A stretch of DNA of 64,000 nucleotides from assembly GCA_030603365.1 (NCBI GenBank), contig JAUVXV010000014.1:32001-96000 (forward strand). Direction: 5' to 3'. The stretch is from Candidatus Heimdallarchaeota archaeon (GTDB lineage Archaea > Asgardarchaeota > Heimdallarchaeia > Heimdallarchaeales > Heimdallarchaeaceae). This document shows, in pieces, positions 1 through 64,000 of this stretch. Numbering within the stretch: position 1 is the stretch's first letter; each line of letters starts with the position of its first letter. Under the pieces are notes generated by a model that saw nothing but the letters and a program-made list of their open reading frames with translations, was not told where the DNA came from and searched no databases. The position numbers were made by a program, and so were the translations under genes.

Positions 1-1716
1 TATAATTTGTGACGGCACAATTGGTTCTCCATCCCACCGTCTAAGATTATGCTCAATATTAAATCCTGTTTTCATTCGGATGAAATCTTTCATCTGACCA
101 GTATAATTCTGTTCAATACAAAGAACTTCTTTTGCTTGTTCTAGAATTTCACTTATTTCTTTTGTATGGAAGGGATTAATGTGCTTAACATGTAGTTGAT
201 TTGCAGAAATTCCTTCGATTTTGAGGAGTTTGATGGCCTCTCTTACGATATACTTCGTTGAACCCCAGGAGACGAGGGTAATAGGAGTGTTTTCTTCACC
301 GAATACTTTAGGTTTCTCAAGTTCTTCAAGAATATAGTCCAGCTTTCTCATTCTCTTTTTCACCATTTCTTCTCTGATAGGTAGGGTTTCAGGTAAACCT
401 GCTAAAGTAGATGCTAAAGATGTTCCTTGTTCATTTCTTTCGCTTGAACCAGTGAAGAACATTCCATTTTTTGTTCCAGGTAGCGTTCTGGAAGAAACAC
501 CCTTCTCAGTGATTTTGTATCGAATGTAATTTTCATCTGGATTTTCTAATATTTCATATCTTTTATTTTCTCTTACTAAGTCAAGTTTTCGTATTGTTGC
601 TATCTGTTCAGACAAATAGAGATCTAGCAATATTATAACTACAACTTGATATTTTTCAGAAATTTCGACTGCATCAATACCAACTTGAAACGCTTCTAAA
701 ACTGAACTTGGAGCCATAATAACTTTAGGAAATTCTCCTTGACTTACTCCATATGCCTGGAAAAGATCTGCTTGTTCTGTTTTTGTTGCCATCCCAGTTG
801 ATGGTCCAGCTCTTTGAGAGTTAATGACCACTAACGGAATCTCTTCAATTCCTGCCATTCCAATAAGTTCAGTCATTAAGCTAAAACCTCCACCTGAAGT
901 TCCAGTAGCGGCTCTAGCTCCACAATAGGCTGCACCTATAGCCATACCTACAGCTGCGATTTCATCTTCAGTTTGCTTAACAATCATTCCGAGTGTAGGA
1001 AGATGTTTTGTTAGATAGTGAACAATTGAAGTGGCTGGAGTCATTGGATATCCTGAATAAAATTTCAAACCAGCTGAAATCATACCCAAAGCTAATGCTT
1101 CATTTCCAGTAATTATCATCTGTTGTGCTTTTTCGTATTTATGTTTCTCCCATTTAACTGGCCAATTGTTTTCTGTAGCAAACTTATCTCCTTTCTCCAA
1201 TGCTTCATAATTTGTGAAAATAATCTCTTCTCCTTTTTGACCAAATTGCTCAAAAATAACTTCTTTAACTAGTGTTTCATCTAATCCTAGAATAATACTT
1301 ATGGCACCAAATCCAACAATATTTTTTAACACTTTTAATTTGGAAATATCTTTTGTAATTGCTGCTAATGGAATAGGTAGTTTCTTTATATTTTCAGGAT
1401 ATTCCAGCTCATCTAAATCGATATAATCATTATCATATATTACCATAGCATTTGAGTTTACACGAGTTCTATGAATCCCAGCTACATGTTTGTTGAGTAA
1501 AACGATGATATCCGCATCTTCACCTACAGAAAGAACTTCATCAGTTGAAGCTCGAATTTGATATTCATTATAACCACCACGAATGACTGATTGATAACTT
1601 CTGAATCCAAGAACGTTAAAATTATGTTTTTTGAGAATCTTGCTGAAAAGGTCACCCAAAGAAACTAGACCGTCACCTGCACTTCCAACAAACCGAATAA
1701 TTACATCCTTTGTCAT
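1..1716 (-). CDS. korA: 2-oxoacid:ferredoxin oxidoreductase alpha subunit (gamma-alpha fusion), runs off the window start
   Basis: Not in the ORF track; manual translation from ATG at 1716 gives MTKDVIIRFVGSAGDG...SVIRGG...GYPMTPATS...QTEDEIAA...TGTSGGGFSLMTE...QRAGPSTGMATKTEQ...WGST. Confidence 0.9.
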   Translation of the reverse strand, partial: MTKDVIIRFVGSAGDGLVSLGDLFSKILKKHNFNVLGFRSYQSVIRGGYNEYQIRASTDEVLSVGEDADIIVLLNKHVAGIHRTRVNSNAMVIYDNDYIDLDELEYPENIKKLPIPLAAITKDISKLKVLKNIVGFGAISIILGLDETLVKEVIFEQFGQKGEEIIFTNYEALEKGDKFATENNWPVKWEKHKYEKAQQMIITGNEALALGMISAGLKFYSGYPMTPATSIVHYLTKHLPTLGMIVKQTEDEIAAVGMAIGAAYCGARAATGTSGGGFSLMTELIGMAGIEEIPLVVINSQRAGPSTGMATKTEQADLFQAYGVSQGEFPKVIMAPSSVLEAFQVGIDAVEISEKYQVVVIILLDLYLSEQIATIRKLDLVRENKRYEILENPDENYIRYKITEKGVSSRTLPGTKNGMFFTGSSERNEQGTSLASTLAGLPETLPIREEMVKKRMRKLDYILEELEKPKVFGEENTPITLVSWGSTKYIVREAIKLLKIEGISANQLHVKHINPFHTKEISEILEQAKEVLCIEQNYTGQMKDFIRMKTGFNIEHNLRRWDGEPIVPSQII

Positions 1717-1793
1717 TGAGCTTTTCCTAGCGAGTTAGAACGCTAACAGCTGAAGAAAAAGGTAACTTATAAAATGAACGGATTGACCACAGT

Positions 1794-2924
1794 TTATGCC
1801 ATCCACCAGACTAATAACGTTATTTCAATTGGTAGAAATACAAGCGCTATTAGAGTCAATAAAGCTATGGAACGACTCGTTACCACTTCATCCAATTTGA
1901 AGTATTTTGAAAAAGCTGTATTTGCAACGGCAGGAGGTGCAAGAGTTTGAATTATCATAGCAACTTTCATCCCTGTTGGAATAGGTAAGAAAAAGAGAAT
2001 CACAACTACTAAAATACCTCCACCAAAACGAGCTGTAACATGTCTTAACAAAGCTACTTCTTTCCATTCTTTTTTCTTAGGTAATTTGAAACTCAATCCA
2101 ACTAAAGCTAGCATTATCACCATCGATACATCTTGAAATACCATTGTAGCTATATGATCTCCAATTGAAACTGGACCCATTGCTACCTTAATCAATAAAT
2201 CTGAATTGTAAATATGACTATAAATAAAATCAGCTATTTGGTGTGGAGTTGTTATTGGACCTAGTGATATTGTATCCACTAATACTGGATTTGAGATATT
2301 ACTGTAAACAAAATCTGCAAAATGGTGTGCGATTGTTACTTGACCAATTGAAAATCTGAGTATTAAACCGAGAACCATACCAATCGTCGGGGGAAACAAA
2401 ACTATACCTTTGATAATTTTCCATACCGATCTTTCTTTGGAAGAACCATAGTGTAAACCAAGATAAACCCCAATTGTATTCCGGTAAAGAGTTTGTACAA
2501 TAAGATAAATTGAAGCCGCTAGCAGACCCTCTGCAAGCATGTCACCAGATAGAATACCAATAATAATAGGAAAAGGATAGAAAAGTGCATTCATGAATCC
2601 AGTTGTATTTATCTCTGCGCCCACAGTTGGGTTTGGAAGATTTTTCTTTCTTATCATAATCCAATCTATAAACATAGAAAAAACCATACCAAGGGTAGCG
2701 ATTAGAAAAATGAACCACCAGTTAAGACTAGTTAATGAACCTGTATCCATATCTAGAAAAACCGTGATAAGTAGAACTGGAGTAAGAATGTTTATTCCTA
2801 CAAATAATAGCCATTTACCAGCTTTTTCAGCTTTAGACCATTTCTGTAGTAGAAAACCTCCTGCTATCCCAGCATAGATTATTACTATACGGATAGCTAG
2901 TTCTCCTAGATAATGGATTGCCAT
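1794..2924 (-). CDS. AEC (auxin efflux carrier/malate permease) family transporter with an internal repeat insertion
   Basis: About 10 TM helices, FMNALFYPFPII and APPAVANTAF motifs typical of the AEC family. Confidence 0.75.
   Translation of the reverse strand: MAIHYLGELAIRIVIIYAGIAGGFLLQKWSKAEKAGKWLLFVGINILTPVLLITVFLDMDTGSLTSLNWWFIFLIATLGMVFSMFIDWIMIRKKNLPNPTVGAEINTTGFMNALFYPFPIIIGILSGDMLAEGLLAASIYLIVQTLYRNTIGVYLGLHYGSSKERSVWKIIKGIVLFPPTIGMVLGLILRFSIGQVTIAHHFADFVYSNISNPVLVDTISLGPITTPHQIADFIYSHIYNSDLLIKVAMGPVSIGDHIATMVFQDVSMVIMLALVGLSFKLPKKKEWKEVALLRHVTARFGGGILVVVILFFLPIPTGMKVAMIIQTLAPPAVANTAFSKYFKLDEVVTSRSIALLTLIALVFLPIEITLLVWWMA
2150..2345 (-). repeat. Degenerate 84-bp (28-aa) tandem repeat, about 2.3 copies, inside the AEC transporter
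   Basis: GQVTIAHHFADFVYSNISNPVLVDTISL / GPITTPHQIADFIYSHIYNSDLLIKVAM / GPVSIGDHIA; GGACC/TGACC anchors at 2173, 2257, 2341. Confidence 0.8.
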
Positions 2925-2984
2925 TGTTTGAGCAAGCTGAGTGAAGTTAATAAATCTTTTATTTGTACTGAAAAGTAAAAAAAA

Positions 2985-4916
2985 TTAAGAGTAAATGCTC
3001 TTGAGATTCTTGAGCATTTCTGCATAAATTGGATGTTTTTTCTCTTCAGCTGTATCCTTTGCTATAATAAACTCACTTAAGTTTTGAGTTGCTTGAATTA
3101 TCAAGGTAGGAGCTGTGGTTTCAATAAGAGGATATCCCTTAATCAGGAAACCTTGTAAGATAGTATTATATCTAATACAGTATCGTGCAAGATTCTTACT
3201 TTCTTCAGCTGGTTTGATAGCTGTTGGTTCTTCTACTTTAAGCCAGTCAAGCGATCCTTGCTTAGATATGGTTATCATCCACAATAATATTGAAAAACCA
3301 AAAAGAGCGGTGCTATTTCCTATTATTACATAATGGTTAAAATATTCGAAAAGCTTTGCAATTTCGTTCAGTATCCCTACATCTTTTTCAAATAATTGTA
3401 GTGACATGATGAAATCTTTCTGAAATTCAGTCAAATTTTTCTTAAGTTTATTATTAACAAGAAGATATTTATCTCTCTCCTGTTTCATCTCTTCGAATGT
3501 TTTGTTGACTATGCCTAATTCGTCAATTATCAGATTATATTCTTTCTTTTTCACAGGAGCTACTTTTAATTCCTTAATGTACTCCTTAGCTATTTCTTCA
3601 AATTCTTTCAGTTTTTCTGCAACTTCTTCATCAGAAACTTCAGTTGAAACATTCTTGGGATCTTTTCCTTGAAAAGCTAATTGTGACTGTTTAACCCATG
3701 AAAGACCTTCCTTTAACACTTCAGGAGTTAGTAATTTTTGAAGGGTTTTGATCAGAATATACTTCTTATCTTTTAGTTTTTTAGCTTGAGATCCTATTAT
3801 AGATAATAGAAATGAGATTGCATTTGGAATAATGTTATATGGATCCAACTGTTGATTTCCACGCATAGCTTGGAATGTCAAATTCTGCTCTATCCATTCA
3901 ATCAAACCACCAGTAATCATCGAGAAAAGAGGATTGAAATTAGTAAACAATGGCATCGAAGCATAGAAATTTGTCATCGAGATAAAAATATCTTGATATC
4001 CAAAACTTGGTGTTTGTTTGTATTTCTTAAAAGTTAGTTGTTTCTCGTCAAAAGTGTATTGCATTGAGTAATAGTATAATAGATGTTTGTTCAAACTCAC
4101 TTGAGTGAAATCTTCAGCTTCAAAATCTTCTCTTTTTTGAATTGCAGCTAAAACATCTGTATTGCTGAACAATTCTATTCTTTCTGCATCTTCGATTGTT
4201 TCTTTAATGGATTCTTGATCCTCAGGATAGAGATTTTCGAGAATTTGAAAGACCCAGTGAATCATAAAATTGTAAAGATATTCTGATTTTCTAAGAATCT
4301 TTCTCCATTTCAACCATTGTTGGAATTTCACAGCGTATAAAGACTCCATTTTCTCTAAATCTTCTTCAGTAATCTCTCTTGCAGAGTAACGTAGTGGATA
4401 AATTGAAACTGGTTTGGATTCTTTAAACAAGAAACTATCAAAATCCTTTACTAATGTGCCAAAAACAAGCTCTAAATCCATAAGAGCATATCTTGTCATT
4501 ATTTTTGCTTCTTTGAAATAATCAGGAAAAGTAGCTCCTCTTTTATAATAAGCTGCTTTTAGTATTTGGTCGAAAATTGGTTGGAAGAACTTCTTTCCTT
4601 CTTCATCCAATTCTTCTAGAATTATCTCTGTTTTAGCTTTCTTATTAATGTAAAATTCAGTCAATAAACCTCCATAAGTACTAGCAGCTAAATCACGATG
4701 ATTAAGATAAACCTCCAGAGCTTTATCAGTTTCCTTTGTTGTTTTCTTTATTTTTGCTAAGTCTATCTCTTCTGGAAGTTCGATAACTTGGCTATTCTTA
4801 TCTTTAGGTAAAAGATATTTACCTCCCTTTTCGAAGACTAAGGCTTTTTTCTTGGTCAATAAACCAAAAGATATCTCAGCCTTTTGTAATGTTCCTTTAA
4901 ACAGAACTACATCCAT
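2985..4916 (-). CDS. Hypothetical protein, 643 aa, mostly helical
   Basis: Long ORF with typical composition; no motif recognised. Confidence 0.7.
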   Translation of the reverse strand: MDVVLFKGTLQKAEISFGLLTKKKALVFEKGGKYLLPKDKNSQVIELPEEIDLAKIKKTTKETDKALEVYLNHRDLAASTYGGLLTEFYINKKAKTEIILEELDEEGKKFFQPIFDQILKAAYYKRGATFPDYFKEAKIMTRYALMDLELVFGTLVKDFDSFLFKESKPVSIYPLRYSAREITEEDLEKMESLYAVKFQQWLKWRKILRKSEYLYNFMIHWVFQILENLYPEDQESIKETIEDAERIELFSNTDVLAAIQKREDFEAEDFTQVSLNKHLLYYYSMQYTFDEKQLTFKKYKQTPSFGYQDIFISMTNFYASMPLFTNFNPLFSMITGGLIEWIEQNLTFQAMRGNQQLDPYNIIPNAISFLLSIIGSQAKKLKDKKYILIKTLQKLLTPEVLKEGLSWVKQSQLAFQGKDPKNVSTEVSDEEVAEKLKEFEEIAKEYIKELKVAPVKKKEYNLIIDELGIVNKTFEEMKQERDKYLLVNNKLKKNLTEFQKDFIMSLQLFEKDVGILNEIAKLFEYFNHYVIIGNSTALFGFSILLWMITISKQGSLDWLKVEEPTAIKPAEESKNLARYCIRYNTILQGFLIKGYPLIETTAPTLIIQATQNLSEFIIAKDTAEEKKHPIYAEMLKNLKSIYS

Positions 4917-5013
4917 GTATATTCCTCACTTAAGACTTCCTAAAAGCAGACGGCTAATAAATCTTTATTTCTTCGATAACAGAAAGGATTAAAGAACTAA
5001 ATAAATAATTCAA

Positions 5014-5520
5014 ATGATGAATCAGCAAGAAGCAGTTGAATTTCTTCAAGAAAATCATGAAAAAATGGAGTTTATAATCAACAGCTTACACAAAGAGGAA
5101 ATTGTTCAGCATCATATTGTAAAAGCCTGGACCATCAAGGATATAATCGCACATTTAGCTTCTTGGAATAAAGAATTAAGAAAATCATTTGATTTAATTC
5201 TTGAGAAGAAAGATGTATGGTTCAGAACAAAGAGAGAACACGAGTTTAATAAAATCCAAGTGACAATTAGAAAATCTAAAAGCCTTGAAGATGTAATAGA
5301 TGAGTGGCAAATCTCCTTTAGTCAGTTAATTGAGAGAATAAAGCAATTATCTGAAGAAGAATGGATTTTTGATTCGGGTTTTAAATGGAAGAGTGGACCC
5401 TCTATCACAATCAAATCATTATTTGGTTATAGATATCTTGGATTCGGTCATGAAGGTGGGCATGCTTGGCAAATTGAAGATTATTTTGAAAGTGACAGAT
5501 GTGCTTGCAGAGTTTATTAG
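5014..5520 (+). CDS. DinB/DfsB/ClbS-like four-helix bundle protein
   Basis: WTIKDIIAHLASW motif and C-terminal HxxxH. Confidence 0.75.
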   Translation: MMNQQEAVEFLQENHEKMEFIINSLHKEEIVQHHIVKAWTIKDIIAHLASWNKELRKSFDLILEKKDVWFRTKREHEFNKIQVTIRKSKSLEDVIDEWQISFSQLIERIKQLSEEEWIFDSGFKWKSGPSITIKSLFGYRYLGFGHEGGHAWQIEDYFESDRCACRVY

Positions 5521-5558
5521 ATGTAGCTTACTCAATGTTTAAATTATGATTCTATTCG

Positions 5559-6872
5559 TTGTTTTCACTCATGAATCTTGATAAATACCTTTCTAATACA
5601 GGTCGATATGTAAATGAGAATGTTAACCTTGCATCAGGTACACTTGCATGGGGTATGCGAGCTACAAAACGAATGCAAGAATTTCCAGATTTCATAAATG
5701 CTACAACCGGTTCAGCTACAGAAGATAATGGAGAATTAATGGTTTTTCCCACTCTTGTAGAAGAAACCCAAAAACTTACAGCCACCCAGTTATTTGCCTA
5801 CGCTAATTTAAGAGGGAATTCGTCTTTTGTTCATGCTTGGAAAAAAGATACTTTAGAAACTTATCCTCAAGAATTACAAGATATAACTGATAAATTGTCA
5901 ACACTTCCAGTTACTTCCTGTGGTGGATTAACAAGTGGATTGATGGTTGCAAGTCAATTATTCTTCAATCAAAATGACCCCCTTCTAATCCCAAACACCA
6001 GATGGGGAAATGTCGATAATGTATTTCTCAAAAATCAAAGATTGAGGGAAGAAACATACCAACTAGTTGATAAAGAAGGCAATCTTGCATTATCGAGTCT
6101 AATTGAAAAACTAAAATCACTTCAAGGTGCTGAGGATAAAATTGGTATTTATCTCAATTTTCCAAATAATCCATCAGGAATAAGTCCAACATTTGATCAA
6201 GTTAAGGAGTTACAAGAAGCTCTTGTTGAAGTAATCAAACCAACAGTCATTATTATTGATGATGCATACGAAGGTTATGTTTATGAAAATGAAGTTTTAG
6301 ATCATTCAATTTTCCCATATTTAGTAGGTTTAAATGAGAATGTTCTCCCAGTGAAAGTTGATGGACCTTCCAAAAGATTTTGCGCATATGGAGCACGTTT
6401 AGGGATGATTACTTTAGGAATGGGTGTGGAAACAGAGGATTCAAAGAAAGCTGAAATTAGAGAGATGATTGCGAAAATTGCTCGATCTAATACATCGAGT
6501 TCACCTAGAGGGATTCAAGAAGCTTTAACAAATATACTCACAGAGCCAGTGAAAAAACAGAAGATTCTTCAAGAAAAACAACGTAATTTAGATGTCTTGA
6601 AAAAAAGGTACCAACTTGTTAAAGAGTATGTAGAATCAAACGAAAGCAAATTACTGTATCCGGTAAAATTCAATTCTGGTTTCTTTAGCTACTTCTTGTT
6701 GAAGACACAACAAACTGCAACTGAAATATCAACAAAACTGTTGGAAAAGGGATTAGGTACAATACCTTTTGTCAATGAGAAAAATGGTTTGAATGGAATA
6801 AGGGTTGCTTTCTGTTCCATAAGTACTGAAAAAATAAATGAAGCATTAGACATACTATATTCTGTAGACTAA
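5559..6872 (+). CDS. PLP-dependent aminotransferase class I/II
   Basis: NFPNNPSG, DDAYEGY, DGPSKRFCAYGARLG, IRVAF motifs. Confidence 0.9.
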   Translation: MFSLMNLDKYLSNTGRYVNENVNLASGTLAWGMRATKRMQEFPDFINATTGSATEDNGELMVFPTLVEETQKLTATQLFAYANLRGNSSFVHAWKKDTLETYPQELQDITDKLSTLPVTSCGGLTSGLMVASQLFFNQNDPLLIPNTRWGNVDNVFLKNQRLREETYQLVDKEGNLALSSLIEKLKSLQGAEDKIGIYLNFPNNPSGISPTFDQVKELQEALVEVIKPTVIIIDDAYEGYVYENEVLDHSIFPYLVGLNENVLPVKVDGPSKRFCAYGARLGMITLGMGVETEDSKKAEIREMIAKIARSNTSSSPRGIQEALTNILTEPVKKQKILQEKQRNLDVLKKRYQLVKEYVESNESKLLYPVKFNSGFFSYFLLKTQQTATEISTKLLEKGLGTIPFVNEKNGLNGIRVAFCSISTEKINEALDILYSVD

Positions 6873-6901
6873 TAAAAAGAAAAAGAAGAAGAAAAGAAAT
6901 T

Positions 6902-7645
6902 TCACTTTAGAGCTTCATCTGTTTTACCAGTAAAGATTTTCCAAAGTTTCATCTTTTTAGCTTCGCCAGTTTTGATCTTTCTGAAGTTTTCACCTTGTCT
7001 AGATAGAACAACAAGAGTTATTGCTATCATTGTTGCAAATGCTACCCAACCGAAGATTTCCACAGTTCCAGTTGCATTTAAGTCGTTAATTGGGTTAGCT
7101 ACAGATATCCATTTCCATATGTCTGTTCCCCAGAAGATGAAGATAACACCCATCACAACAAAACTGACTAGATATGTTATCGCACTATACATGATAGCTG
7201 ATCCCAAGATGAAGTAGAGTACTAGCCACATAGGCAAGAAAATAGGATTGAAGAAAATCATTGCTCCCATGGTTGATGCAACACCTTTTCCTCCTGGTCC
7301 CCAAAGCCATATTGGCCAATTGTGTCCGAGAATTGCAGCAGGACCTGCAAAAGCAATAACCCAAGGGTCATTTTGACTAAATGAGGAGATATAAACTGCT
7401 AACCACATAGCAAAGAAACCCTTCATCATATCTAGTATAGCTTCAATTATTCCAACAGTATAGGCTAACTTCTTGGGTTTTTCATGTGCTTGAAATGCAC
7501 GAATGACATTTCTGCCACCAACATTCTTAGATCCAACAGTACGTATGTCGATTTTCAACCACAATTTAACAACAATCCAAGCGATTGGAATTGAACCTAA
7601 GAGATAGCCAAGAGCAGCAGCCCATAGTACATCAATTGTTATCAT
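6902..7645 (-). CDS. plsY: Glycerol-3-phosphate acyltransferase PlsY homologue
   Basis: GYLLGSIP..DIRTVGSKNVG, DMMKG, GHNWPIW..GGKGVAS motifs. Confidence 0.85.
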   Translation of the reverse strand: MITIDVLWAAALGYLLGSIPIAWIVVKLWLKIDIRTVGSKNVGGRNVIRAFQAHEKPKKLAYTVGIIEAILDMMKGFFAMWLAVYISSFSQNDPWVIAFAGPAAILGHNWPIWLWGPGGKGVASTMGAMIFFNPIFLPMWLVLYFILGSAIMYSAITYLVSFVVMGVIFIFWGTDIWKWISVANPINDLNATGTVEIFGWVAFATMIAITLVVLSRQGENFRKIKTGEAKKMKLWKIFTGKTDEALK

Positions 7646-7775
7646 GTCAGAATCTCTTCTAAAGCTTCTTTAAAAACTTTATTCGACACTTTAAGGCCTT
7701 ATTCTATTCTTTATGAAGAAGATTGTTATTTCGAAATACTTTTTATTCCAAACATTTTCATCTGATTTGAATATA

Positions 7776-9593
7776 ATGGTAAAAGAAATTACTTTAGAGA
7801 AACTTGCTTCTATTCCATCTTTCAGTTTTATTACACCCAATCATAAAAAAGATAAAATTGGGTTCTACTGGAATAAAACTAAGAGACAGGAACTGTACAT
7901 TTTAGATCCTGAAACAATGGAATATGAGCAAATTACTGATGGTGAATTGCCTAAAGCAATTAGAGCTGGTTTTATTTGGTTAAAAGATGATATTCACATA
8001 ACTTACACCCGCGATATAGATGGTGATGAGCAACACAACATCTACCTCTACAACACTGAAACCAAAGAAATCACTCAATTGACTGACACCCCCAAAGCTC
8101 AAGAATATCCAATGAATGTCAGTCCAGACGGTAAAAAACTGCTATTTTCATCCAATCGTCATGACCAGATGAACTTGTTTATAATGGATCTGGAAACTAA
8201 AGAAGTTCAACAATTAACTGCTCATGATAAACCTGTCTGGGGTTACGCAGAATGGAGTGAAAATGGTTGGATATATTATAATTTTAATGACACTTATAAT
8301 ATCAAAAACACCGATATTTGGGCCATTAAAGAAGATGGTAGTGAAATAAAGAAATTAGTAAGTATTTCTGATAATTCAAATGACTTTTTTGGAGTAATTT
8401 CTCCTGATGAGAAATATCTTTCAATTTCTAGTGATGAAATAGGTATATATCAATCTGGTATTTTTAATCTTGAAACAGAAGAAATAACTTGGCTTGGAGA
8501 AGGTAAATATGAGGAAACTGTTAGTAGGTTTTCAGCTGATAGTAAGAAGATAGTTGTTCATCAAAATCATGAATCTGAAATTGTACCTATAATTTATGAT
8601 ATTGAATCAGGTGATGCTAAAAAGCTCCCATTTAAAGGTTTAACCTATTATACTAGATTCTGCTTAGATGACAAATACATGGTTTACACGAGAATGGAAC
8701 CTAAAACCCCAGATGTTCTAGCTCGTTATGATTTGAAGAAAGATTTAGAAGAAATAATCATTCCCCCACAAACAGATTTGACAACTGATGATTTCTATGA
8801 TCAACAGTATATTAAATACCCAAGTTTTGATGGAAAAGAAATTGCTGCAACGGTATATACACCAAGACTCGAACCAGGAAAGAAATATCCGGCATTAGTA
8901 AATGTACATGGTGGTCCAACAGGACAATATTTCCAGATGTTTGATATGTTTTCCCAAGTATTTGCTAATGAAGGATTTGTCATACTAAATCCTAATATCA
9001 GAGGAAGTACAGGTTATGGAAAAGAATTCATGGAATTGAATCTTAAAGACTGGGGAGGAGGAGATGCTAAAGATGTAGTGTGGGCTAAGAAGTATTTAGA
9101 AAAGCTAGACTACGTTGACCCAAACAGAATAGGAGTCTTCGGAGGTTCCTATGGAGGATATATGACATTTATCCAATTAACTAAATATGCAGATGCTGGA
9201 TGGAATGCTGGTTCAGCATGGATAGGGATATCAGATTTAAAAACAATGTTTGACAAATCTAAACCTCATTTCCAATACTTTCTATTACAACATCTGGGTA
9301 ACTATGAAGAAAATAAAGAAGTCTGGAAAAATGGTTCAGCTATGACTTTTGTAGATAACATCAAAGTTCCTATTCAAATGATACATGGTGTAAATGATCC
9401 TCGATGTCCTGTTGAAGAAAGCAGACAGTTTAGAGATAAACTTCTTGAAATGGATTGGAAAGAAGGAACTGAAGGTGAAAAGACATATGAATATGTCGAA
9501 TTTGCTGATGAAGGTCATGGTGCATATTCTGATATAGGTATGAGAATTAGAACTTTCAAGCTATTTATTGACTTTTTCAAAAGAAGACTTTAG
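7776..9593 (+). CDS. S9 family peptidase (acylaminoacyl/dipeptidyl peptidase) with beta-propeller
   Basis: HGGP, GSTGYG, GGSYGG nucleophile, HGVNDPRC, DEGHG; start likely ATG 7776 (ORF track gives 7713). Confidence 0.92.
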   Translation: MVKEITLEKLASIPSFSFITPNHKKDKIGFYWNKTKRQELYILDPETMEYEQITDGELPKAIRAGFIWLKDDIHITYTRDIDGDEQHNIYLYNTETKEITQLTDTPKAQEYPMNVSPDGKKLLFSSNRHDQMNLFIMDLETKEVQQLTAHDKPVWGYAEWSENGWIYYNFNDTYNIKNTDIWAIKEDGSEIKKLVSISDNSNDFFGVISPDEKYLSISSDEIGIYQSGIFNLETEEITWLGEGKYEETVSRFSADSKKIVVHQNHESEIVPIIYDIESGDAKKLPFKGLTYYTRFCLDDKYMVYTRMEPKTPDVLARYDLKKDLEEIIIPPQTDLTTDDFYDQQYIKYPSFDGKEIAATVYTPRLEPGKKYPALVNVHGGPTGQYFQMFDMFSQVFANEGFVILNPNIRGSTGYGKEFMELNLKDWGGGDAKDVVWAKKYLEKLDYVDPNRIGVFGGSYGGYMTFIQLTKYADAGWNAGSAWIGISDLKTMFDKSKPHFQYFLLQHLGNYEENKEVWKNGSAMTFVDNIKVPIQMIHGVNDPRCPVEESRQFRDKLLEMDWKEGTEGEKTYEYVEFADEGHGAYSDIGMRIRTFKLFIDFFKRRL

Positions 9594-9665
9594 AGTCTTT
9601 TTTTCCTTTTTCTGTTTTTAATCATCATATTAAAATACACTTCTGATTAGCTTGCTTGAATTAGA

Positions 9666-10847
9666 ATGATTAGAGAGTTCAAAGATTCCAAGGACTTAGA
9701 ACAAGCTGTAAAGTTAGCCTCGTTGTGCTTCCATGAACCTGCTAAAGAGATGAAAAAATTCTTCTCTGAAACTCAGGAATTAGACATGTTAGGTTCATAT
9801 GAGGAAGAAACACTCCATGCAGCAGCTGGTTCTCATAAATTTCAGATATTTGTAAGAGAGCAGCTATTTGATTGTGCGGGAGTAGCTTATGTTATGACAC
9901 ATCCAATCTATCGAAGAAAAGGTCATGTTAAACAATTAACGGATAAGATTATGTTGGATAGGAAAAAACAAGGTTATCCTCTTGCAGCTCTTTGGCCATT
10001 TGAACATAGTTTTTATCAGAAATTTGGTTTTGAAAGCTGTGAGAAAACAATAACATTCAAATTCAAACCCAGTGATATCAAATCAGATTTTAAGATCGCT
10101 GAAAACATCTCAATCGAAGATGTAACAGAAAAAAATGATTTTCTTCCTCTAATCCAAATAGCAAAAAATGCTCAAAATAAGTATACAAGAGTAATTGGGG
10201 ATGTTGATGCTTGGTTAGTAAGAGGGAAGCTCCAAGGTTTCAAGATCTATTTGATTGAGCGTGATGACAAACCTGTAGCATATATTTCTTTCAAGTTTAA
10301 AAAAGTCAAAGAATGGGTTCATGAGATGAATATAATGGACTTCACTTTTGTTGATACAAAAGCCAAACACACTCTGTTTGCATTTTTACGTAATTTCGAA
10401 GCAGATATTAGCAACATATTCATCAACTTACCTTATCAAGAGGAAGTTGAAAGCTATCTTAATTCTATTAAAGATGAACATAAATTTAACCAATGGCCTG
10501 CGATGCTAAGAATTCTTGATCTAAAGCAATGTTTTGAGCAGCTGAATTATCCCATCAAAATAGATATTCAAGTTTATTTCAAAGTTGAGGACAAAATCAT
10601 ATCTGAAAATACAGGAATTTGGTTGTTAGATATCAAAGATGGAAAATGTAATGCTTCGAAATTGATAGATCAAGAAGTGGAACTAGACAAAATTTTGGAA
10701 TTGACAATAAACCAGTTAGCCCAATTATTCATAGGTCATTCATCTGTAAGAAAACTCTTGGAACACAAGAATCCTGATATCCCAAAAGAATGGTTATTGG
10801 AAGATTTGTTACCAGAAAAACAAACAGCTTTCATGCTCTGGTTCTAA
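9666..10847 (+). CDS. Eis-like GNAT acetyltransferase with C-terminal SCP2-like domain
   Basis: VMTHPIYRRKG, ALWPF...FYQKFGF, about 390 aa Eis architecture. Confidence 0.85.
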   Translation: MIREFKDSKDLEQAVKLASLCFHEPAKEMKKFFSETQELDMLGSYEEETLHAAAGSHKFQIFVREQLFDCAGVAYVMTHPIYRRKGHVKQLTDKIMLDRKKQGYPLAALWPFEHSFYQKFGFESCEKTITFKFKPSDIKSDFKIAENISIEDVTEKNDFLPLIQIAKNAQNKYTRVIGDVDAWLVRGKLQGFKIYLIERDDKPVAYISFKFKKVKEWVHEMNIMDFTFVDTKAKHTLFAFLRNFEADISNIFINLPYQEEVESYLNSIKDEHKFNQWPAMLRILDLKQCFEQLNYPIKIDIQVYFKVEDKIISENTGIWLLDIKDGKCNASKLIDQEVELDKILELTINQLAQLFIGHSSVRKLLEHKNPDIPKEWLLEDLLPEKQTAFMLWF

Positions 10848-10888
10848 ATTAAATAAATATTTAAATAAAGAAATTCTAACAACAAACC

Positions 10889-11326
10889 ATGAGCGATCGA
10901 GAAGCTGAAGAAATAGAGAAAATACTTATTCCATTTGCTCTTCAAAGATTTGATTTTGATAACTATACTTCAAATTTTCCTATGAGTAAAATGGCAATGA
11001 ACATGGCTAAGAAAATGATGGGTAATTGGTTAAATGAATACGTTACCTGGTTAGTTAGAGCTTTCAGTAGATGTTTACTAAATGTCACAGATGAAATATA
11101 TTTGAAAAATTTAGGAGCTGTCGTAGCAGCTGAAGCAAATTATATGTCAGGTATCGGACCTATGGGTCCATTTGAGAGACAGTGGGTACAAGGTGGTGGA
11201 ACCAATAGATCTGGTACTGAAGCTTTAGTCGAATCTGAAATACATGTGTGGATGTTACACTTGCAAGAGCAGAACAAATTACCAGGAATCTATGAGAGAT
11301 TCACAGGAAGATACTTCATCAAGTGA
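10889..11326 (+). CDS. Hypothetical protein, 145 aa; its 3' end is duplicated at 15543-15629
   Basis: Clean ORF behind a TTTAAATA box. Confidence 0.75.
   Translation: MSDREAEEIEKILIPFALQRFDFDNYTSNFPMSKMAMNMAKKMMGNWLNEYVTWLVRAFSRCLLNVTDEIYLKNLGAVVAAEANYMSGIGPMGPFERQWVQGGGTNRSGTEALVESEIHVWMLHLQEQNKLPGIYERFTGRYFIK
11240..11326 (+). repeat. 87-bp direct repeat, copy 1
   Basis: 73/87 identical to 15543-15629 by manual codon alignment. Confidence 0.92.
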
Positions 11327-11599
11327 TTTATTATTATCGACTTATCTTCCCATTTTTCATTTTTTTATGATCCCATTAAAGATTAAGGTTTTTGAGGAAA
11401 GTACCCCTATAATTTTCTGTATCAAACAAAATTCCTTGGAATTCGGAAATTCTCGAAGAAATAACACAATTCTTTTTAAATCCAATATCAAAATTATATA
11501 CATTATTGGAAGTTTTGGGGAAGGTAAGAGAACTTGGAAAAAGAAAGAGAGTGAAGAGATACAAACGAAACTGACTGATTTTTCAAAAACGTAGAACTT

Positions 11600-12154
11600 T
11601 CAAGAGAGAAGCGAAGAAAACTGAACTACCAGATACAAAATATAAAATATTATTGTTCCAATACATGAAAGAATTGATAAAGCAACTATGATTCGAACAT
11701 ATCTCTTTTTCATGCATTCTTTATCTCTAGCTATCCTGAAAATCAAAAAAAAAGAAGAAATACCGAATAGACACAGATAAAATGACTTGCTTCGCACTGT
11801 AAGATAATACAGTTTAAACCAGAAAACATCCCAGTTAAATGATCCCATGGGTATCTCAATAATAGGTAGTTCTATGCGACCTAAATCGATAAATAGAGCT
11901 ATTAGAAAAGCCAATGGTAAGAGGTAAAAAAACCATCCTCCACCTACTGGGAGACATGAATCAAAATGATGATGGACAGAGTTTTGTTCTTCCAAATCAA
12001 AACCATCCTCCATTAATTCTTGTTGGATTTCAACAATTTCTAACTTATCCCATATCTCTTCTTCTAACTCTAGTTCTTTTTCCCTTTCTAACTCATCCAT
12101 CTGAATATCTTCTATTTCCTCATAAAACAAGTCTGAATAGGACAAACTAATCAC
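11600..12154 (-). CDS. Hypothetical membrane protein (acidic N-terminus, about 3 TM)
   Basis: E/D-rich N-terminus followed by hydrophobic segments. Confidence 0.6.
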   Translation of the reverse strand: MISLSYSDLFYEEIEDIQMDELEREKELELEEEIWDKLEIVEIQQELMEDGFDLEEQNSVHHHFDSCLPVGGGWFFYLLPLAFLIALFIDLGRIELPIIEIPMGSFNWDVFWFKLYYLTVRSKSFYLCLFGISSFFLIFRIARDKECMKKRYVRIIVALSILSCIGTIIFYILYLVVQFSSLLS

Positions 12155-12192
12155 AAAATATACTAAATCTCAATATTAAAACCCAAAGAAAA

Positions 12193-12468
12193 ACTCTAGG
12201 ATTTCTCCTAGAGTAACTCGGAAGTGAACAGTACTTATGTCGAAAGAACTGTCACGAATGAACACTCTGAAAGAGATAAATGAGTCTATTGGGAATGTGA
12301 TATTTTTCGGTATTTGCGTAAATTACAAGGATGAATTCGAATTATTCTCCACTTCTCTATAAACTATTTTCTTGATTAGTCTAGAAGTAATGGAGCTAGC
12401 TCAATTCTTTAATCGTTTCATTGAGAGATGATCGAAATGAAGAACATCACTAGCTCCTAACGGTTCTA
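12193..12468. other. Non-coding cluster of inverted repeats (candidate structured RNA or DNA site)
   Basis: ACTCTAGGA-tttc-TCCTAGAGT at 12193-12214; hairpin at 12224-12255; long stem GGAGCTAG...CTAGCTCC at 12392-12457. Confidence 0.45.
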
Positions 12469-12632
12469 CCAAGTACTTATATTAAAATCTTATTTCTAAT
12501 ATTAAACATCTCATAGCAATTATTTTCAAATATCTTCAAGCTTGGCAATATATATTGTAGTTCTTTTTGTAGTAATTTCTTATTGTATACTTGGCTACAA
12601 TTAGTAGTACAATAATTGAGAGATGTTACGAA

Positions 12633-14204
12633 ATGAAAAGTAAAAAAATATTAAGTCTAATAGTTACAACTATTGTTGTTTTCTCACTAGCAGGGATGAT
12701 TCCCACTATGTTTGTACAGGGAGTTTCAGGCAATGATGTAACGATAAACGATCCAACAGGAACTACAGAAGTTCTGTTCTATAACAAACTAACAGTTAAT
12801 TTCACTGTTACCAAAGGAGATCCTCCATGGATTTATACTGGTACTACCATTTATCTTGATAACTTAGCTGTTGATTCTACATCTGAGGGTCTAGGTTCTC
12901 CCTTTGTAAAGACCTACTATCCAGAAGGATACGCAGGAGCTCACTTTGTTAGAGTTGAAGCTCACTTTGTTAAAGGTTGGCAAGATACCGAAGATAAATC
13001 AGATACTGCAGGTTACATTGTTAAGAATGCCAACGACACAACAGATCTGGAGGATTTGCGAATCGACAAACTTCATGACTATGAAGTTGATAAGGGATAT
13101 TTAGATGGTTCAGGAGTGACAATATGTATTTTAGATGATATTCTAGGATGTCACGAAAATTATAGTGATTTCCATAAATCATTGTATAGATCCTGTTACA
13201 ATGATTTATATCAAGACCCCGACAGAAAATATATTGATATTCAATATCTCAAAGAGTTTGATGGAGATTTTTATGAAGATTGGAATGAAACAACCGATAC
13301 TAACCAAGAGAAATGGGAAGAAATCTTCGAGGAAGGAAAAGATGATTACCAATTTGATACGGATGTACATGGTACTTATTGTTTAGCTACACTTCGACAA
13401 ATAGCTCCTGCAGCTACTTACATATTCTTGGAAACTCTGGGTAGTCAGCAAAAAGCTGAAGATGCGATCATATGGTTACAAGAAGATAGGAATGATTCAT
13501 CTTATGATTACAAAGCCCCTTATGATTTTTTTGAAATTGACATAATATCTATGTCATGGACAAATACATATCCATATATGGATTTCGAAGAGCAATTTGA
13601 AGTTTTATCTGAAGCTGGTGTTGTTTCAGTAGGAGCTGCTGGTCAGTATGGTTTAGAAGGAACAGAAGAAGGTGCTATTTTCTATTATGATTATCTAGCT
13701 AAATTTCCATGTTCCTATGATTCTGTCATTGGAGTAACTGGTGTGACAGATGGGACTACCATTCTTGGATCTGGTGATAGATGGGAAAGAGATACAAGAG
13801 CTAATACAGGTTGGGGTGTTGAAATTGCAGCACTTTTCATGGGAACAATATTGGATTGGTCTCCTGTTCCTGATTATCCTGAATTTGGAGGTACCAGTAA
13901 TTCTTGTCCTCTTGTTGCTGGCATTCTAGCACTTCTTGAACAATATCAGAATAATTACAAAACAAATACTGATTTAAATGTTACATTGATACAAACCCTC
14001 TTTGAAAAAACTGGTGATGAACCAGGAAGTCCCCCAAGCTCCAACACAACAGAAATTGGTGGTTATATTGACTGGATTAATGATAATAATACTTACTATC
14101 TTGATTTTCCATACCATGATAATGCGACTTATGCAATTTATGACTGTGGTTGGGGAATTATAGATGGATATGAGATGTTCAAATACATTAAACTGTATTA
14201 TTAA
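12633..14204 (+). CDS. Secreted divergent S8 (subtilase) peptidase with N-terminal Ig-like domain
   Basis: Signal peptide MKSKKILS..; GVTICILDD, HGT, GGTSNSCPLVAG triad. Confidence 0.8.
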   Translation: MKSKKILSLIVTTIVVFSLAGMIPTMFVQGVSGNDVTINDPTGTTEVLFYNKLTVNFTVTKGDPPWIYTGTTIYLDNLAVDSTSEGLGSPFVKTYYPEGYAGAHFVRVEAHFVKGWQDTEDKSDTAGYIVKNANDTTDLEDLRIDKLHDYEVDKGYLDGSGVTICILDDILGCHENYSDFHKSLYRSCYNDLYQDPDRKYIDIQYLKEFDGDFYEDWNETTDTNQEKWEEIFEEGKDDYQFDTDVHGTYCLATLRQIAPAATYIFLETLGSQQKAEDAIIWLQEDRNDSSYDYKAPYDFFEIDIISMSWTNTYPYMDFEEQFEVLSEAGVVSVGAAGQYGLEGTEEGAIFYYDYLAKFPCSYDSVIGVTGVTDGTTILGSGDRWERDTRANTGWGVEIAALFMGTILDWSPVPDYPEFGGTSNSCPLVAGILALLEQYQNNYKTNTDLNVTLIQTLFEKTGDEPGSPPSSNTTEIGGYIDWINDNNTYYLDFPYHDNATYAIYDCGWGIIDGYEMFKYIKLYY

Positions 14205-14274
14205 CTATCATCTTCCATTTCTTCTTTTTTTAGATTTAAACCTGAAAAATTCATTTGAGAATAACAGAACTTGG

Positions 14275-14985
14275 TTAGAATTTTCTTCTAATCCTCACTG
14301 TTTTCACATCAATAACTTTTTTTCTATGCTTAAGTTTCCTAATTAAAGCAGAAAATAATAGAAGTGAAATACCAATATAAGTTATTGAAAGATTTGTTTG
14401 ATCAAATGGTGTTGTTAGATCTGATTTTGTTAAGACAACTTCTGATTCATTGTTGAATTCATAGAAATAAGTTACACTGCTCTCTGTTACATAGATAATC
14501 ATCTTTTCAGAAACTACCGGTGAATAAGCGTAGCTACAATTGGTAAAATCATACCATATCTCATATTCTCCAAAAGGCAATTGCTCGCTTTCATAGCTTA
14601 ATACCACCATCGTAAAGTAATGAGTTCTATTCACTATACCAGGTTGAAAAGTATAATTGTGTGGAATTGTTCCCTCAATCATTACTGATAACATAATCTC
14701 CAAACTCTTGTTTTCTAGATTCGTTCTTAAATGAGGATATGGAACAGGACTGCAAACATAGGTAATATTTATACCTGATTGCGTAGGATTCTCAATCTGA
14801 AGATTCATAAGGAATTCGAATGATGTATAAAGTCCCTCATCCGATATCCTAATTGAGGGAGGGTACTCCGTATCCACAATTCTAACAATCAAATACTCTT
14901 CCTCTGAAATAGCTTGGATAGAACGTGATAAGATAAATGAAGTGAATAATAACATTAGCATCAACCATTTCAACTTACGAACCAT
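14275..14985 (-). CDS. Hypothetical cell-surface protein
   Basis: Signal peptide, beta-rich core, C-terminal TM plus basic tail. Confidence 0.7.
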   Translation of the reverse strand: MVRKLKWLMLMLLFTSFILSRSIQAISEEEYLIVRIVDTEYPPSIRISDEGLYTSFEFLMNLQIENPTQSGINITYVCSPVPYPHLRTNLENKSLEIMLSVMIEGTIPHNYTFQPGIVNRTHYFTMVVLSYESEQLPFGEYEIWYDFTNCSYAYSPVVSEKMIIYVTESSVTYFYEFNNESEVVLTKSDLTTPFDQTNLSITYIGISLLLFSALIRKLKHRKKVIDVKTVRIRRKF

Positions 14986-15218
14986 TCTTATGTCTAACTC
15001 CTATTCCTAAGATTTTGATAATAAAATGCTCATTCCTATCTACATCTCAATTATATATACTGACTTTACTATATAAAAACAATGACAAAATTTAATGTAA
15101 ATCTTGTTTCTTCAACAATTTCTTTTTTCCTCATTATGTTTATATACTTTCTTTTCCTTAAATTTTCGGAACTACCTCAACAATTGATTGCAGTCTTTCA
15201 GTTGCAGCCTTTCCTCTT

Positions 15219-15629
15219 TTGTTCGATAGTTTCATAGAAATGCGTACATCACTCTACAATAAACTTACACAAACCAAACATTCTCAACAAAAGAAGAAAC
15301 TACCAAAAGAGAAAACAATCCTACCTTCCACTAAAAAACAAGATACTGTAATCAAGGAGCAACGCTTCAAACCTGATGATGTTTGTAAAACCTACTGTTC
15401 TATAAATAATAATGATAAAGAATGTTCAAGGATTAGAAAAGATGCCAGAATTGCGAGTTCTACATTACTAAAGAGATATTTAAATTATGAAATTGAACAA
15501 GATATCTTGGGTGAATTGGGTACTTCTTTAGAAGAATTGTTGATACATGTTTGGATGCTACACTTGCATGAGCAAAATAAGTTGCCAGGAATCTATGAGA
15601 GATTTACAGGAAGATATTTTGTTAAGTAG
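15219..15629 (+). CDS. Hypothetical or chimeric ORF ending in the duplicated C-terminus of the 10889-11326 gene; possibly a remnant
   Basis: Last 28 aa are 26/28 identical to the 10889-11326 protein; the rest is unrelated. Confidence 0.4.
   Translation: MFDSFIEMRTSLYNKLTQTKHSQQKKKLPKEKTILPSTKKQDTVIKEQRFKPDDVCKTYCSINNNDKECSRIRKDARIASSTLLKRYLNYEIEQDILGELGTSLEELLIHVWMLHLHEQNKLPGIYERFTGRYFVK
15543..15629 (+). repeat. 87-bp direct repeat, copy 2
   Basis: Matches 11240-11326; 20-bp identical core CCAGGAATCTATGAGAGATT. Confidence 0.92.
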
Positions 15630-15651
15630 GCTAGAGAATTAAGCTTTCAGC

Positions 15652-16971
15652 TTAAATCTTCATCTTTTTTCGATTATTTAAATATAGAAAGATTACCCCC
15701 AAGAAAACCATTGTTACATGAAAATGTAGTTTTGTAGTAGTAGGTCTTTCTAGATTTTCATTCAGAGGATAAAGGTCATTGTTTTCTGTTTTTCCATTGA
15801 TATGATAGGTACTATTTTGTTCACAATCAGACCAATAATTTCCTTCTAAAGTATCTTCATCAAACCAAGTGTTGTCTTTTCCTGAATCGTAGGCTTGTGA
15901 TGAACCTTCGATATTGTTATGAACAAAATAATTATGATGAATAGAATTAAGTCTAGAATTCTCATCTAATGCTACACCATATTCTGTGTTGTTTCTAATT
16001 AGATTGTAGGTCATCCTACATCTGTGAGTGTCCCATGATCTAATTCCATACCAACCATTGAACTCAATTGTATTTGAGATAATTTCTGAATCATATACTG
16101 AATATATCATTATTCCATCCCTTTCATTAAAACCGATTACATTGTCATCTATCACTACTTCAGCATATATTATTTCTATGCCTTCGATATTGTTATTAAT
16201 GATATTACCTTTTATGGTAGCAGCTCTAGCACCTACAACCATTATTCCCCAGAAGTTGAATGAGCACACATTATTACAAAAAGTGTTATTTTCACTATCA
16301 ATAGAAAAAATTCCATTCTCACTTTGATTCAAACATGTATTATTCTCAATTAGCGTGTTGTTAGTAGAATACAAAAAAATACCTGAATCTCCATATTCAT
16401 CCAGATGAGTAACTTGCTCGTATTCACAAAAATTATTTGTTATTTCGGCACCGTTTGTTCTACTTACTGCTATACCTCCGCTAGCTGTCTGATGGTTATA
16501 AATTGTATAACAAGTATTATTGGTAATAGTTGCCGTATAATCAGCTACATCACGAATATAGATACAAGTCCATAAGGCTTTAATCGAACAATTTCTAATA
16601 ATAAAGTGTTTTGTAGTATCTTCAACAAGAATTCCTACACCATAATTGAAAGTGTCAAATACATAGTTTTCAATAATGTATGGATCTAAAGCGGTTCCTA
16701 AACCTGAAAAACCATAATCTGTGAAATTTTGATCATTATATATTAAAATCAATCCAAGAGATTCTGATTCTATGGTATCTGATGAACTAGTAACTGTATT
16801 ATTATCTAAACATTCGTCTAATTCACTAAAACATGGTACAGATACTACTACACAAAACAGAATCATTAATGTCAGATATTTACTCAGTCTATCCATCCTT
16901 CCTTCAACTATAACAATATCAATTTTTAAATAATAAATTTTGTGGAAGCAGAAGATTTGTTGTAGGAACAA
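15652..16971 (-). CDS. NosD/CASH right-handed beta-helix surface protein
   Basis: Repeated GI...I.NN motifs, GNYWSD, DLYPL, C-terminal TM plus basic tail; start may be 16896. Confidence 0.85.
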   Translation of the reverse strand: MFLQQIFCFHKIYYLKIDIVIVEGRMDRLSKYLTLMILFCVVVSVPCFSELDECLDNNTVTSSSDTIESESLGLILIYNDQNFTDYGFSGLGTALDPYIIENYVFDTFNYGVGILVEDTTKHFIIRNCSIKALWTCIYIRDVADYTATITNNTCYTIYNHQTASGGIAVSRTNGAEITNNFCEYEQVTHLDEYGDSGIFLYSTNNTLIENNTCLNQSENGIFSIDSENNTFCNNVCSFNFWGIMVVGARAATIKGNIINNNIEGIEIIYAEVVIDDNVIGFNERDGIMIYSVYDSEIISNTIEFNGWYGIRSWDTHRCRMTYNLIRNNTEYGVALDENSRLNSIHHNYFVHNNIEGSSQAYDSGKDNTWFDEDTLEGNYWSDCEQNSTYHINGKTENNDLYPLNENLERPTTTKLHFHVTMVFLGVIFLYLNNRKKMKI

Positions 16972-17038
16972 TATGGAAAATCAATACCAATAAATTCCAA
17001 TTTTAATAACTTAAAAATAAGAAAAAAGAGGGAGTTTT

Positions 17039-17797
17039 TTAGCTATAGAAGTCGTCTTCATCACGAAAGTCTATATCCCCTTCTTTAAGAACAGGTTCTA
17101 CTTGATATACTATTCTTCCCTTCCAGTAGTATTCACCAGTACGATAAATTGGATTCTTTCTTAGGTATGCTAAAGTGCTCCTTGGAATATTATATTTGTT
17201 GCTAATAGTTGACATAGTAACATTTTCTTCGAACATTTGGAATATCGCGACAAGTTTAGGTCTCATTTCTTCATCAATAACCAATTTTCCGTCATCGATT
17301 CTATATCCAATAGGTGGTCTAGACATGATCTTATGATCCTGTATCCTACGTTTTATTCCATACATTCTTTTTTGTCTGTATTTTTTAAGCTCTTCTTCTC
17401 CTAATAGATCGTAGATCCTTGTTACAAGCATTTCTTCAGATTCCTCTGTTGCTCTAATCTCTACACCTCTACTTCTAAGGAGAACAGACGCATATCCTAA
17501 CATATCAACTTCTCTTGAAATACGGTCTCGAGTTTGAACCCATACTTCTCTGATTGGGTCTTCAGGTCTTTGAGAATTATAGGTTGAGATGAATTCTAAC
17601 ATTTCTTTAAAAGCTGGCCTCTCTTCAACATGACTATCTCCAGAAACATCCTCATCAACAAATGTATCTAGAACATGTCTGTAACCAACACTTTTTATTT
17701 TCTTGTCTATTACATCATACTGAGTATCTCTACCAGATTCTTGATCAGCTGTACTGACTCTCACATAAGTAACTACATTCACATGCATAGTTTCCAA
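17039..17797 (-). CDS. Serine recombinase (resolvase catalytic domain plus short recombinase/HTH region)
   Basis: YVRVSTADQ, D..VSG, RPAF, DRISR, RPPIGY. Confidence 0.9.
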   Translation of the reverse strand: METMHVNVVTYVRVSTADQESGRDTQYDVIDKKIKSVGYRHVLDTFVDEDVSGDSHVEERPAFKEMLEFISTYNSQRPEDPIREVWVQTRDRISREVDMLGYASVLLRSRGVEIRATEESEEMLVTRIYDLLGEEELKKYRQKRMYGIKRRIQDHKIMSRPPIGYRIDDGKLVIDEEMRPKLVAIFQMFEENVTMSTISNKYNIPRSTLAYLRKNPIYRTGEYYWKGRIVYQVEPVLKEGDIDFRDEDDFYS

Positions 17798-17946
17798 TAA
17801 GGTGGGTTCTTCTTATAACATAAATAACATCCGTATATTCTTGAGGAATTACAAGAAGTTCTGATTGTTTATGACGGGATAATAGAAAGGAGGGAGGAGT
17901 GTTCTTGAAATGGTGAATAAAATGAAAAGAACACTACTTTGATACC

Positions 17947-19398
17947 TTAATCTTCCTCCAACTCTATAGTTTTCTTATGTAAAATGTGTCTTTCCCAATC
18001 GAAAGTAATTTCACCATCGTCATGTTTTGTAAAAGGTACATCCATCTTACCATACTCGGTGATGACATAGAAGTCCATCACTTCTGGTTTATCATTTTTT
18101 GGTATAAGAGGTGTCGAATGTTTATCAAACCAATTCTCATCTGTGAGAAATAACAGTCCATTTCTGCTTTGTATTTCCATTGTTATTGTTTTCTTATAAG
18201 CTTCATATTTCCCAGAGAGTACTCGATAGTGTTTTCTGCGTTTGTAGAGGGGCATGTCTTCGTCAGGGTCTTTTCCGAGAAGTAATGCAAACGCAGTTAG
18301 TATTAGGTGTTCAGGAGTCCAGTTAACATTCTGGAGCTGTGCATAGGTAAGATTTAACTCGGGTATGAAACCTACCCAACCACCAGAAACACCAGACATT
18401 CCCCCATGAACATATAATCTATGACCGAAGAAATTTTCGTGAATCTTCCAGCCATAGCCGTAAGCAGCATTAGAATTTGGATAATAGTTCAAGTACTGAG
18501 CTTGAATATTATTGTTATGGGATTGCCACATTTCTTTGATTAAAGATTCTTCCAAAATTCTGTTTCCATTAAATTCTCCACCATCAATATGACATTGTAG
18601 AAAATTAGTAATTTCCTTTGCACTGGAGATTAATCCTCCTGAACCAGAGATAAAGGGACCAGATAAGAGGTTTTTAGGAGCTCGTTTGATCTTCTTGTCC
18701 TGCAATCCAAAATTAAATCCTCGAGAAATATCCTCATCTTCTTCAGCGGTCTTTCTAAAGAAAGTGCTTCTATTCATTCCTAAAGGTTGTAGGATTTTCT
18801 CTGTAATATACTCTTCAAATGGTTGTTTAGATAGTTTTTCTATAAGTTGTCCAAGTAAGACAAAACCGGCATTGAAGTAGTAATATTTCTTATTAGGTGA
18901 ACTTAGAATTTCACTCTGAGCATCATTTATGTGAAAGTAGAAATCATCCCAATTCCCCATTGGGAAGATAGGAGCGTTAGCTTGATATAAGTCCTGATTC
19001 ATCTGGGAAAAATAAAATGTCATTAAAGATGGAATACCAGAAGCGTGACTCATCAAGTGTCGAATCTTTATTGGATCAGATTCTAACCCAATTTTAACAG
19101 GTATATATTTTGAAATTGGGTCATCAATATTCAGTAACCCAGCTTCTTGTAATTGCAAAACCCCGAGACATGTGATAGATTTTGTAATAGATGATATTCC
19201 AAATAGAGTATTAGGAGTTGTTGCCTTAACATCACCTTTTTCTCTCACTCCAAAACATCTCTGATATAATGGTTTTTTATCCTGAGTGATTAAGATTGAT
19301 ATTCCAGGAACTTTCAAATTTCGCATAACTTTGACTACTTCTCTATCAAATTTATCCTTGAATTTAGTGAAATCTATGTCTCGTGTGTTCATTATCAT
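17947..19398 (-). CDS. Serine hydrolase, beta-lactamase/S12 family (Pab87-like peptidase)
   Basis: SITK (SxxK), LMSHASG, YFN (YxN), HGG; extra C-terminal domain. Confidence 0.88.
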   Translation of the reverse strand: MIMNTRDIDFTKFKDKFDREVVKVMRNLKVPGISILITQDKKPLYQRCFGVREKGDVKATTPNTLFGISSITKSITCLGVLQLQEAGLLNIDDPISKYIPVKIGLESDPIKIRHLMSHASGIPSLMTFYFSQMNQDLYQANAPIFPMGNWDDFYFHINDAQSEILSSPNKKYYYFNAGFVLLGQLIEKLSKQPFEEYITEKILQPLGMNRSTFFRKTAEEDEDISRGFNFGLQDKKIKRAPKNLLSGPFISGSGGLISSAKEITNFLQCHIDGGEFNGNRILEESLIKEMWQSHNNNIQAQYLNYYPNSNAAYGYGWKIHENFFGHRLYVHGGMSGVSGGWVGFIPELNLTYAQLQNVNWTPEHLILTAFALLLGKDPDEDMPLYKRRKHYRVLSGKYEAYKKTITMEIQSRNGLLFLTDENWFDKHSTPLIPKNDKPEVMDFYVITEYGKMDVPFTKHDDGEITFDWERHILHKKTIELEED

Positions 19399-19421
19399 TC
19401 ACGCTCTTATGAATAGTTATT

Positions 19422-19480
19422 ATGTTTAGTTTTTAACGCTTTTGCTAAACATATGTTTTTTTCCCCGAAATACTTATATA
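19422..19480 (+). promoter_or_regulatory. Palindromic operator ATGTTTAG-N15-CTAAACAT plus BRE/TATA upstream of oppA
   Basis: Arms at 19422-19429 and 19445-19452, then CCCGAAA-TA-CTTATATA. Confidence 0.75.
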
Positions 19481-19555
19481 TTTCTGAAGAATTGCTATAA
19501 TAGTCTTTGATGAACTAATCAAAGGCAAGGAAAAAAATAAAGGATTGATAAAAAA

Positions 19556-29527: not shown

Positions 29528-30571
29528 CTACTTCTTTGGCTTTAAAGATCTTCTAAATGCTAGTAATCCTTCTACAACTACAAAGATAAGTGATGAATAA
29601 CTTAAAAACACATTTAGAATAATACGATGATAAAGATCATATGTTCTATCATTTCTCAAATTATAATATATCAAAATATCACCAAGTCTATAGAAAGGTG
29701 AAAAAAAGTCATAGAATTTATTATATTCGAATTCTCCATGTCTTTCAATCCCAAACTGATTTATGATGATTTCTGTTTTGTGAGATCTTAGAGCATTCAT
29801 AACAGCTTCTTCTGAAAAAGAAGAAATATTAAGAGCTGTCCATGCATGTACCCTTCCACCATCTTCTTTTTGAGGAGAATGCATATCTGTTCCAGTAATC
29901 ATTCCAATTGAATCATTGTTCTCTTGAACAAAGTAATATGAATCTTCATCAAAATCAACACCATTTATTACCTCAATGAAATCTACTCCCCAGCTCATTA
30001 GAACATAATTTGGAGGGATATACTCTTCAACAAATCTTCTTGTATATTCTGGGTGGTTAAAAGTTACTGTTCCATTTTGTCTGTGAACTTCATCTATTGC
30101 TTGCTTGATATCTACATTTGTTGGATTTCTTGGTATTTTTAAATTCCATTCTTTAATACCTATGAAATTGAGGTGTACAGTATTAGTTGTCCATTCCATT
30201 CCTTGAATTATGATACACTTATTGGCATATTCAGAAGCTAATATTTGAATTTCATCTGCATTTTTCAGTGTATTATGATCTGTTATAACAACAGCTGTAA
30301 AACCAAGAGCTAAGTGCCATTCTATGTTTTGCTTGAGAGTTAGTTTTCCATCACTATATTTTGAGTGTGAATGTTGATCGAGCAATATATCATAAATTAT
30401 ATCGGTTTGAGGATTGAAAGGAACTGAATTTTCCCAACTATCATCAGAGTAGATATACCTTGGTGCTCCAAAAACTCTAGTTAACACACTAGCACCCAAG
30501 ATAATTCCTACTATAATTACAAATATTAATAGATGAACTGCTATAATTCGGAAATTCTTCAAAAATCCCAT
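29528..30571 (-). CDS. Membrane-anchored PHP-domain phosphoesterase
   Basis: DQHSHSKYSDG, ITDHN, GMEWT, NHP, GTDMH; N- and C-terminal TM. Confidence 0.85.
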   Translation of the reverse strand: MGFLKNFRIIAVHLLIFVIIVGIILGASVLTRVFGAPRYIYSDDSWENSVPFNPQTDIIYDILLDQHSHSKYSDGKLTLKQNIEWHLALGFTAVVITDHNTLKNADEIQILASEYANKCIIIQGMEWTTNTVHLNFIGIKEWNLKIPRNPTNVDIKQAIDEVHRQNGTVTFNHPEYTRRFVEEYIPPNYVLMSWGVDFIEVINGVDFDEDSYYFVQENNDSIGMITGTDMHSPQKEDGGRVHAWTALNISSFSEEAVMNALRSHKTEIIINQFGIERHGEFEYNKFYDFFSPFYRLGDILIYYNLRNDRTYDLYHRIILNVFLSYSSLIFVVVEGLLAFRRSLKPKK

Positions 30572-30639
30572 CTAAAAAATAGATTAGATAGGACTTAAAA
30601 AATATTAGTATAAATCAAAAATGTTGGTAAAAGAAAGAA

Positions 30640-30996
30640 TTACTCATGCTTCTTTCTATGTTGTTCGTGAAATTGTTTCAGGACATTAGATACTTCGGCA
30701 ATAAAATCTACCTTCATTGCAGCAGTTTCATAGAACCTAGCTAGTTTGTTTTCTGAAAGAACAATTGAATCTTCTTCATTGATTTTGTATTCAGAAATCT
30801 CAAAATCAACAATGGGTTCTAGAATCATTTCTGTTGTATTTTCACGACGAAGTCGTTTTAGTTTCTTTATTCTCTTTCGAAATTCTGTAATTTTAGTTTC
30901 ATGAGTAATGTCTTCTTCCGCTGTATAGAGATCCAGCACGTTAGATTCCAGTTCAATAGCAAACTTCAGTATTGCTCCAAGTGTTCCTAGGTTCAT
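30640..30996 (-). CDS. Ferritin-like/rubrerythrin-family small protein
   Basis: ILKFAIELE, E..LARFYE helices; start likely 30996. Confidence 0.6.
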   Translation of the reverse strand: MNLGTLGAILKFAIELESNVLDLYTAEEDITHETKITEFRKRIKKLKRLRRENTTEMILEPIVDFEISEYKINEEDSIVLSENKLARFYETAAMKVDFIAEVSNVLKQFHEQHRKKHE

Positions 30997-31013
30997 AATT
31001 TCACCAAATTCTT

Positions 31014-32471
31014 CTAAAACCATCTAGTAATAACTACTTTTTCTTCTGTGAAGAAGTCTACAGCATTTTTACCCTGTCCATGAAGATCTCCTTTGAAACT
31101 ATCCTTCATTCCAGAAAATGGAAAAGAGGATATTGGAGCAGCTACACCTATGTTTATACCAATATTACCTGCTTTAACTCTATACTGATATTCTCTTGCT
31201 GATTTACCACTCGATGTAAATATTGAGGAGGCATTGCCATATGGATTTTTGTGTATAATATCAATAGCTTCATCTAGATTTTGTACTTGTATGATTGGAA
31301 TTACAGGACCAAAAATCTCCTCTTGAGCTATAGTCATTTCAGGAGTAACTTTATCGAAAATTGTGGGCCCTACAAAATATCCATTCTTTAATTTATCTTC
31401 AACTTCAACATCTCTTCCATCTAAGATCAATTCAGCTCCTTCTTCAATTCCTTTTTGGATATATTTCAAGACATTATTCTTACCAACTTCGGAGGCTAAT
31501 GGACCCATCTGGACATCGTCTTCAAGACCATACCCTATCTTTAGTTTCTTAGCTGATTCTAAAATAGCATCTCGTAAAGGCTCATAAATTTCTCCAACCA
31601 CTAATAATACTCCACCAGCAAGGCATCTTTGTCCTGAATTACCATAGAATGTTGTAATAAGATTTGGAACAGTTCTTTCTAGATTTGCATCAGGCATTAC
31701 TGTTATGAAATTCTTTGCTCCACCTTGAACTTGAACTCTTTTTCCTTCCTCTCCACATTTCTTATAGAGAAGTTTACCAACTTTTGTAGAACCAACAAAT
31801 GAAAGACCAACGGTATCTGGACTTTCAATAAGTGTGTTTACAACTTCTGCTCCTCCATGTACCATATTTATCACACCATCTGGCAACCCTAAATCATCAA
31901 GAAGCTCAAACTGCTTAGCCATAGTCATAGGGCATTGTTCAGAAGGTTTCACAATGTAGGTATTTCCAGTAGCAATTGCATAAGGCCAGAACCATGAAGG
32001 AACCATAGCGGGAAAATTAAATGGAGCGACACAGAAGAATACCCCCAAGGGTTGTTTTATTACCATTTCATCTATACCCGAAGCTACATCTTCAATGTTA
32101 TATCCCATTTGTAAAGTAGGGATACTTGTTGCTGTCTCAATGTTTTCTATAGTTCTTCGATATTCTCCAATAGATTCATCAATTGGTTTACCATGTTCTA
32201 TAGTTGTAATTTCTGCCAGTTCTTCAAAATTCTCTTCCAATGCATCTCTAAAATCATACAAGTATCTAATTCTGGATTGAGCAGGAGTTTTTCTCCAACT
32301 CCAAAAAGCATCATTTGCTACTTTTATTGCTTCAAGTGTATCTTCTTTTGTGCTCATTGGGGTTTTGGTGATAATCTCTCCAGTTGCAGGATTTATTACA
32401 TTTCTAGTTTTTTCGGTTCTTGATGCAACCCATTGACCATTGATATAGTTTTTAAGAACTTCTCCATTCAT
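31014..32471 (-). CDS. mmsA: CoA-acylating (methyl)malonate-semialdehyde dehydrogenase
   Basis: PFNFPAMVP, FVGST, GGAKN, GQRCLA, EEIFGPV, GDLHGQG. Confidence 0.9.
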   Translation of the reverse strand: MNGEVLKNYINGQWVASRTEKTRNVINPATGEIITKTPMSTKEDTLEAIKVANDAFWSWRKTPAQSRIRYLYDFRDALEENFEELAEITTIEHGKPIDESIGEYRRTIENIETATSIPTLQMGYNIEDVASGIDEMVIKQPLGVFFCVAPFNFPAMVPSWFWPYAIATGNTYIVKPSEQCPMTMAKQFELLDDLGLPDGVINMVHGGAEVVNTLIESPDTVGLSFVGSTKVGKLLYKKCGEEGKRVQVQGGAKNFITVMPDANLERTVPNLITTFYGNSGQRCLAGGVLLVVGEIYEPLRDAILESAKKLKIGYGLEDDVQMGPLASEVGKNNVLKYIQKGIEEGAELILDGRDVEVEDKLKNGYFVGPTIFDKVTPEMTIAQEEIFGPVIPIIQVQNLDEAIDIIHKNPYGNASSIFTSSGKSAREYQYRVKAGNIGINIGVAAPISSFPFSGMKDSFKGDLHGQGKNAVDFFTEEKVVITRWF

Positions 32472-32583
32472 CTTATCACTTCATAAAGCTCGTTAATTGA
32501 TTATTTGTTGACAATTTTTAAATGTTAGCAATTTTAAAGAAAATCATCAATATAATAAAGATTCAGTATTCAGAATCTAAACT

Positions 32584-33885
32584 GTGATTAATATGAAATC
32601 TGATGATATTAAAAGTAAAGATAAGGAGTTTTATATTCAAGGTTATACTCGTGTTCCAATTGTTCTTACGGAGGGTAAGGGCGCTCTACTAAAAGATTTG
32701 GATGGTAATGAGTATATTGACTGTTTTGCGGGAATCGCAGTAACTAATGTAGGTCATGCTCATGAAAGACTTGTCAAAGCTGCAACAGACCAGATGTCGA
32801 AACTAATCCACACTTCTGGAAGATTCTTTAACATTCCTCAAACATTACTTGCAGAAAAAATAGCTGAAATAACTCCTGGTGATTTGAAGTATTCTTATTT
32901 GTGTAACAGCGGTTCAGAAGCCATTGAAAACGCAGTTAAACTTGTTAAGAAATATGCCACTTCTAGAGGAAAAACAGGTGCTGCACTTATTGCTTTAGAA
33001 GGTTCTTTTCATGGTCGATTGGGGTATGCATTTAGTTTAACTGGCCAATCAAAATATAAGAAAGGATTCTCTTCCTACGCTAATTTGCAAGGAGTAGTTC
33101 ATGCTCCTACTCCCTATCCATATAGGTCAAAATTATCTGAAGAAGAATGTGGAGAGGAAGCTGCTCTAGCTGTTGAAAATGTGATAGACTATCATACAGC
33201 TGGTGATGTTGCAGCTTTTTTCATTGAACCTATTCTGGGTGAAGGTGGAATAATAGTACCTCCTGATTCTTATTTCAATACACTATTAGGAATTCTGAAA
33301 GAAAGAGATATACCTTTTGTATCAGATGAGGTTCAATCAGGTTTTGGTAGGTCTGGAAGGATGTTTGCAGGAGATCACTGGAATCTTAAACCAGATTTGA
33401 TGACACTTGCTAAAGGATTTGGTGGAGGAATGCCTATTGGTGCAGCAGTAGCTACAAGTAAAATTGCAAATTGCGTTCAACCTGGAGATTTCTTTTCTAC
33501 ATATGGTGGAAATCCTGTCTGTTCAGCTGTAGCCTTGGAAAATATTAATATCATCGAAGATGAGAAACTTGTTGAAAATTCCGCAAAAATTGGTAATATG
33601 TTCATGCAAGGATTAGAGGACCTTCAGAGAAGAAATACAATAATTGGAGATGTTAGAGGAAAAGGATTAATGATAGGTATAGAATTAGTAAGTGATCCAA
33701 GTACTAAGAAACCTGCATCAGAAGAAGCAAAGAAGATAGTTAATATACTAAAAAATGATGGTGTTATTCTTGGTCTTGGTGGAATACTTGGAAATGTTCT
33801 AAGATTACAGCCTCCTTTATGTATTACAGAAGAACAATCTAAAACAGTTTTAGATAAATTTGAGGTAGGACTAAGCAGACTTTAA
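32584..33885 (+). CDS. Class III (omega-amino acid) aminotransferase
   Basis: NSGSEA, FHGR, EPILGEGG, DEVQSGFGRSG, AKG. Confidence 0.9.
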   Translation: MINMKSDDIKSKDKEFYIQGYTRVPIVLTEGKGALLKDLDGNEYIDCFAGIAVTNVGHAHERLVKAATDQMSKLIHTSGRFFNIPQTLLAEKIAEITPGDLKYSYLCNSGSEAIENAVKLVKKYATSRGKTGAALIALEGSFHGRLGYAFSLTGQSKYKKGFSSYANLQGVVHAPTPYPYRSKLSEEECGEEAALAVENVIDYHTAGDVAAFFIEPILGEGGIIVPPDSYFNTLLGILKERDIPFVSDEVQSGFGRSGRMFAGDHWNLKPDLMTLAKGFGGGMPIGAAVATSKIANCVQPGDFFSTYGGNPVCSAVALENINIIEDEKLVENSAKIGNMFMQGLEDLQRRNTIIGDVRGKGLMIGIELVSDPSTKKPASEEAKKIVNILKNDGVILGLGGILGNVLRLQPPLCITEEQSKTVLDKFEVGLSRL

Positions 33886-33929
33886 TTTCCAATTTCTAGC
33901 TACTAAGCAATGAAGAGAATATGGAGATG

Positions 33930-35045
33930 CTAAGTTTCAACGATTCTATTATATTTTACTAATATCTCTTTTATCCTATCATGAGAAATTGAATAAACAG
34001 TATTTCCATTTATTCCTTTCATGGTTTCAGCATTTACAAGTGCATTTATTATTGCTTCTTCAGTTGCTTCTGCAGTTGCTTTGAACATTATCGAGAGTTG
34101 TGAATCATCAAGGCTTTCCAATTGATGTATATCTTTAGGAAATTTACTTTTAGAATCAAATTTATTATGTGTAGAAAATGCTAGAAAAATATCTCCCGAA
34201 GTATGACCGCCGTAACCTCCAACTCTTGCTAATCCTGCAGGTATTCTTTTTGTTAGCCTTTTCAGTTGATATGGTAAAAGAGGAGCATCTGTAGCTAAAA
34301 TAACAATAATAGAGCCATTCTCGTTTTCTGAGTCAATGCCTTCTTCTCTTTTAATTTTAGGGAGGTCTTCATTCTTCATCTCTTCTCCAACAGGAACTCC
34401 TGAGATAGTTAGATGATTTCTTATTCCATAATTTGCTTGAACAAGAACACCTAGACCAAATTTTCCTTGTTCAGTAACTATAATTCGGGAACTAGTACCG
34501 ATACCACCTTTGAATTGATGACATATCATTCCTGTTCCACCACCAACATTCCCCTCTTGTACTTGCCCATCTGTCGCATTTTCAAGAGCTAATATGACAT
34601 GTTCTTCTTTAACATGAAAACCATTAATGTCATTTAGTATTCCATCATAAGTCTCCGCAACAACAGGTAGAAACCAAACAAATTGCTGGTTAAAAAAACC
34701 ATTTTCAATAGACCATTTTATTATTGAATCTCTTACTAAACCTACACTATGAGTGTTTGTTATGCAAATTGGTCCTCTCAGTTTTCCAGCTTCTTTTATC
34801 CAGTGAGAACCAGTCATCTCTCCATTTCCATTATAAGAATATATAGCAGCATGAACTTCTGCTAATGTCTTATTAACTGGGAAAATTGCTGTTACACCTG
34901 TACGAATAGGTCCTTTACCAACAGCAAGATCACCATCTTTTTCTATGATTGTTGAATGCCCGATTAAGACTCCTCTAACATCAGTAATTGCATTGTTTTT
35001 TCCAGCTAATCCATCAAAGATAATTCCTAGCTCTCTAGCTTTCAT
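33930..35045 (-). CDS. dmpA: P1/S58 peptidase (DmpA/BapA-type aminopeptidase)
   Basis: NAITDV.GV..GH, NGNGEMTG, GNVGGGTGM, GSII autocleavage site, SGD. Confidence 0.88.
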   Translation of the reverse strand: MKARELGIIFDGLAGKNNAITDVRGVLIGHSTIIEKDGDLAVGKGPIRTGVTAIFPVNKTLAEVHAAIYSYNGNGEMTGSHWIKEAGKLRGPICITNTHSVGLVRDSIIKWSIENGFFNQQFVWFLPVVAETYDGILNDINGFHVKEEHVILALENATDGQVQEGNVGGGTGMICHQFKGGIGTSSRIIVTEQGKFGLGVLVQANYGIRNHLTISGVPVGEEMKNEDLPKIKREEGIDSENENGSIIVILATDAPLLPYQLKRLTKRIPAGLARVGGYGGHTSGDIFLAFSTHNKFDSKSKFPKDIHQLESLDDSQLSIMFKATAEATEEAIINALVNAETMKGINGNTVYSISHDRIKEILVKYNRIVET

Positions 35046-35105
35046 ACTTTCTGATTCTGAAAATCACATTTAAGTTTAGTGAAAAAAAGAGAAGAAAGAA
35101 TCTCA

Positions 35106-36290
35106 CTATTTTCTTTTTCTTCTAATAATAGTTGTTATAAAAATGACACTTACGATCAAAGTTGTTAGTGCAAAATAGCTACTTTGTTCTGTTAGTGTAG
35201 GTGTAGGTGTAGGTGTTATCAGTATAGATGGATCTAATACTGCTCTTACGGCTTTTGAAGCATTAAGAAGACCATATCCAAAGTAGATATCTTTACCTGA
35301 ATCACCTAGATCAGTTGCAGAGTTAAAAAGGATGTATTTGATTTCATCCACCGTTAATGAATTATTCAGAGATTTCATTAAGGCAATTACTGCAGCTACT
35401 TGAGGTGCAGCGAAGGAAGTTCCCCAACCAGAGTAATAGAGATCTGGTGGTGCTGTACTTCTGATATTTATAGCGTTTTCATCACCAACTGGTGCTACTA
35501 TGTCAGTCCAGTTACCATAATTACTATAATCAGCTTTAAGCTTATTGACATTTGTTGCTCCAACAGAAATAACTTCATCATATCCTCCAGGATAGGATTG
35601 ATATTCTTGCCCACCCAAGGGAAGGAAAGTATTTCCCGTAACTGAAACTACTGGAACATTTTGGCTTATGGCATACAGAATGTCATCATAGTATTCCGCG
35701 CTATCTGGATAATAGTGAAGACTCAAATTAATAACATCAGCTCCATTGTCAACTGCATATCTGATAGCATCTCCAAATTCTTCCATAGTAACTCCATTAT
35801 AGTTATTTTCTAGTAAAACACGGATATCCATTACAGTAACATTAGGTGCAACACCAACTACCCCCTCATTATCTTTTGGAGCAGTTATGAGCCCTGTAAT
35901 AAAAGTTGCATGCCAATTGATAGGATCATCAAATTCTGGTCCTGGAACACTATCATTGGAAACAAAATCCCAGCCATTGATATCATCTATGTATCCATTT
36001 CCATCATCATCAATAGAGTTATTGAATATCTCACCAGTATTGACCCAGGCTGAAGCGTTCAAATCTGGATGGTTGAAGTCGATTCCTGAGTCAATTACAG
36101 CGATGGTAATATCTTTTGAACCGTAAGTAATTTCCCATGCCCCTTCAGAATGAATATGAGAGTGATGAAAAGAGTTTTCATAATTTATTGCTGATACGAG
36201 ATTTAGATTGCTATTTTGTTTTGGATTAAACGATAATAGCACTAGTGTCATAACAAATAATAATGAATACTGAAATTTCTTATTAATCAT
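35106..36290 (-). CDS. Secreted S8 subtilisin-like peptidase with PT linker and C-terminal anchor
   Basis: VIDSG, HAT, GTSFAAPQVA; DDDGNGYIDD Ca loop; TPTPTPT. Confidence 0.92.
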   Translation of the reverse strand: MINKKFQYSLLFVMTLVLLSFNPKQNSNLNLVSAINYENSFHHSHIHSEGAWEITYGSKDITIAVIDSGIDFNHPDLNASAWVNTGEIFNNSIDDDGNGYIDDINGWDFVSNDSVPGPEFDDPINWHATFITGLITAPKDNEGVVGVAPNVTVMDIRVLLENNYNGVTMEEFGDAIRYAVDNGADVINLSLHYYPDSAEYYDDILYAISQNVPVVSVTGNTFLPLGGQEYQSYPGGYDEVISVGATNVNKLKADYSNYGNWTDIVAPVGDENAINIRSTAPPDLYYSGWGTSFAAPQVAAVIALMKSLNNSLTVDEIKYILFNSATDLGDSGKDIYFGYGLLNASKAVRAVLDPSILITPTPTPTLTEQSSYFALTTLIVSVIFITTIIRRKRK

Positions 36291-36371
36291 AATTATAATT
36301 TAGTACACAAGTTCATAAATTTATTCTAAAAACATTAAATATTGAGCTCTTAGTATTTTTGTTCAAACAGA

Positions 36372-37223
36372 GTGATTATTAAACACTTCAATAGAAAACA
36401 GTTTGAAATGATTAAAGAGCATCTTGAAAATCTCAATAATTACTTTGTGAACAAGAAGACTGTCATAGCCTTTTCAGGAGGAGTAGATAGCACTGTTCTA
36501 CTTGAGTTTGCACTGCAGAATGCAAAAAGTGTTTTAGCAGTAACAGTTCAATCAAGTCTTGTCCCCACTGAAGAACAAGATTATGCTATTGGTTATCTTA
36601 AAGAAAGAAATGTTCAGTTCAAAGTAATTCAAGTTGACCCTCTGCAGCACCTAAAAGTGGTAAATAATGATGAAAGAAGATGCTATTACTGCAAGAAACT
36701 AATTTTCGAAACTATTATTCATGAATCAAAAGATTTTGATCCTGACATAATTGTTGAGGGGTCCAATGTTACTGATCTATCTGATTATCGACCTGGGATG
36801 GAAGCTGTTAAGGAATTAAAAATTAGAAGTCCATATCTCGAATTGAATATCACAAAAAATGAAATAAGGGGATTAGCAAAAATTCTTAGTTTGAAAATTG
36901 CACATAAACCAGCTACAACTTGTTTGGCTACAAGAATTCCTTATGGTCAAATTATAAGCAAAGAAAGATTAAGCAGAATTGAAGAAGCTGAGAAAATTAT
37001 CAAGAAAATCATCCCTGTTTCTGTTTTAAGAGTAAGAGATCATGAAGATATAGCTAGAATAGAAATTCTAGAAGAAAATTTTGAAATGTTTCTACAAAAG
37101 AAAACTAGAAACAAAATTAAGCAAAAGCTGAAGAAAATTGGCTTTTCATATATAGCCCTTGATTTGAATGGGTATAAACAAGGGTCGATGAATATTAACA
37201 TAGAAGGTGTAGAAAATGACTAA
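36372..37223 (+). CDS. larE: ATP-dependent sulfur transferase for the nickel-pincer cofactor
   Basis: SGGVDS PP-loop, RCYYCKK, DYRPG, CLATRIPYG, RVR. Confidence 0.92.
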   Translation: MIIKHFNRKQFEMIKEHLENLNNYFVNKKTVIAFSGGVDSTVLLEFALQNAKSVLAVTVQSSLVPTEEQDYAIGYLKERNVQFKVIQVDPLQHLKVVNNDERRCYYCKKLIFETIIHESKDFDPDIIVEGSNVTDLSDYRPGMEAVKELKIRSPYLELNITKNEIRGLAKILSLKIAHKPATTCLATRIPYGQIISKERLSRIEEAEKIIKKIIPVSVLRVRDHEDIARIEILEENFEMFLQKKTRNKIKQKLKKIGFSYIALDLNGYKQGSMNINIEGVEND

Positions 37224-38451
37224 AGCAATTATTATAGACCCAAGAAATGCAGGTAGTTCTGGAGATATGTTTCTTTCTGTTTTTCTTGACTTATTTGAGG
37301 ATGAAGTTTCTTTACAAGAATTAGTGGAGTTAATAAATAAGAAGTTTAATTCAGGGATGTCAGTTGAGGTTCAAAAAATTCAAAAAAAAGGAATCCAATC
37401 AACTCACCTGCAAATAGAAATAGAAAATGATATTAAGAAAAAGCATGCAAAAGATCTTCTTTCGTACTGCAAAATGGTTTTAGCTGAATTAAACATAACA
37501 GAAAAAGCAGCAAAGCTAGCTGAAAAAATGTTCATGACATTATTTGAAGCTGAGTCAAAGGTTCATGGGGAAAATATTGATGAACTTCATTTACACGAAA
37601 CAGCTAGTTTGGATACCATCCTAGATATTATTGGTACTGTATTTTTGTTAGAAAAGAATAATGCCCTCGACATGTCTATCTTAGGATTACCAGTTAATGT
37701 TGGAAGTGGTTTTGTAACCTTCTCCCACGGAAAAATGGCTGTTCCACCACCAGCTGTTTTAGAGATTCTAAAGAGTAAAGAATATCCGTTCTTTAGTGAT
37801 GAAGTAGATGGAGAATTATTAACACCAACAGGTGCAACAATTCTAACTAATTTGGTTAATAAGAAAATTCAAACTTTACCTCCAGTTAAAATACAAAAGA
37901 TAGGATATGGAGCTGGTAACAAGGAAATTCCTTCCAGATCTAATGTAATTAGAGTAATGGAAGCAGAAATTGAAGATGAACAATCAAAGAATTACTTAAT
38001 GATGCTCGAAACACATCTAGATGATGTAACTGGTGAGTTATTGGGTGGTATAATGAAGAAATTACTAGAAAACCAAGCTCTGGATGTTTCTTATTATCCA
38101 TTGTTGATGAAGAAGAATCGTCCTGCATATTGTCTTAGAGTTATTTGTGAGGAAGATAAGTCTCCTGAACTTGCGAATATGATTATGAAAGAATTAGGTA
38201 CTTTAGGAGTAAGAGAAAACCGATTTGCTAGGTATGAATTAGAAAGAAGAGTTGTTACAAAGAAATTCTTCATTGAAGAAAAAAAATTCGAATGTAGATA
38301 CAAAGAAAGAATTCTCAATGGTGAAGTGATTGGAGTAAAGCCAGAGTATGAAGATGTGATAGCTATTTCTGAAGAAACTAATATACCTTTAATCGATTTA
38401 GAAAGCAAACTCGTTAATTTTTATCACATAGGAGATGAATTCTGTGAATAG
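37216..38451 (+). CDS. larC: Nickel insertase (full-length C1+C2)
   Basis: AGSSGDM, AESKVHG, HLHE, TPTGA, GYGAG, ETHLDD, MKKNRP, KPEYED. Confidence 0.92.
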   Translation: MTKAIIIDPRNAGSSGDMFLSVFLDLFEDEVSLQELVELINKKFNSGMSVEVQKIQKKGIQSTHLQIEIENDIKKKHAKDLLSYCKMVLAELNITEKAAKLAEKMFMTLFEAESKVHGENIDELHLHETASLDTILDIIGTVFLLEKNNALDMSILGLPVNVGSGFVTFSHGKMAVPPPAVLEILKSKEYPFFSDEVDGELLTPTGATILTNLVNKKIQTLPPVKIQKIGYGAGNKEIPSRSNVIRVMEAEIEDEQSKNYLMMLETHLDDVTGELLGGIMKKLLENQALDVSYYPLLMKKNRPAYCLRVICEEDKSPELANMIMKELGTLGVRENRFARYELERRVVTKKFFIEEKKFECRYKERILNGEVIGVKPEYEDVIAISEETNIPLIDLESKLVNFYHIGDEFCE

Positions 38452-39220
38452 AAAAGAAATCTTAGAAAAACTAGTGAACAATGAGATTTCAATCGAAGAA
38501 GCTGATAGAATTTTATCATCTGTTCAGATTGAAGAAGTAGGAAATATCGCAAATTATGATCTGTTCAGAGAAAGAAGAACAGGAATTCCTGAGATCATCT
38601 ATTCAGAGACAAAAAGTCCTGAAATGGTATTAGAGATTGCTGAGAAAGTATTGACTAAGAAACCAATTGTTTTGCTATCCAGAATGAAACCCGAACACGT
38701 TGAAATAATTAAGAAGCTTGAACAGAACTACGACCTTGAATTTGGAACTAATCACAATTTCTGCAGGATTAAACACAAAAACTTCACTCTTAATTTAGAT
38801 AAAGGAAAAATTGGTATAATAACAGCTGGCACATCTGACTTACCAGTTGCAGAAGAAGCCAGAGCTATTGCAGAAATGATGGGTTGCGAGGTTCATCTAA
38901 TCAATGATGTTGGTGTTGCTGGCATTCATAGACTCTTTCAACCATTAAAAGAATTAATAGAAAAACAAATTGATGCTCTTATTGTTGCTGCTGGAATGGA
39001 AGGAGCTTTACCTACTGTAATAGCAGGATTAGTTGACATACCAGTTATTGGATTACCAATATCTACTGGTTATGGTTTTGGGGGTAAAGGTGAAACAGCA
39101 TTGATGAGTATGCTCCAAACTTGTTCTCTAGGTTTAGCAGTAGTAAATATTGATGCTGGAATCAGTGCAGGAGCTATGGCGGCAAAAATCGCATCTAGAA
39201 GATATGAACAAAAAGGTTAA
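38435..39220 (+). CDS. larB: Pyridinium-3,5-biscarboxylic acid mononucleotide synthase
   Basis: R..RTGIPE, AGTSDLPVAEEA, DVGVAGIHRL, AGMEGALP, VVNID. Confidence 0.93.
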   Translation: MNSVNRKEILEKLVNNEISIEEADRILSSVQIEEVGNIANYDLFRERRTGIPEIIYSETKSPEMVLEIAEKVLTKKPIVLLSRMKPEHVEIIKKLEQNYDLEFGTNHNFCRIKHKNFTLNLDKGKIGIITAGTSDLPVAEEARAIAEMMGCEVHLINDVGVAGIHRLFQPLKELIEKQIDALIVAAGMEGALPTVIAGLVDIPVIGLPISTGYGFGGKGETALMSMLQTCSLGLAVVNIDAGISAGAMAAKIASRRYEQKG

Positions 39221-39245
39221 TATTATCAAGTAGAGATTACGAACA

Positions 39246-40037
39246 ATGAATATAGTAATTACTGGTAGTTCTAAAGGGATAGGATTAGCATTAGCAAAAG
39301 AATTCTTGAAATATGGAGATAGCGTTGTAATCTCATCTCGTAATGAAGAGAGAGTAAATGGCACAGTTAAAAACCTAAAATCAGAATTTCCTGAGACAAA
39401 AGTTCTAGGTATAAAATGTGATGTAACTCAACCATCCGATGTAGCAAATCTAGCTAAATCCACATTGGATACATTTGGAACCATAGATATTTGGATAAAC
39501 AATGCTGGAACCAGTGGATTTCAATATCAACCCCTACAAGATGTAGATGATGAAATTCTTCAACAAGTATTTGAGACAAACATTCTTGGAACCCTTTATG
39601 GTTGTAAAGAAGCAATCAAGATAATGAAAGAACAGAAACAAGGAAAAATCTTCAATTTCGCAGGGATGGGAGCAAATGGAATGGCTTCACCCAATCTGGC
39701 AGCATATGGAGCATCAAAAAGTGCTATTCCTCAGCTAACTAAATCTCTCGCTAAAGAACTCAAAGAATCTGGAGTTCTAATAAATCACGTAAATCCTGGT
39801 TTAGTAGTAACAGATTTTATAACTACTAATACTCCTTCTGAAGCAGCAACTATTTTCAACATCTTGGCCAGTAGACCTGAAAAAGTTGCTAAATTCATCG
39901 TACAAAAAATGAGGACTATCAACAAGAGTAACAAAAACATAAATTACATGAAAACAGGTAAAGCATTCTGGAGATTTATGACTGCAGGTTTCAGAAAAGG
40001 GAAATATTTCGATAAAGAAGGTAATTTCAAAGGTTGA
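39246..40037 (+). CDS. Short-chain dehydrogenase/reductase, NOL/NYC1-like
   Basis: TGSSKGIG, IDIWINNAG, YGASK. Confidence 0.85.
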   Translation: MNIVITGSSKGIGLALAKEFLKYGDSVVISSRNEERVNGTVKNLKSEFPETKVLGIKCDVTQPSDVANLAKSTLDTFGTIDIWINNAGTSGFQYQPLQDVDDEILQQVFETNILGTLYGCKEAIKIMKEQKQGKIFNFAGMGANGMASPNLAAYGASKSAIPQLTKSLAKELKESGVLINHVNPGLVVTDFITTNTPSEAATIFNILASRPEKVAKFIVQKMRTINKSNKNINYMKTGKAFWRFMTAGFRKGKYFDKEGNFKG

Positions 40038-40056
40038 ATATGAATGCTTTGCTTAT

Positions 40057-41694
40057 TCAATCTTGCTTCATAGTATTTCTTCCTATATTTCTGAGGAAAT
40101 GCTTAATTCGTTTATAAAAACTGATTGAACTTGTTTTAATATATTTGAAAAATTCTTTGAAATCAGTTTTTAGGGTTTTGTAGTTAGTCTTCTTGAAAAC
40201 TTCTTTGTAATAAGAACCAGGCAACAATGGAGAAAATAGCATTAACACTCCTAACAGTAATAGTGGGTGCAAGAATCGGATTTCAATCATTATTATCCAA
40301 TTAATGTAGTAAATAACAATAGTAAGAGAAAGCAATAAGAATACAACTAGAAGAAACCATAATGCTTGTTTAACTGCATTTATTTGAATAGTTTTTTTAT
40401 TTTCCACTTCTATAGTTTTCTTCTTTATTATCAAATTTTGCAAATAATCCACAAAATTGTTGATGAAAAGAATACAAGATATTATCAAAAAAGGATTAAG
40501 AAATGCGTCATAATATTTGTAGATCCCTCTTGAAATAAATGTGTGAACAATAAGAAATAGCCACGTTATGTAGTAAAAAAATATGCTATCATCTGATCCA
40601 AGCTTTTTTGCATTAAAATGTCCTACAAACAGTCCAAACCCATAAGTTAGAATAAATGGCAACATAGGGATATTTATCCACATGTAGAAATTAGCTAGAG
40701 CTTTAGAGCCAAAATAGAGGATGGTATTTGCAAAAGTTACACCATGTGAAAAACCTTCTGATCCAAGTGTTACATACCATAATGGTCTTCCAGCTGCAAA
40801 GATTCTACCTATATAGAGATGAGGAGTAATGAATATCCATGGAATTGAAAATACTAAGAAGGAAACTAGAAATGGTCTGAGAAATTTCTTAAAAGCTGTT
40901 TTAATATCATGCTTCTTCCAAATGATAGAAAACATTGGGATTAAGATAAACAAGGGAATCTGCTTGGTTAACCAAGCCACAGAAAGTGAGTATGCAGATA
41001 GTTTATATTTCTCTTTAACAAAGAACAGTAGACTTAGCAAAGTAAAGAAAACCATTTGAGGGATATTTAGATAATAAGCGTCAATATAAAGAAGATTTAT
41101 TGGCATGAAGATAAAAGCAAAAGCACCAATTAATCCTAGTAAATGTTTCTTTATTCTTTTTTCTTTTAAAGATGAGAAATTAATTATTAGCAGATATACC
41201 ATTACAGCTGAAAGAGCATCAAAATTCAAGGCAGTCCACTTAACAGCATTTTCTACTAATAGCTCTTGTGATAATCCTGGAAACGCTATATTTAGAAGTA
41301 AAAATGTGAAATATAGCCCATAGATGAACATAGGTCCATAAAGATAGTAATCCAATGGTCCGTCATATCTATTATAGGGATTCCACCAATCAACAAATTC
41401 ATTCAGATAAGTTGTGTAATAATAAGAAGCATCACTATAAATTTCTAAGTTCCAAACTACAGCTGTTTCGGATGAGTTGATCCATGTGTAATTAAATGGA
41501 GGAGTATCAAAAGGACTAACAGTTGCATGAATCCAAGATGCTATTTTTGTTTTAAAAACAAGGGCTAAAACAAACACTAAACACGAAAGAATGATTGCCA
41601 CAACGGAATCTATCTTAATCTTCTTCTTAATATCGATGTAAAAAAAGTTGATTACTTTACCCTCTTTCTCTCGTAATTCAGCCATTAAATTCAA
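40057..41694 (-). CDS. GT-C fold (GT87/PIG-M-like) membrane glycosyltransferase
   Basis: More than 11 TM; SD..YY, YLYGP, D, KQIP motifs. Confidence 0.6.
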   Translation of the reverse strand: MNLMAELREKEGKVINFFYIDIKKKIKIDSVVAIILSCLVFVLALVFKTKIASWIHATVSPFDTPPFNYTWINSSETAVVWNLEIYSDASYYYTTYLNEFVDWWNPYNRYDGPLDYYLYGPMFIYGLYFTFLLLNIAFPGLSQELLVENAVKWTALNFDALSAVMVYLLIINFSSLKEKRIKKHLLGLIGAFAFIFMPINLLYIDAYYLNIPQMVFFTLLSLLFFVKEKYKLSAYSLSVAWLTKQIPLFILIPMFSIIWKKHDIKTAFKKFLRPFLVSFLVFSIPWIFITPHLYIGRIFAAGRPLWYVTLGSEGFSHGVTFANTILYFGSKALANFYMWINIPMLPFILTYGFGLFVGHFNAKKLGSDDSIFFYYITWLFLIVHTFISRGIYKYYDAFLNPFLIISCILFINNFVDYLQNLIIKKKTIEVENKKTIQINAVKQALWFLLVVFLLLSLTIVIYYINWIIMIEIRFLHPLLLLGVLMLFSPLLPGSYYKEVFKKTNYKTLKTDFKEFFKYIKTSSISFYKRIKHFLRNIGRNTMKQD

Positions 41695-41756
41695 TATTAA
41701 TGGAAATTAAATCAGTTTTAAATATTGTTGAAGAAATGTAATTCTCATCTTTATTA

Positions 41757-42287
41757 TTACCCATGAAAATTTCTTTCTCCAGCTTTGATTTCTACTTTTA
41801 GGTTATTTTCAAAAGGTGTCAGAGGACAAGTCCATTTGTCACTATAAGCGCAGTAAGGATTGTATGCCAAATTAAAATCGAGAATAAATGAGTCTTTGGA
41901 TTGTTTCTCCAATTCTATATATCTACCAGCTCCGTAGGTTTCTTCTCCACTAGTTTGATCTTTAAAAGGAACGAAGAGATAATCTGAATTAGGTTGTTTA
42001 TAGACAGTTAAACTATTGGTTTTTCCCTCAACATCAAATTCCACATAACCAAAACGGATGTAATTTTGTATATTCCCTGTGGATGTTCTCATTTCTATTT
42101 CTTGTTGTTGTGAATATTCTTTTAACTCGACAGAGTAAAGATAGCTCTCATCTATGTCATAATAATCTAAAGCTTTGAAACTGGAAATTTGTTTTTCAGT
42201 CAGTGGTGAATAATGTTGATTTTTGAAGAAATCATTCTTCTGTTCTCGATGTTTTTCTACATCTTCTTTGTAATTCATGAGACTCAA
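41757..42287 (-). CDS. DUF1684 family protein
   Basis: PFKDQTSGEETYGAGRY, LDFNLAYNPYCAY...CP. Confidence 0.92.
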   Translation of the reverse strand: MSLMNYKEDVEKHREQKNDFFKNQHYSPLTEKQISSFKALDYYDIDESYLYSVELKEYSQQQEIEMRTSTGNIQNYIRFGYVEFDVEGKTNSLTVYKQPNSDYLFVPFKDQTSGEETYGAGRYIELEKQSKDSFILDFNLAYNPYCAYSDKWTCPLTPFENNLKVEIKAGERNFHG

Positions 42288-42374
42288 TATTTCATGGTTT
42301 TTTCAGTATTTATTTTATCGCTTTTTACTAAAATTGGACAGATACAAAATCTTATTAGAAAAATCAACTGATTT

Positions 42375-43271
42375 GTGCTCGGGATGACTGGACAGACAGC
42401 AAAACAGAACCCAGATGATACTATCAAAGAAGGGAACTTTCAATGGATATTAGATGAATTGCCTTTTGGAGTTTCTGTGCAAACATTAGATCGTAAGATT
42501 CTCTATGAAAATGAAGTCGTTAAAGAATTAGTCGGCTCCTACATTTATAGACATTGTTTCAATAGATGGCACTATCTTCCAGGACAAGGAGATCAACCTT
42601 GTAAAGATTGTCCTGCTATTATTGGATTTGAGGATGGTAAATCACACAGAATTTTTCGTAAAACTAAAGATATTGATGGAAATGATTTGTACATTGAGAT
42701 TCAATTCATACCCGTTTTCAATGAAAATAATGAAATAGATAAATTTATTGAGATAGTAAGAAATGTTACTTTACTGGATAAAGCAAAGGTATTAGCTGTT
42801 ACATCTCTTGAGGAGATTAGTAAATCAGTCCAGATATCAATTGTTAAGTTTGGTGAAACCGGTGGAGAGATTGTCTCAACTGACAAATTAGATTTTGCCA
42901 AGAATGAGAATCTTGAAGATATAATCATCCAATTGACTGTATACATCTTCAGTGGAGTTATCCAAGGTTTTGAAAATCAAGAAGGTCTTTTTGGTCCTTT
43001 TCCAGTTCTAGATAAAACTGATTATCTGATGGAAGCTTATTTATTTCGTATAAAGGATGAGGAAGCTAAAGATCCTAGACTCCAAGGTATGCAACCATGT
43101 ATGATATTGTTTTTCTTTCCAAGAGAATATTATTTCTTATTTGAAAAAAGGAATGAACTTGCAAATTTTGTATCTCACTACATAGATAAATGGGAAAAAC
43201 TTCAAAATGTAACTGAAGAAGTGCATAAACAATTTACTATAGACATTAGAGATTTTTTTGAAAATCAATAA
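42375..43271 (+). CDS. PAS-domain protein with uncharacterised C-terminal alpha/beta domain
   Basis: ILDELPFGV, C..C..CP, PV.NE...I...IEIVRNVT PAS/PAC signature. Confidence 0.7.
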   Translation: MLGMTGQTAKQNPDDTIKEGNFQWILDELPFGVSVQTLDRKILYENEVVKELVGSYIYRHCFNRWHYLPGQGDQPCKDCPAIIGFEDGKSHRIFRKTKDIDGNDLYIEIQFIPVFNENNEIDKFIEIVRNVTLLDKAKVLAVTSLEEISKSVQISIVKFGETGGEIVSTDKLDFAKNENLEDIIIQLTVYIFSGVIQGFENQEGLFGPFPVLDKTDYLMEAYLFRIKDEEAKDPRLQGMQPCMILFFFPREYYFLFEKRNELANFVSHYIDKWEKLQNVTEEVHKQFTIDIRDFFENQ

Positions 43272-43367
43272 TAATATCACAATAATTTTCCGTCATACTA
43301 CAAATTTTAAGCTTTCAAACTTAAATACAAAAAATAAGAATGATGAGAGAGACTAATCTTCCTCTCG

Positions 43368-43826
43368 TTAATATGATCTTCTGTTTCCGTAAGAACTTCG
43401 TTTTCTATCCCATTTTCGAGGAATATCATGCTCTTCTAAGGAGAGATTATTTTCGTTATTTATTTCGTCAATCTTTTCTTCTGAATCTTCTATGGTACCT
43501 TGTCTTCCTAAAGATAATCTAATATTTTTTTGGAATAGAATTGTTTTAGCTTGTAAGAATTGAAAAGTTTCATTTTCTTTGATTCTATCTATTTGTTCGT
43601 TCCATGCAGAAAAATATAAAACACCTGTGTCGTCTCCAACTAGAACATCCATTACTTTATGTTCTTCACCAGAATTTCTACTTGTTACGGTTCTTTCTTC
43701 TCCTAATTCTAGAACTTTTGCAACTACATTGATATCGCGGATATTTGGAGCGATTTCACTAACTTTCATAAATTTTATTTCTTCTTCACTCAATTTTTTC
43801 ACTTCAGTGATAGTTTTTGTTTGCAT
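43368..43826 (-). CDS. Single OB-fold ssDNA-binding protein (archaeal SSB/RPA-like)
   Basis: V.AKV, VGDDTG...SAWNE; R/S-rich C-terminal tail. Confidence 0.85.
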   Translation of the reverse strand: MQTKTITEVKKLSEEEIKFMKVSEIAPNIRDINVVAKVLELGEERTVTSRNSGEEHKVMDVLVGDDTGVLYFSAWNEQIDRIKENETFQFLQAKTILFQKNIRLSLGRQGTIEDSEEKIDEINNENNLSLEEHDIPRKWDRKRSSYGNRRSY

Positions 43827-44008
43827 TAAAATTGCTTTTAGTATTACAAGAGAGCTTTAAAGCTGAACTTGAAAATAGTTGAACATCAATTTCATATGCT
43901 AATCAAAGCCTATGATTTACCTATAAAAGTAATATGTTTTGTCAGAAAATATACTTCGAAAACCTTAACTGAAGGTAACAATTAAAAAGTAAATGATATT
44001 GTTAAACT

Positions 44009-44941
44009 ATGAAGTTTGGATATTATGTTAGAACTGAGCACATCTATCCTAAAATCAAAGAACTCACACAGAGAGTTGAAGGAATGGGTTTTGAATCAGT
44101 TCATGTGAATGATCATCTGATAGGATTTGATGAAAAACAAGAAAAAAAAGAGCCTTATCTAGAAGCTCTAATGCTCATGAGCGCTTTGGCTATTGAAACA
44201 AAAAAAATCAAACTAGGTCACATCGTTCTTTGTAACTCCTTCAGAAATCCAGCTTATTTAGCAAAAATGATTAGTACCCTTGATCATATATCAAATGGTA
44301 GAGCTCTCCTTTGGTTAGGTGCTGGTTGGTATGAAGAGGAGTATAAAGCATATGGTTATCCTTTTCCAGATGGAAAAAGACGGGTTGATGAATTAGAAGA
44401 ATCATTAACAATTTACAAGAAATTATTTACAGAAGAATCAACTGATTTTAAAGGAGAATTTTGGTCTTTAGAAAATAATAGAAATTATCCTAAACCAGTG
44501 CAAAAACCACATCCTCAAATTGTCTTAGGAACTACAGGTAAAAGGATGACAGAGATTGCATGCAGAGAAGCTGATGGTATCAATCTTCCTTACGTTAAGA
44601 TAGATGATTTACCTAAGAATATTACAACTATCAAAAAACACCTTTCTAAGTATAATAGGGATCCAGAAAATTTTGAAATTTCCTATTTCGGTATCATCAA
44701 TATTGTCAAAGATCAAGAAGAATTAGATAAATTAGTTCAAACAATTATCGAGAGAGCTCCTGAAGATAAGAAACCGTCTAAAGAAGAAATTCTACGCAAT
44801 CAACTAATAGGCTTTCCAGAAGATATAAAAGTGAAGATAAACACATTGGAAAACATAGGTATTGATAAGATGGTAATAATAGTTAGAGAATCTGAAACTA
44901 TCGAAGATCCCTTGAAATTATTAGTTGATAAAGTAATATAG
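44009..44941 (+). CDS. LLM-class (probably F420-dependent) oxidoreductase
   Basis: DHL, FRNPAYLAKM..TLD.IS.GR, GAGWYEEEY..YG, PKPVQKPHP. Confidence 0.88.
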   Translation: MKFGYYVRTEHIYPKIKELTQRVEGMGFESVHVNDHLIGFDEKQEKKEPYLEALMLMSALAIETKKIKLGHIVLCNSFRNPAYLAKMISTLDHISNGRALLWLGAGWYEEEYKAYGYPFPDGKRRVDELEESLTIYKKLFTEESTDFKGEFWSLENNRNYPKPVQKPHPQIVLGTTGKRMTEIACREADGINLPYVKIDDLPKNITTIKKHLSKYNRDPENFEISYFGIINIVKDQEELDKLVQTIIERAPEDKKPSKEEILRNQLIGFPEDIKVKINTLENIGIDKMVIIVRESETIEDPLKLLVDKVI

Positions 44942-45193
44942 GTGACAAATGTGTACTCAAGTATATTTCATCGATTTAGAAAAATCATAGTAGAAGTAGC
45001 AGATGTAAGAAGATATGTAGTTACAACAAATACTTATTTTGTAGACGATTTGCAGATGACCGAAGATAATTTGGTTGAATTAAGATTGAGAATTGTGAAC
45101 GAGTTTGATATTAGTGTTCCCAAAAATATTTTCAAAGAATTCACTACAGTCGGAGAAATTGTAGGTTTTATAGAATCAGAACTAGGAAGGTAA
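44942..45193 (+). CDS. Acyl-carrier-protein-like protein lacking the phosphopantetheine serine
   Basis: FVDDLQMTEDNLVEL..I..EFDI.VP....FTTVGEIV aligns with the ACP pattern FVEDLGADSLDTVEL..EEEF..EIP..ITTV; start may be GTG 44951 after AGGTGA. Confidence 0.75.
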   Translation: MTNVYSSIFHRFRKIIVEVADVRRYVVTTNTYFVDDLQMTEDNLVELRLRIVNEFDISVPKNIFKEFTTVGEIVGFIESELGR

Positions 45194-45233
45194 GTTCTTA
45201 AGAACTTCCTTTCAAGAACTGTAAATAAAGAAG

Positions 45234-46517
45234 TTAGAGGAGCTTTTCTCCCTCTTCTAAACTTAACATTGTAAAACCGCTAATCATTTTTGGATAGAAA
45301 TCTGTAGCTTTTTGTGGCATTCTTTCTCCATGTTTTGCAACTTTTAAGACTTGGTCAGCACTAGTCGGATTAAGAAAGAAAGCAACTTGGTATGTACCAT
45401 TATCAACTTCTTCTACAGCTTCGTTCCACCATCTTTCATAGAAGATATCATCATCAATATGCAAGTCACCTAATCCCATAATTCCATGGAAAATCATATC
45501 TCTAAGAATAACAACATCAAGACTTTTGAAATCGTCACTAACCTCACCAACATATCGATTAATAGAGGAAGGATCTTTCATAATAAGAGAAACAGCTCTA
45601 CCATCTTGATAAAGAACAAAAACATGCTTATCCCTGTTTTCTTCCAAGAATTTAGGAATGTCAGATTTGAGGATTTCATTCAAATCAAAGAATATCTTAA
45701 GTTCATTCATTTTCTCTTCTGAAACCTTAACTTTAGCTAAACAACGATGAGTAGCTAAAATGACTAAACCTTCATCTTCAACAGGAACCAAATAAGTCAT
45801 ACGAAATTCTGTAGCATTATCTTCCTTTAAGGGGTCTGCTGTTTCTCGACGCATATTTCTATAGGTAACTGCTGTTTCATAACGGTGGTGCCCATCAGCT
45901 ATTACTAGTTGCTGATCTTTGAATACTTCTTGAACAATCTTGATATGAACGGAATCAGATAACTTCCAGATGCGGTTAATAACACCTAAATCATCTTTAG
46001 CATTAATCAAAGGAGGTTGCTTGGATATTTCATCAAATAGATTTATTGTTTTCTTATCTGGATCTGAATAGAGAATAAATCCTGTTTCAAGTGTATGTCT
46101 CGTAGTTTTCAACATATTCAATCTATCAATTTTTGGACCTTTGTGGGTCTTCTCATGTGGTAAAACTATTTTTTCTTCGAATGGATGTAAACGCAAAGCA
46201 CCAATGAAACCTTTTCGGACATATTTTTTTCCAAATAATTCAAACTCTTGATAGTAGATGTAGATCCCAGGAACATCATCTTTCACAAGAATTTCTTCTA
46301 ACAGCCATCTCTCTAAACGCTGTCTAGCTATTTCATAACGATTTTCTTCACTTGGTAAAGTTAATCTGCAATAATTGTAATCTGATTGATTATAATATTG
46401 TATTTGCATTTCTGCATCGATTTTATCATAGGGTTGAACAATTAATTTTTCAATATCCCCAGCTTTTTCTGTATATCTAATAGCCTTGAATGGTCTGATA
46501 TCTACCATTGTAATCAA
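45234..46517 (-). CDS. DUF1015 family protein
   Basis: IRPFKA.RY, PYD, PHEKT, IADGHHRYETA, MPQKATDFYPK. Confidence 0.92.
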   Translation of the reverse strand: MITMVDIRPFKAIRYTEKAGDIEKLIVQPYDKIDAEMQIQYYNQSDYNYCRLTLPSEENRYEIARQRLERWLLEEILVKDDVPGIYIYYQEFELFGKKYVRKGFIGALRLHPFEEKIVLPHEKTHKGPKIDRLNMLKTTRHTLETGFILYSDPDKKTINLFDEISKQPPLINAKDDLGVINRIWKLSDSVHIKIVQEVFKDQQLVIADGHHRYETAVTYRNMRRETADPLKEDNATEFRMTYLVPVEDEGLVILATHRCLAKVKVSEEKMNELKIFFDLNEILKSDIPKFLEENRDKHVFVLYQDGRAVSLIMKDPSSINRYVGEVSDDFKSLDVVILRDMIFHGIMGLGDLHIDDDIFYERWWNEAVEEVDNGTYQVAFFLNPTSADQVLKVAKHGERMPQKATDFYPKMISGFTMLSLEEGEKLL

Positions 46518-46728
46518 ACTAGCTCATCAAGAACTCTATTTTAATTTTTTCATTAGAATATAAATTATTTCGAGTTTTTTCGAGTTTTGTCTGATGAGAA
46601 GAACTTAATTTAATTTAAAAATAATGATATACCATTTCAATAGGATATATCGTCTTTAAGATATATCTTTAACAATGTTTATTAAAACCCATATCTGATG
46701 TTTACAAAAGAAGAAGGTGACATAAAAC

Positions 46729-48180
46729 ATGCCAAAAACAAAGCCTAAACACTGTGAAAAGGTAATGCATCGTCTCTACATAAGAAAAGGTACTGAGAAA
46801 AGAAAGTGGATAGCAGTTGGCTATTATTGTGATGAATGTTCAATTATGATGAAGGAATATGACTTAACAAAATTAGGGGGAATACAAGAAATAACAATTG
46901 ATGCTTCTAAATTAGTAGAAAAGGTTACGAATCCAAAGAAAGTTGTCCTAGATCCAGGTTTTTCATTAACCAAAGTTGGTTTTACAGGAGAAAAAGAACC
47001 TAGATATATTTTTGATTCTGCAGTTTATTTCTCAGATACAGGAGAATCTTTCATTCAATTTGCAGATAAAGTTGAAACAAAAACTGAAGTTAAGATGAAA
47101 AAACCAATTTTTCGTAAAACAGAGCAAGGTGAAACCTTAGATAAAGATATCTTTAAGCTATTTCTCAAACATATTTTCGACAAACTTAAAGTGAAGTCTT
47201 CAGAAACAGCTTTTTGGGTTATTGAGAAATATCAGAAAAGAAATTTTGCAGACTTCTTAAAAGGCAGATTAGATGTAATCAATAATAGTACTTTACCAGA
47301 AGAAGCTAAAGACGTTCTCAGAAAGGAAGGAATGGTTGAGTATGTCAATGGATTTGAATCCTCATTCTCTATTCGACGAGCTATTGCTGAAGTATTCTTT
47401 AATGGTTTTAACATTCCTAAAGTTTATTTCTCACTCGGAGAACTCCTCTCACTCTATGCTGATGATCAAGTAACGGGTGTTGTTATAGGGATAGGTTCAA
47501 ACTCGACCCGAATCACTCCCATCTATGAAGGATATATTATATCTCATGGATTAAGCATACGCGAGAAAGGGGGATTGGATGTTGTCAAACAGCTGGAAAA
47601 ACACATCCAAAAAGAGGGCATAGATATACCCAAATCATATCATGCAAACTATCAAATTCTAAAAAACACTCGATTAGCATCTGAAGAATTGTGCTTTGTT
47701 TCACAGAATGTCAAAGATGAGAATAAGAAATGGAAACAATCTGATAAACTTATGAGATCTATCAATATTATCAATGATAAACACATTAGACTAAATGAAA
47801 TCAGATATAAGTCAACTGAAATACTATTTGAAGAAGAACCTTTGAGTATTCTAAATAATCCTGGGGATTTAGCTGATGCAGTCATTGAATCTATTCAAAA
47901 ATGTGACAAAGGATTGGTTAAAAGTCTATATGCTAATATTCTGCTAGTTGGAGGAGGTACAATGTACGAAGGATTTAAAGAAAGATTCACTCAGTCTTTC
48001 AAATCGAAAGTTTCAGATCAACTAAATTTCAACATCACTGCAAAATCTGATAGACTTATATCAGCATGGATAGGGGGGTCAATACTCTCTGGAATGAAAA
48101 TTTTCGAGGAACGTAATTTCTGGGTATCTAAAAATGAATATGATGAGAAGGGTTCATCAGCTGTAGATCAATGTATCTGA
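46729..48180 (+). CDS. Divergent actin-related protein with N-terminal Zn-ribbon-like extension
   Basis: VVLDPG...KVGF.GE..PR.IF.S; LSLYA...TG; PIYEGY; SIQKCD...LYANILLVGGGTM; SAWIGGSIL; WVSKNEYDEKG. Confidence 0.92.
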   Translation: MPKTKPKHCEKVMHRLYIRKGTEKRKWIAVGYYCDECSIMMKEYDLTKLGGIQEITIDASKLVEKVTNPKKVVLDPGFSLTKVGFTGEKEPRYIFDSAVYFSDTGESFIQFADKVETKTEVKMKKPIFRKTEQGETLDKDIFKLFLKHIFDKLKVKSSETAFWVIEKYQKRNFADFLKGRLDVINNSTLPEEAKDVLRKEGMVEYVNGFESSFSIRRAIAEVFFNGFNIPKVYFSLGELLSLYADDQVTGVVIGIGSNSTRITPIYEGYIISHGLSIREKGGLDVVKQLEKHIQKEGIDIPKSYHANYQILKNTRLASEELCFVSQNVKDENKKWKQSDKLMRSINIINDKHIRLNEIRYKSTEILFEEEPLSILNNPGDLADAVIESIQKCDKGLVKSLYANILLVGGGTMYEGFKERFTQSFKSKVSDQLNFNITAKSDRLISAWIGGSILSGMKIFEERNFWVSKNEYDEKGSSAVDQCI

Positions 48181-48188
48181 TGATGAGA

Positions 48189-49259
48189 TTATTTTAAATC
48201 CCATATCTCTTTTGTTTTTCTTTCTAAATCTTCTAAACCTTCAAATGAAGGCTTCTTCTTTCCTTCCTCAATTTCATGAACAGTATCCAGAAGATATTTG
48301 TTTAGAGGAGTAGCTATACCTAATTTTTCTCCTTCTTGAACCAAATAACCATTAAGATAATCAATTTCTGATTTTCTTCCCCATTCAATTGACTGAAGAC
48401 TTGATGATTTTAGATTCTTATATTTCCTGCCAATAATTTTGATTATAGTCTGCTTAAAGAAATATCTAAATGAAAAACCGTGAAGCTCTTTTTTCTTAAT
48501 TACTAAGGAATAAAAACTCAGATTGTTAAGTTTCTGTATCTCCAGATTTTTAGCATTAGCTACTTGTATTCCCTCTGTAATTATGGTTAAGAAAGCAATT
48601 CGAGTAGTCCTTCTTTTAAGCATCTCCCCCAATGTCATACCACTAATAACTCCAAAAGAAGCAATAGATAAGTTAATCAAAAGTTTGGAGAATTTGTCGT
48701 TTAAAATATTGTTTGACCATTTTGTTGGGACAGTAAAGGACAATTTCTCAATAATATTGTCATCAATCTTTTGTTTTTCTCCAGTCATTCGCCCATAAAC
48801 CATTTCACCTAATGAGGTTTTATTAGATTCAGCAGGACCTGTCTTCGATGCTCCAAAACTAACAACACAGCCAACAAGATTCTTTGCATTCAACCTTTCA
48901 CTTAGTTTCTCTTCCATCATCCCATTTGTCATTGTAACAAGAGTGTAATCATTACTTAGTTTTGGTTTAATTCTCTCTATTGCATCTTCTAAATGGTTAA
49001 GTTTTGTTACCATGAAAACTAAATCTAAATCATCAGGTAAATCTTCAATTTGTAAAACAGGTGTAAGATTTTCTTTTACTAGATATTCTCCACTAATCCC
49101 TGTTACTTTCAAACCACGGGAGTTTACAAGATCCAGTACTTCTTGATGTTTACATACTACATATAATGGAAAATCATTCTTTGCTAAATCTGCAGCTATT
49201 ACTGTGCCTATTGCTCCCAATCCTACTAAAGCCGTTTTCATTGAAAACCAAATCATCAA
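48189..49259 (-). CDS. panE: 2-dehydropantoate 2-reductase family
   Basis: GLGAIG, TK, NG, KLLIN, SSLQS, EIDYLNG, TPLN. Confidence 0.82.
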   Translation of the reverse strand: MMIWFSMKTALVGLGAIGTVIAADLAKNDFPLYVVCKHQEVLDLVNSRGLKVTGISGEYLVKENLTPVLQIEDLPDDLDLVFMVTKLNHLEDAIERIKPKLSNDYTLVTMTNGMMEEKLSERLNAKNLVGCVVSFGASKTGPAESNKTSLGEMVYGRMTGEKQKIDDNIIEKLSFTVPTKWSNNILNDKFSKLLINLSIASFGVISGMTLGEMLKRRTTRIAFLTIITEGIQVANAKNLEIQKLNNLSFYSLVIKKKELHGFSFRYFFKQTIIKIIGRKYKNLKSSSLQSIEWGRKSEIDYLNGYLVQEGEKLGIATPLNKYLLDTVHEIEEGKKKPSFEGLEDLERKTKEIWDLK

Positions 49260-49310
49260 GTAGATATTAAAACTTTCCTTGACAAATAAAAAGAAAATAG
49301 AAAAAGAACT

Positions 49311-50243
49311 TTACAGTTCTTTCAAAGCTTCGATAACACGCTCAGCTGCTTGAACACTAGCTCTCATGTTTCCTTCTTTGGTTTGAGCACCAATATGAGG
49401 ACTGATTATGACATTTTCATGCTTTAATAGAGGATTATCTGCATCTGGAGGTTCTTTCTCAAATACATCAGTGCAGTAATAACCTAGTTGTCCTGAATCA
49501 AGAGCTTCGACAGCTTCTAATTCATTTACAATTCCTCCACGTGCACAATTGACTAAAACAGTACCAGGTTTCAATAACTTGAATTGGTCTTTTCCAATCA
49601 TATTCTTTGTTTCGTCAGTTAGCGGAAGATGTAAGCTTATATAATCAGCATTTTGGAGAATTTCTTCCATTGATCCTTTCATATCGATTACTGGATTTTC
49701 AGGAGCAAATTTATCATATCCTATTGCATTCATTCCTAGTGCTTTGCACTTTACAGCAAGGCTTGTTCCTATTCGACCTGTACCTATCAATCCAAGAGTT
49801 TTTCCATCAATTTCTCTTGAGAATAATTCTTTCTTCATTGATTTGAAGGATTCTGGATGAGCTTTAATCTCGCAAGTACCTTTAACAACATCCCTTGTAG
49901 AAGATAAAATCATTGTGAGAGCTAATTCAGCTACAGAATTTGTTGTTGCAGCTGGTGTATTTACTACTTTTATTCCTCTCTGCATTGTTGTTTCAAGATC
50001 AATATTGTCTAAACCTACTCCTGCTCTTCCAATTACTTTAAGATTTACTGCTTTTTCCAGAAGTATGCCACGCATTTTAGTTGCTCCACGTACAATTACT
50101 GCATCATACTCATGAATAATTTTGGGGAGCTCGTCTTTAGGAAGATCCCAAGCAACATTTACTTCAAATCCTGCATTTTCTAGAATTTTTACCGCTTTTT
50201 CATTTAATTTATCTGTTAGAATTACTTTTAGCATTTTATTCAC
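49311..50243 (-). CDS. serA: D-3-phosphoglycerate/D-2-hydroxyacid dehydrogenase (no ACT domain)
   Basis: RAGVGLDNID, GTGRIG, ARGG, DVFEKEP, PHIGAQT. Confidence 0.8.
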   Translation of the reverse strand: MNKMLKVILTDKLNEKAVKILENAGFEVNVAWDLPKDELPKIIHEYDAVIVRGATKMRGILLEKAVNLKVIGRAGVGLDNIDLETTMQRGIKVVNTPAATTNSVAELALTMILSSTRDVVKGTCEIKAHPESFKSMKKELFSREIDGKTLGLIGTGRIGTSLAVKCKALGMNAIGYDKFAPENPVIDMKGSMEEILQNADYISLHLPLTDETKNMIGKDQFKLLKPGTVLVNCARGGIVNELEAVEALDSGQLGYYCTDVFEKEPPDADNPLLKHENVIISPHIGAQTKEGNMRASVQAAERVIEALKEL

Positions 50244-51320
50244 CTATAAATTCCATACTTCTTCAATTGCTGTAAGGAGTTCTTTCAAACCTTCTAGAGT
50301 ATGATCACCCATGTGTCCAATTCTGAAAGTTAGTCCTTTTAGCTTGCCATAACCGTTTGCTATGACCAATCCTTTTTCAGCAAGTCCTTTGTTGAGTTCT
50401 CCAACATCTTTCTCCAACTTATTTTCTACAGTTGTAACTGTAACTGATCTATATCCTTCTTCTGCGAATAGACCAAAACCATGTTCTAGAGCCCATTCAT
50501 GTGTGTAATCAGCCATCTCTTTGTGACGTTTGGAGATATTCTCAGCACCTTCTTCCAGCATCTGTTTAAGTTTATAATCCAGTGCAAATAGAAGAGATAT
50601 GTTTGGTGTTGAGGGAGTTTGTTTCTTCTTTTCATAATATCCAAGCACTTTTTCTAGATTGATATAAAGTCCCTTATTAGGAACTTCTTTTGCTCTATCC
50701 AAAGCTTTCTGAGACACAATCCCAATAGCAAGACCTGGAGGTAATGCGAAACACTTTTGTGTTGAAGCAAAAACCAAATCTGTTCCCCATTCATCTGGTA
50801 ATAATAAATCTCCACCCATTGAAGAAACAGCATCTACAACCAGTAAAGTGTTCGGATAATCTTTCAACAATTCACCAATTGCTTTCAGATCTGCTTTTAC
50901 TCCTGTACTAGTTTCATTGAAACAAACAGTCACAATATCATAATCAGATTCATCTAATTTTTCTTTAATCATTTCTGTTGTAATGGCCTTTCCCCATTCA
51001 ACATCTAACTTATCAGCTGTTAGTCCGCTATCCACAATTGCTTCATACATTCTAGATGAGAATGAACCATTTACACATGCCAAAGCTTTTTTTCCGGGTC
51101 TAATTAGATTTCTTGCGGCTATATCCATAAACAGAGTTCCTGAAGCTGTAAGAGCCATAACATGTTGCTCTGTTTTGAAGAATTTGTGCAACTGAGTTAA
51201 AACACTATCATAAAGTAGTGTAAAATCATTACTTCTGTGCCCAAACAAAGGTTTAGCTTGTTGTTTTAAAACATCCTCTTTAACTTCTGTTGGTCCTGGT
51301 ATCCATAATTTCTTTTGCAT
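50244..51320 (-). CDS. Class V aminotransferase (serine-pyruvate/phosphoserine type)
   Basis: IPGPTEV, HRS, NETSTG, DAVSS, STQKCFALPPG, FRIGHMG. Confidence 0.9.
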   Translation of the reverse strand: MQKKLWIPGPTEVKEDVLKQQAKPLFGHRSNDFTLLYDSVLTQLHKFFKTEQHVMALTASGTLFMDIAARNLIRPGKKALACVNGSFSSRMYEAIVDSGLTADKLDVEWGKAITTEMIKEKLDESDYDIVTVCFNETSTGVKADLKAIGELLKDYPNTLLVVDAVSSMGGDLLLPDEWGTDLVFASTQKCFALPPGLAIGIVSQKALDRAKEVPNKGLYINLEKVLGYYEKKKQTPSTPNISLLFALDYKLKQMLEEGAENISKRHKEMADYTHEWALEHGFGLFAEEGYRSVTVTTVENKLEKDVGELNKGLAEKGLVIANGYGKLKGLTFRIGHMGDHTLEGLKELLTAIEEVWNL

Positions 51321-51382
51321 TATATCACCTTAATTATCACGTTGATTCAGCTTATAGGATAAAAAAGGTTATTGTCTCACGC

Positions 51383-51805
51383 CTAATCTTCAATGGATGG
51401 AATCTTATAAAGAAGTTGTTCAATAGGTCCTTCATCTATCTTCTCAGGGATAGGAAGACCACTTGATTTACTATTTAACCAAATTTTGATAGCAGAATAA
51501 ATCAGAGAACTGATCATTAGTGATAAAGTGAAAATGACAACAAACATCCAGGTTTCTATTGGACTTCCACCGAACATCAAAAGGTAGATGGAAACAGGCA
51601 ATATCAAGATGCAAATTGATGCTAGAGGAAGACCTATGAAAAGAAAGAGAATTTCATTCCAAATAAAAAGCATAAGCTCACTCCTTTTTTCACTAAAATA
51701 TGAAATAAAGAAAACCATGAAGAGAGTAATTGCTACCATTGAGAGTAAAAGAATCCCAAAAGCTAACAGCCATAGGTTTTCAACAAAGCTATGAACTACA
51801 AGCAT
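51383..51805 (-). CDS. Hypothetical membrane protein; frame stays open upstream to 51892
   Basis: 3-4 TM helices. Confidence 0.6.
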   Translation of the reverse strand: MLVVHSFVENLWLLAFGILLLSMVAITLFMVFFISYFSEKRSELMLFIWNEILFLFIGLPLASICILILPVSIYLLMFGGSPIETWMFVVIFTLSLMISSLIYSAIKIWLNSKSSGLPIPEKIDEGPIEQLLYKIPSIED

Positions 51806-52109
51806 TAAGATCCCTTCGATGAGAAAGAATAAACCGATAACGATTCCTTCTTTGAAAATATCTTCATCTTTATATTTAGATCTTAATCTTATCTAAAATT
51901 TCTACATTCTCATCTTCTATAAATCTTATTTATTTATAATTTTCAAGGATGTTTTTGTAAGTTGTATTACGATTGCTTTTATATCTCTTAAATAATTGGG
52001 GAAAAAAACGTTTAAAGCCCCTAATTCTTTATTTTCAAAGCCTCTAAACTGTTTTTCACATGTGAATGTTATGGTAAGGTTTTTTAGGGAAAGTTTCGAA
52101 TGATGTCTG

Positions 52110-53732
52110 ATGGCTATCCAAGATAGAGATAAACAGAAGTCAGCTCTTGAGAAGACTATGCGGAAATTTTCAGATCTACTGCCTTCTGTTAAACTAGAAG
52201 TTGCTCCTGCTGAAAAAGCCTTAGTAATTATTGATGGAACAGATAAGTCTAAAGCAACTGTTCTAGTTGCAGGAGAGCTAAATAGACATTTTGGTACAAA
52301 AATAGATGTAATTTGCTTCTATGAAGATCAATCTACCTCTACTGCATCTGCTTCTAAAGAAAGTTATGAAGATTCTTTATCGTTTGCATATGAACATCTT
52401 CGCAGTGACGATTTTGAAATCAAAGGTGAGGTTATCGAAAATATAGAAAATCTAAAATCAATTCTAGATAATGTCATTCAAACAGTAAAATACGACATAT
52501 TTTTAGTACCCTCTTCATTCATTGGACTAGAAGAAATAGAAATCCAAGAAGATGAGGATGAAGATACTGAGGCAAGCGTTACTGTATTAGGCGATGTCTT
52601 CGAATATCTACTCGAAGAAGTAAAGAATATTCCTGTTCTACTCATAGAAAGCGAAAAAATAAATCTAGAGCTTCTGTGGAAGAATATAGCAATTGTCTTC
52701 AGTAATACAACTCAACTCAGCTATTTGTTTGAAAAAGCAATGAGATACAGTTTAAAGAAATCAGAGGTTCATCTCTTAATAAATATTGATCCAATTTACC
52801 ATGAGGATAAAAGTCAAGATGAATTAGAAGCATTAATAAAGAAAAGTACAGAAGACTTAGAGATATTTGAAAAAGCAAATTCTCAAGTGTTTAAAGAAGC
52901 TTCTAGATATGTTGATAGCCACCTTCTATCTACCGATAATTTTGATGATTTTAAGAAAGAATTACATACAATTGGCAAAGATGTTGGTATGCTTATCATT
53001 TACATGCCTTCAAAACATTCTAGTCTTTATGGATTCTTTACAGAACTCCTAGAAGATAGTGATATCACCTTTCCAATCCTTATAGCCAAGAGAAAAATTG
53101 ATGTTAAAAAAGAGGAAGTTGGACAACCAAAGAAAGAAGAAGCAGAGGATTCTCCTAAGGATGAAGAGGAAAGTGAAGCAGAAATTAAAGAAGAAGTAGA
53201 AGAAAAAATAGTGATTGACGAATCTTTAAAAGAATCTATAAAAGAAGAAGTCAAAAAAGATATACTAGGACTTACAGCGAAACCTGAAGAAAAAGAAGAA
53301 GAAGTAGTCGAAGAAAAAGATACTAAGAAAATTAAAACAAAAGAAATAGAAGAAAAAGAGGAGGAAGAGGAAATGTCAGAGATTGAAGAAATAAAAGAAG
53401 AAGTAATAGAAGAGGTCATTGAAGAAATCAAAAAAGAAGTCGTTAAAGAAGTCAAAGATGAACCTAAGAAAGAGATCAAGGAAGAGGTCGAAAAAGAGCT
53501 CAACAAAGAAGAAAGTATTGAGGAATTAAAAGACACTATTCTTGAAGAGATCAAGGAAGAAATCAAGGAAGAAATCAAATACGAACTCAAGAAAGACCTA
53601 AAAGAACCTAAAAAAGAACTCAAAGAAAAAGTAATTGAGGAAATGAAAGAAGAAGCTGAAGAAGCAACTAAGGAAGAAGAAGAGGAAGAGGAAGAGGAAG
53701 AGGAAGTTACTTCAAGAATGGACTTTGAGTAA
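52110..53732 (+). CDS. Universal-stress-protein-like tandem domains with long Glu/Lys-rich tail
   Basis: ALVIIDGT..S, VLGDVFEYLL....IPVLLI, FPILIAK USP-like motifs; about 210 aa E/K-rich C-terminus. Confidence 0.6.
   Translation: MAIQDRDKQKSALEKTMRKFSDLLPSVKLEVAPAEKALVIIDGTDKSKATVLVAGELNRHFGTKIDVICFYEDQSTSTASASKESYEDSLSFAYEHLRSDDFEIKGEVIENIENLKSILDNVIQTVKYDIFLVPSSFIGLEEIEIQEDEDEDTEASVTVLGDVFEYLLEEVKNIPVLLIESEKINLELLWKNIAIVFSNTTQLSYLFEKAMRYSLKKSEVHLLINIDPIYHEDKSQDELEALIKKSTEDLEIFEKANSQVFKEASRYVDSHLLSTDNFDDFKKELHTIGKDVGMLIIYMPSKHSSLYGFFTELLEDSDITFPILIAKRKIDVKKEEVGQPKKEEAEDSPKDEEESEAEIKEEVEEKIVIDESLKESIKEEVKKDILGLTAKPEEKEEEVVEEKDTKKIKTKEIEEKEEEEEMSEIEEIKEEVIEEVIEEIKKEVVKEVKDEPKKEIKEEVEKELNKEESIEELKDTILEEIKEEIKEEIKYELKKDLKEPKKELKEKVIEEMKEEAEEATKEEEEEEEEEEEVTSRMDFE
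53100..53710 (+). repeat. GAA/AAA-rich low-complexity coding region
   Basis: IKEE/VKEE pseudo-repeats and a poly-Glu run. Confidence 0.8.
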
Positions 53733-53833
53733 TCAAGATAAAATAAATGTGACTGAAAATCACATATATATTAACACCAAGAGTTAGTTTGGTTTAAGTA
53801 GATGCGTTATTATATTTCGAAAACGGTGATAGA

Positions 53834-55351
53834 TTGGCTAGTGTATTAGATAATTATGGTTGGATTGCAACAATTATAATTGTCATAATTGTACTAGCTA
53901 CAATATTGCTACTAATGAAGGAAGGAGTAGATGCAACAAAAATTACGGTTACAGGTGCAGTAGTTGTAGCACTGATATATATGTTTGCTATGGATTGGAA
54001 AGTAGGTTTCGAAGAAAACCTGAGTTTTGAACACGTCCCACATAACTTCTTGGAAGCTTTATCTCAAACAATTAATGTCGAAGCTATACTGATAATTTTC
54101 TCTGTGAGCATTATTGTTGCTCTCACTAAAGGAGCAGGTTTCTTTGATTTCATTTCTCTATCCATTGTTAAGCTTACTAAAGGGGACCCAAGAAGATTAA
54201 TGGTATCATTAGGGGCACTAACTTTCTTTGTTTCAATGTTTTTCGATAATCTTTCAGCAATTATTCTACTAGGATCACTTACAGTAGTAATTTGTAAGCA
54301 ACTTGAATTAAGAATTCAACCATTTGTGCTCTTTGTTGGCATAAACACCATTATAGGTGGTTTACCTACACCAGTTTCTTCTCTTCCTAACATCATCTTT
54401 TTCAATTTACTCAAACCAGGAACATTAACAAAAGAAGTTAGTTTTATTACTTTTATGGGTTACATGCTTCCAATTGCCATATTTTTCTTCGGGATTGCTA
54501 CAGCATTTTTCTTCTTCATTTATAGAAAAGACATTCTTATCCAAGTTCCAGATGAGAAGAAGGAGCAATTAAGTAGAATTAACCCTTGGTCAGGTGTTGA
54601 GGATAGAAAGAACATTTGGAAATCTTTAGTTCTTCTAAGCATTTTATTTGTTGGTTTTCTTCTAACTAGTATCCAAGTTGATGCAACACAAATAAGCATT
54701 GGATTGAGAGACGTCGTGCATTTATCGTCTGTTGAGAGTCTTTCTTTTGGGTATAATAGTCATGTCGTTACTATATTCCAATTTCCTGATGTAGCTTTTA
54801 TGGCACTTATCGTTGCTATAATAGGTATTTTCCTATTTAGAAAAGACTTGAAGCATTATCTGGAGGAAGGTGTAGAATGGGAAATGATCGTTTTCTTCAT
54901 TGCTTTATTCGTACTCATGGGCGTTTTAACAGCTTCTGGTGCTCTATCTCCTCTAACAAAAATCATGAGCAGTTTCCTCACTCCTGATGCATCAGGAAAT
55001 ATACCTGTTGGAGGACAAATATTAGTTGCACTAATTATTGGTGTAGTTGGATTACCTATTACGGGGTTCTTGAATGGATCTTCAGCTGCACTGATATTCT
55101 CATATATCTTCCAAACTCTTCCACGAGGCATATTACCTGGATTATGGATTGGGTTTGTTTTAGGAGGAAATATAGGTGGGGCACTGTCACCGTTGGGGTC
55201 AATTACAATTCTAATGGCGCTTGAGATTCTAAAAAGAGAAGGAGATAAGATTTCATTCCTTCGATATATCGTTAAGATGCTCCCTTTGACACTTTTATTT
55301 AGCGTACTTAGTATAGGTTACTCAATGCTGTTAATAGGGATAGGTTTGTAA
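53834..55351 (+). CDS. ArsB/NhaD/SLC13 (IT superfamily) ion or anion permease
   Basis: SMFFDNL, IGGLPTPVSSLPNII, VEWEMIVFFIALF, GGNIGGALSPLGS. Confidence 0.85.
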   Translation: MASVLDNYGWIATIIIVIIVLATILLLMKEGVDATKITVTGAVVVALIYMFAMDWKVGFEENLSFEHVPHNFLEALSQTINVEAILIIFSVSIIVALTKGAGFFDFISLSIVKLTKGDPRRLMVSLGALTFFVSMFFDNLSAIILLGSLTVVICKQLELRIQPFVLFVGINTIIGGLPTPVSSLPNIIFFNLLKPGTLTKEVSFITFMGYMLPIAIFFFGIATAFFFFIYRKDILIQVPDEKKEQLSRINPWSGVEDRKNIWKSLVLLSILFVGFLLTSIQVDATQISIGLRDVVHLSSVESLSFGYNSHVVTIFQFPDVAFMALIVAIIGIFLFRKDLKHYLEEGVEWEMIVFFIALFVLMGVLTASGALSPLTKIMSSFLTPDASGNIPVGGQILVALIIGVVGLPITGFLNGSSAALIFSYIFQTLPRGILPGLWIGFVLGGNIGGALSPLGSITILMALEILKREGDKISFLRYIVKMLPLTLLFSVLSIGYSMLLIGIGL

Positions 55352-55499
55352 CTAGTTCTTTTCTATCCAAGTGTTTACATTAGAAAGGATAATTGGTTTT
55401 CTTCTACGGGTTTTACATTCTATAAATTATGATATTAGTAAATATTTGTTTGATATTGGTGTTTGAAGAATTGCTGGAAAAACTAGAAGAAAAAGAAAA

Positions 55500-56552
55500 T
55501 TAATTCTTTTCCATCCAGGTTCGTCCATCCCAATGGGTCATTCCTTTGGTTGCAACACCATCAGGTTTCTTCCCAGCTGCTAAATCTTCCTCTGATAACC
55601 AATACATTGATGGATGTTCAGCATTGTATAGGATGTTATAAGCTTGAGGCATGTGTTCAACAATAACATGTTCACTAACATCCCCATCATAGATCTCTCC
55701 GTCATGTTCCATACCTATGGGACTTTCTAACTGCACTTCCACTTTCTTGGCATATTTGTATTGTACACCTTTGAGGTTCAAATGTTCTCCTTTGAATATC
55801 TTCTGAATTCCTAAGAGCGTTTGGAATTTTGTCATATTTTTTGATATCATCACATCGAAGAAATCATTCTGAGGATGTGCATTTACACATGCAAGCATTC
55901 CCCCACCAACACTTTTACCTATACCTATCGCTATCAACATTAGTTTGAAATCAATTGGATCTCCATCATCTAGAATTATAGTCCCTTTTCTTTGCTTAAC
56001 TGTAGCAAGCTTCTTCAGAGCTAGTAATGTGTATTTTGATGGACCTTTAATCCAGCTCATTTCTCCATCCATATTACCTAAGTTTACAAGCGATGATATA
56101 CCAAAATCAAACATATTGCCAAAAAATACTTCAAACTTTGTGTCTGGATATTTAACACTACCAATTGAAGATGGTGAAACAACTGTTTTTTCTATTAGAG
56201 TTTTAGCAGCATTTTCAGGATCCCAAGGTATCCCCATAAAAGTACAGAAATCATTACCTGTACCAAAAGGGAGCACACCAAAAGCTATACTCTTTCTTTT
56301 TTGTTCTGAAAAACTCATTATACCATTAACCGCTTCATTGACAACACCATCACCACTAGCAACGATGATTCGATTAAAACCATCATCGATTGCTTGTTTT
56401 GTTATTTCCTGTCCTTGAGCTCTTTTAGTAGTAAAAACAACATCATAATCTATCCCACTTTCTTTGATTACTGGTTCAGCTTTTTCCCATCTTTTTGGAC
56501 ATAATCTTGAACCTGCATTGGGATTTACAATAAACTTCCATTTTAAAGCCAT
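55500..56552 (-). CDS. Diacylglycerol kinase family lipid kinase (YegS/BmrU-like)
   Basis: IVNPNAG, GDGVVNE, LPFGTGNDF, GGG, DGE. Confidence 0.9.
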   Translation of the reverse strand: MALKWKFIVNPNAGSRLCPKRWEKAEPVIKESGIDYDVVFTTKRAQGQEITKQAIDDGFNRIIVASGDGVVNEAVNGIMSFSEQKRKSIAFGVLPFGTGNDFCTFMGIPWDPENAAKTLIEKTVVSPSSIGSVKYPDTKFEVFFGNMFDFGISSLVNLGNMDGEMSWIKGPSKYTLLALKKLATVKQRKGTIILDDGDPIDFKLMLIAIGIGKSVGGGMLACVNAHPQNDFFDVMISKNMTKFQTLLGIQKIFKGEHLNLKGVQYKYAKKVEVQLESPIGMEHDGEIYDGDVSEHVIVEHMPQAYNILYNAEHPSMYWLSEEDLAAGKKPDGVATKGMTHWDGRTWMEKN

Positions 56553-56742
56553 GAGAGCTAGTTCTTTGGAACTTGCTTAAAAGCCTTTTAGTGTTATATG
56601 GTGAAAGAACAGTTCGAATTCAATTAGAGTTTATTCTTCTTGTAAAATTAATCTCAGGATATATTGGTTCTAGTTTTAGAACAGAAAAAAGAGAGAATGT
56701 TCTTGTTCTAGGCTTATAAGTAGATTAATTCTACAATTTCAT

Positions 56743-59004
56743 ATGGTTAGATTTACTAGAGCAACTAAAAGTATGTTGAAAGGAATAGGTCTTGCAGTTT
56801 TAGTCTCAGCTTCAGTTATTAGTCCCTTGCTCTATCCTCGTTTTTTTGTTAACAGAAACAATCTTTGGAAAGATATCGATAATTATACTTGGGAAGATAA
56901 AGAAGTGGATAGACTACCTCAAGAGGGGTTCGCTGTAACCCATCAAATCACACAGGAAACTGACACTTCTTTTGGGACCTATATACCCAAGAACATTGAG
57001 TATACTCCTGCAATTGTTCCTACACCGATTGCTCCAGATCTTTCGAATGTTGAAACTATTTTTGAGATGAGGGATTGGAACAATGAATCTCTTGAATTAA
57101 TAGCTGAACAAGGGTATCTAATAACAGAACTTCCGACAAATTCAATTTATTATTTATACGAAACCTATAATGGTTGGGAATCAGATGCAAAATACATCAC
57201 TACAGATTTATGTCTTCATACTTATCACAATTTATATTCGATGGCTTTGAAATTTACAGAGGGTGCGTATCTATTTCATGATTTTGAAATTTTGATTAAA
57301 AAGCTGAGAGATTCACAACTATTATTATTAGATAATTCTATGCATGAAGATGTTCAGGATGCAATATTGAAGAACATAGCTTATCTTTCCACATTACTAA
57401 ATCTATTAAATCAATCATATACTATTCCAGCAGAAGTTTATTCCATGACTACTCAAGAGCTATTCAACATCAATAATAGCGCAGGTTTTGCTTATTCACC
57501 TATTTTTGGTTATCAGGAAGATTACTCTCAATACAAAGTGAGAGGACACTATACAACAAATCAGATATTATCTAATTATTTCCAAGCAATGATGTACGCT
57601 GGAAGAATGGGTTTTCTTTTTCAGTATGAACAGCTGAATAGTGAAATGATTAAAGAACAAACTCGAATGGCTCTTTTACTTGTATCCTCATTCAATGAAA
57701 CAGTAGATGGTTCTCAGTTATGGGAATATTGGGAAAGAATCTATAGTATAACTTCTTTCTTCGTAGGTGAAAGTGATGATCTTACGATTCTAGATTATTA
57801 CAAAATCTGGAAACATTACGGTTATCCAGAATTAAATGACATTGCGGATGATGCTTTTATTTCTAAGGTAATCGAGGACTTAAAGAGTGCTCCACTCCCC
57901 AAAATTCTATCAATGTTAGTTACCTCATCTTCAGAAACATCTATTCCTCGTGGCTTGAGATTATTTGGGCAAGCATTCATCCCTGATTCATATATTTTTC
58001 AAGAGCTAGTACACGACAAAGTACCTCTCAGAATAATGCCAGATCCTTTGGATATTTTTTCTGTTTTTGGGAGTGAAAGAGCTTCCTATCTCCTTCAAAA
58101 TGAAACAGATATTTATCCAGAATATGAGTTACAAGTAAATCAATTACGTGATGAATTTAGCAGCCTTACTGATTATGATTGGTGTCAATCACTTTATTGG
58201 CTCCAACTGTATTCTCTCCTTCCTCTCCTACAGGAAAACTATACTGGATATCCAGGATATATGAAGAAGGATTCCTGGAAGGATAAATCACTACTAACAG
58301 CATTAGGTTCATGGACACAATTAAGACATGATACGCTTCTATATGGAAAACAGGGATATACAGCTCTAGGTCTTCATGGGGGATTTGGATATGTAGAACC
58401 TTATCCAGAGTTATATGCGAGGTTATCTAGTACAATCCAAATGATGAATGATGGGTTAAAAGCTAGAGGACTGCTCATTGAAGATTTTGAAAATAGATTG
58501 AACATTACTATGGGAATTTTTGATAGATTAACTGAAATCAGTATCAAAGAATTAGAAGATGAAGAACTAACTATAGATGATATTGACTATATTGATAATG
58601 TAGGAAATACTATGAATGTTCTAACAAGTTTTAGTAGTCCTATTTATAGCGAATGGATAAGAGAAAATGATGGTAGAGATGCTTTAATCGCTGATGTTCA
58701 TACTGATCCAAATACTGGAACTGCATTAGAAGTTGCAATTGGAAATCCGCTCTCAATCTTTGCAATTGTACAGGATCACTTAGGTAATTTGAGGGTAGTT
58801 CATGGGGGAATGTATTCTTATTATGAATTCACTGTTCCCATACACAGTAGATTAACAGATGAAGAATGGAGAGATATAGTGGATACTGATCCTCCAGATA
58901 TGCCAGATTGGATTCTGGATGGCTTACCATATCTTGATTTTGATCAGCTTTCTTATGAGATGTTAAATCCCAAATGCTACATAAAGATTAGAAAAAAGAT
59001 ATAA
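56743..59004 (+). CDS. DUF3160 family secreted protein
   Basis: DYSQYKVRGHYT, YFQAMMY, SWTQLRHDTLLYGKQ, GYVEPYP, IADVHTD, SYYEF, RLTDEEW. Confidence 0.9.
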   Translation: MVRFTRATKSMLKGIGLAVLVSASVISPLLYPRFFVNRNNLWKDIDNYTWEDKEVDRLPQEGFAVTHQITQETDTSFGTYIPKNIEYTPAIVPTPIAPDLSNVETIFEMRDWNNESLELIAEQGYLITELPTNSIYYLYETYNGWESDAKYITTDLCLHTYHNLYSMALKFTEGAYLFHDFEILIKKLRDSQLLLLDNSMHEDVQDAILKNIAYLSTLLNLLNQSYTIPAEVYSMTTQELFNINNSAGFAYSPIFGYQEDYSQYKVRGHYTTNQILSNYFQAMMYAGRMGFLFQYEQLNSEMIKEQTRMALLLVSSFNETVDGSQLWEYWERIYSITSFFVGESDDLTILDYYKIWKHYGYPELNDIADDAFISKVIEDLKSAPLPKILSMLVTSSSETSIPRGLRLFGQAFIPDSYIFQELVHDKVPLRIMPDPLDIFSVFGSERASYLLQNETDIYPEYELQVNQLRDEFSSLTDYDWCQSLYWLQLYSLLPLLQENYTGYPGYMKKDSWKDKSLLTALGSWTQLRHDTLLYGKQGYTALGLHGGFGYVEPYPELYARLSSTIQMMNDGLKARGLLIEDFENRLNITMGIFDRLTEISIKELEDEELTIDDIDYIDNVGNTMNVLTSFSSPIYSEWIRENDGRDALIADVHTDPNTGTALEVAIGNPLSIFAIVQDHLGNLRVVHGGMYSYYEFTVPIHSRLTDEEWRDIVDTDPPDMPDWILDGLPYLDFDQLSYEMLNPKCYIKIRKKI

Positions 59005-59043
59005 AGCTCGTAATTCTCTTTTTTTTGTGATAGAAATAATATA

Positions 59044-59550
59044 GTGAGACCAATGTTTCTAAGAAAAAGGACAAGCAAACCAGAGAAAGTACTGGAGCAT
59101 CCTACAACTCTAAAATTGTACCTATTTTTGAAAGCAAAAGAACCTAATGAAATTGGTGTAAGAGAAGCACAAAGAGCGTTAGAGCTAAGAAGTTCAAGCA
59201 CAATAGCTTGGCATCTAGATAAATTAGAAGAAGCACAATATGTTGAAAAAAGAGCAAATAACAAATATATACTTACAAAAAAAGGGATAGAAAAACAAGG
59301 ATTGAAAGTTCCTGTTCTGATACCTGCGCAAACCATTAAGGGGTTGATGATACCAAGGAACATATTCTTACTTAGTTTTCTTTTAGTTTCTGCAATTGCA
59401 GTTGTAATCTCTCTATTCTATTCATATTTGGTAGCTACTTATGCAGGATTAGCAGGATTGGTGGTTGGATCAGTTTTGGTATTCAGAGAATACTTACAGT
59501 TGAGAAAACAATTTAGGTTCTACAAATTCATATCTGAAGAAACTGATTAA
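59044..59550 (+). CDS. Winged-HTH protein with two C-terminal TM helices
   Basis: IGVREAQRALELRSSSTIAWHLDKL. Confidence 0.75.
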   Translation: MRPMFLRKRTSKPEKVLEHPTTLKLYLFLKAKEPNEIGVREAQRALELRSSSTIAWHLDKLEEAQYVEKRANNKYILTKKGIEKQGLKVPVLIPAQTIKGLMIPRNIFLLSFLLVSAIAVVISLFYSYLVATYAGLAGLVVGSVLVFREYLQLRKQFRFYKFISEETD

Positions 59551-59621
59551 GAAACGATTCTTCATTTTTTGATTAAATGAAAACATTAAATGTTATAATT
59601 AGCATGTTTATATGATAATTA

Positions 59622-61055
59622 ATGTCCAAAAAATATGATCTCATTATAATTGGTGGGGGTACTACTGGTCTAGTAGCATCCAAATATTCTGCTTTATTTG
59701 GAGCAAAAACATTACTTGTTGAAGCTGAGAAGATAGGAGGGGACTGTACTTGGACAGGATGTGTCCCTAGTAAATCACTTCTTTATGCTGCTTCATTAAT
59801 CAATAACATCTCCATAGCTGAAAGTTTAGGAATGATTGAGGGCAGATATGAATTAAATTTCAACTCTATCATGAGTTATGTGAAGAAGATCATTAAAGAC
59901 ATCTATGAAGAAGAAAAACCTGAGGTTTTAGAAAAACAAGGAATAGATGTAATTTTAGGAGTAGCTAGATTCATTTCTCCTAAGGAAATAGAAGTCAAAG
60001 GTGAAATATATAAGTCTAAAAGGTTTATATTGGCAACTGGAGCAAGACCTATTATTCCTTATGATTCGATTGAAGGGCTTGATTCTACTCCTTTTCTTAC
60101 TACTGATTCTATTTTTGGCATACCTGAACTTCCTCAACATCTAATTATCATAGGTGCAGGGCCTATTGGGTGTGAGTTAGGACAAGCATTCAAACGACTG
60201 GGAGCTGAAGTAACAATTGTTGATATGATGGAAAGATTGCTTCCTAAAGACGACCAAAAAGCAAGTGAGGTAATTCAATCAATTTTCACGCAGGAAGGGA
60301 TAAAGGCTGTTTTAGGAGAATCAGTCACCAAGGTTAAGCAAAATTCCATAGGGGAAATTGAAGTGATTACAACTAAAGGAAAGAAGATCTTAGGGTCTGA
60401 TTTACTTCTTGCTATAGGAAGAGAACCAAACTTCACAAAATTAAATCTAGAAGCAACAAAAGTTAGAGTTGAAAATAATAGAATTCTAGTTAATAGCAAA
60501 CTTCAAACCTCGCAGAAGAGCATTTTAGCAGCTGGTGACTGCATCAGTCCGTATCATTTTACACACATCGCAGGATATCAAGGTTTTATTGCAGCTAGAA
60601 ATGCTTTGCTTCCCTTTAGTAGTAAAGGCTTACCTAATCTCATAACTTGGGTTACCTTTACTGATCCAGAGGTTGCTTTTGTTGGAAGAACCGATTATTT
60701 GAAAGATAATACAGCTGGCAGCTTCAAGGAAGAGTTTTTTCTAGAGAAAAAAGTAGATAGAGCTTTGACAGATTCGAAATCTAAAGGTTTCATTAAAACT
60801 ATTTCTAACGAAAAAGGGAAATTAATGAGTGTTACAATAGTGTCTCCAAGAGCTGGAGAGATGATTCATGAGTGGTTACTAGCAATGGACAACAGCATCA
60901 AAGTATCTAGTATTGCAACAGTAGTTCATGCCTATCCCACATATTCAATGGGAACAATGCAATTAGCTGGAGAGATGACAGAAAAGAAGTTACTAGAAGG
61001 TTCATTAGGTAGTTTCTTGCGAAGGATTTCGAAAGTGTATAGAAGTTTTAAATAA
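59622..61055 (+). CDS. Pyridine nucleotide-disulfide oxidoreductase (dihydrolipoamide dehydrogenase/MerA-like)
   Basis: GGGTTG, GGDCTWTGCVPSK, GAGPIG.E, TFTDPE, HAYPT; no C-terminal Cys pair. Confidence 0.88.
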   Translation: MSKKYDLIIIGGGTTGLVASKYSALFGAKTLLVEAEKIGGDCTWTGCVPSKSLLYAASLINNISIAESLGMIEGRYELNFNSIMSYVKKIIKDIYEEEKPEVLEKQGIDVILGVARFISPKEIEVKGEIYKSKRFILATGARPIIPYDSIEGLDSTPFLTTDSIFGIPELPQHLIIIGAGPIGCELGQAFKRLGAEVTIVDMMERLLPKDDQKASEVIQSIFTQEGIKAVLGESVTKVKQNSIGEIEVITTKGKKILGSDLLLAIGREPNFTKLNLEATKVRVENNRILVNSKLQTSQKSILAAGDCISPYHFTHIAGYQGFIAARNALLPFSSKGLPNLITWVTFTDPEVAFVGRTDYLKDNTAGSFKEEFFLEKKVDRALTDSKSKGFIKTISNEKGKLMSVTIVSPRAGEMIHEWLLAMDNSIKVSSIATVVHAYPTYSMGTMQLAGEMTEKKLLEGSLGSFLRRISKVYRSFK

Positions 61056-61086
61056 TATCAAACAATTGAGCTCTAAATTTAGATAA

Positions 61087-61344
61087 TCATTCAGGCCATC
61101 TTCTCTGTTCTAAATCATTTTCGCACTTTCTACAAATATTGTTTTTAAATTGAGAATAACCAAATTTGTCAGCTTCATTTACAGCTTTGATAGCTTGAGT
61201 GCAAATATAATCAAAATTACAAGCTGGGCAATGATAATAAGAGGTGGATTTCTTTATTGCAGGAGATATCATTTGTCTTGGACAAGTTGCAGATTTGATT
61301 GCTTTAGAACAGTCGCATACTAGATGATTGCCTAGGATAGTCAC
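61087..61344 (-). CDS. Small Cys-rich putative metal-binding protein
   Basis: CDC, CPAC, CRKC; 8 Cys in 85 aa. Confidence 0.55.
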   Translation of the reverse strand: MTILGNHLVCDCSKAIKSATCPRQMISPAIKKSTSYYHCPACNFDYICTQAIKAVNEADKFGYSQFKNNICRKCENDLEQRRWPE

Positions 61345-61416
61345 AAGCCATCAAATAAGCAAGTTAATTTAAAATTTTACGTATGTAAAAAAAAAGAAAG
61401 AAAAAGTTGTATCAAT

Positions 61417-61884
61417 TTAGGGTATATCTATAGCTATTGGAGGTATTTCCATTGCTAAGAAATTAAGTGGAATTCCAATATAAATTGGAGTTGCTAGAGC
61501 TTCTACTGTAAATGAGATAGTACCTCCTCCTGCAATAATTATAGCGTCTGCAGTTTCGATTATTACCGTGAATTCGATTGTTTGGTTACTACCTAACGGA
61601 ACTGTAACCTGTATCGGATCTCCGTATTCTACTGACCCTTTCTTTATTATAATATCGAGACGAACTGATTTCGGCATATACCCCAATTTAGGTGTTACTA
61701 AAGTAGCTGATACAACAGCGGATTCATTATTACTTGCTAAAACATAGGTCATGTCTACTACATCAAAAGCATCAGGATTTTCATTGAATGCTTTATAGCT
61801 GAGATAAACATCTACACCTATGATAGCACCACCTGCCAGAACGACAAACAGTATTGATAAAAATATGGCTATACCTTTTCCCAT
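61417..61884 (-). CDS. Membrane-anchored beta-rich hypothetical protein (paralogue A)
   Basis: GGAIIGVDVYLSY, LGYMPKS, ATPIYIGIP; start likely 61884. Confidence 0.7.
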   Translation of the reverse strand: MGKGIAIFLSILFVVLAGGAIIGVDVYLSYKAFNENPDAFDVVDMTYVLASNNESAVVSATLVTPKLGYMPKSVRLDIIIKKGSVEYGDPIQVTVPLGSNQTIEFTVIIETADAIIIAGGGTISFTVEALATPIYIGIPLNFLAMEIPPIAIDIP

Positions 61885-61949
61885 GAAGCCTAAAGGACAA
61901 TCCACCGTTATAAATGTTTGCAGATTACTAGAATTGATTCCAAGTTTAT

Positions 61950-62426
61950 TCATTGGATTATTAGAAAAAACTCATCAAATTCTTGTGTTAAAGATGCTAT
62001 TGGTATTCCTAAATAAACTGGAGTAGCTGTAACTTGAATATTAAAGTGCAAACTCATCCCAACTTTCAGTCTGTCAACGTCTATTTGGCTAATGGTTACA
62101 GTGAAATCTACACGAACTGTTTCTCCAATTTTAATTCTAAAACTAATTGGATCACAATACTGAGCAGAATTTTGCATAACTATGACTTCGACATCTGCAG
62201 ATTTAGGTATATATCCTAATGGGGGAGTATAAACAAATACAGTTATTTCTGCTGATAAATTGCTTTCAGATAGAACATATGTTGGCTCGGAAATATCAAA
62301 AGCATCTTCATTCGCCTGGTAATCTTGGTAACTCATGTAAACATCTATACCAATAATCGCTCCTCCAGTAAGTAAAAGACCAAGTATTGATAAAGTAATT
62401 ATTATTGCTTTTCGCATACCTAGCAA
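61950..62426 (-). CDS. Membrane-anchored beta-rich hypothetical protein (paralogue B)
   Basis: GGAIIGIDVYMSY, LGYIPKS, ATPVYLGIP. Confidence 0.7.
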   Translation of the reverse strand: MLGMRKAIIITLSILGLLLTGGAIIGIDVYMSYQDYQANEDAFDISEPTYVLSESNLSAEITVFVYTPPLGYIPKSADVEVIVMQNSAQYCDPISFRIKIGETVRVDFTVTISQIDVDRLKVGMSLHFNIQVTATPVYLGIPIASLTQEFDEFFLIIQ

Positions 62427-62551
62427 GATAAAACTGTTAATATAAGTATTTTGGAGAAAACCAAGAATGCCACTAAACTATGGAGAGGAGTAAGTGTAAT
62501 CAATAGTTTTCTACGAAATTTTAAATAAAACCAAAGTAACAATTGTAATTT

Positions 62552-63430
62552 ATGAGCTACAAGTTTGGGATAATTACTGATTCTGGAGCAGATTTCAGCC
62601 CAGAGTATCAAAAGGAGCATGATTTGATTCTCATACCAACAAGAATCATCGTAAATGGAGAGGAATTCATTGATAGAGAAAATATCTTCAGAGAAGACAT
62701 TATTCACAAGATGAAGAATGAAAAAGCTAAGACATCAACTTCAGTTGCACCACCTATAGAATTTAACAATATCATCAGTAAAGCTTTAGATAAATATGAT
62801 AAGTTATTATATATTGCAATAAGCTCAAAAATGTCTGCTACATTTCAGAATGCAGTTTTAACTGCAAAAAGATTGAAAACTGATAATTTTATAGCAATAG
62901 ATACAGAGTCAGTTTCAAGGGGAATGTCTTTACTTATTGATCATGCGATTATCCGAAGAAAGAAAGGTGTCTCTATTGAAGAGATAGTAGAAGAAATAGA
63001 GTTTATGAAAAATAATCTTGAGCTTTACTTCATAGTAGATACTTTAGAATATCTGCGAAGAGGAGGAAGAATAGGAGCAGCTAAAGGGCTTTTAGGGAAA
63101 CTAATAGGTGTTAAACCGATTCTAACAATTAAGGAAGGAGAGATTTCTCCTGTTGAATCTGTTAAAAGTTTGAAAGAAGGATTAGAGTTTTTCTATCATA
63201 TTTTGGAAGAGAAAACAAAAGAATTCAAAGATTATTCAATAACAATGATTTATGGTATAGAAACTCCAGAATTCAAGGAATTTGCATCTCAGATTAAGCA
63301 TGATTTCAAACCGATTAAATTCTATTATAGTCCAATTGGTGCTAACATCATAAGCCATGCTGGACCTGAACTCTTTGGATTTGGAATAATTAAGGTCCCT
63401 GAAAAAGCAATTGAATCATATGAGAAGTAA
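62552..63430 (+). CDS. DegV/FakB fatty-acid-binding protein
   Basis: ITDSGAD, TS, ISSKMSAT, LEYLRRGGRIG, KPIL, HAGP. Confidence 0.92.
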   Translation: MSYKFGIITDSGADFSPEYQKEHDLILIPTRIIVNGEEFIDRENIFREDIIHKMKNEKAKTSTSVAPPIEFNNIISKALDKYDKLLYIAISSKMSATFQNAVLTAKRLKTDNFIAIDTESVSRGMSLLIDHAIIRRKKGVSIEEIVEEIEFMKNNLELYFIVDTLEYLRRGGRIGAAKGLLGKLIGVKPILTIKEGEISPVESVKSLKEGLEFFYHILEEKTKEFKDYSITMIYGIETPEFKEFASQIKHDFKPIKFYYSPIGANIISHAGPELFGFGIIKVPEKAIESYEK

Positions 63431-63521
63431 TACAAATTATGAGGGAAGTTCTTCTCTCACATTAACTTTTGTCTTTGAAAGATACGAACTTCTTAAAAAT
63501 CATTAGAAGCATCTCATCAAG

Positions 63522-64000
63522 ATGTCAGATAAACAACCAAATTCAAATGTTTCAGTTATTCTTCAAAATTCAAGATTAGAGAAAATTCAGAGTCTAGTTC
63601 TAGAAGAATTGGAAGCAAAAAGAGATATTTCTAGAGATCAACCATTTAGTTGGAGTCTGAAGCATGTGATTTCATGTTCTCAAATATGTAAATTATTAGC
63701 TGCTGCTAGAGGACTAGATAGTGAAATTGCTGGTATTGCCGGAGCAATACATGATTTAGCAATTATACGAACTGGTAGGTTTGAGAAACATGGACCAGTA
63801 GGAGCTCCAATGGTAGCAGAATTTCTTCAGAATTATAATATTGAATTTGGGAATGAATGCGGTAATATTTCTCAAGAGCAAATAGATAAGATTGTTCAAG
63901 CTACACAAAATCACACATATAAGACTGAATTCACTGAAAATGAATTTGACGAACTGATAAAAGATGCAGACTCATTAGATAGGTTTCTACATGGAAAAGA
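63522..64000 (+). CDS. HD-domain phosphohydrolase, runs off the window end
   Basis: Manual translation: KH...AGAIHDLA...HGPVGA...NH...LIKDADSLD. Confidence 0.85.
   Translation, partial: MSDKQPNSNVSVILQNSRLEKIQSLVLEELEAKRDISRDQPFSWSLKHVISCSQICKLLAAARGLDSEIAGIAGAIHDLAIIRTGRFEKHGPVGAPMVAEFLQNYNIEFGNECGNISQEQIDKIVQATQNHTYKTEFTENEFDELIKDADSLDRFLHGK

Follow-up and report, generated by a model that had tools for sequence, protein, structure and literature searches.

What might an actin-fold protein do when a zinc-ribbon-like domain precedes it and the residues of its nucleotide site are changed? This question is raised by one gene (P0001) in the window, the 64,000-nt stretch of Heimdallarchaeota DNA analysed here. 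Positions 46729-48180 of the forward strand encode a 483-aa protein, hereafter ZnR-actin, identified from its open reading frame, its Pfam match and its dN/dS. In Asgard archaea, relatives of actin are investigated as precursors both of the cytoskeleton of eukaryotes and of their nuclear actin-related proteins (ARPs). In ZnR-actin, a eukaryote-type actin fold follows a head that may bind DNA sequence-specifically, its putative target being a defined 12-bp site, and a literature search found no published description of such a head-actin fusion.

Within allele types, dN/dS of the gene was 0.14-0.20; it is under purifying selection in these groups, and we therefore regard it as a real gene. No contig on 45200-49300 was obtained from three metatranscriptome runs belonging to the same study. 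Translation was expected to begin at 46729 and not downstream of the Cys motif, and the sequence supports this. A Shine-Dalgarno-like GGTGA (46716-46720, forward strand) lies 8 nt 5' of the ATG, whereas inspection of the sequence upstream of the internal Met13, from which gene callers had annotated two relatives, revealed no such site. Residues preceding Met13 are conserved across all orthologues, including two (L004 and L008) whose start codon is ATT yet which keep a GGCGA version of the element.

The body of the protein (residues 69-483; 46933-48177, forward strand as for all coding features below) was assigned to the actin/ARP fold by Pfam, Foldseek and VIA. Pfam Actin (PF00022) matched residues 70-481 at 5.9e-61, with 206.7 bits against a cut-off of 27. 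The AlphaFold2 model (pLDDT 84) showed a four-subdomain actin fold, with TM of 0.82-0.88 to actins in Foldseek and a VIA Z of 37.7 to actin 4pl7_A (rmsd 2.6, 341 residues aligned). Z was 34.7 for Arp3, 32 for Arp4, 24-27 for Arp8 and 18-20 for ParM. Together with the C-terminus, ...VDQCI, these scores uphold the actin fold that the original prediction had read from the sequence.

Aligning the protein with the lokiactins of the same genome in MAFFT located the residues of the nucleotide site. In the phosphate-1 loop (D75-P-G-F-S-L-T-K82; 46951-46974), F78 and S79 replace S14 and G15 of actin, and D11, G13 and K18 are kept. The phosphate-2 loop (G254-I-G-S-N-S-T-R261; 47488-47511) carries D154>G254, D157>S257, G158>N258 and H161>R261, with G156 kept. 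At G237-E238 (47437-47442), Gly occupies the position of the catalytic Q137 and is followed by a Glu that, like R261, is invariant in the family. The four changes first proposed (S14, Q137, D154 and H161) were thus all recovered, and those at G15, D157 and G158 extend the list; three of the four proposed sites vary inside the ZnR-actin family. E214 and the adenosine-binding loop (G408-G-G-T-M-Y413; 47950-47967) are retained. The alignment suggests that ZnR-actin is catalytically degenerate, a reading we keep conditional because the adenosine pocket, D11, K18 and G156 remain, so that nucleotide binding may persist.

The D-loop is the main longitudinal contact in the actin filament, and the 108-115 loop of F-actin makes a cross-strand contact. 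The D-loop remnant of ZnR-actin (residues 102-106; 47032-47046) is 6 residues shorter than the lokiactin loop, in agreement with the shortening proposed earlier. At the equivalent of the 108-115 loop, alignment and AlphaFold2 placed a family-specific insert of 41 aa, the length expected, at residues 173-213 (47245-47367, refined from 47227-47373). The insert is conserved (G179, L189, K194 and L197 are invariant) and was modelled with pLDDT of 78-93. Barbed-face residues Y243, T249, G268, L453, F459 and W465 are conserved, as is the C-terminus; pointed-face subdomains 2 and 4 are variable. The proposal that the protein is unlikely to be a conventional filament ATPase fits the changed catalytic and phosphate-loop sites, the cut D-loop and the insert, but is tempered by the nucleotide-pocket residues that were kept.

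Could ZnR-actin nevertheless be an ordinary polymerising actin isoform, its extension untranslated or irrelevant? Such an isoform would account for how closely the C-terminal half resembles actin overall and for the gene callers' choice of Met13. We consider it extremely improbable: the Shine-Dalgarno site and the conservation before Met13, even with an ATT start, place the extension inside the protein, the head is among its best-conserved parts, and changes affect the catalytic residues, the D-loop and the 108-115 loop. Moreover, the source genome already encodes two canonical lokiactins (L001 and L002).

Lokiactin, the Heimdallarchaeial actin (PDB 9wc4, 'HC1 actin', and the genome's own two copies), has the same fold and belongs to the same Pfam family as ZnR-actin, with an ...RCI C-terminal ending and barbed-face residues in common. 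The best PDB sequence match of ZnR-actin was 9wc4 (1e-45), with only residues 217-480 aligning well. Compared with lokiactin, ZnR-actin is 29-31% identical, has a head of 68 aa and the 41-aa insert in addition, is without the D-loop and differs at S14, G15, Q137, D154, D157 and H161. A second Asgard family, the widespread ARPx of 371-373 aa (MGNLTVVLDIGQFSTK ... GIPPNLL; L023-L083), shares the derived motifs D-[IL]-G, x-I-G and T-R-I (H161>R) with ZnR-actin. However, ARPx has neither head nor insert, and has a full-length D-loop region and another C-terminus. No ARPx orthologue was found in the source class, where the best matches were lokiactins (42-47% identity).

A phylogeny of 45 rows (LG+G4 quick tree, eukaryote-like representatives included, backbone unresolved) placed the ZnR-actin clade (support 100) outside the Heimdall lokiactin clade (support 99), although a sister relation of the two was not rejected (p-AU 0.54). 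ZnR-actin grouped with three other long branches (SH-aLRT 86), which may reflect long-branch attraction. Of the trees tried, the one constrained to unite ARPx with ZnR-actin scored highest, its likelihood being 16 lnL above that of the free quick tree (p-AU 0.79). Because constrained trees outscored it, the quick tree is not the best tree and we draw coarse conclusions only.

The N-terminal extension had been described as 70 aa long, basic and bearing a Cys motif. It is indeed present and conserved, and measures 68 aa against the genome's own lokiactins. Conservation and AlphaFold2 delimited a basic zinc-ribbon-like head (residues 1-42, H8, C9 ... C34-x2-C37; 46729-46854) with 11 K/R and 4 D/E, followed by a variable helical linker (residues 43-68; 46855-46932) of identity 0.32 and low pLDDT. 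Conservation of the head was seen in 47 proteins and its mean pairwise identity (0.68) makes it one of the two best-conserved parts of the protein; H8, C9, K11, M13, Y17-I18-R19, G21-T22, R25-K26-W27, G31-Y32, C34 and C37 were invariant in 27 of 27 heads. In the AlphaFold2 model of the head, two knuckles are accompanied by a sheet of three strands and by a long helix; the strands, predicted at 14-20, 26-33 and 40-42, form an antiparallel sheet between the knuckles (pLDDT 86-90). Candidate zinc ligands, none of which varies, are the canonical C34-x2-C37 and, as the first knuckle's sole contribution, the neighbouring H8 and C9. As these amount to just three Cys and one His, with H8 and C9 adjacent, we can only infer that the head binds zinc.

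A Pfam scan of the head gave no significant zinc-finger family match; its sub-threshold rows included dsRNA-binding and U1-type fingers. Against PDB structures, Foldseek E was at least 0.47 and VIA Z at most 3.7, and no fold was assigned. The weak top Foldseek match was the N-domain of MqsA, which binds a protein. Shape matches in the ESM-Atlas were to a recombinase zinc-ribbon region (TM 0.59-0.65 over 57-64 residues). The proposed search for the head as a stand-alone protein found none among proteins of 36-116 aa; the head has no paralogue in its own genome and matched no atlas feature.

Upstream of the gene, three boxes follow the pattern GRTATAYC with spacings of 18 and 16 nt. Box 1 (ATGATATACCAT; 46624-46635), with core GATATACC at 46626-46633, was present in 16 of 16 aligned orthologous promoters. 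Box 2 (GATATATC; 46644-46651), a perfect 8-bp palindrome, follows box 1 at 18 nt, a spacing invariant in 16 loci. Box 3, again GATATATC (46660-46667), lies 16 nt after box 2 and was likewise recognised in the aligned promoters. A TATA-like element, TTTATTAAA (46678-46686, forward strand; consensus TTTAATAA), has its first base 18 nt downstream of that of box 3, a distance fixed in 16 loci; by analogy with the archaeal promoter consensus, it is presumably the TATA box. The 18/16 array was found in the window and in 15 of 19 other loci checked (16 of 20 in total). A 12-bp form of the box, the near-palindrome ATGGTATACCAT, was seen at loci of a divergent ZnR-actin and of a second head fusion described below. 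A duplicated TTTCGAGTTTT at 46568-46590 was dropped as a candidate element because orthologues lack it.

Within its genome, the array occurs only here. The 3.65-Mb source genome contains 274 single boxes, and its only two box pairs and only triple are at the ZnR-actin promoter; 0.06 pairs are expected by chance from the box density. Of 83 genomes of the class, 21 carry the gene, and in 20 of these a box pair precedes it by 60-110 nt. Only 2 stray box pairs were found in 52 genomes of other genera, with 0-1 in the reversed-pattern control. The array was absent wherever the ZnR-actin gene was absent, and at two loci (L014 and L017) it had relocated together with the gene into another neighbourhood. 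The possibility that it serves the divergent DUF1015 gene was ruled out, since the array is lost where the actin gene is lost though DUF1015 stays, moves with the actin gene at L014 and L017, and lies inside the swapped cassette. Its position differs among lineages: upstream of the TATA box in the source genus, overlapping the start region in L014 and L017, and, in the second head fusion, downstream of a TATA-like run but ahead of the start.

In that fusion, ZnR-X (P0196 and P0198), the same head is joined to an unrelated, non-actin domain of 390 aa that is C39/BtrH-like and peptidase-like. Four boxes lie upstream of ZnR-X on two independent metagenome contigs, and no such boxes were found upstream of head-less homologues of the domain. 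The divergent ZnR-actin (P0195) likewise carries four boxes, spaced 33 nt apart. The boxes persist between alleles with 47-66% DNA identity elsewhere, and in the head-coding part identity peaks at 80%. The boxes are thus co-inherited with the head, since fusions of the head to an unrelated domain carry them and head-less homologues do not. An association of ZnR-actin with nucleic acid through its head has indirect but strong support, because the head always accompanies a unique palindromic-box array in its own promoter, the unrelated fusion included. Head and box pair appear to form a portable module of archaea for autoregulation that had not been described before.

The boxes could instead be bound by a transcription factor encoded elsewhere. 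ZnR-actin would then be a regulated, non-canonical ARP whose head binds an RNA, protein or membrane target, and both the sub-threshold dsRNA-binding and U1-type rows and the match to the protein-binding MqsA N-domain are compatible with this. We consider such a factor unlikely: it would need a single target per genome and, in other organisms, would also have had to travel with the head into a fusion with an unrelated protein, and neither neighbourhood contains a linked regulator gene.

Our preferred reading, to which we assign a probability of about 0.6, is that ZnR-actin is a self-regulating, non-filament actin-related protein, lineage-restricted and built of two working parts. The head would most likely recognise the palindromic box ATGRTATAYCAT. 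Because the genome has the box triple at a single site, immediately 5' of the TATA box in the promoter of this very gene, the protein may control its own synthesis, either repressing or activating it. The actin body, with its adenosine pocket and a hydrophobic barbed-face cleft, probably binds nucleotide and a partner, and would lack actin-like ATP hydrolysis and polymerisation. Both DNA binding by the head and the loss of ATPase and polymerisation are what we infer from the sequence. If its own promoter is the sole DNA site that it binds, the protein must have a further role. Whether an archaeal actin-fold protein acts on DNA is a question made directly testable by the 68-residue domain and a 60-bp probe; GCTATAGC is a mutant form of the box GATATATC.

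The ZnR-actin family is restricted to about three genus-level groups and shows presence/absence polymorphism inside one genus. The gene is cleanly absent in three genomes (G013, G029 and G036), and only a deletion remnant is left in a fourth (G030). As the family is so restricted and its gene dispensable, it says little about the eukaryotic ancestor. Flanks were 89-97% identical between genomes whose ZnR-actin alleles were only 49% identical. A fast-evolving gene was rejected as the main cause of this low identity because synonymous sites had diverged too, about 8-fold more than those of the flanks (dS about 2.3-2.35 in alleles versus 0.26-0.29). Gene and promoter form a swappable, dispensable cassette with several deeply diverged alleles, probably exchanged between close genomes by recombination in the conserved flanks. 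Such cassette-like replacement is unusual for an intracellular cytoskeletal-type gene and calls for an explanation.

One explanation would be an accessory module of conflict or defence, in which a self-limited effector or decoy is under frequency-dependent selection for diversity and the head is an autorepressor. Autorepression is found in many toxin-antitoxin and defence operons. The polymorphism, the swapping of deep allele types between near-identical flanks and the reuse of the head on the C39/BtrH-like domain are in keeping with this. We nevertheless judge it improbable: PADLOC gave no match, the neighbourhood contains no defence genes, viral contigs and plasmids contained no ZnR-actin copy, and replacement-type variation is not specific to defence. 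We know of no actin-fold defence effector.

Among known systems, the plasmid R1 parMRC locus has a similar arrangement. Its parC repeats lie upstream of parM, double as the promoter-control site and are the sole target of the DNA-binding activity. The ZnR-actin array (46624-46667, unique in the genome) is likewise a repeat array directly upstream of an actin-fold gene. By this likeness, the head might hold the array as ParR holds parC, with the barbed-face cleft docking a lokiactin filament end or another partner in a DNA-to-cytoskeleton tether; the conserved barbed face and variable pointed-face subdomains 2 and 4 agree with such docking. Compared with parMRC, however, the adaptor is fused (the conserved neighbourhood has no separate ParR-type gene downstream), and the body is eukaryote-like, far from ParM in structure and apparently without polymerisation features. 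The locus is chromosomal and dispensable, with no plasmid or viral copies found. No Orc1/Cdc6 gene lies on its 124-kb contig, the genome's three Cdc6/Orc1 genes being on other contigs, and a tether would be hard to reconcile with the use of head and boxes by a peptidase-like protein. A partition-like tether is therefore a doubtful proposition. Only slightly less speculative is the broader idea that head and array are a portable, sequence-specific DNA-anchoring module that places a eukaryote-type actin-fold protein on the chromosome, as an independently evolved archaeal counterpart of nuclear ARPs or of a ParR/parC-style tether, with the conserved barbed face linking DNA with lokiactin or with regulators of lokiactin. 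If so, the deep allelic cassettes would reflect type-specific partner recognition.

Eukaryotic Arp4 and Arp8 of INO80, SWR1 and BAF are extended actin folds with slow or absent ATPase that serve as chromatin- or DNA-associated scaffolds and not as filaments. ZnR-actin resembles these nuclear ARPs by analogy, in its actin fold with extensions and inserts (Z of 32 and 24-27, as above). It differs in that its putative DNA contact would be sequence-specific, made by a zinc-ribbon-like head at its own promoter, and in its limited, dispensable occurrence. For the head itself, the zinc-ribbon/coiled-coil domain with which large serine recombinases bind DNA (PF13408; PDB 4kis) offers a lead only. On the model, the head appears to share with it a zinc ribbon of three strands that leads into a long helix, and weak VIA and Foldseek rows also point to this domain, but the first knuckle of the head is HC and not CxxC, and no sequence or PDB score was significant (Z at most 3.7). 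For the self-regulating ARP that we favour, PutA, BirA and Mlc/NagC provide a comparable design: a functional or sensor domain, in ROK proteins of the actin-like ASKHA fold, combined with an N-terminal DNA-binding domain that controls the protein's own or related genes. The likeness to these trigger enzymes and ROK regulators is an analogy of design, with another DNA-binding fold and another ASKHA branch in ZnR-actin.

A single long ORF at 46729-48180 (+) encodes the 483-aa protein ZnR-actin, and an SD-like GGTGA (46716-46720, +) lies 8 nt before its ATG. No SD-like site directly precedes the internal Met13. Three metatranscriptome runs from the same study gave no contig over 45200-49300. In the two closest relatives (L004:2249-2303 and L008:2653-2707) ATT takes the place of the start codon, preceded by SD-like GGCGA, and the residues ahead of Met13 (K-S-K-P-K-H-C-G) are conserved despite this change. 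A near-cognate AUU start is likely in both, and the Met13 starts assigned by gene callers (P0002, P0004), which drop H8 and C9, are probably wrong.

Pfam Actin covers residues 70-481 (5.9e-61, 206.7 bits). The closest solved structure by sequence was Heimdallarchaeial actin 9wc4 (1e-45), with good alignment limited to residues 217-480. All structures in this analysis are predictions: an AlphaFold2 model built from 28 homologues (pLDDT 84) matched actin at TM 0.82-0.88. Exhaustive structural comparison of this model gave Z-scores of 37.7 for actin, 34.7 for Arp3 and ~32 for Arp4, and of 28 for crenactin, 24 for MreB and 18-20 for ParM. This ranking indicates that the modelled fold is of eukaryote-type actin/ARP, not ParM or MreB type. 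Pfam Actin also scores two canonical lokiactins in the same 3.65-Mb genome, at 450 and 432 bits; ZnR-actin, at 203 bits, is its third and most divergent actin-family gene.

The original prediction had described an N-terminal extension, altered nucleotide-site residues, a shortened D-loop and an insert of about 41 aa, and alignment with the genome's own lokiactins and 27 family members bore these out. The extension is 68 aa long, the D-loop lacks 6 residues relative to the genome's lokiactins, and the insert (41 aa, residues 173-213, 47245-47367) is conserved and confidently folded in the model. The phosphate-1 loop reads D-P-G-F-S-L-T-K, with S14>F and G15>S and with D11, G13 and K18 kept. Q137 is replaced by Gly, followed by a Glu invariant in the family. 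The phosphate-2 loop, G-I-G-S-N-S-T-R, carries D154>G, D157>S, G158>N and H161>R, with G156 kept and the Arg invariant. Within the family the S14, Q137 and D154 positions vary (D154 is N, G or S), evidence against selection for classical catalysis. E214 and the adenosine loop GGGTMY are retained, as are hydrophobic barbed-face residues (Y243, T249, G268, L453, F459, W465 and the C-terminus). Conservation peaks in the C-terminal subdomain-1 segment (0.71) and the head (0.68) and is lowest in the linker (0.32), subdomain 2 (0.35) and parts of subdomain 4. In F-actin, the D-loop makes the longitudinal and the 108-115 loop the cross-strand filament contact. We infer that the ZnR-actin body would be unable to make either contact, and that it may still hold nucleotide and present a barbed-face docking cleft.

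The model of the strongly basic head combines two knuckles with three strands and a long helix. All 27 heads compared share H8, C9, K11, M13, Y17-I-R19, G21-T22, R25-K-W27, G31-Y32, C34 and C37, and zinc binding by the three Cys and one adjacent His is plausible. The head had no significant match in Pfam, where zinc-finger matches were sub-threshold only, or among PDB structures. In ESM-Atlas, large serine recombinases gave shape matches (TM 0.59-0.65) through their DNA-binding zinc-ribbon/coiled-coil region, a modelled likeness that serves as a lead only.

Three GRTATAYC boxes, 18 and 16 nt apart, precede the gene in the window (46624-46635, 46644-46651 and 46660-46667) and in 15 of 19 further orthologous loci (16/20), with ATGATATACCAT as the first. 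A TATA-like TTTAATAA (46678-46686 in the window) sits 18 nt on from where box 3 starts; intergenic DNA around these elements shows no conservation among orthologous loci. The genome holds 274 single boxes. Its only two box pairs at 16-18 nt lie in the ZnR-actin promoter, against ~0.06 pairs expected by chance from box density, and the only triple is there too, even allowing one mismatch per box. In 20 of 21 carrier genomes the gene has an exact pair 60-110 nt upstream; 52 genomes of other genera yielded two stray pairs in total (reversed-pattern control, 0-1). A direct repeat, TTTCGAGTTTT x2 (46568-46590), between the DUF1015 promoter and the array is not conserved in orthologous loci. Three congeners share a further conserved pair of boxes, GATATATC-N8-GGTATATC (GATATATCCTGGTTCCGGTATATC), at another locus (G014:C63:28331, G021:C153:5988, G030:C170:6032), with no match in the window's genome within 4 mismatches. 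The relaxed box search also caught an 18-nt tandem repeat, (GATATTTCAGTAGATCAC)n, at G000:C15:460298-460380, which probably codes for a protein with D-H-D-I-S repeats of the kind seen in L087.

Searching longer proteins with a profile of the head gave 47 matches, all of the actin family except P0196 and P0198. In these two, from different metagenomes, the head is fused to an unrelated ~390-aa domain (L105:2521-3989, L110:76-1550) that has no Pfam match; atlas features give a lead to a BtrH_N/peptidase C39-like fold. Within 150 nt upstream of its start, each gene carries ATGGTATACCAT four times, exactly or nearly so, in diverged background sequence. At P0195, a divergent ZnR-actin, there are four boxes spaced by 33 nt. 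No boxes were found at head-less homologues of the ~390-aa domain in two Heimdallarchaeial genomes, or at lokiactin genes. The boxes thus track the head in two different architectures and in several lineages. No other evidence from this analysis speaks as strongly for the head being the box-binding element and for self-regulation of these genes. A GyrI-like/Cass2 gene lies downstream of the head fusion in both contigs.

The head was present in 21 of 83 genomes of the class, which are metagenome bins 63-99% complete: 17 of 24 in one genus plus the window's own genome, both genomes of a second genus, and one of a sister family. Two closed genomes of the same family as the carriers lacked it. Most carriers retain the order LLM oxidoreductase, small ORF, DUF1015 (-), ZnR-actin (+), PanE (-), SerA (-), aminotransferase (-), a synteny without functional meaning because carriers are close relatives. 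DUF1015, SerA, the class-V aminotransferase and PanE form a conserved cluster, and the divergent DUF1015 promoter and 5' leader (46520-46565, minus strand; CTCTATTTTAATTTT ... TTAGAATAT) are strongly conserved across the genus. At L014 and L017 the ZnR-actin gene sits in another place and the boxes have moved along.

ZnR-actin identity was decoupled from that of its flanks. Between L004 and L013 flank proteins are 94-97% identical and the ZnR-actins only 49%, a pattern repeated in L005 and L010. Flank DNA is 89-97% identical, but from the DUF1015 promoter to the ZnR-actin stop codon identity is only 47-66%, with a peak of 80% over the head-coding part. A simple fast-evolving gene was rejected: the gene has a synonymous divergence of 2.35 and its flanks 0.26-0.29, and within an allele type dS resembles that of neighbour genes. 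These values show old diverged alleles, of at least 6 types, swapped by recombination in the flanks; dN/dS within types (0.14-0.20) shows purifying selection on each of them. ZnR-actin is dispensable as well. In three genomes (G013, G029, G036) PanE lies directly beside DUF1015, with neither gene nor boxes. In G030 (L086:2150-2420), three boxes run directly into the last ~14 ZnR-actin codons, with a nonsense change (CGA>TGA), between PanE and DUF1015, a deletion remnant. Patchy presence and replacement of alleles are a hint of a conflict- or recognition-type role, with no further support: there was no PADLOC match and no link to viruses.

In the tree the family forms a tight clade (100*) that falls outside Heimdall lokiactins. 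Among 1.84 billion proteins it has only four 50%-identity representatives, and the next match falls from 395 to 183 bits. A 371-373-aa actin-related protein (ARPx, L023-L083; MGNLTVVLDIGQFSTK ... GIPPNLL) is highly conserved in many Asgard lineages, with no orthologue found in the window's class. ARPx shares with ZnR-actin the derived states D-[IL]-G, x-I-G and T-R-I, and carries S14>Q, G15>F, Q137>D, D154>E and H161>R. A tree joining the two had the best likelihood of those tried, by a difference that was not significant. Another family of the class has tandem divergent actin-family genes (G057, L103:1289-3891), one encoding 456 aa with a different ~70-aa N-terminal extension containing C-P-K-C. 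Da Cunha et al. (2022, PMC8850707) described five 'asgardactin' clades without a zinc-ribbon head fusion, and several Asgard ARPs are uncharacterised (Rodrigues-Oliveira et al. 2022, PMC9834061). Our literature search found no paper describing the head-actin fusion.

The best-supported reading is a bifunctional protein with a self-regulating head and a non-filament actin body. The head would feed back on its own promoter; the body would have lost filament and ATPase features, kept the nucleotide pocket and docking cleft, and presumably serve some other function. In design ZnR-actin is like trigger enzymes and ROK-type regulators, its locus resembles parC-parM in layout, and nuclear ARPs are alike in concept; membership in each case fails or rests on analogy.
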